Assembly: GCF_001194135.2 (NCBI RefSeq)
Contig: NC_068994.1
Span: 18,625,806-18,662,897 of the forward strand
Length of the DNA: 37,092 nucleotides
From: Octopus bimaculoides
Taxonomy: Eukaryota
Reading direction: 5' to 3'
In this document: positions 1 through 37,092 of the stretch, in pieces
How the letters are laid out: each line of letters begins with the position of its first letter
How positions within the stretch are numbered: the stretch's first letter is position 1
Notes under the pieces: model-generated
The model's database searches: none
The model's input: the letters and a program-made list of their open reading frames with translations, nothing else
What the model was told of the DNA's origin: nothing
Translations under genes and position numbers: made by a program

Positions 1-59
1 AAAAAAATCATTCATGGTGGTGTCCCAGCATGGTCAGATATATTACCACACAACCATGC

Positions 60-229
60 CTTAATTTAGTAAAATAATTTTGTTATGATTAAGTTGGTGT
101 TTGGAACATAAGTTAACATGAAATTTTGACAGACGATTTTAATTTACATCTTTTTAAAAGAGGAAATTTATATCATAGGACAAAGAGTGATCTCAGGCTG
201 GTTGGTATCAAAAGGGTTACATTATTTTG
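60..229 (-). mobile_element. TTAA-MITE family B, partial and degenerate
   Basis: Shares GTTGGTGTTTGGAACATAA and the terminus GGTATCAAAAGGGTTA with the reverse complement of 3564-3785 and 6746-6967. Confidence 0.6.
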
Positions 230-454
230 TGCAATTGTAGAGTGAGATTAGCTATCTGGAGAGAGATGCCCCCCCCCCCCCATCAAGGTTGCTTTGCACA
301 AGATAAATTGCATAAAAGATAGGGGTGCCTATACAAACCAATCAGTTAAGGCATTTACCATTCACTATACAAAATGAAATTAGAAATTTGGAAAAACTAC
401 TATCTTACATCCATTGAAATTTGGAATGGATTATAATCTAAAGAAGTCCTCAAA

Positions 455-1213
455 GTAGGAGCAGGTGTTGGTTTGCTACCATATGGTTTTCAGTTAAGTC
501 TCACAGTTCAACACTTTGAACAAGTGTCTTTTACAATAGCCCCCATGCTAACCAGTGCCTTGAGAGAAAATTTGGTTGATGGAAACTGTGTGGAAGCCTG
601 TCACATGGAAGCCACTCTCCATCATCACCACTTGACAATGAGTATTGGTTTGTTTACATTTCCATGGCACCACCGTTCGAGCATGATCGTTACCAGCTTT
701 GCCTTCCTGGCACTTGTGCCGCAGCTTCACGTTCTTGGCACTTGTGCTGGTGGCACGTGAAAAGACATTCGAGTGAGATCTTTGCCAGATCGTTGCCAGT
801 GCCGCTGGACAGGCTCCTGTGCAGGTGGCACGTAAAATACACCATTTTGAGTGTGGCCGTTGCCAGTACCGCCTGACTTGCCTTCGTGCCAGTGGCACAT
901 AAAAAAGCACCCACCACACTCTCAGAGTGGTTGGTGTTAGGAAGGGCATCCAGCTGTAGAAACTCTGCCAAATCAGATTGGAGCCTGGTGTAGCCATCTG
1001 GTTCACCAGTCCTCAGTCAAATCGTCCAACCCATGCTAGCATGGAAAGCGGACGTTAAACGATGATGATGAACTTGGTACAACAAAAGAGACTGACAGAA
1101 TAAGTAGCAGACTTTAAAAACAAAAAAAGTACTGGAGTCACTTTGTTTGACTAAACCCTTCAAAGTAGCAGTTCTGCATGTCCATAGTCCAATGAACGAA
1201 ACAAGTAAAAGAT
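455..1213 (+). mobile_element. tRNA-derived SINE (family 1), degenerate, split by an insertion at 666-1070
   Basis: Head and middle (455-665, ending GTTTACATTTCCAT) and tail (1071-1213, AACTT...GAAACAAGTAAAAGATA) are collinear with the other family-1 copies, e.g. 19350-19716. Confidence 0.75.
666..1070 (+). mobile_element. 5'-truncated RTE-LINE 3'UTR-type retroelement with (GAT)n tail
   Basis: Ends CCAACCCATGCTAGCATGGAAAGCGGACGTTAAAC-GATGATGATG. Nearly identical to 36952-37092 (minus). A related tail follows an RTE ORF2 C-terminus at 12670-13245. Confidence 0.8.
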
Positions 1214-2190
1214 AGATAAAAATTGATGATTTAAATATTTCTTTTAATGCTAGGAAGAAATAAATAATTCCATTAGAAACAGAGATAATACAGCTTAACA
1301 AAAGATAAAATAAAATTAGAAGCAAAGCTACTATCTCAATTGAGAAGCTACTGTAAGAAATGTGTTTCATTTGCTATTTACATTGATGCACATGAATACT
1401 TTCAGCCTGTTTTTGTTTTTCTATCCAACTTCAAACTTCAGCTGCACATAAAATACAATAATTTACTCAACAATTTTTTTTCAACACTATAATCAAAGTC
1501 GCTCAGACTTATATCAAATATCTTGCATCTTAAAGCAACAAGCAACACTGTGATCAATTTGTCTCTTTGTTTTTGTTTTTTCAAATTATTTACCATATAC
1601 TGCAGCATACAAAACAGCTGGCATGTAAGACCACTACAAAAATTTTTTCTCAAAATACTTATTATCTGCCACATTCTCTGTACAAGAACAAAACATCTCA
1701 TACTTAACACTTAAGTGTTTTTATTTTTTTAATAGACTACTTATATTTTAATACTCTGTAGGCATAGAAATGTCTGGTAGGTATTTTCTTTTCTATAATT
1801 TATGAACAACATCTTTCTATATGAGACAGACAAATGGTAAAATTAGCTATTTATATTAGTTTTTCTTCTTGTGATCAACCAATAAAGTTACACTGGGCTA
1901 AAACTCATAAATTGAACAAACTGTTTCATACAACACATTATCACTGACACTTGGCAATTCTTTTTAATAGCTTCAAATATTGTTTGGCTTTTTATACCAT
2001 TATATGGATGCAGGTATAGCTGTGGAGTTAAGAAGTTCATACTGCAGTCATGAAGTCTATAGTTTATTGGTTTCAGGCTGACCAACTGTATGAACTGTGG
2101 TAGATGAAAGCTGCATTGAAGACCATTAGGTAAATGTGTATACATATATACACACAAGTGTGCATGTGTGTGGATATATTATATATATAT

Positions 2191-2322
2191 AAAACAAAAA
2201 ATAAATGAGTATATGCATATATATGTACAAGTATGTGCATACCTACATCTACCTGTATATATAGGTGCATATCTGAGTACAGGACGTTGCAAACAAAACG
2301 TAGACAAAAAATAATAATAACC
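2191..2322 (+). repeat. Dispersed repeat starting right after a (TA)n tract
   Basis: Roughly 90% identical by eye to 35637-35769. A more diverged relative lies at 19975-20150. Confidence 0.8.
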
Positions 2323-3038
2323 TTGTGTGTATATAATATATATATATATATACATTGAAGGGATTGAGAATCAGACAAATGGCCAGAAAGATAAATAATG
2401 AATTAGACCGTGGTTCTGAATTGGGGTCCATATAAGATTTTGTTGTTAAAATTTATGAGCAATGATATTGTTTATATTTCTACAATACACAAAACATTTT
2501 AACAATTATTTTTCATATGATGATAATATTTAATTGTAAAAATGTAATATGACTTTTTTAAACATCAAATGGCTATAGGGGTTCAGTACAGTAAAACGCT
2601 AATCACAACAGGTCTGTAAGTAAAAAAAATGGTTCACAACAAATGCTGCACTACACAGATGTATAAGATATGAGAGAGCGAGGGAGAAGAGAAAACATAA
2701 TGTGTTTTAACATGAAAGCAGAGAAGGTGAATAAATGAGATCCTAAGAATGGTCAACAACATGATGCATGAGAAAACATCTGTGACCAAAACTAGAAAAT
2801 ACCACAGACAATAAAATCAAATAATAAACATACAACAACAACAATAATAACTTATGTAAAATAATCAGCAAATGAAGAGAACAACCCCACTTCCTTCCTT
2901 TTATGACAAATTAAGGAAGAAGTGTGTGTAATTGTATAATCATGATAACCTTTTACAACAGAAGTTCAAGCAGCACTACACTAACGTAACAGTGGAGGAG
3001 AAATGCAAAACAAAACATTTGAGAACTTGTAATTAGGA

Positions 3039-3335
3039 TCTTTTATCTTTTACTTGTTTCAGTCATTATCATTTTTTTAAACCCTGGTACTTGTTTTATT
3101 GGTCTCTTTTGCCAGACTGCTAAGTTATAGTCATTGTCTAACAGAGGTTGTCAAGTGAAGGTGGGACACACACACAGATATTCTTTTATCCTTTTATTTG
3201 TTTCTGTCATTTGACTGTGGCCATGCTGGGGTACCACCTTGAAGAATTTTAGTCAAATGAATTGAATGCAGTACTTATTTTTTTTTTAAAGCCTGGTACT
3301 TGGTCTCTTTTGCCAAACTGCTAAATTAACTGGTA
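3039..3335 (-). mobile_element. Two adjacent 3' portions of SINE family 1
   Basis: TCTTTT(A)CTTGTTTC..GTCATT starts at 3039 and about 3181. Both contain GGTCTCTTTTGCC..ACTGCTAA. Confidence 0.7.
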
Positions 3336-3563
3336 TTTATTTAATCAGCCCTTACAAGATGAAAGACAAAGTTGATTTTAGTGGAATTAATAATTTGAAT
3401 CCTTAGCAATAACTAAGTTAATTATCATTAGGGCAGTGGAGTGGCAGAGTTGACAGAGCATTGGAGAGAATGTTTTGTGCATTTGTTTCACCTCTTTACA
3501 TTCTGAGTTCAAATTGGCTACAAGCACCATTTTCACTCTTAGCCCTGAATGCTAAAGGCTTAA

Positions 3564-3785
3564 CTCTTTCGGTACCAACCCGGCTGAAATCGCCTCTGGC
3601 TCTGTATTACAAATGTCTTGTCTTCATAAGTTCTGAATTAAAATCTTCCACCATACCTTAGTCACAATTTATGTTCCTAACACTAGCTTAATGATAACTA
3701 AGTTATTTTACTAAATTTTTTGTTATATCTAAAATTAATTGAAAGAAACACAGAGCACCTCAAAATAAATATGGTAATGAAAGGG
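3564..3785 (+). mobile_element. piggyBac-like MITE family B
   Basis: TTAA at 3560-3563 and 3786-3789. Termini CTCTTTC...GAAAGGG. About 90% similar to 6746-6967. Confidence 0.8.
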
Positions 3786-4005
3786 TTAATGGCTTTTCCT
3801 ATACTAGTAAGGATATTAACAGGTGCTAATGTAGATGCAAAATTGTTGGGGGAAAAGAAAGGACAAAAAGAAAAAAAGAACCAGCAGGTACTTTGGGGGG
3901 AAACGTGAATAATATTAATGAAGATTAGCAACATTAGGAAAGATATAAGTAAACTGGACCAGTGAAAGCAGGGTAAATTAAAGAAAGAAGAGAAAAACAA
4001 AAGTA

Positions 4006-4164
4006 ATAATTCATGGGGTACATGCACAACAGTGAGACTCCAAAGAATGTACCAATTCATTCTTAATACATTCTGGCATTCTTTATACGTTCTGGTATTA
4101 AGAATGAAGAATAGATATGTTATTGTTTGGATTCTCACTGTCTCGCATGCATCTCATGAATTAT
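4006..4164. repeat. Imperfect fold-back palindrome (MITE-like)
   Basis: TTCATTCTTAATAC (4056-4069) pairs with GTATTAAGAATGAA (4095-4108). Outer ATAATTCATG pairs with CATGAATTAT, and CAGTGAGA with TCTCACTG. Confidence 0.75.
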
Positions 4165-4469
4165 CTGTTGGCAGACATCAGCATGCATCATCAAATAATT
4201 TGCTGATTTTTATAAACAAAAGTTTGTGCTCATGTTAGATTTATTCGTTTGGCGGGTTAGTTTTGACCAAGGATACACACAGTTAGGTCGGAACATTGCA
4301 GAGTTTGAAAACTCCTTACACTGGTGAATTGTGTGTGTTGGGAACAAACATGATCTAAAGGCAAGAGATGTTCCCTGTTTATGAAAAATAACAGCAATCA
4401 GATATTCATGTTTGAATCTGCCAGAACGTATTAAGAATGAATAGATACATTATTGAAGGGAAAAGTAGA

Positions 4470-5690
4470 TTGGAGGTAATATGCTAAATAAGGAAGAAAG
4501 GAATTGGGACAACAAAGAATTAAAACAGAGAGTAAAGGCAAATGCTACCAAAACCAGAAAACTATCAAGAAACAACTAATATAAGAAAAAAATGCCTTTT
4601 TCAATCAAATCAGAAATGCCTAAACTTGAATGCTGGAGGAAGCAATCTATTTAGAAAAGAAATTTTGGGAAAATATGAGAAACACAATAATAAAGTATAG
4701 TGGATAGGGTACAAGTGCAAAATTACACAGAAAATGTTGGGGTGTAGAAAGATTTTACCATTGTGAAAGCAAATGTCTAAAAAGATTGAAAATGGTATGA
4801 AAGTGGAAAGCTGCAGGACCAGAACTTATCCGTGTTTACTAGCTGAAAGGATTTATATCTTAAATGTGAAATGGCAGTAACACATGACAAACAAATGCCT
4901 TTATGAAAACCTGCCGAAATTTAGCGGGAAGATCAGGCTAAGATGGCAGTGACTATCTGGTCTCAGCTTGTGCCAACCTGAACTGGAAGCATTCAAATTA
5001 GTCTTGCGGAAGCCACTTCATGGAGATGTAAGAAGAGGAAAATGTTGTCACACTTATATTGACAACCTGATTGCCGACATTGGCCTGGAATGTGTCCTGG
5101 ACTTCAAGGCAGTGATGCTGGACCAAGAAATGTGGCAGGTGGACTTAGTGGCTGTGGCCCAGATTAGAACCCAGCCGTAATAAAATATTAACAAAATCTC
5201 CATGAAAGCATAATGATAGAAATGAGTGTATATCAAAGATGTACAATGTGGTTCACAAACAGAAGAATCTACCAACTATTGAAAGATGAAACAAAAGGAA
5301 GCAATGCCTCAAATTATTGACAAATTACATGTCTAGCACAGGTGGAAACTGCTGATAGGATTAACTACAGAGGAGGCATATCAACACCTATATGAGAAGC
5401 ATCTAATGCCTGATGAGCAGAAGGGCTGTTTAAAAAAAGAACAGGGAAATGAATATTTAGACTCGGACAATGTTAAAATTTAGATGGCTTTCAGAGTGAC
5501 TCAGCAAAACTGGTCAGAAAGAACTGTAGCTCAAGACATAAATCAACTTGATTTGCATGGTTAACCAAATGGGCAGCCTTAACTAGAAAGCATAGAAAAA
5601 TCAATGGTTTGAAATTTTGTGTTCCATTACAATTTACCTAGAATGGAAGGTACTGTAGCTCAGTCACAAAGAAATCTTTGTAAGCCCTTC
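4470..5690 (+). pseudogene. R4/Dong-like non-LTR retrotransposon RT remnant, with stops, frameshifts and an RTE insertion
   Basis: Manual translations: ELKQRVKANA, LFQSNQK, KWKAAGPE, WFTNRRIYQLLKDETKGSNASNY*QITCL, TTEEAYQHLYEKHLMPDEQKGC. These resemble the RT N-terminal region of REL-type (R4/Dong) LINEs. Clade is inferred. Confidence 0.7.
4881..5185 (+). mobile_element. RTE-clade LINE ORF2 C-terminal fragment
   Basis: HMTNKCLYENLPKFSGKIRLRW...PELEAFKLVLRKPLHGDVRRGKCCHTYIDNLIAD...AVMLDQEMW, the typical RTE C-terminus, ending TAATAA. Confidence 0.75.
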
Positions 5691-6545
5691 ACATATTACT
5701 CTAAGTATTGGAACTTTACACACATTCTGCCACTCAAGCAAACCATTCTCCTGAGTCCTATACATTCATTTGCTTCAGTTGCATAAAATATTAGATTTTC
5801 TGAGATGAAAAATTACCAGTGTATAACAAATATAAGATTTATATAAAATGCAAAAGAAAGTTGTCTATCTTTATTGCCTACTATGCACCAGTGGTGCATA
5901 CTTTGCAATCTGAGGGATTATAAATGGTTCTGACTGCATCAAAACTGAACGAGATCAAACTAGTTTGAAACTACAATTTACTTTGAGATTGCAACCACAA
6001 ATCACTTAAGGCAAATCTCTTTCTCTCTCTCTCTCACACACACACATGTACATACACATATGTATATGCATACATACACACCTATCTATGAAAAATTTTA
6101 GTCTCTTTGGAAATGTTAATATTGTCCTATTCAATATCATCTCGAAATAAAAACAATAATATAAGAATTGACAAGTAACCATAAATTATTATTTTCGCCT
6201 CTGTAAACACTATAGATATTAACTTAAAACTGTAAGATATTTACCAATACAAGTACAGTTTATGCACCTGACACTACTACTACTACTATTCATGTAACAT
6301 TTGCTCTTTTGAACAAGCTGACTATATACTTTCACAACTTAAACACCAATTTTCTCTCACTCAACTGTCACATCCCTACAAAGTGCATTGCCCAGTCCTT
6401 CTTTTCCATAACAATATCCCTCTAGAACCCTGTCCCTGACAATGTTTTATTCACTGTAAGCAATTTAAATGTTGCATCATTGCACCCAAGTCATTAGGTT
6501 GAACCTATCCATAGATTTTGAAAGACTAATCTTTTTTGATATTAA

Positions 6546-6745
6546 CACTTTAGCATTTAATCTGGCCATATCTGGCTCAAATATTCTACCTGTTGAGATT
6601 AAGACTGTACAGATCCAACCTCTCACACCTACCTTACTACGTCATTCTAAAAATATACAAACACAACCAACAAGATAATGTGTGATTAATTCAAAACAAT
6701 ACAAACAAATAAGCAACACACTTGACAAAGAAATCTGAATGCTAA
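6546..6745 (-). mobile_element. TTAA-MITE family A
   Basis: TTAA-CACTTTAGCATTTAA start and TCTGAATGCTAA end. Collinear with 22590-22806. Confidence 0.7.
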
Positions 6746-6967
6746 CCCTTTTGATACCAACCCGACTGAAACTGCCTCTAGTTCTGTATTACAAATGTTT
6801 TGTTTTCATAAGTTTTGAATTAAAATCTTCCACCAGACCTTAATCACAATTTATGTTCCTAACACTAGCTTAATGATAACTAAGTTATTTTACTAAATTT
6901 TTTGTTATATTTAAAATTAATTGAAAGAAACACAGACCATCTCAAAATGAATACAGTAACAAAAGGT
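6746..6967 (+). mobile_element. piggyBac-like MITE family B
   Basis: CCCTTTTGATACC...GTAACAAAAGGT-TTAA. High similarity to 3564-3785. Confidence 0.8.
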
Positions 6968-7429
6968 TTAACCTGCCTGAAACAATGCCTGGTTTTAAAC
7001 ACAAAAACCACTTGCTTGTTTTAAAGTGTTCCTCTTTAACCTAACACATTCTATCATAATCCTGTGTAAGAAACTTTTGTTAAGTTGTTTCAAACACCAA
7101 AATTATTATGTTAATAAATGAAAAGAATTAGTTATTTTACTAAACTCTTAACAATTGCATGAGAGTTTGAGTCTTTATATGTGTTCAATTTATCTATTTA
7201 TATTTTTGATGAAACAAACAGGTTTTTTATTCTTTATTTTTTTTTGTCATGAGAAATTTAACCTGGAAATAGTTTAAAATGATTAGTAACTTCTCCTGTA
7301 CTCCAGGTTAACATAAATATGTTAACCAGAAGTAACACATGTGAGCACACATACATATGCATGCACAAAAAACAAAACAAAAAACAATAATGACATTAAA
7401 ATCTGAAGACCCATCCAGACTAGTTAGCA

Positions 7430-7433
<4 letters not shown>

Positions 7434-7470
<37 letters not shown>
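7434..7470. repeat. (GT)n microsatellite
   Basis: Direct reading. Confidence 0.95.
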
Positions 7471-7477
<7 letters not shown>

Positions 7478-7830
7478 ATGTCTGTCTAACTATCTATACA
7501 TATATGTGTGTATGTATAAACAAAAATGAAGAGTAATTTCAAAATGGCCGGCAGCATGAATTTGAAGAGCAAAGATGATGGAAGGTACACCAAATGCCAT
7601 ACAAAATAAATTCTTGTTTTACTGAAACTATTCTTGCTATGAGAGAGGTTAAGCAAATACCTTGGAACAATTACAATCAACTGCAAATGAGGAGTTAATG
7701 TCAGAGAATCAAAAAGTCTCATGAATTAACATGCCATTAAAAGAAACGGTCTGTCTCCTGGAAGAAAGGGAATGTATATTTTTGACTCAATGGGTATTAG
7801 CAGCATTTTTTATCCTTGACTCCATATATA

Positions 7831-8032
7831 TATATCAGCATGAAATTTTGTCAGTGAACAGGTTGCGGTCTCAAAGCGACGAAAATATTTTGGCAAATTA
7901 AATTTAAATGTTGAAGTGAATCTAATGGTTTTTGTGTGTTATTTTAAATGGCTTATAAACATCTTCCACGCTGCAATTGTTTTCATTCCAGCACACGATC
8001 TCAGATCAGGTCACTTGCTATGCAAGTATATC
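7831..8032 (+). mobile_element. ~196-bp element next to a (TA)n tract, carrying a hammerhead-like fold (candidate retrozyme or Penelope-derived monomer)
   Basis: Follows a (TA)n tract. TATATC repeated at 7831 and 8027. Hammerhead-like fold at 7839-7910. Confidence 0.5.
7839..7910 (+). ncRNA. Type I hammerhead-ribozyme-like motif, G3-C8 core variant
   Basis: Stem I TTTGTCA/TGGCAAA with a bulged extension; core GTGAACA plus one extra G; stem II GTTGC/GCGAC; GAAA; palindromic stem III AATATT; H17 = U. Confidence 0.5.
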
Positions 8033-8039
8033 TCCATAA

Positions 8040-8072
<33 letters not shown>

Positions 8073-8080
8073 GATATAGT

Positions 8081-8219
8081 ACAAGGATGGAAGTTAACAA
8101 GCTTTAATAGTGGATAATCATATGTTTCTGCACCCCACATTATCTTTAAGTTGCCATGTTCATATTCATGAAAAGTATATTGAGATCCACTATTAGAGCC
8201 CATTAACTTCCATCCTTGT
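8081..8219. mobile_element. Small MITE with ~35-bp terminal inverted repeats
   Basis: ACAAGGATGGAAGTTAA...TAATAGTGGAT versus ATCCACTATTA...TTAACTTCCATCCTTGT. Flanked by (TAA)n and (TTA)n. Confidence 0.8.
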
Positions 8220-8857
8220 GTTATTATTATTATTATTATATCAATACTACACAGAAAGGAGTTCTACATGTATATCCATAGATGGAAATACCCTGAGGTA
8301 TAACATGTGGTAGCCACTCAGCAACATAGGAGCTCTTAAATGTGTATTAAGAGATTTTTACCCAAAATACACTAAGCATGTTTGTGTGTGTGTGTAATTA
8401 TTTAGGTGGGTGCCGGCGGTGCTCATGATCTCAGATTCTCAGAGACTTAAGATTAGCATCTTTAATCACTTGTAAGCTGACGTCTGCAAGAAAGATATAG
8501 GCTTAGAGAGAATTCCAGAAGATTGATGCTTGGGGGGGGGGGCAATGTCATTAGTGCAGGGATTGTTGTAAGGAGAGGGTCAAGATTCAGTATAGGTGAC
8601 AAGAAAAGGAAAACTCAGAGTGTTGAGTAGGCTGAAGTGGATGGAGACAGTGAAATAATATAAGGAACAAAAATGTATGAATGTACATTACCAACTTTTA
8701 ACTTTGTCATTAATCTGTGGACTTACCTAGAAAATAAAATAAAACAAACAAATTATAATAATTGAAACATAAAGAAGCATATAATTTCAGCTTAATGTCT
8801 TCAAATTTCTATGAATGAGTATAAGGCTAACATGTTTAATGCTAAGGTGTTTAACGC

Positions 8858-9317
8858 TACCATTACACATAGAACTAATATATTATTATTACGTGGAAAA
8901 AAGCGAGCAAGAGAAATAATATTCTCAAGATTATATAAACCTGAAAAATTACAGGGCAAGTTAAAACACTTTGAAAAGTTCAGGACAACTTATTACATCT
9001 GGTAAAGTACAGAACAAGAAAATTATTGAAAATAAAAAAACAACTCAAAATATTTTTTGCACTTTAAAAAAATTCATTTTTTAAATTATTAATTAATAAT
9101 TAGAAATTTAAAAATAGGTTATAAAAAATAATAGTAGTACATAATTAGTTTGTACAATAAATAGAATACAAAAATTAGTTATATATTACAGTAAAATCTA
9201 CCTATAACAACAAGTTCACAGTAAAATTTGCTTGAGTTTATAATCTTAAGAATATTATTTCTCTTGCTCGCATTTTCTATGTAATCCATGTTTTTTCCAG
9301 TCTATGTTATTATGGTA
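8858..9317. mobile_element. Fold-back/MITE-like element with long inverted repeats
   Basis: GCGAGCAAGAGAAATAATATTCT.AAGATTATA (about 8903-8935) inverts to TATAATCTTAAGAATATTATTTCTCTTGCTCGC (about 9239-9271). Weaker pairing extends outward. Confidence 0.7.
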
Positions 9318-10232
9318 ATTAATAATGTGTCAAATGTGTCAATTAGCGGTGTTGTTGATAATTTTTTCCTTACCTCAATGACGCAGGCAACATATTAAAA
9401 GTCCCCTTATATAGAACTATATTTATAAAAAAGTATAGAACTATATAATCACCCTCAAATTTGAGAAACAAACACTCAACTTTTTTCTTTTAAAACTTCA
9501 TTGCACAAGATTGATACCATGAAATTCCTTGAATTGAGTTGTATCATTTAAGCTTAATTAAAATACAGCTTGTTTTTAAAATAAAAAAAGTTAATTATAC
9601 TTAAATCCAATTTTTTGCTTTACTCAAATTTTTCATGATATTTTACCTCACAACTTTTATGATATAAATTTTTGTTACATGGGAACAAAACTATGAAATT
9701 CTTCATGCTTTCTTCTATCACTGAAGCAAAGATAAATATATTTTGCTTTTAAAATAAAAAAAAGTTATTTAGATCTAAACTTGATTGGTGCTGTTACTTA
9801 CTCTCCTATAATGTTGCTACAAATTTTAATGTAAACGTTTTTCTACTGGATCAAATCTCAATTTGTTTATGCCAAAATGTAGCTAGGGACCATTCTGCTT
9901 CAAAAATGTTAACAGTTTTCAATTTGGTTAAGAACTGAATTAGCAACAAGCTCTGAAAGATGCTGCATGTGAATGAATTGCAGCCTTAAGAATATTATCC
10001 AACTACTATTGTAGTTGAATGATAACTATGGCTGTAGCATTGTTGAGTAAAGTACATACAACACTATGGAGAGGTAATACTTATCCCCACTTAAATATGG
10101 ATGTTCAGTTAGAATAAATTATATTACAGTAGACACCATGAAAAAAGCTCTTATTTTGGCTTTTGGTGCAGAATGCACTCTTGTTTATATTGCTAGTGGG
10201 AAGGTAAATCCCTGCAACCTCCAACACTGAGA

Positions 10233-10279
10233 CCACCAGATCACATGATTTCGACCTTCCTTGATTTCATCAATGATGG
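10233..10279 (-). ncRNA. Type I hammerhead ribozyme, copy 1
   Basis: Minus strand reads CCATCA-TTGATGA-AATC-AAGGAA-GGTC-GAAA-TCA-TG-TGA-T-C-TGGTGG. AUC cleavage triplet. The 10.1-11.1 pair is an A-C mismatch. Confidence 0.7.
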
Positions 10280-10593
10280 ATGCTTGACTGCTAGAGATAG
10301 CAGTGACTCATTTCCCTACCAACAATATATAGAATAACAGTGCCAGAACAGGTACTGGTGTCATGATTAGCCAATGAAATTGTTACAAAATATAGATTAA
10401 CAACAGAGGCAGTATTAATACCAAGAGGTAATATCTATCCTCACTTAAATGTGGATGTTCTGTCAGAACAAACTATACTGTTATAAATACCATGAGAAAA
10501 ACTCTCATATTGGCTTTTGGTGTAAAATGCAAAATGCACTCTTGTTTATATTGCTAGCAGGGAGATAAATCCTGGCAACCTCCAGCACCGAGA

Positions 10594-10640
10594 CCACCAG
10601 ATCAAGTGATTTCAACCTTCTTTGGTCTCATCAATGATGG
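10594..10640 (-). ncRNA. Type I hammerhead ribozyme, copy 2
   Basis: Minus strand reads CCATCA-TTGATGA-GACC-AAAGAA-GGTT-GAAA-TCA-CT-TGA-T-C-TGGTGG. All three stems form, AUC triplet, and stem I extends via GAG/CTC. Confidence 0.8.
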
Positions 10641-10879
10641 GCGCTCAACTGTTAGAAATAGCAGCGACACATCATCTCCCAACCCTGACACTGCTTCACT
10701 CAGTTTAAATGACTGACAAGATGTTAACTATTTACTTCCAGTTTCAGTGGCTAAAAGAAAGAGTATTCAGTTAAAAATGAAATAATTTGCTATACTTAAA
10801 CTATTGCACCACTATCAGCAAAACAATTTAAAAACAGAAAAAGAGTAAACTTGTTAATTCATAAGATCTATTGATTCGA

Positions 10880-11195
10880 AACATGCACATGTGCATGTGT
10901 GTTTGTATGTGTATGTGTGTGTGTGTGTGTGTGAGTGAGTGCATGTGTGAGAAAGTACATGCACTTGTGCATGCATATGTGCAAGTGAATGCATGAGTAT
11001 GTGTGAGTGAGTGCATATGAGTACATGCATGAGTGAGTGCATGTGTGAGGAATTACATGCATGAGTGTGTGTGTGAGTGAGGTAGTATGTGTGTAAGGGA
11101 GTACATGCATGTATGAGTGAGCGTATATGTCAAGGAACATGTGTGTGTGTGTGTGATGGAGTATGTATGTACTGTATGTGTGTGTAAGTGTGTGT
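10880..11195. repeat. Complex (TG)/(GAGT)/(GCAT) microsatellite array
   Basis: Repeated GTGAGTGCATG and GAGTACATGCATG units. Confidence 0.9.
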
Positions 11196-11419
11196 AAATT
11201 TTTGATTACAAACAAAAGGAGAAAGCATGAAATCCAGAAAGTAGAGTGTAAATATGTATCGCTATGTACAGATTATTCTTTTATCATTCACAGTTTCACT
11301 GGTCACATAAGAGTTAATTGGAATTAAAGACATGGTGTCTACAACAGTCAGCTGTTACACAAAGCAGTCATGAATTAAACTGAAGTGTATTTACATTCTT
11401 ATGCAGTTTATTATTTTTT

Positions 11420-12060
11420 ATCTTTCTTTCACTTTTTACTTGTTTCACCCATTATCATTATTCTATCACTGATAAGTTATGGGGCCATAAACAAAACTAG
11501 TTGCCAAGTGGCAGAGGGACAAACAGAAAGAGAGAGACACACACACATATAGTTTTTTTTATCCTTTTACTTGTTTCAATCATTTTACTGTGGCCATGCT
11601 GCAGCACTGCCTTGATCCTAGGACTTATATCTTAAGCCTAGTACTTATTTTATCGGTCCCTTTAGATGAACAGCTAAGTTACAGGGACATAAACACACTA
11701 ACACCAGTTGTCAAGTGAAGATGGCAGGGGGACAAATACAGACTCAAAGACACATACACACACACATACATACATATATGACGGGCTTCTTTCAGTTTCT
11801 GTCAACCAAATCCATTCACAGGGCTTTGGTCAGCCTGAGGCTAGAGTAGAAGACATTTGCTCAAGGTACCATGCAGTGAAACTGAATCTGGAACCATGTG
11901 GTTGGGAAGCAAGCTTCTTACCACACAGCTATGCCTGTGACAGATTTTTACAGTTTTCATTAACCAAATTTATTTACAAGGAATTGCTCAACTCAGGATA
12001 ATAGAAGACATTCATCCAAGATGCCATACAGTGGGGCTGAGCTCAAAACCACATGGTCAT
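11420..12060 (-). mobile_element. Cluster of SINE family 1 copies (near full-length 11557-11936 plus flanking partials)
   Basis: Tail TTTTACTTGTTTC, internal (CA/TA)n, and head ...CTTACCACACAGCTATGCCTG (reverse-complement A box). Confidence 0.8.
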
Positions 12061-12669
12061 ACCTGTACCTTATCACACCTAAAGTTTTTTGATATCTAAA
12101 TTTAATTTTGTTCTTTTAATTCACAGTATCTTGCGCATAAAAATATATATTTTTTACATAATGACATGCAGTCTGAAACACAAATATGCAAATTAATTTA
12201 TCTACCATGGTAGTAGCTTAATTACTAACTACTTATAAGTTGGACACAAGGTTATTGATTGGGGATATTTCTGAAGAGTGATCAACAAATAATGAAATGG
12301 TTCATCAGGTGACACTTTACCCTTTAGCACAGAGAGAATGTACTTACATTTTTTTTTATAGTTCATTATCACAACTAAGACTTTCTAATACATGTATGTA
12401 AGCACAAGGGTAGCTACATGGTTATGTTCACTTCAGTATCATGTGGTCAGTGGTTTGGTTCCACTCCCTAAACACTGTTGCTTTGTGCTCTATATTACAG
12501 TCACAAATTGACCAGTGTGAGTGAAACTGGTTAACAGAAACTGAAGAAACTTGTTGTATGTGCATGTGTGTGTGTATATGTTTATGGAAGTGGTGATCTT
12601 CATTTTTCTCTGACAACCATAGACCCTGATACTGAAAAACATGCGAAACTGCATCAGTCATAAGGATCT

Positions 12670-13245
12670 CATCATCATCCTTTAACGTCTGTTTTCTATG
12701 CTGGCATGGGTTGGATGGTTTGACCAGAGCTGGCAAGCAGGAGAGCTACACCAAGTTCCCGTCTGATTTGGCTTGGTTTCTACAGCTGGGTGCCCTTCCT
12801 AACACCAACCACCTTACAGTGTGTGACAGGTGCTTTTAACATGGCACTGGTATGGATACTTTTGCATGGCACCAGTATGAGTGCTTTCTACATGGCACCA
12901 GCTTTTTGCAGGCGGCCAATCCCCTTCATCAGGAGGAACAGCATTAACACTTCTGCTGTGGAAGACAGATCTTCTTGAGTATAGCAAGGAACCAGATATC
13001 TCGGTCCTTTGTCATTTCCTCTGTAAGGTTCAGTATCCTGTGACTGTCCTTCAGTACTTTGTTCCATGTCTCCCTCTTCCATGAGTTCCATCCACCCACC
13101 CACTTTGAGTGATCAGCACTTCTGTAAGGAGCTGTTGATATCCATCTGCACCACATGACCAAACCACCATAGACTTCTCTCATGCAGACTGTATCTAATT
13201 CCTCTCATGCCTAATTGTTTTTCTCAATGCACTAGCACTCCACAG
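12670..13245 (-). mobile_element. RTE-clade LINE 3' end (ORF2 C-terminus, 3'UTR and (GAT)n tail)
   Basis: GIRYSLHERSLWWFGHV (frameshifted) and RETWNKVLKDSHRILNLTEEMTKDRDIW, followed by a UTR ending GACGTTAAAGGATGATGATG. Confidence 0.85.
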
Positions 13246-14159
13246 AATAAACATAGTAAAAGGTAATATATTTTGTATTCAGCAGAAGGATCTTATTTTT
13301 GTACTGAAAAAAATAATCATTTTACAGAAATTATTGATTTTTTCTTTGGTGTCAATAGAATTTTTTTTTTTATATAGTTATGCATGGAAAACAATATATG
13401 ATTAGAAATGGTTGTTTTATTGAACCTACAAAATATTGTTGTTTTTGTGAAATAGAATAGAGAATAAATGTGCAATTAATAGGCACAAACTTTTTATAGA
13501 GTTTATTACATTTATAGTAGAAAGGTAGATCACCAATGAAAAAAATTATTTCTAATGCTTGTTATAAATTTTCTGTTGAAAAAAATTTCATTACAAATTA
13601 TCAATTTTTAAATTATTCATAGAAATGAATTTCATGAAAATAAAACTAATTTAAAACAATTAATATTTAAAATTTCATTATTTGATAAATTTTACAAATT
13701 TATTCTTATTAACGGTTTTTAATTTTTTCAAAAGTGATCTGTTTCTACTTCTAAATATTTATTACAAAATTGAAGAACTTTTACTACTAATAATGTTGAG
13801 GAGGCCACAGAAAACTGAAAGATTCTAAGGGGCCTGTGGGTAGGATTATGAGCTAAAAAAAAGGATGAGAACCACTAGTCTCAGTAAACACACACACACA
13901 CATGCATACACGCGCACATACACACAGAAATGCAATAGCAAAATTTGAACTCAAAAATCTTGTCGATAGAAAGCCAGCATTTCAGCCTCAAGGTTATTTT
14001 AGATTTACAGAAACCGAACACAACAAGAAATGTAATAAAAACAAAGAAATAAAATTAGAACATTTAAATACAAAGAAACAGGAGAAAAGAGAGATAAAAA
14101 AGGAAAAGAAAGGATAAAGTGTGAGTGTGTGGGGGAGTAAAGAAGTGGGAGGTGGAAAG

Positions 14160-14338
14160 GGCAGATTTTCTATGGCTGGATGCCCTTCCTGTTGCCAATC
14201 CTCACCTGCTTCCAAGCAAGGTAATATTTCCCCAAGACCAGACATGTTTTCTAGTAAGACCATGCTAGTGGTAGGACACCACTTGCATGATAGTGGCACT
14301 TGCTTACAGCTATCACACAATGTCAATGTAAGGAGACC
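14160..14338 (-). mobile_element. SINE-like dispersed repeat
   Basis: CAGATTTTCTATGGCTG.ATGCCCTTCCTGTTGCCAA is shared with 17887-18045. Confidence 0.65.
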
Positions 14339-14589
14339 GGCACATTTTTGTCTTGTTTGTTTACGCCACTGTTCTCAACATTCATTTGCTTATTCCCAGC
14401 TGCTTCTCACTGTTGATGCCACTAAAAGTGATCAAATTATCATCAAAGGCACGAAGTTGTAAGGATCTTTTGGCCGATAACTGATAAAGAATGAGCAACA
14501 TCCATATTTCCTGTGTGAATTTTTCATTTGTTCCTTTGTTGTGTTTCTATTCAATTTTTGGAATTTATATATGTGTGTGTGTATGATGG

Positions 14590-14745
14590 GTTTCTTTCAG
14601 TTTCCATCTATCAAACCCATTCACAAGGCTTTGGTTAGCCTGAGTCTAAAGCAAAAGACACTTGCTCAAGGTGCCATGCAGTGGGACTGAACCTAGAACC
14701 ATGTGGTAGAGAAGCAAACTTCTCGCCACGTAGCCATGCCTGCAC
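14590..14745 (-). mobile_element. SINE family 1, 5' half
   Basis: AAGACACTTGCTCAAGGTGCCATGCAGTGGGACTGAACC...GCCACGTAGCCATGCCTGC, the reverse-complement tRNA-like head. Confidence 0.8.
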
Positions 14746-15458
14746 TTTTATGCCTAATCCTTTACGTAAAATTATGACATTCATAAAACTATGAAGTCTG
14801 AAAATCATTTTTGAAATGAGAGAAGTATTACAAAAAGAAAGTTCCAGAAAATGCTTGGAAAGTTCTCTAAAGGTATACAACCATTGTGAAAATGACATGC
14901 AGCTTGTTCTATGTGGTCAACAAGCTGAAATGAAAGTATAATGAATGTAAGTCTAACAACACTATTCTTATTGTTCAGACAATCTCAAATGAGAAGCAGA
15001 AAAGACAATTTTCATACACAAGAGGTAGGTATATTTGTTTTGGTGAAAATCAAAACACCTCTAATATGAAGCTATTATATGTCAACTGCACTTATGTCAA
15101 ATCTAAATATAACAATTTTTATAGCATTTGCAAAAGCTATATTATGAAATGTAAACTGAGGGTATATTTAAATTTGAGTCCAATGCCAAGAAGTCCCATT
15201 TTAAAATGCAAATTTACAATCATTAAAATAAAGAAAAACTTGAATCTAAAACATTTTCAGGTTCAAGTATTTAAAATAAAAGGCTATTGTTTATATTTGG
15301 AGAACTGAATCTAGAATCCACTACATTCATTTCAGGGGACTGGAACTAACTCACCACTTTAGCTTTCAGAGTACTCTGTCGTCAAATTTAATATTTAATT
15401 ATTCACATTGTTTTGAATTAATCATGCATTATATCATAACTTCAAGATTTCAATAATT

Positions 15459-15745
15459 TATCTTCTATCTTATATCTTCTACTTGTTTCAGTCATTTGAC
15501 TGTGGCCATGCTTGAGCACTACCTTGAAGGTTTTTGGTTTTTTTGTCAGACGAATGGACCCCAATAGAATGAGCCTAGTATTTATTCTATTGGTCTCTTT
15601 TGCTGGACCACTAAGTTATGGGGACATAAACACACCGATACTGGTTGTCAACCAATGATGGGGGTACAAACACAGACACACAGTCATATATATACACATG
15701 GCAGGCTTCTTTCAGTTTCTGTCTATCAAAACTACTCACAAGGCT
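15459..15745 (-). mobile_element. SINE family 1, 3' two-thirds
   Basis: CTTGTTTCAGTCATTTGACTGTGGCCATGC...GGCTTCTTTCAGTTTC. Confidence 0.8.
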
Positions 15746-15763
15746 TACAAACACACATACACG

Positions 15764-16593
15764 CACGGTGCAGTGAATAAACTGTCATTTCATTTTAATG
15801 GATATATTTACCAAAATTACATAAAAATTTCTTGAAATACTAAAGAATAAATTTATTCAATATAACTGACATTGGCTTCAACCATGGCCTCCAGATAACT
15901 TTGGAATCTCCTGCAACTCTTCTTGTTTAAATTGGTAAATGCTGCTATAATCTTTGCCTTCAGTTTATCTTTGGTATTACCAGGAGTTTTGTGGGTCTCT
16001 CGCTCAACTGCACCCCCGCCCATATAAAAAACAAGAGAGTTGCAGTCTGGGGAATTAGGTGGAAAGATGTTAGGGGAGATGTGGTCGCAGAAATTGTCTG
16101 TCAGCCATGACTGGGTTCTCCTGCTTGTGTGGCATGGTGCAGAGTCCTGTTGCCAGACATAGGGTCTTCCAGCAGCCACTCTCCTGACCCAGGACAACAC
16201 TACCTCCTCCAGGCACTTGATGTAGGTCTCCGTCTTGAGTCAGAGGCCACGTGGGAAGATGAATGGAGGCATAATGTCACCATCACTAGTGATCACTCCA
16301 AACACTATGATGTTAACTGGATGCTTGATTTTTATCAATCTTGGTACATTTCCTCAGATCGACACCCAAACACTCTGAAATGTTCATTTTGGAACTTCCG
16401 GCACAAATGCCAAGTAGTACAGCATGTCGCTTCCAAATTTCTGGCAGAGTGAATTGCATCATGGTGCTGCTTTTCTCACAAACAGTGCCCAACTGACTCT
16501 ACTATACTGTGTAGTTGACAAAATCAAAAACAAACAATGCGCATGCGCAAAATTAAAATTATAAAATGGCAAGAATTTACCCATCACATCATG
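15764..16593 (-). mobile_element. Internally deleted Tc1/mariner element of the maT (DD37D) type
   Basis: Degenerate TIRs CACGGTGCAGTGAATAAA and TTTACCCATCACATCATG-TA, enclosing a transposase remnant. Confidence 0.85.
15853..16462 (-). pseudogene. DD37D (maT) transposase remnant
   Basis: VWQQDSAPCH...PPNSPDCNSLV. There are 37 residues between the QQD Asp and the final position, which is Val here (GTT, one change from GAT). The N-terminus MMQFTLPEIWKR joins directly to the catalytic region, with a frameshift and a stop. Confidence 0.85.
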
Positions 16594-16599
16594 TATACA

Positions 16600-16758
16600 C
16601 ACACACACGACAGGCTTCTTTCAACCAAATCCACTCACAAACCTTTGGTCAGTCTGAGGCTATAGTAGAAGACACTTGCCCAAGGTGTCATACAGTGGGA
16701 CTGAACCTGAAACTATGTGATTGGGAAGCAACCTAGTCACCACACAGCTTCACCTGCA
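16600..16758 (-). mobile_element. SINE family 1, 5' half
   Basis: ACGACAGGCTTCTTTCA...ACCACACAGCTTCACCTGCA. Confidence 0.8.
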
Positions 16759-17426
16759 CTTTGATTGTTTATTTTTAGAATGATGTTGTAGGATTGGCAT
16801 GAGAGGTCAGATCTGACCAGTTTGAACATGAAACAATATTTGAGCCAGTTTAAATACTAAAGGGTTAATGATGAGAGTGACACACAAAAATTCTGATTTT
16901 GAAATTAGTTACAGTTATGCCATGTTCCTTGGGAAGGTGCATTACCGCATGCTAAATGACCAGAAGCCCCACCCATTTCACAATGGAAAATGTGTGTTTA
17001 GAAGTGCATTCAGTGGAAACAAATTGTGCTAAAAACTTGAAATTTGTGAACCAAATACATGTAAAGGAAAATTAAATTTATAACAAAAGAGAATTAAAGA
17101 GGACGTTCAATAACCTTTTATAAGAACATGTGTGTGTGTGTGTGTGTGTAATGTATATGGGTGTGGTCTATCTTAAAATACATTTGATACATCCAACTTA
17201 ACCATAAATCTGTTGATCTCTAGCAATCTTTATATATACTTAAATTAATCTACATGAAGATACATATGTCAATGCTAAAACTTTAATCTCAGTCACATGG
17301 TTTATGTACTTAGCAGTAGGAAATAGATTTATAGATATAGAATTTTGTTTTTAAATAAAGAATTAAGAACACTATTCGAAAATAAAGTTAACAAAAAAAA
17401 AAGAAAAAAGAAAAAAGAGAAAAATC

Positions 17427-17467
<41 letters not shown>

Positions 17468-17886
17468 AAAGTTGCATTTACAGAAAGAGAGATCTAATAC
17501 TAGTAAATTTTGAAAAATATAAAAATATATTGTGTAAATAGATATTTGTATAGATATAAGCATTATCAAACAAATATTATTTGATGACAAAATTCAAAAT
17601 TCCTAGTCTTTCCAACAAAAAAATAATGAAAAGATTACAAAATGTAATGAAATATATGTATATCAATAGTGTTTAAGACAGCCACCACAATGTAAGTCAG
17701 GAAATAAAGTGCAAACAGAAGCAAAATCAAATTTAAACATTTTATTTCTGAACATGCAATGCAGTATCGATCTTAAACAAGATTACTCAATTTCCCAATA
17801 TTTAATATTAACTATAGTATTCTGAGAAATTGATGATTTAACATCCACTTGGCCATGCTTGCATGAATTGAAAGGAGCTTATCTAG

Positions 17887-18043
17887 ACAGATTTTCTATG
17901 GCTGCATGCCCTTCCTGTTGCCAACCTTTACCTATTTCCAAGAAAGATAATATTCCCCATGGCCAGACAGGTTTTCACAGAATATTGGAAATGAATGACA
18001 TTTAACATTCACTTACAACAACCACTCAATCACAAGACAAGGC

Positions 18044-18136
<93 letters not shown>

Positions 18137-18275
18137 CAGGCTTCTTTCAATTTCCATCAACTGAATCTATTCAAAAAGCTTTGGTCCACCCAAGGCACTT
18201 GTCCAAAGTGTCAGGCAGTGGGGCTGAACCTAAAACCATATGGTTGGAAAGCAGACTTCTTAATTGCACAGTCTT
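17887..18275 (-). mobile_element. Composite of SINE-like repeat, (CA)n tract (18046-18134) and SINE family 1 head
   Basis: Similarity to 14160-14338 and to the family-1 heads. Confidence 0.65.
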
Positions 18276-18852
18276 GTACTCTTATATATATATATCTGTA
18301 TCAAAACAAAATATCCTGTAATTCTAAACTCCCAACTGTAGAGTCTTAATTACTTCATTGTTAGCAATACTAGGAATTAAGCTTTGTGTGTGTGCATGCA
18401 TGTGTAAACATGTCTGTGTGTATGTATTCATGTGTCAAAGATTCAATATATTATGTACATTTGCAATAAATTTCTTGAAATATAAACAAATATAAACATA
18501 ACTCCTTTAATAATGAGTATTCTTTTTTTCACATAGATATTCCTACTACTAGTAACACCACCATCACCACCACCACCACTACTGCAGGAAAACATGCAAT
18601 CTCAAATATATATTTGATGACCAGACACACATAATAAAGAGGTTAGCAGTTCATGCCAGGTTACTTAGTGCTTAGTGGGTTGGACTAATCTCTAATATCC
18701 TAATCCATCTACTGTAAATAATTAGAGCAGAGTTAAAGTAACTGCAGGGACCTGAAATCAAATATAATTGACAAAAGCTTCCTGGGTTCAATTCCCCATC
18801 TAACCCCAATTAAGAAAGATGACCAAAGTTGACTCGCCTGAGATAAATAAAA

Positions 18853-19115
18853 CAGTGGTTCTCAACAATTTTTTTTTATCTACGGACCCCCATAGCCATT
18901 AGATGTTTAGAACTAGTTTGATAGTATAGGTTGAGCTATGTTAAGCATTAGGCAAAGAAATCTGGCTGTTTCTTGAAATAAATGTCTAAAGCAAAATTTT
19001 TTCCTGGATCCCCCAAATACTATCATAAACCCAATTTACAATTTCGCTTGTGTAGACCCCACAAAATCCTATACAGACCCCCAAGAAGTCAGATGAACCT
19101 TGGTTGGACCCCATT
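18853..19115 (+). mobile_element. Degenerate hAT-Charlie-like MITE
   Basis: Starts CAGTGGTTCTCAAC and has repeated GACCCC motifs. The right TIR is unclear. Confidence 0.45.
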
Positions 19116-19349
19116 CTTTCAGAAGTTTGCAGTGTTGCTTTTATGACTGAATGATTTAGGTAACTTCATGTATATCCAAGTCATCTTTACTTGGCAGCCA
19201 GAGTGATGAAGACTTTGCCACCAAATAAATGATTAAATGCAGTTAACAGGCTTTTGTGTGATTTTGAATGACTGAAATGTGTCTTCCATGCTGTAATTGC
19301 TTTAGTTTCAATCCATAATTGTGAAGCAAATCACATGCCAGACAAATAG

Positions 19350-19716
19350 AAATCTGGGGAATGGTTGTGTGATAAAAGTTTACTTCACAACCACATAGTT
19401 CTGGGTTCAATTCAACAGCATGGCACCTTGGGTCAACCAAAGCATTGTGAGTGGATTTGGTAGATGAAAACTGAAAAAAAGACCGTTGTGTGTGTGTGTG
19501 TGTGTGTGTGTGTTTATCTCCCACCACCACTTGACAACCTGTTTTGGTGCATTTATCTCCCCATAACTAAGCAGTTTGGCAAAAGATACAGATAGAATAA
19601 GTACCAGGATTAAAAAAAGTAAAAATAAATATTGGGGTTGATCTTTTCAACTAAAATTCTTCAAGACAGTGCCACAGCATGGCTGCAGTCTAATAACTGA
19701 AATAAGTAAAAGATAT
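19350..19716 (+). mobile_element. SINE family 1, near full length
   Basis: A-box-like TGGTTGTGTGA, B-box-like GGGTTCAATTC, internal (GT)n, tail GAAATAAGTAAAAGATA. Confidence 0.85.
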
Positions 19717-19863
19717 ATACATATATACATAAATATATAAGGATATTATTGTTAATAATTTACAATAATATCAATGGCTAGAACCCCCTCAATTTCACAC
19801 TTGTGTACAAGTGAAAACTATGGTTTTGAGTTGTTTTGATTGCTATCTTTAGCATGCTGGTGC

Positions 19864-19906
<43 letters not shown>

Positions 19907-20209
19907 NNNNNNNNNNNNNNNNNNNNNNNNNNNNNNNNNNNNNNNNNNNNNNNNNNNNNNNNNNNNNNNNNNNNTGCATGTATACATACATATATGTACA
20001 TACCTACATCTACATGTATATGTATATCCGAGTACAGGACGTCAAAAAAAGGAACGGGAACATAAACAAAGCACAAAAAACGGACTTTTTTTTATGGACA
20101 ACAGAATGAACACATAGGAAAACAGACGAGCCACTTATGGAACTATATATATATAAAACTGTGGTTTTGAGTCATTTTCACTGCTATCTTTAGCATGCTG
20201 GTGCTACAA

Positions 20210-20240
<31 letters not shown>

Positions 20241-20666
20241 TATAGATATATATATATATATATATAATTCAACTTCAAAATCTCCATTTTCTTCTTTTTC
20301 CTATGTGTGTGTATGTATCTCACTATCTGATTTTATGTCCGTACCAGTCTAAAAATTGGTGCAGTTGTGTTCCTTTACATTCCCTAAGCTAGTGGTTTGA
20401 CAAAGTGTTATCAAAATAAGGACCAGACTAAATAAGTACTGGGGCTAATACGATCAAGGCAGTGTGCTAGCACAGACAAGGTCCAAAAGCTGAATGGAAA
20501 TCAATATATAACTGAAATAATTTTTACAAAGGTTTTGCTTGAATTGTTTTAGATGTTTTCAGAGAATACAGTGTAATGAGTGCAGAGTTAGTGTAATGAT
20601 GTTTTATTAATGAGGTCTGATCACAAAGTATCAGGACTGGAGTTATAAAAAGAAATTGGCATTTAA

Positions 20667-20886
20667 CCCTTTAATATTCAAATTACTATGTCAAATGTAA
20701 TGCTCGTTTATTCACATTGGTTTAAATTAATCATGCATTAGCTAATAGCTTTCAGATTTCAATGATGTGATTGTTTAATTAAAGAAAGACATAGTAGGAC
20801 AGGTGTGAGAGGTTGGATCTGGCTGATATGAACATAAAACAGCTAGAATATTTGAGCCTGATATGACTGGTTTAAATGCTAAAGGG
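20667..20886 (+). mobile_element. piggyBac-like MITE family A
   Basis: TTAA TSDs at 20663-20666 and 20887-20890. Termini CCCTTTAATATT and AATGCTAAAGGG. Confidence 0.9.
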
Positions 20887-20964
20887 TTAATCACGTTCAA
20901 AGTGGTCCCATTCTGGAGCCACACACTTTATCCAGCATTGTTTCCATTGATGGAAGCATTCCTG

Positions 20965-21200
20965 AAGACAGCGAGCTGGCAGAAACGTTAGCACGCCGGG
21001 TGAAATGCTTGATGGTATTTCGTCTGCCGTTATGTTCTGAGTTCAAATTCCCCTGAGGTCGACTTTGCTTTTCATCCTTTCGGGGTTGATAAATTATTAA
21101 GTACCAGTTATGCACTGGGATCGATGTAATCAACTTAATGCCTTTGTCCGTCCTTGTTTGTCCCGTCTATGTTTAGCCCCTTGTGGGCAATAAAGAAATA
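20965..21200 (+). mobile_element. Full-length tRNA-derived SINE (family 2, CORE-like middle) with 13-bp TSD
   Basis: TSD GGAAGCATTCCTG at 20952-20964 and 21201-21213. A box TGGCAGAAACG, B box GAGTTCAAATT, tail AATAAAGAAATA. The CORE assignment is inferred. Confidence 0.9.
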
Positions 21201-22250
21201 GGAAGCATTCCTGGAACTCCTTTTCTAGGATGGCAAGCAGCTACCTTGTCACATCCTCTTGGATTTCCTTGATGTCTTGAAATCTTGTTCCTTTCAAGAC
21301 AAACTTTTGCTTTGGTTTTGGGGTTGTAGCCATAGACCCACAATTTGTCACCCGTTATGACCATTTTCAAAAAGGTTTTGTCTCAACACAATCAAAAAGA
21401 TCCTGCACAGCTGAAACCCAGCCTTCTTTTTTGAGAGAACCACACCCTACACACTTTACTTCCAAGCACTTCTATAAACAACAGATGTGAGTGAGAACGT
21501 TGTAACTTAGTGTGCATGTGCAACAGAGTTCAAGGTCAATCTATGGCAAGACAGCTTCATTTTGCATACTTTCGCTCCATTATCATAGCAACAGTTCTGA
21601 TACTTTTTGATCAGTCCTTGTATGTGTAAGAATATGAAAGCATAAGCTTGTGGTGTATGCTTGTATATACACACACACACACACACACACACAGCAGCAA
21701 TGTTTTTTAATTCAAAGAAGTCATTGAAATTCCAGAGAGAGAGCTTCAAGGAAATAAATCAATATCGAGAAAACTAATAACATTTCATCTTAATTTTTAG
21801 ATTTTGTAATATCCTTGTCTTTCCCCCTAAATATTAACACAGTAAGTGAAATGAATTGGCTTCTACCAGAAATTGTTAGCAAGTGATATAGTTTGCTCAC
21901 CTGATTTGATAAAGATTAGATGCCTACTATCATTATGATAAGATTAAAGTACGATATCTAGCACAAATAGTTATCTCTCACGTGATAATTTGCAATGATA
22001 TTTCTAGACATTTGAGTGGACTATCTTTATTAACGCAAACAGTTTTTCTGACTCAAAAATCACCAAATGAATTGCTTGAAAATATTAAATATACTTAGAG
22101 TGTGAATTAAATTTCTAAGTGTTCCCATTAAATTTTGGTGACTAATACTGTTGTATCATCCATTACTCTTTGATTATCCTAGAGTGAAAAAAAAAAGAAC
22201 TACCTGCCTATCATATGGTCAAAATTTATCACTATTATAGGTGTAGGTGT

Positions 22251-22368
22251 GGCTGTGTAGTTAGAAGTTTGCTTCCTAACCACATGGTCCTGGGTTCGGT
22301 CCCACAGTGTGGTGCTTTGATAAACCATCTTTCTTCTACAATAGCCTCAAGCCAACCAAAGCCTTGTC
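22251..22368 (+). mobile_element. SINE family 1, 5' part
   Basis: GTAGGTGTGGCTGTGTAGTTAG (A box) and GGGTTCGGTCCC (B box). Confidence 0.8.
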
Positions 22369-22468
22369 ATCTATATAGCCATACATTTTTCATATATTTT
22401 TCTTTTATCTTTTACTAATTTCAGACTGCGGTCATGCTGGGGCACTGCCTTGAACTTTTTTCCATTAA

Positions 22469-23075
22469 CCCTTTTGTATTTAAAGCAGCCAGATCCAGCC
22501 AGCTTCTCACACTTTCCCTACAGTTATCATTCTAAAAATAAACAATCACATCACTGAAATCTCAAAGCTATGAGATAATACATGATTAACCCTTTAAACC
22601 AACCACATCCATCTTAAATATTCCGCATCTTTTATGTTCAAACTACCCATATCCAGCATCTCATGCTTACTCTACAATGTCATAGTAAAAAAAAAAAAGC
22701 TATTACATCACTGAAATCTTGAAACCACAAGATAATGCATTATTAATTCAAGACAATGTGAATAAATGAGCATTGCATTTGACAAGGTAATCAGAATGCC
22801 AAAGGGTTAATTCAAAACCATGTGAATAAAAAAGCACTGCATGTGACAGGCTAATTTAACCCTTTAGCATTCAAATTATTCTGTCAAATGTATGCATTCA
22901 CACCATTTTAAATTAATCATACATTACTTTATGGCTTTGAGATTTCAATGATGTGATTGTTTATTTTGAAAATGACACTGTAAGGTAGCTATGAAAGACC
23001 ATATCTGACTAGTTTGAAGATAAATCAGGGCCAGATATAGCCAGTTAAAACAATAAAGGGTTAAATGCTAAGGGG
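22469..23075. mobile_element. TTAA-MITE family A containing two family A copies (22590-22806 and 22860-23060)
   Basis: TTAA at 22465, 22586, 22807, 22856, 23061 and 23076. Removing both inner copies gives one continuous family A element. Confidence 0.85.
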
Positions 23076-23479
23076 TTAAACTGGTGAAAATTTGCTCCCT
23101 CTCATTACATACAATATTTGCTCCCTCTCATTGTCATGGTTATCTTTTGCTGGCAAATTATAAATGCAAATACTTAAGTCTTGTCCCACCTCTGTATTAA
23201 ACTTGTGTAATGCTTTGCTAGGGCTAAATGCACTCTTCAAAGACTATTTCAGCAACTTCAGGCCTCTGCCAATCAATATTACTAAAATAATAGTTTTCTA
23301 CTATAGTTCTGGGATGACCAAAGCCTTGTGAATGGATCTGGTAGGAGGAAGCTGAAAGAAACCCATTTTAGACTGCCTTCATAATATCGTGTTAGCATAT
23401 ATTTTTGGATATGTTAATTTGACTGTTGTTTTATACCTTTTTCTGTACCTAAATATGCTGGCACAATAGAAATGATTGT

Positions 23480-23850
23480 TGGTATTGTACAGTATAACTA
23501 ACAATTAAAGATGGGATTTTCCCCTTTCTTATTCTTGTCTTATGCTCTAAAGTTCTTGAAATTCTTTTAAGTGATATTTGGAGTTACTTGTCATTCATGA
23601 AGAATTAATTTGGATGTTAATTTTCCTCGCATTTATTGGTATCTGATTGTTGGGTATAATTAACCAAGTTTATTTAACACTGAGTGCTTTATAGATTTCT
23701 GACAGGATTTATTAATCCCTTTCACTTCTTATATATTCTAAATCTCTCAAAGAGAGATATTCAGTAACAGTTCTTTAAAGTAAAGACTATTTGCCAACAT
23801 AAAGTGGCTGTCCTGAAGGGGACGCTTGTTACTGTTTGTTTAGTCCCTGT
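23480..23850 (-). pseudogene. Possible Penelope-like GIY-YIG endonuclease remnant, very decayed
   Basis: Weak manual similarity only (PLYVGK..., K*TWLII, terminal H-K-N-K-like segment). Confidence 0.25.
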
Positions 23851-23973
23851 TCAAAAATATAAGAACACAGATATTGTGTCATATAGCCAGCTGGAAACAA
23901 TGTTTCCTGGGGCTAAACAACAGTAACAATCATCCCTTCCAGGACTGTCACATTATGTTGGCAAATAGTTTTT

Positions 23974-24009
<36 letters not shown>

Positions 24010-24626
24010 TTACACACACACACACACACACACACACATATCTATGCTTAGATGTGTTTGTGTTGCATTTGTTTGCCACTATTACTTGACAATGTTAGTT
24101 GACAGATTTTCAAAAGAGACTGAAAATAGATATCAGACTTTAAAAAAAAAAAAAGAAGTACTGGAGTTGATTTAAACCCTTCAAGTTGGTGCCACTGCAT
24201 GGTCGTAGTCCAATGATTGCAACAAGTAAATTAAAGATAAAAGATGGCACTGTATGTAATGAGTCAGTTGTGGTATTGACTTTAATATGAATTTCAGTCT
24301 TTAGACTTTTCTTCAATGAAATGTACAGGNNNNNNNNNNNNNNNNNNNNNNNNNNNNNGGGTTGTACTTTTTAGAAATCACATGACATTTTATTTTACTA
24401 TTATTGTGTGTCACAGGAGACAATGGATTGTCTGTGATAGAAATATTACATTTTTATTGTACTTTCATATTCATAGAAATTCTAAAAGTAATAAATATCA
24501 TTTTATTTGCATTTCTGTAAATTCAGATATATGAAGAATACAAAGAGGTAGCAATTCAAGAATTCCAACATGGATGAAAGCACTTGGTGTTGACTAATGA
24601 AGTCACAAAGGGAAAATGTAGGTTGT

Positions 24627-24985
24627 CAAATGGAAGAATAAACTGTCGATGTTTGAAATTCTAAAAGATGACTTTACAATGTGAAATCTAGTGCAAGCTC
24701 ATTTCAGGAACTGAAAATTGTTGTGGACAGTAATATCAGACACACAAAGATGCAACTTCAAATATAGATGTTATGAAGTTTGATGGCTTATGTGATAGGA
24801 ACATCAAATGAAAGAATAAGCTGTCGCTGTTCGAAATTCTAAAAGTTAATTTTACAATGCAAAAATCTAGGGCATATCTCATTTCAGGAACTGTAAACTG
24901 TTGTGGATAGTAATGCCAAACACTCAAAGATGCAAGTTCAAATATAGACGTTATGGAGTCTGATGATTAATTTGATAGAAACAAC
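24627..24985 (+). repeat. 178-bp tandem duplication (2 copies) inside the Helitron remnant
   Basis: CAAATG.AAGAATAA.CTGTCG at 24627 and 24805. CTCATTTCAGGAACTG and CAAAGATGCAA.TTCAAATATAGA also occur twice. Confidence 0.9.
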
Positions 24986-25276
24986 AATTTTTTTTAATGA
25001 ATTTGGAATCTGTTCTGCACCTCAAATTTAAAATTTGTGCATTTCAGTATTGTTGTTATGTGGAATCTCAGATCAATAAGAATTTTTTAAAAATCACAAA
25101 TTGTTTATGGCAGATCATCAACAGTAGCATCCTACAGATAATAAAAATGTTAGACAAGCATACTATCTCAGACTTTTTAAACTTTCTGCCTTCAAAATGG
25201 AACTTTCCTTCAGCAGCTCATCTTTGAGTTGTCTGCAGCAGATACATAAAGAAATGAAGTGCTTGCATGCACATGT

Positions 25277-25378
<102 letters not shown>

Positions 25379-25422
25379 CAAAACAACTGAGCCAAGTGTA
25401 ACAAATACTTTTGATACCTTAA

Positions 25423-25976
25423 CCCTTTAGCATTACTCTATCAAATGAAATGCTTACCTATTCATATTATTTTGAATTTAACCATGTGTGAAGGTGCATG
25501 GCTCAGTGGTAAGAGCATTGAGCTTACGATCATGAGGTTTTGAGTTTGATTCCTAGACAGGGCTGCGTGTTGTTTTCTTGAGCAAGACACTTTATTTCAC
25601 GTTGCTCCAGTTAACTCAGCTGTAGAAATGAGTTGTGATGTCACTGGTGCCAAGCTGTATCAGCCTTTACCTTTCCCTTGGATAACATTAGTGGCGTGGA
25701 GAGAGGAGGCTGGTATGCATGGATGACTGCTGGCCTTCTACAAACAACCTTGCCCAGACTTGTGCCTCGGAGGGTAACTTTCTAGGTGCAATCCCATGGT
25801 CATTCATGACCGAAGGGGGTCTCCTCCATCTCATAGCTTCAAGATTTTAATGACATGGTTGCTGATTTTTAGAATTACATTTTGGTGTAGTTATGAAAGG
25901 CCAGATCTGACTGAATTCAACACAAAACAGCAGAAAGAATATTTGGTCCAGATTTAGTTGGTTTAAATGCTAATGA
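25423..25976 (+). mobile_element. TTAA-MITE family A split by a SINE
   Basis: TTAA at 25419-25422 and 25977-25980. Starts CCCTTTAGCATT; the right end is degenerate (AAATGCTAATGA). Confidence 0.8.
25490..25823 (+). mobile_element. Full-length tRNA-derived SINE (family 3)
   Basis: A box TGGCTCAGTGG, B box GAGTTTGATTCC, post-tRNA CTTGAGCAAGACACTT, 3' end GACCGAAGGGGGTCTC. Confidence 0.85.
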
Positions 25977-27429
25977 TTAATGGATGCATACAGAGCAACA
26001 AGTTCATGTATTTTCTCTGTTGATTGTCCTGATCACTCCAGAAAGACACCATTTCAACAGAACACATATAGAGGATGTTTGTTGAAGCATGTCTAGATCA
26101 ACCTGTTCTCACAGTTACATTTACGGAACAATCTTAAGTTCTACAAAAGTGGTTCTTCAGTTCTTTCAACTTTCCATATGGCATTTTCCACTCAAAAGAT
26201 TTTGTTTAAAAAATTGATGACAACAGCAAACTGGTAAAAGGTAATTCAAAGGTGTCATAGAACACCACAAATAGTGAGGTGTATGTATGTATATGAAACT
26301 TGATTTATATTTTGTGGCCTTTATGACAGGAACATCATGGACTTTCTAAGCAATTTTTATTTACACTTCTTAGCTTATAGAATGTTTAGCAGAGCTGCTA
26401 CTGAGGACAAAGTTGTTCCATTCTTCATTTCAAGAGAGACTGGTGAAACTGAAGTTAATCATGAATATCCAACTACAGAACTAAAGGACTGTGACTGATT
26501 TATTTTCTGCTTTGTGTGAGGGGAGACAGCAACTATATTGGTTGCTAGACTGAGTTTTCAAATAGTGTTGGATGAATTTGAAATGATAAATCAAATTAAC
26601 TGTAGTACTTTAGATCTTTCAAGCTTCACAACTCCTAACAATGGTGTTGTAATTCTATAATGAAGAAATTGTTACTTACAAAAAGCTACTATACTCCTGC
26701 AATGATAAAGATTACCTTTACAATTATTCAATGAAGTTCCTTAAATAGCTGTAACTTTGATGGAGTGTTCCCCCCACCCTCACACTAATCTTGTAAAAGA
26801 GATGTGTTGTAATGCTGTTGTGAAGTTTAAATAAGTCTAATGGATTTTATAATGGAAGAATAATTCAAATAACCCATTTATATGAATGAAGATTGAAGGC
26901 AATATTGTTACTGAAGGTGAACATTATAGAAAACATCATTGTACCAAGAATTAACTAAGACATTCTGACACCATTCTATTATTTACACTAACACAATTAC
27001 AGCTTCCAGCTCAAAATGGCTATTGCAATAACAGTCAATAAATCATAATATCAGTCATTGAATAAAATATTTCTATTCATCCCAACTGATCCATCTCCTC
27101 ATGGACAAGTGTATTTAACTGTTAAGAACTACTCAGGGTGGTGCAGCAAGTATAATGACAATATCAAACAATGTCACCAACATTATGTACACTAAAGATG
27201 CCTAGTGTTATAAATTTTTGAACTTGTGTCATTTGGATACTTAATTAAAATAAATTTATATATACATGTTTTTGGTGATAGTTTAATGCTTATTCCATTT
27301 TGATTTTTTTTCTTTTAACCACCATCAATTATTATCATAAATAATAATCAAAACTACTGTAAAATAAAGTAAGATCTAGTATAGTTTGTTTAAACTTAAA
27401 AAAAATCTTGAAGGCATTTAGATGCACAG

Positions 27430-27685
27430 ATTAACTCTATCAGTCTCTTTTGCTGAAATGCTAAGTTACAGGGATGCAAACAAACCAACACTGGTTGTCA
27501 AGCAGAGGGTGTGTGAAAAAAACAGTCACAAAAACACATACAAACATGTGCATGTGTGACAGGTTTCTACACAGTTTCTGTCCACCAAATTGGTCTGGAT
27601 CTATAAGAAGATACTTGCCCAAGGTACCACACAGTAGGATTGAACCCAATACCATGTGGTCGCAAAGCAAGTTTCTTAACTACAA
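27430..27685 (-). mobile_element. SINE family 1, degenerate
   Basis: CTAAGTTACAGGG..CAAACCAACACTGGTTGTCAAG and GATACTTGCCCAAGGTACCAC..GAACCC..CCATGTGG. Confidence 0.75.
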
Positions 27686-28264
27686 AAGAGAATATATTTT
27701 ACATATAATTTGTTATTGAGACTAAAAGTTTAAGATGTCAAGTCATTCTTTGTAGGATCAGACTCAAAACTTGAAATACCAAATAACTGTATAGTTCAAC
27801 TAACACTCTACTTTCCTTAAACATATTTTGTAGATTGGTTAAATAAATAAATAAATTAATTAATTAATTAATAATAAACTAGTCATATCTTTTAATAAAA
27901 CTGATGTCTGTTTATATTTAAGAATGTTAGCTGTATTATCTTCATTTAGCAATTTAGCATATGGTATTTTGAGTCAATGGAGTGACCATGTGAATGGTCT
28001 GCTAAAAATAAAAATAATATCTCTCTCAAATCACATCCTTCTGTCTTAAGAAAAAAAAAGCACTGGATAATAAAATTTTAGACATATTGTGTCTGTCTGA
28101 AGCTGAAAATAAAATGTGATGGTCATGGAAAAAATGCCTTGAATACTGTTCTGTTCAATCAGGGCTGACCTGCAGATGCACAGAAATAACTCTTTAGTTG
28201 TTTGCTTTTATTGTAGAGACTTATACTGAAAGACCATCATTAGTTTCCTATAAATGAAGGCTTT

Positions 28265-28570
28265 GTTAGTGAGGGTGTCCAGCTCACAATTGTAAGGTCA
28301 TAGGTTCTATTCTTGGCAGCACGTGTCCTTGAGGTAAGACACTTTGTTTCACATAGCTCCAGTCCAGTCAGCTGGCAAAAATGAGGAGTACCTGTATTTC
28401 AAAGGGCCAACCTTGTCTCATTCTGTGTCAAATTGAATCTTCCTGAGAACTACATTAAGGGCAGCATGTCTGTGGAGTGCTCAGTCACATTCATGTTAAT
28501 TTCACAAGCAGGCTGTTCCATTGATTGGATCAACTGGAACCCTTGACATCATAAGCAACAGAGTGCCATT
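28265..28570 (+). mobile_element. Degenerate tRNA-derived SINE (family 3-like head, different body)
   Basis: GTCCTTGAGGTAAGACACTTTGTTTCAC..GCTCCAGTCCA.TCAGCTG resembles 25570-25625. Confidence 0.6.
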
Positions 28571-29767
28571 TTTGTTTTTTTTTAGACTCTTACAATCTGA
28601 AAAACTGAAGAAACTGGGATTTGTTTAAGCAAAATGCTGTCATGAAAAAAAACAAAAAAACCCCAGAAAATCTCAAGCACAGAAGCTGTCAGATTTCAAA
28701 GTATTTTATTGTGCTAACAATGCATAACAAAATACTTCAAAATAGTAAGTGGATATTGAATCCTCATTGAGTTTATTTTGTAGCTATTTGTAACTACTTC
28801 ACTTCAGTTATATAGTATGAATGCCATAATTCCAGTGCCACTTCTGAGATCATGAAATTACCATCATAAGAGTATAATATGCTTTGTAAAAAAACATTAA
28901 GAATGATCACACCTCGAAGTTCAGTAACTTACGTTTCAAGTCACATCCCAAACTGGGTTTCGTCTTTAAAGCCAGAAAACTCAACTTAAATTCAAAGTAC
29001 TTTTAACACCAAACAAAACTTACATTAAATGGTTGACACAGCTTATGTAATATATATATATATATTTATTTATGTCTTATGTATAAGACATAAACAAATT
29101 GTTTTTACTCCCTCAAGTTGAAGTGGGAAACAGAATTAACTGATGTTATTGCCAGGAAAGTGGCACAAATGAATCCAAAGGCAATATAAAGATAATAATA
29201 ATTTCTAACAGAAGCACATTTAGTGAGAGAGGGAATAGTCAGTTATTGTGTCCAGTATTTGACTGATACTTCATTTTATTGGCCCCCAAAGGATACAAGT
29301 CCAAGTCATAGCATTGATGAGGTTGGACATTAAACCTGCAGCTAAATCTCCAAGTTACTGTCATCTTAAAACAGGAAGGATTGCAAAACATGATAGGATG
29401 TACATGTGTAGGATATCTTCATGCTGACTCAGAGCTGTCCTGGGGTTAAACAACAACACATTCTTTTAATACATTTCATTTTTTTAATCATCAAAAACTG
29501 TTATTGCCCTATGAGTATTGAAAAACCATTATAGATGATAAAATTGATTTAAAAAGAAATTGTTTGTGATAAACAACTATCTGTACATGACAATAAGCTA
29601 ACAGATCTATTTTCTCACAAAATAGCACACATACACACCTATAATTAATTGTATTTTTTCTAATATAGAAACTATGATTGCATTATAATTTCAAAAGAAA
29701 TGATAGAGAGGGATGGTGTGGGTAGAAAGAGAAAGAGAGAGAGACAGAGAGAGGGAGAAAATATTTA

Positions 29768-29989
29768 CAGTAATCCTTCGACTATCACGACTGTTACATT
29801 CCAAAACCCTATGCATTAGGCGAAAACCCATGAAGTAGAAACAGTAATGTACTATATATATCTATTATTATTTTTATAATTTGTATATATTTATTTTATT
29901 ATAAATGCAAAACAACGCCACAGAAGAATCGATGTAAGCTTAAATAATAAACCAGGATAAGTGAACTGCAATATGGCAAGGGATTACTG
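29768..29989. mobile_element. Tigger/pogo-like MITE
   Basis: TA-CAGTAATCCTTCG...CAAGGGATTACTG-TA: inverted termini with a TA TSD. Confidence 0.75.
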
Positions 29990-30419
29990 TACTAAATTTA
30001 TCACTAAAGTCTAGGGTTAACACATTTCTCACCGTTTTGATACAAAGTACAAAAAGCTTCATTTAACAAAAGTGAACATTCTATAGTAAAATTCATATAA
30101 TTCCATTCTAAAAATGCAAAGACAGTTTGAAGACCCTGAAGCTTCATGGAAACTGCATTAATTGGGAGGAGATGAATGGCCTACAAATTTAACCTTTTTG
30201 TTAGCATCTGCTTTGGTTTCAATTTATTTTGAAAAATTTAGAAAATAACAGACATTATTAAACTGGTGTTTGGAACATAAATTAACATGAAATTTTGAAT
30301 ATCATTATTGAGTAAAGTGCCAGTTTAAAAAAATTTTTTTAGGGGTTGTCATTCAGCTCAACTACGGTAGAAAATAATATTTTTCTGTCATTTAAAATGT
30401 CTACATTGCTTATGTAGAT

Positions 30420-30730
30420 GCCTGTCTTCTACTCATTTCAGCCATTGGATTACATCCATGTTGTAGTGTGGTCTTGAAGGGTTCAGTGAAACAAATTGAC
30501 CCCAGTATTTATTTTTTTAAAGTCCAATACTTATTCGATTGGTCTCTTTAACTGAACTTCTAAGTTATGGCAATGTAAACAAACCAACACCAGTTGTCAA
30601 GCACTGGTGGGGGACAAACATGCACAAACACACATACAAAGTGAGCTTCTTTCAGTTTCCCTCTACCAAATCCACTCACAAGGCTTTGGTCAGCTCAAGA
30701 CTATAGTAGAACACTTAACCAAGATGCCAC
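30420..30730 (-). mobile_element. SINE family 1, degenerate
   Basis: CTTCTTTCAGTTTCC.TCTACCAAATCCACTCACAAGGCTTTGGTCAG and ACCAGTTGTCAAG. Confidence 0.75.
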
Positions 30731-30929
30731 ACTAATACTACTATTGCTAAGCACAATATAATGGTGGTATTTGTAAGTAGAATAAGAGTAGCCCAGAGTT
30801 ACATCCTTAAAAGGAGATTTTCATTAGTGTAACACAACTTTTTATACTTTCACAACAAATGTACAGTTATTCTTGATATTTACATATTGTTGCGTTTAAG
30901 GTGCCTTATATTTGAAAACAGAGTTCCCA

Positions 30930-31170
30930 GTTCAACTTGTCAGTTGATAATTCTGCATTCAGATTCTTTTAATTTTAAACTCTTTTACTGGTTTTGATGG
31001 TGTTAATGAAACGAGTCCTGATTGCACAAATCTACTGTTAAAAAGCTTTCCATCCACTTTTCTTATATGAGAGATTATGTTGTATTGTCTAAAGTATGTG
31101 GCATTAGTCAAGTTGACAGAGTTTGATTTGAGGGCACACTCAAGGAAAGTTAGCAATGAACTGTTTTATG
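30930..31170 (-). pseudogene. Possible RTE-type RT fragment
   Basis: HIRKVDGKLFNSR...KPVKEFKIK resembles the RTE (Y/F)RTDGKLFNLRR..KTKV segment. Short and weak. Confidence 0.3.
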
Positions 31171-32257
31171 TCAATGAATTGGCACTGCTATCACTAACAT
31201 TTCTCTCCCTCTTTATCACAGTATCTCTTTCTCTATCTCTTTCTGTTCCACTCTTCCTAGAGGAGAGAAAGACAGATTAAAGATAAACAAAAGGAGAAAG
31301 GAAAACTGAGTAGTTTATGTCACACAAATGTATTTTCTATTGTCTTTTACTTGTGCTCCCACTCTTTTCCAACTTTCAGTGTTTTTATTCTTTGCCAATA
31401 TCACTCCATTTCAACTTTCTGTCTTTTTCATATTTTTTGACAGTTAATTGTAGTTTGAGGGTAATTTGGCTGCTATTTCTTAAATGTTATTCAAACCTTA
31501 TATAACAAACAAACATTCCTTTTATCTTTCTTTGTCAAGTAATAAATAGCATTTTTCTTGAAAAGAAATCAAAAAAAAGAAAGGAGGCTTCTCTGCCAAC
31601 CATTTAATCTCTTATAAATTTAGCCAGCAAAATGTTAATATATCCAATAATCCTGAATAGAAACAAACTTATACTTCTCTGGATAAGGTGCCAATCCATT
31701 ACAGAGAATATCTCCAAGTGATCTGATACTAACCAACAAAAATGCTTGCAATGCATTAAGACTAAAGATTTATGATCTGTTAGTGCAATTCTGCATCCTG
31801 TTAGTTACAGCTGATAAACAAAATTAAAAAAAAAAGAAACCCTCCTCTTCATTTTTTTCAACTTTGGATATTGCAGGTGTTAATCGAAGATAACATTCCA
31901 AACAGGCAGTATAGTTAAACAAACTGCATGACAAATAACTGTAATGAAACTCCACATATGTACTATTATACCACAATCCTGCTTTTGAATTATACAAGTT
32001 CAGATTATACACATGTATGTTATACTGGTCAGCTGTATTCAGTCCTAAATTCAGGGATACATCAAAATCAAGTCTTCCAATTTGTCACTCAAACCAGAGA
32101 AGGGATTTGTATTTCATCACTCAGTGTTACAGGTATTGGCTGTTTAAGCATTTTGACTAAGATGTGGTGAACATGCCAAAATCATACCCTACTTCAAAAG
32201 TATTATTCCCAAACTTCAATCCACTACTCAGCAACTTTTTCACTCAACCATTTAAAT

Positions 32258-32583
32258 CAGTGATTCCCAATATGGGGCATACGCCCCCACCAGTGGGACC
32301 CAGAAAAATTGTGGTGAAGCAAGGGATCCAACATCCTTTTTTTTTCTTTAGTGAGACATCAAATTGTGAAAAACTCTAAAACTGATTCACTTCTTTTTTT
32401 AGTCAATAATGTACTTTTTTTGTACTCAGTACTTAATAAAAGAGTTAACAGTAGATTCTTTTGTATAAAATAATTATGATAGAATATTAAAAATAAAGTT
32501 GTTTTTTTCAATCACTGGAGGGGTGTGTGTTTTTCTGGAAAGTTATAGTGAGACCTGGGGGGAAATTAGGTTGGGAAACACTG
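32258..32583. mobile_element. hAT-Charlie-like MITE with 8-bp TSD
   Basis: TSD ATTTAAAT at 32250-32257 and 32584-32591. TIRs CAGTGATTCCCAA and TTGGGAAACACTG. Confidence 0.85.
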
Positions 32584-32834
32584 ATTTAAATCATAAAACT
32601 TCCCACAGAACTTCAGACTCCACTCTAAGAGAACCTACCGAGGCTATAGACAAATCTGTTTAAACTGTTGACTGGAGGGAAAGACCTCACAGAAACAGAA
32701 AACCTTTCTGGAAATAAAATGTAACTGCTATACAACAAAATAAATCTTAACCATGTTGACCTGTTTAATTTAGGTATGCTGAAAGCAAACTTTGATTATA
32801 TTTAAATGTGAATCCAACTTAAGCCAGATATATA

Positions 32835-33000
32835 TGTGCCATGTTAAAAGCACCCAGCACACACAGTAAAGTGCTTGGCGTTAGGAAAGACAACTAGCCA
32901 TAGAAACTAAACCAAATTAGACTGGAATCTGCTGCAGCTCTTTTGCTTGCCAGCTCTGGTCAAACAATCAAATCCATGCCACCATAGAAAATGGATGGTA
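32835..33000 (+). mobile_element. Old copy of the RTE-3'UTR-type repeat
   Basis: AAAAGCACCCA..TTGGCGTTAGGAA..TAGAAACT..CTGGTCAAAC..CCATGCCA.CAT.GAAA, collinear with 895-1055. Confidence 0.65.
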
Positions 33001-33429
33001 TCACAAAGTAGGTTTATAGAATATATGGTTGATTTGTTATTGGAAGAACTTGGCATTGTCATTTAAACACCCACTGGACCATGGCTTGGAATACCAGTAT
33101 AATAGTGAGAACAACCCAATCTCGGTTTTGTGCCATAAATCCTTGTTGGCCGAGTAAGTGTTGCTGTTGTATGATGATGATGGTGTGTGTGAATCTGTAT
33201 GAACTTCATTAGCTTACAGCTGTTTCAGATATACAAGCAAAGTTATACAATGTTATTCAGGCACTCAACTATCAGTCCACTACATCTTATAACAAACAGG
33301 TGTGTGTGTATGTGTATTTTCATTCAGGGTATATATTTAACAAAACGATCTCTAATAGTTAGATATTGTATGTTAAAGACATTCAATAGCCATATTATAG
33401 TAGTGCAAAGAATTTAACGGAGGAATTTT

Positions 33430-33880
33430 AAAGAGCCAATACAATGGATAAATACAAGCAGCAAAATTCCATACTTTCAAAACAATGTTCTCTAGTTATG
33501 ATCTTGAAGGATCTAATCATTGTCATCTTCCAACATTGTCAATTATACAGCAGTAAATGTAATCCAAGCTTCTTCTTGGTAATTGTATAATTCCTGCGAT
33601 CAGCTCAAACAGCAATAGCTATTGTAAATGACAGCAATGAATACATTGCCACTCCCTATTCATCTCAAGATATTCTGCTCTCCAATTACAAATTATTTTT
33701 TCACATGAAATGCAGATCTGTTCCCATTATCTTAACAATGTGAATGGTTTTGGTTGGTCCTGTTAAGTATGCGGATATTTTCTTATCAGAACCCCATTCA
33801 TCCAATGTCGGTATGAAATGTAGACAACATTGAAATATATCTTATGGTATAAATAAACAGTGTTCATGTGTTTAGAACTG
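33430..33880 (-). pseudogene. Possible APE-endonuclease remnant of a CR1/L2-type LINE
   Basis: Weak, stop-ridden similarity in the expected order: MGTDLHFM*KNNL, VFIAVIYN, LTMLEDDND*IL..KYGIL. Confidence 0.3.
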
Positions 33881-33938
33881 ATGATGGGAATATGTTTCTA
33901 TAAGTGAGAAATGAAGCAAAAGTACAAGCAAAGGAGTA

Positions 33939-33939
<1 letters not shown>

Positions 33940-33971
<32 letters not shown>

Positions 33972-33980
33972 TGCATATAC

Positions 33981-34013
<33 letters not shown>

Positions 34014-34082
34014 AAGAGATGGGGAGAGAAAGAGAGGGGGAGAGAAAGAGAGGGAGTGAGAAAGAGAGGGATAGAGAGAGTG

Positions 34083-34110
<28 letters not shown>
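33940..34110. repeat. Compound (TA)n-(GA)n-(GT)n microsatellite
   Basis: Direct reading. Confidence 0.95.
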
Positions 34111-34115
<5 letters not shown>

Positions 34116-34481
34116 TGTTTTTAATAGAAGTAAGCAGTTTGTTTAACAATTTACACAGAAAATATATTGGTGGATTCTGTTGGTCTCTAATGTGAGACTT
34201 CAGTTTTTCAATAACATTCTAGGAAGGGAGAGAGAGAGGGGAGAGAAAGAGAAAGAGACTGGTACTTTATCTATTGAGCCAAAAAGATAAAAAAGCAAAG
34301 TAGACTTTAGCAGGATTTGAGCTTAAAATATAGAGATCTGGAATGCCTATTTATGATTCTGCAAATTCACTGCCTTAATATGACCATTATATGAGAACTG
34401 GAACACACACACACACACACATCATCATCAGTAGTTTATATGTCTGAAAAGAGGCACACTCTAAAACTTCAGAGCAGTAAT

Positions 34482-34644
34482 ATATTTACAGGACATTGAT
34501 TGTTATGGTCAGTCAGAGAGTGACCATTGGTTCAGTACCTATAAATCTCTTAGCTGTATCGGCAATTCAACAGACACATACTTTATAGGCATGAAACCGA
34601 CGGTCACTCTCTGATTCGCCATGACAATCAATCTTCTATAAATG
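34482..34644. repeat. Long fold-back palindrome (MITE-like)
   Basis: ATTGATTGTTATGG.CA.TCAGAGAGTGACC..TGGTTCA.TACCTATAAA pairs with TTTATAGGCATGAAACCGACGGTCACTCTCTGATTCGCCATGACAATCAAT. Confidence 0.85.
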
Positions 34645-34665
34645 TGCGTGTGTGTACGTGTATAC

Positions 34666-34698
<33 letters not shown>

Positions 34699-34707
34699 CA
34701 CACACAC

Positions 34708-34967
34708 TCTTTTACTTGTTTCAGTGATTTGATTGTGGCCATGCTGGAGCACCGCCTTTAGTTGAAGAAATCGACCCCAGGACTTATTCTTTGTAAGCCT
34801 AGTACTTATTCTATTGGTTTCTTTTGCTGAACCGCTAAGTTACGGGGACATAAAAACACCAGCATCGGTTGTCAAGCGATGTTGGGGCACAAACACAGAC
34901 ACACAAACATATATATATATATACGACAGGCTTCTTTCAGTCTCCGTCTACCAAATCCACTCACAAG
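34708..34967 (-). mobile_element. Young-looking SINE family 1 copy, cut by an assembly gap
   Basis: Retains many CpGs (GCACCGCC, GAACCGCTAAGTTACGGGGAC, AGCATCGGTTGTCAAGCGATG). Confidence 0.9.

Positions 34968-37092: not shown

What the first reader, a model, noticed from the sequence alone, without database searches (positions are those of the whole stretch)
10071..10680. Tandem type I hammerhead ribozymes 361 nt apart: candidate retrozyme / circRNA-producing unit
Seen: two ~250-bp direct repeats (about 80% identical) separated by ~107 bp of unique sequence. On the minus strand each holds a full type I hammerhead (10233-10279 and 10594-10640): 6-bp stem I CCATCA/TGGTGG, catalytic box, 4-bp stem II, GAAA, stem III and an AUC triplet. 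Predicted cuts fall at 10600/10599 and 10239/10238, releasing a 361-nt monomer with no coding capacity. The copies differ at different stem II positions and point to an ancestral perfect GACC/GGTC stem. Established: non-autonomous metazoan retrozymes (newt satellite 2, schistosome SM-alpha, cnidarian and bivalve repeats) are tandem units of a few hundred nt delimited by type I hammerheads and processed into circular RNAs; Penelope-like elements also carry hammerheads in their terminal repeats. Inference: this is such a unit in a probable cephalopod genome. I cannot tell from the sequence whether the family is already described.
Basis: partly seen in the sequence, partly recalled or inferred. 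Interest (0 to 1): 0.9.

Follow-up and report, generated by a model that had tools for sequence, protein, structure and literature searches.

The report
Decayed hammerhead retrozyme-like tandem repeat
A 615-bp, 1.7-unit tandem repeat in a probable octopus genome carries two hammerhead-ribozyme-like motifs of the kind that animal 'retrozyme' mobile elements use to cut themselves into small RNA circles, but both copies have a changed catalytic core and look like old, probably inactive relics of an already known kind of element.

Summary
Units 10070-10311 and 10424-10684 are 83% identical over aligned bases and lie 354-361 bp apart. Each carries a type I hammerhead-shaped motif on the minus strand. 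Helix I is 6 bp, helix II 4 bp, helix III short and palindromic, followed by GAAA and AUC.

The motifs are not "full" hammerheads. Both cores read UUGAUGA, so invariant C3 is U. The 10.1-11.1 pair is G.U in one copy and A x C in the other. No Rfam family reaches its gathering score. The best match is Hammerhead_HH9 at 26.5 bits against a cut-off of 52 (E=0.014 window-wide); the second copy scores 15 bits.

Chance is still unlikely. My relaxed descriptors expect 0.003-0.02 hits per simulated window. Helix I also continues into a 48-bp helix that closes the predicted 361-nt monomer (z about -4 to -4.5).

Unit size, 37% GC, absence of coding capacity and the self-paired circle all fit metazoan non-LTR retrozymes. 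The two units differ by K2P 0.21, and the ribozyme is no better conserved than the rest of the unit.

Most likely this is a decayed retrozyme-type insertion. I could retrieve no family members, so whether the family consensus has C or U at position 3, and whether the family is active, remains untested. It is a known kind of element, of low to moderate interest.

The parts
10070..10684 (-). Whole array: 1.7 units of a 354-361 bp non-coding repeat. Read on the minus strand it is a 5'-truncated unit followed by a full unit.
   Evidence: the repeat finder families D3/D4. Self-BLAST finds no other copy in the window. The flanks are not homologous to the unit.
10424..10684 (-). Upstream unit R2 (261 bp). 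It is cut at its 5' side near 10684-10690 and contains a 7-nt internal duplication (GCATTTT x2).
   Evidence: Alignments. Its 5' hairpin arm is incomplete, so the local fold gives only z=-0.8.
10312..10423 (-). Its 3' part belongs to the 5' arm of the long helix around the downstream ribozyme.
10070..10311 (-). Downstream repeat R1 (242 bp).
10594..10640 (-). Hammerhead-like motif of R2: CCAUCA-UUGAUGA-GACC(AAAGAA)GGUU-GAAA-UC(ACUU)GAUC-UGGUGG. U3 is at 10634. G10.1 (10627) pairs with U11.1 (10614) as a wobble. C17 is at 10600.
   Evidence: Sequence. Rfam HH9 match 10648-10575, 26.5 bits, below the cut-off of 52. Own descriptor.
10233..10279 (-). Hammerhead-like motif of R1: CCAUCA-UUGAUGA-AAUC(AAGGAA)GGUC-GAAA-UC(AUGU)GAUC-UGGUGG. 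U3 is at 10273. A10.1 (10266) x C11.1 (10253) is a mismatch. C17 is at 10239.
   Evidence: Sequence. Rfam HH9 match of 15.0 bits, E=1.5. Pair counts.
10239..10599 (-). Predicted 361-nt monomer between the two would-be cleavage sites. GC is 37%.
   Evidence: Linear MFE -107 kcal/mol, z=-3.9. As a circle, -102.2 kcal/mol, z=-4.5, 67% paired. The plus-strand RNA folds less well, z=-2.8.
10547..10599 (-). 5' arm of the 48-bp terminal helix, lying immediately 3' of the R2 cleavage site and including the 3' strand of helix I. The equivalent arm of R1 is about 10186-10238.
   Evidence: 48 pairs (21 AU, 18 GC, 9 GU). Duplex energy is -57.7 kcal/mol, against -22.8 +/- 4.2 with a shuffled partner.
10274..10329 (-). 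3' arm of the same helix, lying immediately 5' of the R1 ribozyme and including the 5' strand of helix I.
   Evidence: (R1 hairpin 10340-10169, z=-4.1).

Best explanation
This is an old, decayed insertion of a hammerhead-bearing tandem repeat of the animal non-LTR retrozyme type.

Ancestral mechanism (inferred from the family's published biology, not shown here):
1. The minus strand was transcribed through adjacent units.
2. Helix III is too weak to fold alone, so two neighbouring ribozyme domains paired through their palindromic helix III strands into a double hammerhead.
3. Cleavage after the AUC triplets released a monomer of about 361 nt.
4. The monomer's ends were held together by a 48-bp helix continuing helix I.
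5. A host tRNA ligase closed it into a small, highly self-paired circular RNA.
6. A reverse transcriptase, probably from a Penelope-like element, copied the circle into tandem cDNA that was integrated.

Present state (shown by the sequence):
- 1.7 units remain, and they differ at 17% of aligned sites.
- Both ribozymes have U instead of C at core position 3.
- One has lost the G10.1-C11.1 pair and the other has weakened it.
- The locus is therefore most likely a relic that cleaves very poorly or not at all.
For: Motif geometry: helix I 6 bp, helix II 4 bp with a 6-nt loop, short palindromic helix III, and all core positions correct except C3 in both copies. This matches the 'canonical' metazoan type I architecture described in PMC4209133.

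Motif significance: a sub-threshold but non-random covariance-model hit (HH9, E=0.014 window-wide). Own descriptors expect 0.003-0.02 hits per simulated window.

Helix III: the hairpin alone has no stability (0 kcal/mol). Inter-copy helix III duplexes are -3.7, -8.6 and -7.5 kcal/mol. This is the dimer design of newt, axolotl and PLE hammerheads (PMC4209133, PMC7229834).

Retrozyme criteria of PMC7229834: unit length of 354-361 bp lies within 150-450 bp; the array is a dimer-type array; GC is 37%; there is no ORF with homologues; and the predicted circle is highly self-paired (z=-4.5).

Terminal helix: the 48-bp helix scores -57.7 against -22.8 +/- 4.2 kcal/mol for shuffled partners, and it contains 9 G.U pairs. 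The minus strand folds better than the plus strand.

Decay: K2P is 0.21 with 36 transitions to 6 transversions. The ribozyme is not more conserved than the rest of the unit (6 of 47 positions, against 18.5% elsewhere, P=0.21). Window CpG observed/expected is 0.22.

Helix changes between the copies are four one-sided transitions that keep pairing and one break, with no double compensation.
Against:
- U3 is shared by both units, so the common ancestor of the two units already had it. Independent C-to-T change at the same site in both would have a probability of about 0.5-1% by my estimate. This fits awkwardly with a template RNA that had to self-cleave.
- There is no target-site duplication.
- No Penelope-like reverse transcriptase or GIY-YIG relic was found in nearby ORFs, and no PLE-type minimal hammerhead in the window.
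- The hammerhead fold lies 5-7.5 kcal/mol above the MFE of the local hairpins.
- There is no transcription evidence.
Confidence: 0.65

Rival explanations
1. The locus, or its family, is still a working ribozyme with a non-canonical U3.G8 wobble core. It cleaves as a double hammerhead formed between the two copies and yields a 361-nt circular RNA today.
For: - Both units keep U3 together with every other invariant core base.
- Helix I and helix III are identical in both units.
- The inter-copy helix III duplex is stable, at -7.5 kcal/mol for R2 x R1.
- The monomer ends are clamped by a 48-bp helix.
- Natural core variants that retain some activity are known, including U3-A8 covariation and A6C (PMC3088659, PMC4209133, PMC7151607).
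Against: - C3-G8 is a Watson-Crick pair in the active site. The known natural variant changes both partners (U3-A8), but here G8 is unchanged.
- Mutations at most core positions cause a drastic loss of activity (PMC3088659). From my own recollection of the mutational literature, C3U alone costs two to three orders of magnitude.
- The downstream copy also has an A10.1 x C11.1 mismatch.
- With 17% divergence, the ribozyme is not protected relative to its flanks (P=0.21).
- Both copies are far below Rfam thresholds.
Confidence: 0.1
2. The A-B-A pattern is not a truncated tandem. It is either a pair of terminal repeats of a miniature LTR-type element (plant-retrozyme-like: hammerhead in each LTR, short internal region), or the pseudo-LTR remnant of a Penelope-like element whose body has been deleted.
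For: - Two repeats of equal extent (242 and 261 bp), each with a hammerhead-like motif, flank 112 bp of single-copy sequence.
- The single-copy part begins with TGGTAT, the first 6 nt of the tRNA-Met primer-binding site of plant retrozymes (own recollection).
- PLEs carry hammerheads in pseudo-LTRs formed by partial tandems (PMC8557442, PMC4209133).
- Animal retrozymes are reported to be related to PLE pLTRs (bioRxiv 10.64898/2026.07.22.740005).
Against: - There is no target-site duplication and no TG...CA termini.
- The PBS-like match stops after 6 nt, and its complement does not look like a tRNA 3' end.
- The long helix around the downstream ribozyme runs about 18 nt (10312-10329) into the 'internal' segment. 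The repeat boundary therefore cuts a structural unit, as expected for 5' truncation of a tandem unit.
- PLE hammerheads are minimal variants with a long helix II (7-8 bp), a short helix I and no helix III (PMC4209133). This motif has the canonical 6/4/short geometry.
- The window has no PLE-type core and no RT or GIY-YIG signal in nearby ORFs.
Confidence: 0.12
3. The hammerhead resemblance is a coincidence inside an ordinary local tandem duplication of a palindromic, hairpin-forming repeat. No ribozyme was ever involved.
For: - Core position 3 is wrong in both copies.
- No Rfam gathering-level hit exists.
- The two motifs are not independent observations, because they are copies of each other.
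- The hammerhead fold is not the MFE of either local hairpin.
- A third, clearly weak descriptor hit at 12266-12311 shows that relaxed descriptors can fire spuriously.
Against: - 0.003-0.02 hits are expected per simulated window, and HH9 has E=0.014 across all 4227 families and the whole window.
- Ten of the 11 invariant core bases (C3, U4, G5, A6, G8, A9, G12, A13, A14, A15.1, U16.1) are correct, and position 17 meets the non-G rule.
- The core sits exactly at the three-way junction on top of a 48-bp helix.
- Helix lengths of 6 and 4 bp with a 6-nt loop 2 match the metazoan canon (PMC4209133).
- The inferred ancestor has a perfect helix II.
- Unit length, GC content and the self-paired circle fit retrozymes.
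Confidence: 0.08

Closest known systems
Metazoan non-LTR retrozymes (Cervera & de la Pena 2020, PMC7229834; coral, mussel, axolotl)
   Same: Tandem non-coding units within the 150-450 bp range. One type I hammerhead-shaped motif per unit. Low GC (37%). No LTR, PBS or PPT. The predicted monomer circle is highly self-paired. The array is of dimer size.
   Different: The core has U3 instead of C3 in both units, and helix II is damaged. Only 1.7 units are present, with about 17% divergence. No expression or cleavage data exist, and no family consensus is available. No cephalopod example is mentioned in the retrozyme papers I read.
Newt satellite 2 / axolotl HHR_Amex hammerheads (double-hammerhead cleavage; Forster et al. 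1988, cited in PMC6155905 and PMC7229834)
   Same: Helix III is too weak to fold alone and is palindromic. Two tandem copies can therefore build an extended helix III (-7.5 to -8.6 kcal/mol here). Unit size is about 330-350 nt.
   Different: Those ribozymes have the intact CUGAUGA core and proven dimer cleavage. Their arrays reach hundreds of units and about 10^5 copies.
Rfam Hammerhead_HH9 (RF02275), the intronic amniote type I hammerhead
   Same: It is the best-scoring Rfam model. It shares the 6-bp helix I, the 4-bp helix II with a 6-nt A-rich loop, the short helix III, and a distal extension of helix I beyond an internal loop.
   Different: The scores are 26.5 and 15 bits against a gathering score of 52. 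There is no unpaired stretch on the 5' strand of helix I, and position 3 is U. The locus is a repeat unit, not a conserved single-copy intronic element.
Minimal hammerheads in pseudo-LTRs of Penelope-like elements (PMC4209133; Lunse et al. 2017, cited in PMC7761336)
   Same: Hammerheads sit in direct repeats created by partial tandem insertion. They are thought to act as dimers. Core variants are tolerated (U3-A8 in Cercyon).
   Different: PLE motifs have a 7-8 bp helix II, a 4-5 bp helix I and no helix III. They flank an RT-endonuclease ORF about 3 kb long. None of this is found here.
Plant LTR retrozymes (PMC4918200)
   Same: Two direct repeats, each with a hammerhead, flank a short non-coding region. 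The RNA is processed to a circle.
   Different: Plant elements use type III hammerheads, LTRs of about 350 bp, a tRNA-Met PBS, a PPT, 4-bp TSDs and GC above 55%. None of these is met here.

Membership tests
Hammerhead ribozyme, type I (Rfam clan CL00010) | Three helices around a junction, with helix I open-ended and helices II and III closed by loops | tested here: met
   18 proposed pairs, with 97.2% of cells paired in register against 22-44% when slid. However, the hammerhead fold lies 5-7.5 kcal/mol above the MFE of the local hairpins.
Hammerhead ribozyme, type I (Rfam clan CL00010) | Invariant core C3 U4 G5 A6 N7 G8 A9 / G12 A13 A14 / A15.1-U16.1 / H17 | tested here: not met
   Both copies read UUGAUGA: U3 at 10634 and 10273, with G8 unchanged. 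All other core positions are correct. A descriptor requiring C3 gives 0 hits.
Hammerhead ribozyme, type I (Rfam clan CL00010) | G10.1-C11.1 pair at the base of helix II | tested here: not met
   R2 has a G.U wobble and R1 an A x C mismatch. Parsimony gives an ancestral G-C.
Hammerhead ribozyme, type I (Rfam clan CL00010) | Score at or above a family's curated gathering threshold | tested here: not met
   No hit at gathering thresholds in the window. HH9 scores 26.5 and 15.0 bits against 52.
Hammerhead ribozyme, type I (Rfam clan CL00010) | Mg2+-dependent self-cleavage 3' of position 17 | not testable with these tools
   Requires in vitro transcription of monomeric and dimeric constructs.
Metazoan non-LTR retrozyme (PMC7229834) | Short tandem repeats with a 150-450 bp monomer, from dimers to large multimers | tested here: met
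   1.7 units of 354-361 bp. This is a partial dimer only.
Metazoan non-LTR retrozyme (PMC7229834) | One canonical type I hammerhead per unit | tested here: inconclusive
   The geometry is canonical, but the core carries U3 and helix II is damaged. The family consensus is unknown.
Metazoan non-LTR retrozyme (PMC7229834) | Low GC (below 45-50%), non-coding, no LTR, PBS or PPT | tested here: met
   GC is 37%. Frames are at most 53 aa without homologues. There are no TG..CA ends and no credible PBS by sequence inspection.
Metazoan non-LTR retrozyme (PMC7229834) | Monomer RNA predicted to be a stable, highly self-paired circle | tested here: met
   Circular MFE is -102.2 kcal/mol, z=-4.5, 67% paired. 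The closing helix has 48 bp.
Metazoan non-LTR retrozyme (PMC7229834) | Multicopy dispersed family in the genome, co-occurring with Penelope-like elements | not testable with these tools
   There is no second locus in the 37-kb window, and no eukaryotic genome collection was available. Protein-space, viral, metagenome and prokaryote scans gave nothing relevant. PLEs are reported in cephalopods (PMC8557442, PMC6962438).
Metazoan non-LTR retrozyme (PMC7229834) | Expression as circular RNA of unit length | not testable with these tools
   No transcriptome access.
Penelope-like element pseudo-LTR | Minimal hammerhead (long helix II, no helix III) in repeats flanking an RT/GIY-YIG ORF | tested here: not met
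   The motif has 6/4/short-III geometry. The window has no CUGANGA...GAAA core with a helix II of 5 bp or more. There are no Pfam hits in neighbouring ORFs. Only 112 bp lies between the repeats.
Plant-type LTR retrozyme | Type III hammerhead in LTRs, tRNA-Met PBS, PPT, 4-bp TSD | tested here: not met
   The topology is type I. Only TGGTAT (6 of 12 nt) resembles the PBS. There is no TSD: the longest shared 7-mer lies about 40 nt from each end, and a match at least that long occurs in 23% of shuffles.

The most novel reading that the evidence does not exclude
The octopus family to which this locus belongs has U3 paired as a wobble with G8 in its master copies. It is nevertheless processed, as a double hammerhead formed between adjacent units, into an abundant 361-nt circular RNA. 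That would be a natural single-sided C3U core variant and the first characterised cephalopod retrozyme.
Probability: 0.08. Interest if true: 0.5.

Novelty: new member of a known kind. Interest (0 to 1): 0.25.

Why it matters
If the family is confirmed genome-wide, it would add cephalopods to the animals known to carry hammerhead-bearing retrozyme repeats, and it would give a sequence handle for looking for small ribozyme-derived circular RNAs in octopus tissues. The only point of wider interest is the shared U3. If the family consensus also has U3 and still cleaves, it would be a natural test of how much the C3-G8 pair matters in a dimeric hammerhead. As it stands, the locus is an example of how retrozyme insertions decay, and a warning that a hammerhead 'seen by eye' can fail at a single core base.

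Tried and rejected
1. Rfam at gathering thresholds over the whole window gave nothing. Only relaxed E-value runs gave HH9. The other relaxed hits are microsatellite artefacts (mir-297 and similar).

2. Searches for family members elsewhere all failed:
- A chimeric query of all open frames of the unit against 5.8 billion proteins gave no hit.
- A hammerhead pattern in viral contigs gave 0 hits.
- A looser pattern in metagenome contigs gave 4 hits. All lie in GC-richer, coding-like DNA without a helix I partner, so they are chance matches.
- The 25-nt invariant block gave 0 hits in prokaryotic genomes.
- Exact-product look-ups of window ORFs and of the Octopus protein P0023 were not on record.

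3. Organism identification:
- The mariner-like ORF has hits of only 43-67% identity, and those that carry an organism name are arthropods. This is uninformative.
- A repeat-derived ORF gave a single hit, Octopus bimaculoides A0A0L8HKR0, 25 of 26 residues identical. This is weak support for an octopus.

4. A TSD search and a test for a longer array by aligning the flanks to the single-copy segment were both negative.

5. Covariation between the two copies has too little power. There are no double changes, and column-wise mapping of the long helix is upset by indels.

6. A Pfam scan of 10 neighbouring ORFs for RT or GIY-YIG found nothing. A scan for PLE-type minimal hammerhead cores also found nothing.

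7. TRF does not list the array at score 150 or above. I assume, without testing it, that this is because only 1.7 copies are present.

8. Papers giving the quantitative effect of C3U (PMC1986816, PMC2733889) are not held. The size of the defect therefore rests on my recollection and on the general statement in PMC3088659.
Full report
**What is in the sequence**

The region 10070-10684 holds two direct repeats, 10070-10311 and 10424-10684. Their start-to-start spacing is 354-361 bp and their identity 80-82% (repeat finder; self-BLAST). A global alignment gives 242 aligned positions with 200 identities, 36 transitions, 6 transversions and 19 gap columns. That corresponds to p=0.174 and K2P=0.207.

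Between the repeats lie 112 bp (10312-10423) that occur once. No other copy of any part of the unit exists in the 37-kb window. The flanks on either side are not homologous to the single-copy segment. The array is therefore 1.7 units long. On the minus strand it reads as a 5'-truncated unit (R2, 10684->10424) followed by a complete unit (10423->10070, ending in R1).

The window has 33.5% GC, a CpG observed/expected ratio of 0.22 and three runs of N. It is crowded with SINE-like repeats, which is typical of a methylated animal genome. The only database match to a repeat-derived ORF of the window is an Octopus bimaculoides protein, with 25 of 26 residues identical.

**The hammerhead motifs**

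CCAUCA-UUGAUGA-[helix II]-GAAA-UC(4-nt loop)GAUC-UGGUGG

- Helix I is 6 bp, including one G.U pair.
- Loop 2 is 6 nt.
- Helix III is 3 bp with a 4-nt loop.
- The cleavage triplet is AUC, with C17 at 10600 and 10239. The predicted monomer is 10599->10239, 361 nt.

These geometries are the 'canonical' metazoan type I architecture described by Cervera & de la Pena (PMC4209133): helix I of 6 bp, helix II of 4 bp, and a short helix III with a palindromic loop.

Two things contradict the description 'full hammerhead':
- The first core base is U, not the invariant C3, in both copies (10634 and 10273), while its partner G8 is unchanged.
- The conserved G10.1-C11.1 pair is G.U in R2 and an A x C mismatch in R1.

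The three helix II differences are all transitions.

**Covariance models and chance**

No Rfam family reaches its gathering score anywhere in the window. With relaxed thresholds the best model is Hammerhead_HH9:
- R2 scores 26.5 bits over 10648-10575. E is 3e-4 in an 801-nt search and 0.014 for the whole window on both strands against all 4227 families.
- R1 scores 15.0 bits with E=1.5.
- The gathering score is 52.

My own descriptor with C3 required finds nothing. With Y3 allowed it finds both copies. First-order Markov simulations of the window give 0.003 hits per window when a perfect 3-bp helix II is required, and 0.02 when a 4-bp helix II with one mismatch is allowed.

In register, 97% of pair cells are standard pairs, against 22-44% when the 3' partners are slid by 1-3 columns. 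The motif is therefore more than chance, but it is a defective or non-canonical hammerhead.

Helix I does not end after 6 bp. The 53 nt 3' of the R2 cut (10599->10547) pair with the 56 nt 5' of the R1 core (10329->10274) in a 48-bp helix of 21 AU, 18 GC and 9 GU pairs. Its duplex energy is -57.7 kcal/mol, against -22.8 +/- 4.2 for shuffled partners.

Fold statistics support the same picture:
- The 361-nt monomer folds at -107 kcal/mol, z=-3.9.
- As a circle it folds at -102.2 kcal/mol, z=-4.5, with 67% of bases paired.
- The plus-strand RNA folds less well, z=-2.8. This is consistent with the G.U pairs and with the minus strand being the relevant one.
- The hairpin around R1 (10340->10169) has z=-4.1.
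- The hairpin around R2 has only z=-0.8, because its 5' arm is cut off by the array boundary.

The helix runs into the 'unique spacer'. This argues that the spacer and the repeat form one structural unit, and that the upstream unit is simply truncated.

**Helix III and dimer action**

The helix III hairpin has no predicted stability on its own (0 kcal/mol). The helix III strands of two copies can instead pair with each other:
- R1 x R1 forms 10 continuous pairs, -8.6 kcal/mol.
- R2 x R1 gives -7.5 kcal/mol.
- R2 x R2 gives -3.7 kcal/mol.

This is the double-hammerhead design known from newt and axolotl repeats and from PLE hammerheads (PMC4209133, PMC6155905, PMC7229834).

**Is the ribozyme under constraint or alive?**

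- The 47-nt motif has 6 differences between the copies, against 18.5% divergence elsewhere in the unit. That is not significantly fewer (P=0.21).
- Changes in helices are four one-sided transitions that keep pairing and one break. None is a double compensation. With two sequences this has little power.
- The hammerhead fold lies 5-7.5 kcal/mol above the MFE of the local hairpins. The UGAUGA box can pair with the helix III strand instead.
[quoted passage not shown] Natural covariation to U3-A8 is known, and most core mutations cause a drastic loss of activity (PMC3088659, PMC4209133).
- From my own recollection of the mutational literature, C3U alone costs two to three orders of magnitude. I could not retrieve the primary papers.
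- Both units share U3. Per-lineage transition probability is under about 0.1, so independent origin is unlikely (roughly 0.5-1%, my estimate). The common ancestor of the two units therefore already carried U3.
- It cannot be decided here whether that ancestor was a mutated genomic copy later duplicated at the DNA level, or an RNA that was nevertheless processed.

**Comparison with known systems**

The locus meets the descriptive criteria for metazoan non-LTR retrozymes (PMC7229834):
- a monomer of 150-450 bp in tandem;
- low GC (37%);
- no coding capacity;
- no LTR, PBS or PPT;
- a highly self-paired predicted circle.

It fails the strict hammerhead core test. Three defining properties could not be tested: a multicopy family, circular RNA, and cleavage.

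It does not look like a PLE pseudo-LTR. PLE hammerheads have a long helix II and no helix III, and they flank an RT-EN ORF (PMC4209133). The window has no such core, and nearby ORFs give no RT or GIY-YIG signal.

It does not look like a plant-type LTR retrozyme either. The topology is type I, there is no TSD, and the PBS resemblance is only 6 nt.

A recent preprint argues that animal retrozymes derive from PLE pLTRs (10.64898/2026.07.22.740005). PLEs occur in cephalopods (PMC8557442, PMC6962438). The giant squid genome paper lists 235 Rfam Hammerhead_1 loci (PMC6962438). Hammerheads in cephalopod genomes are therefore already on record, although the retrozyme papers I read do not mention cephalopods.

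**Verdict**

The most likely reading (about 0.65) is a decayed 1.7-unit insertion of a retrozyme-type, hammerhead-bearing repeat that no longer cleaves efficiently.

The rivals are:
- a still-active U3.G8 variant acting as a dimer (about 0.1);
- an LTR-like or PLE-pLTR remnant (about 0.12);
- coincidence (about 0.08).

The decisive data could not be obtained with the collections available. They are the family consensus at position 3, copy number, helix covariation, junction reads, and cleavage of the native dimer against a U3C revertant. The locus is a new member of a known kind, of low to moderate interest.

Noticed in passing
window 12266-12311 (+): A third hit to my relaxed hammerhead descriptor, this one with a canonical CUGAAGA box. 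Helix I has three G.U pairs out of five, helix II has a mismatch and a G.U at 10.1-11.1, and helix III is 3 bp. There is no Rfam hit at E<=1, and the fold is no better than shuffles (z=+1.2). It is probably a chance match.
   Followed up: partly
window 15856-16239 (-): An open frame of 128 aa (115 aa from the GTG start at 16200) resembling the C-terminal half of a Tc1/mariner-type DDE transposase. Identity to database proteins is 43-67%; those with an organism name are arthropods, and three hits carry PF13358. It is a decayed DNA-transposon copy.
   Followed up: partly
window 11564-11935, 15456-15746, 19358-19739, 27430-27678, 30425-30714, 34679-34967, 36490-36717 and others: Many copies of a SINE-like interspersed repeat of about 250-300 bp, 66-76% identical to each other, on both strands. 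The hammerhead unit is not part of this family.
   Followed up: partly
window 548-1071 (-), 12666-12975 (+), 32836-32991, 36948-37092: A second interspersed repeat. One copy has a 152-aa open frame. A 26-aa stretch of it is 96% identical to part of an Octopus bimaculoides gene model (UniRef A0A0L8HKR0, Sec1-family Pfam hit), presumably an exonised repeat. This is the only clue to the organism.
   Followed up: partly
window 24626-24987: Another tandem duplication: two 180-bp units, 83% identical (TRF score 510). None of my scans found a hammerhead or other Rfam signal in it. Its nature is unknown.
   Followed up: no
window 10876-11215: A degenerate (TG/CA)n-rich microsatellite block begins about 190 bp upstream (in the minus-strand sense) of the array. 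Some Penelope-like elements prefer microsatellite targets (PMC8557442), but the block is not adjacent to the array boundary.
   Followed up: no
window 10185-10209 and 10546-10570: A 25-nt block (minus strand CTAGCAATATAAACAAGAGTGCATT) is identical in both units despite 17% overall divergence. It forms the distal 3' arm of the long helix. A run of that length is not by itself significant at this divergence (my estimate is about 0.2).
   Followed up: partly
window 12947-13204 (-): An 86-aa frame ending ...EEMTKDRDIWFLAILKK... that recalls, from memory, the C-terminal tail of non-LTR retrotransposon ORF2 proteins. There is no Pfam hit.
   Followed up: partly
window 19907-19974, 24330-24358, 34968-35629: Three runs of N (68, 29 and 662 bases), which are assembly gaps. 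None is near the finding.
   Followed up: yes
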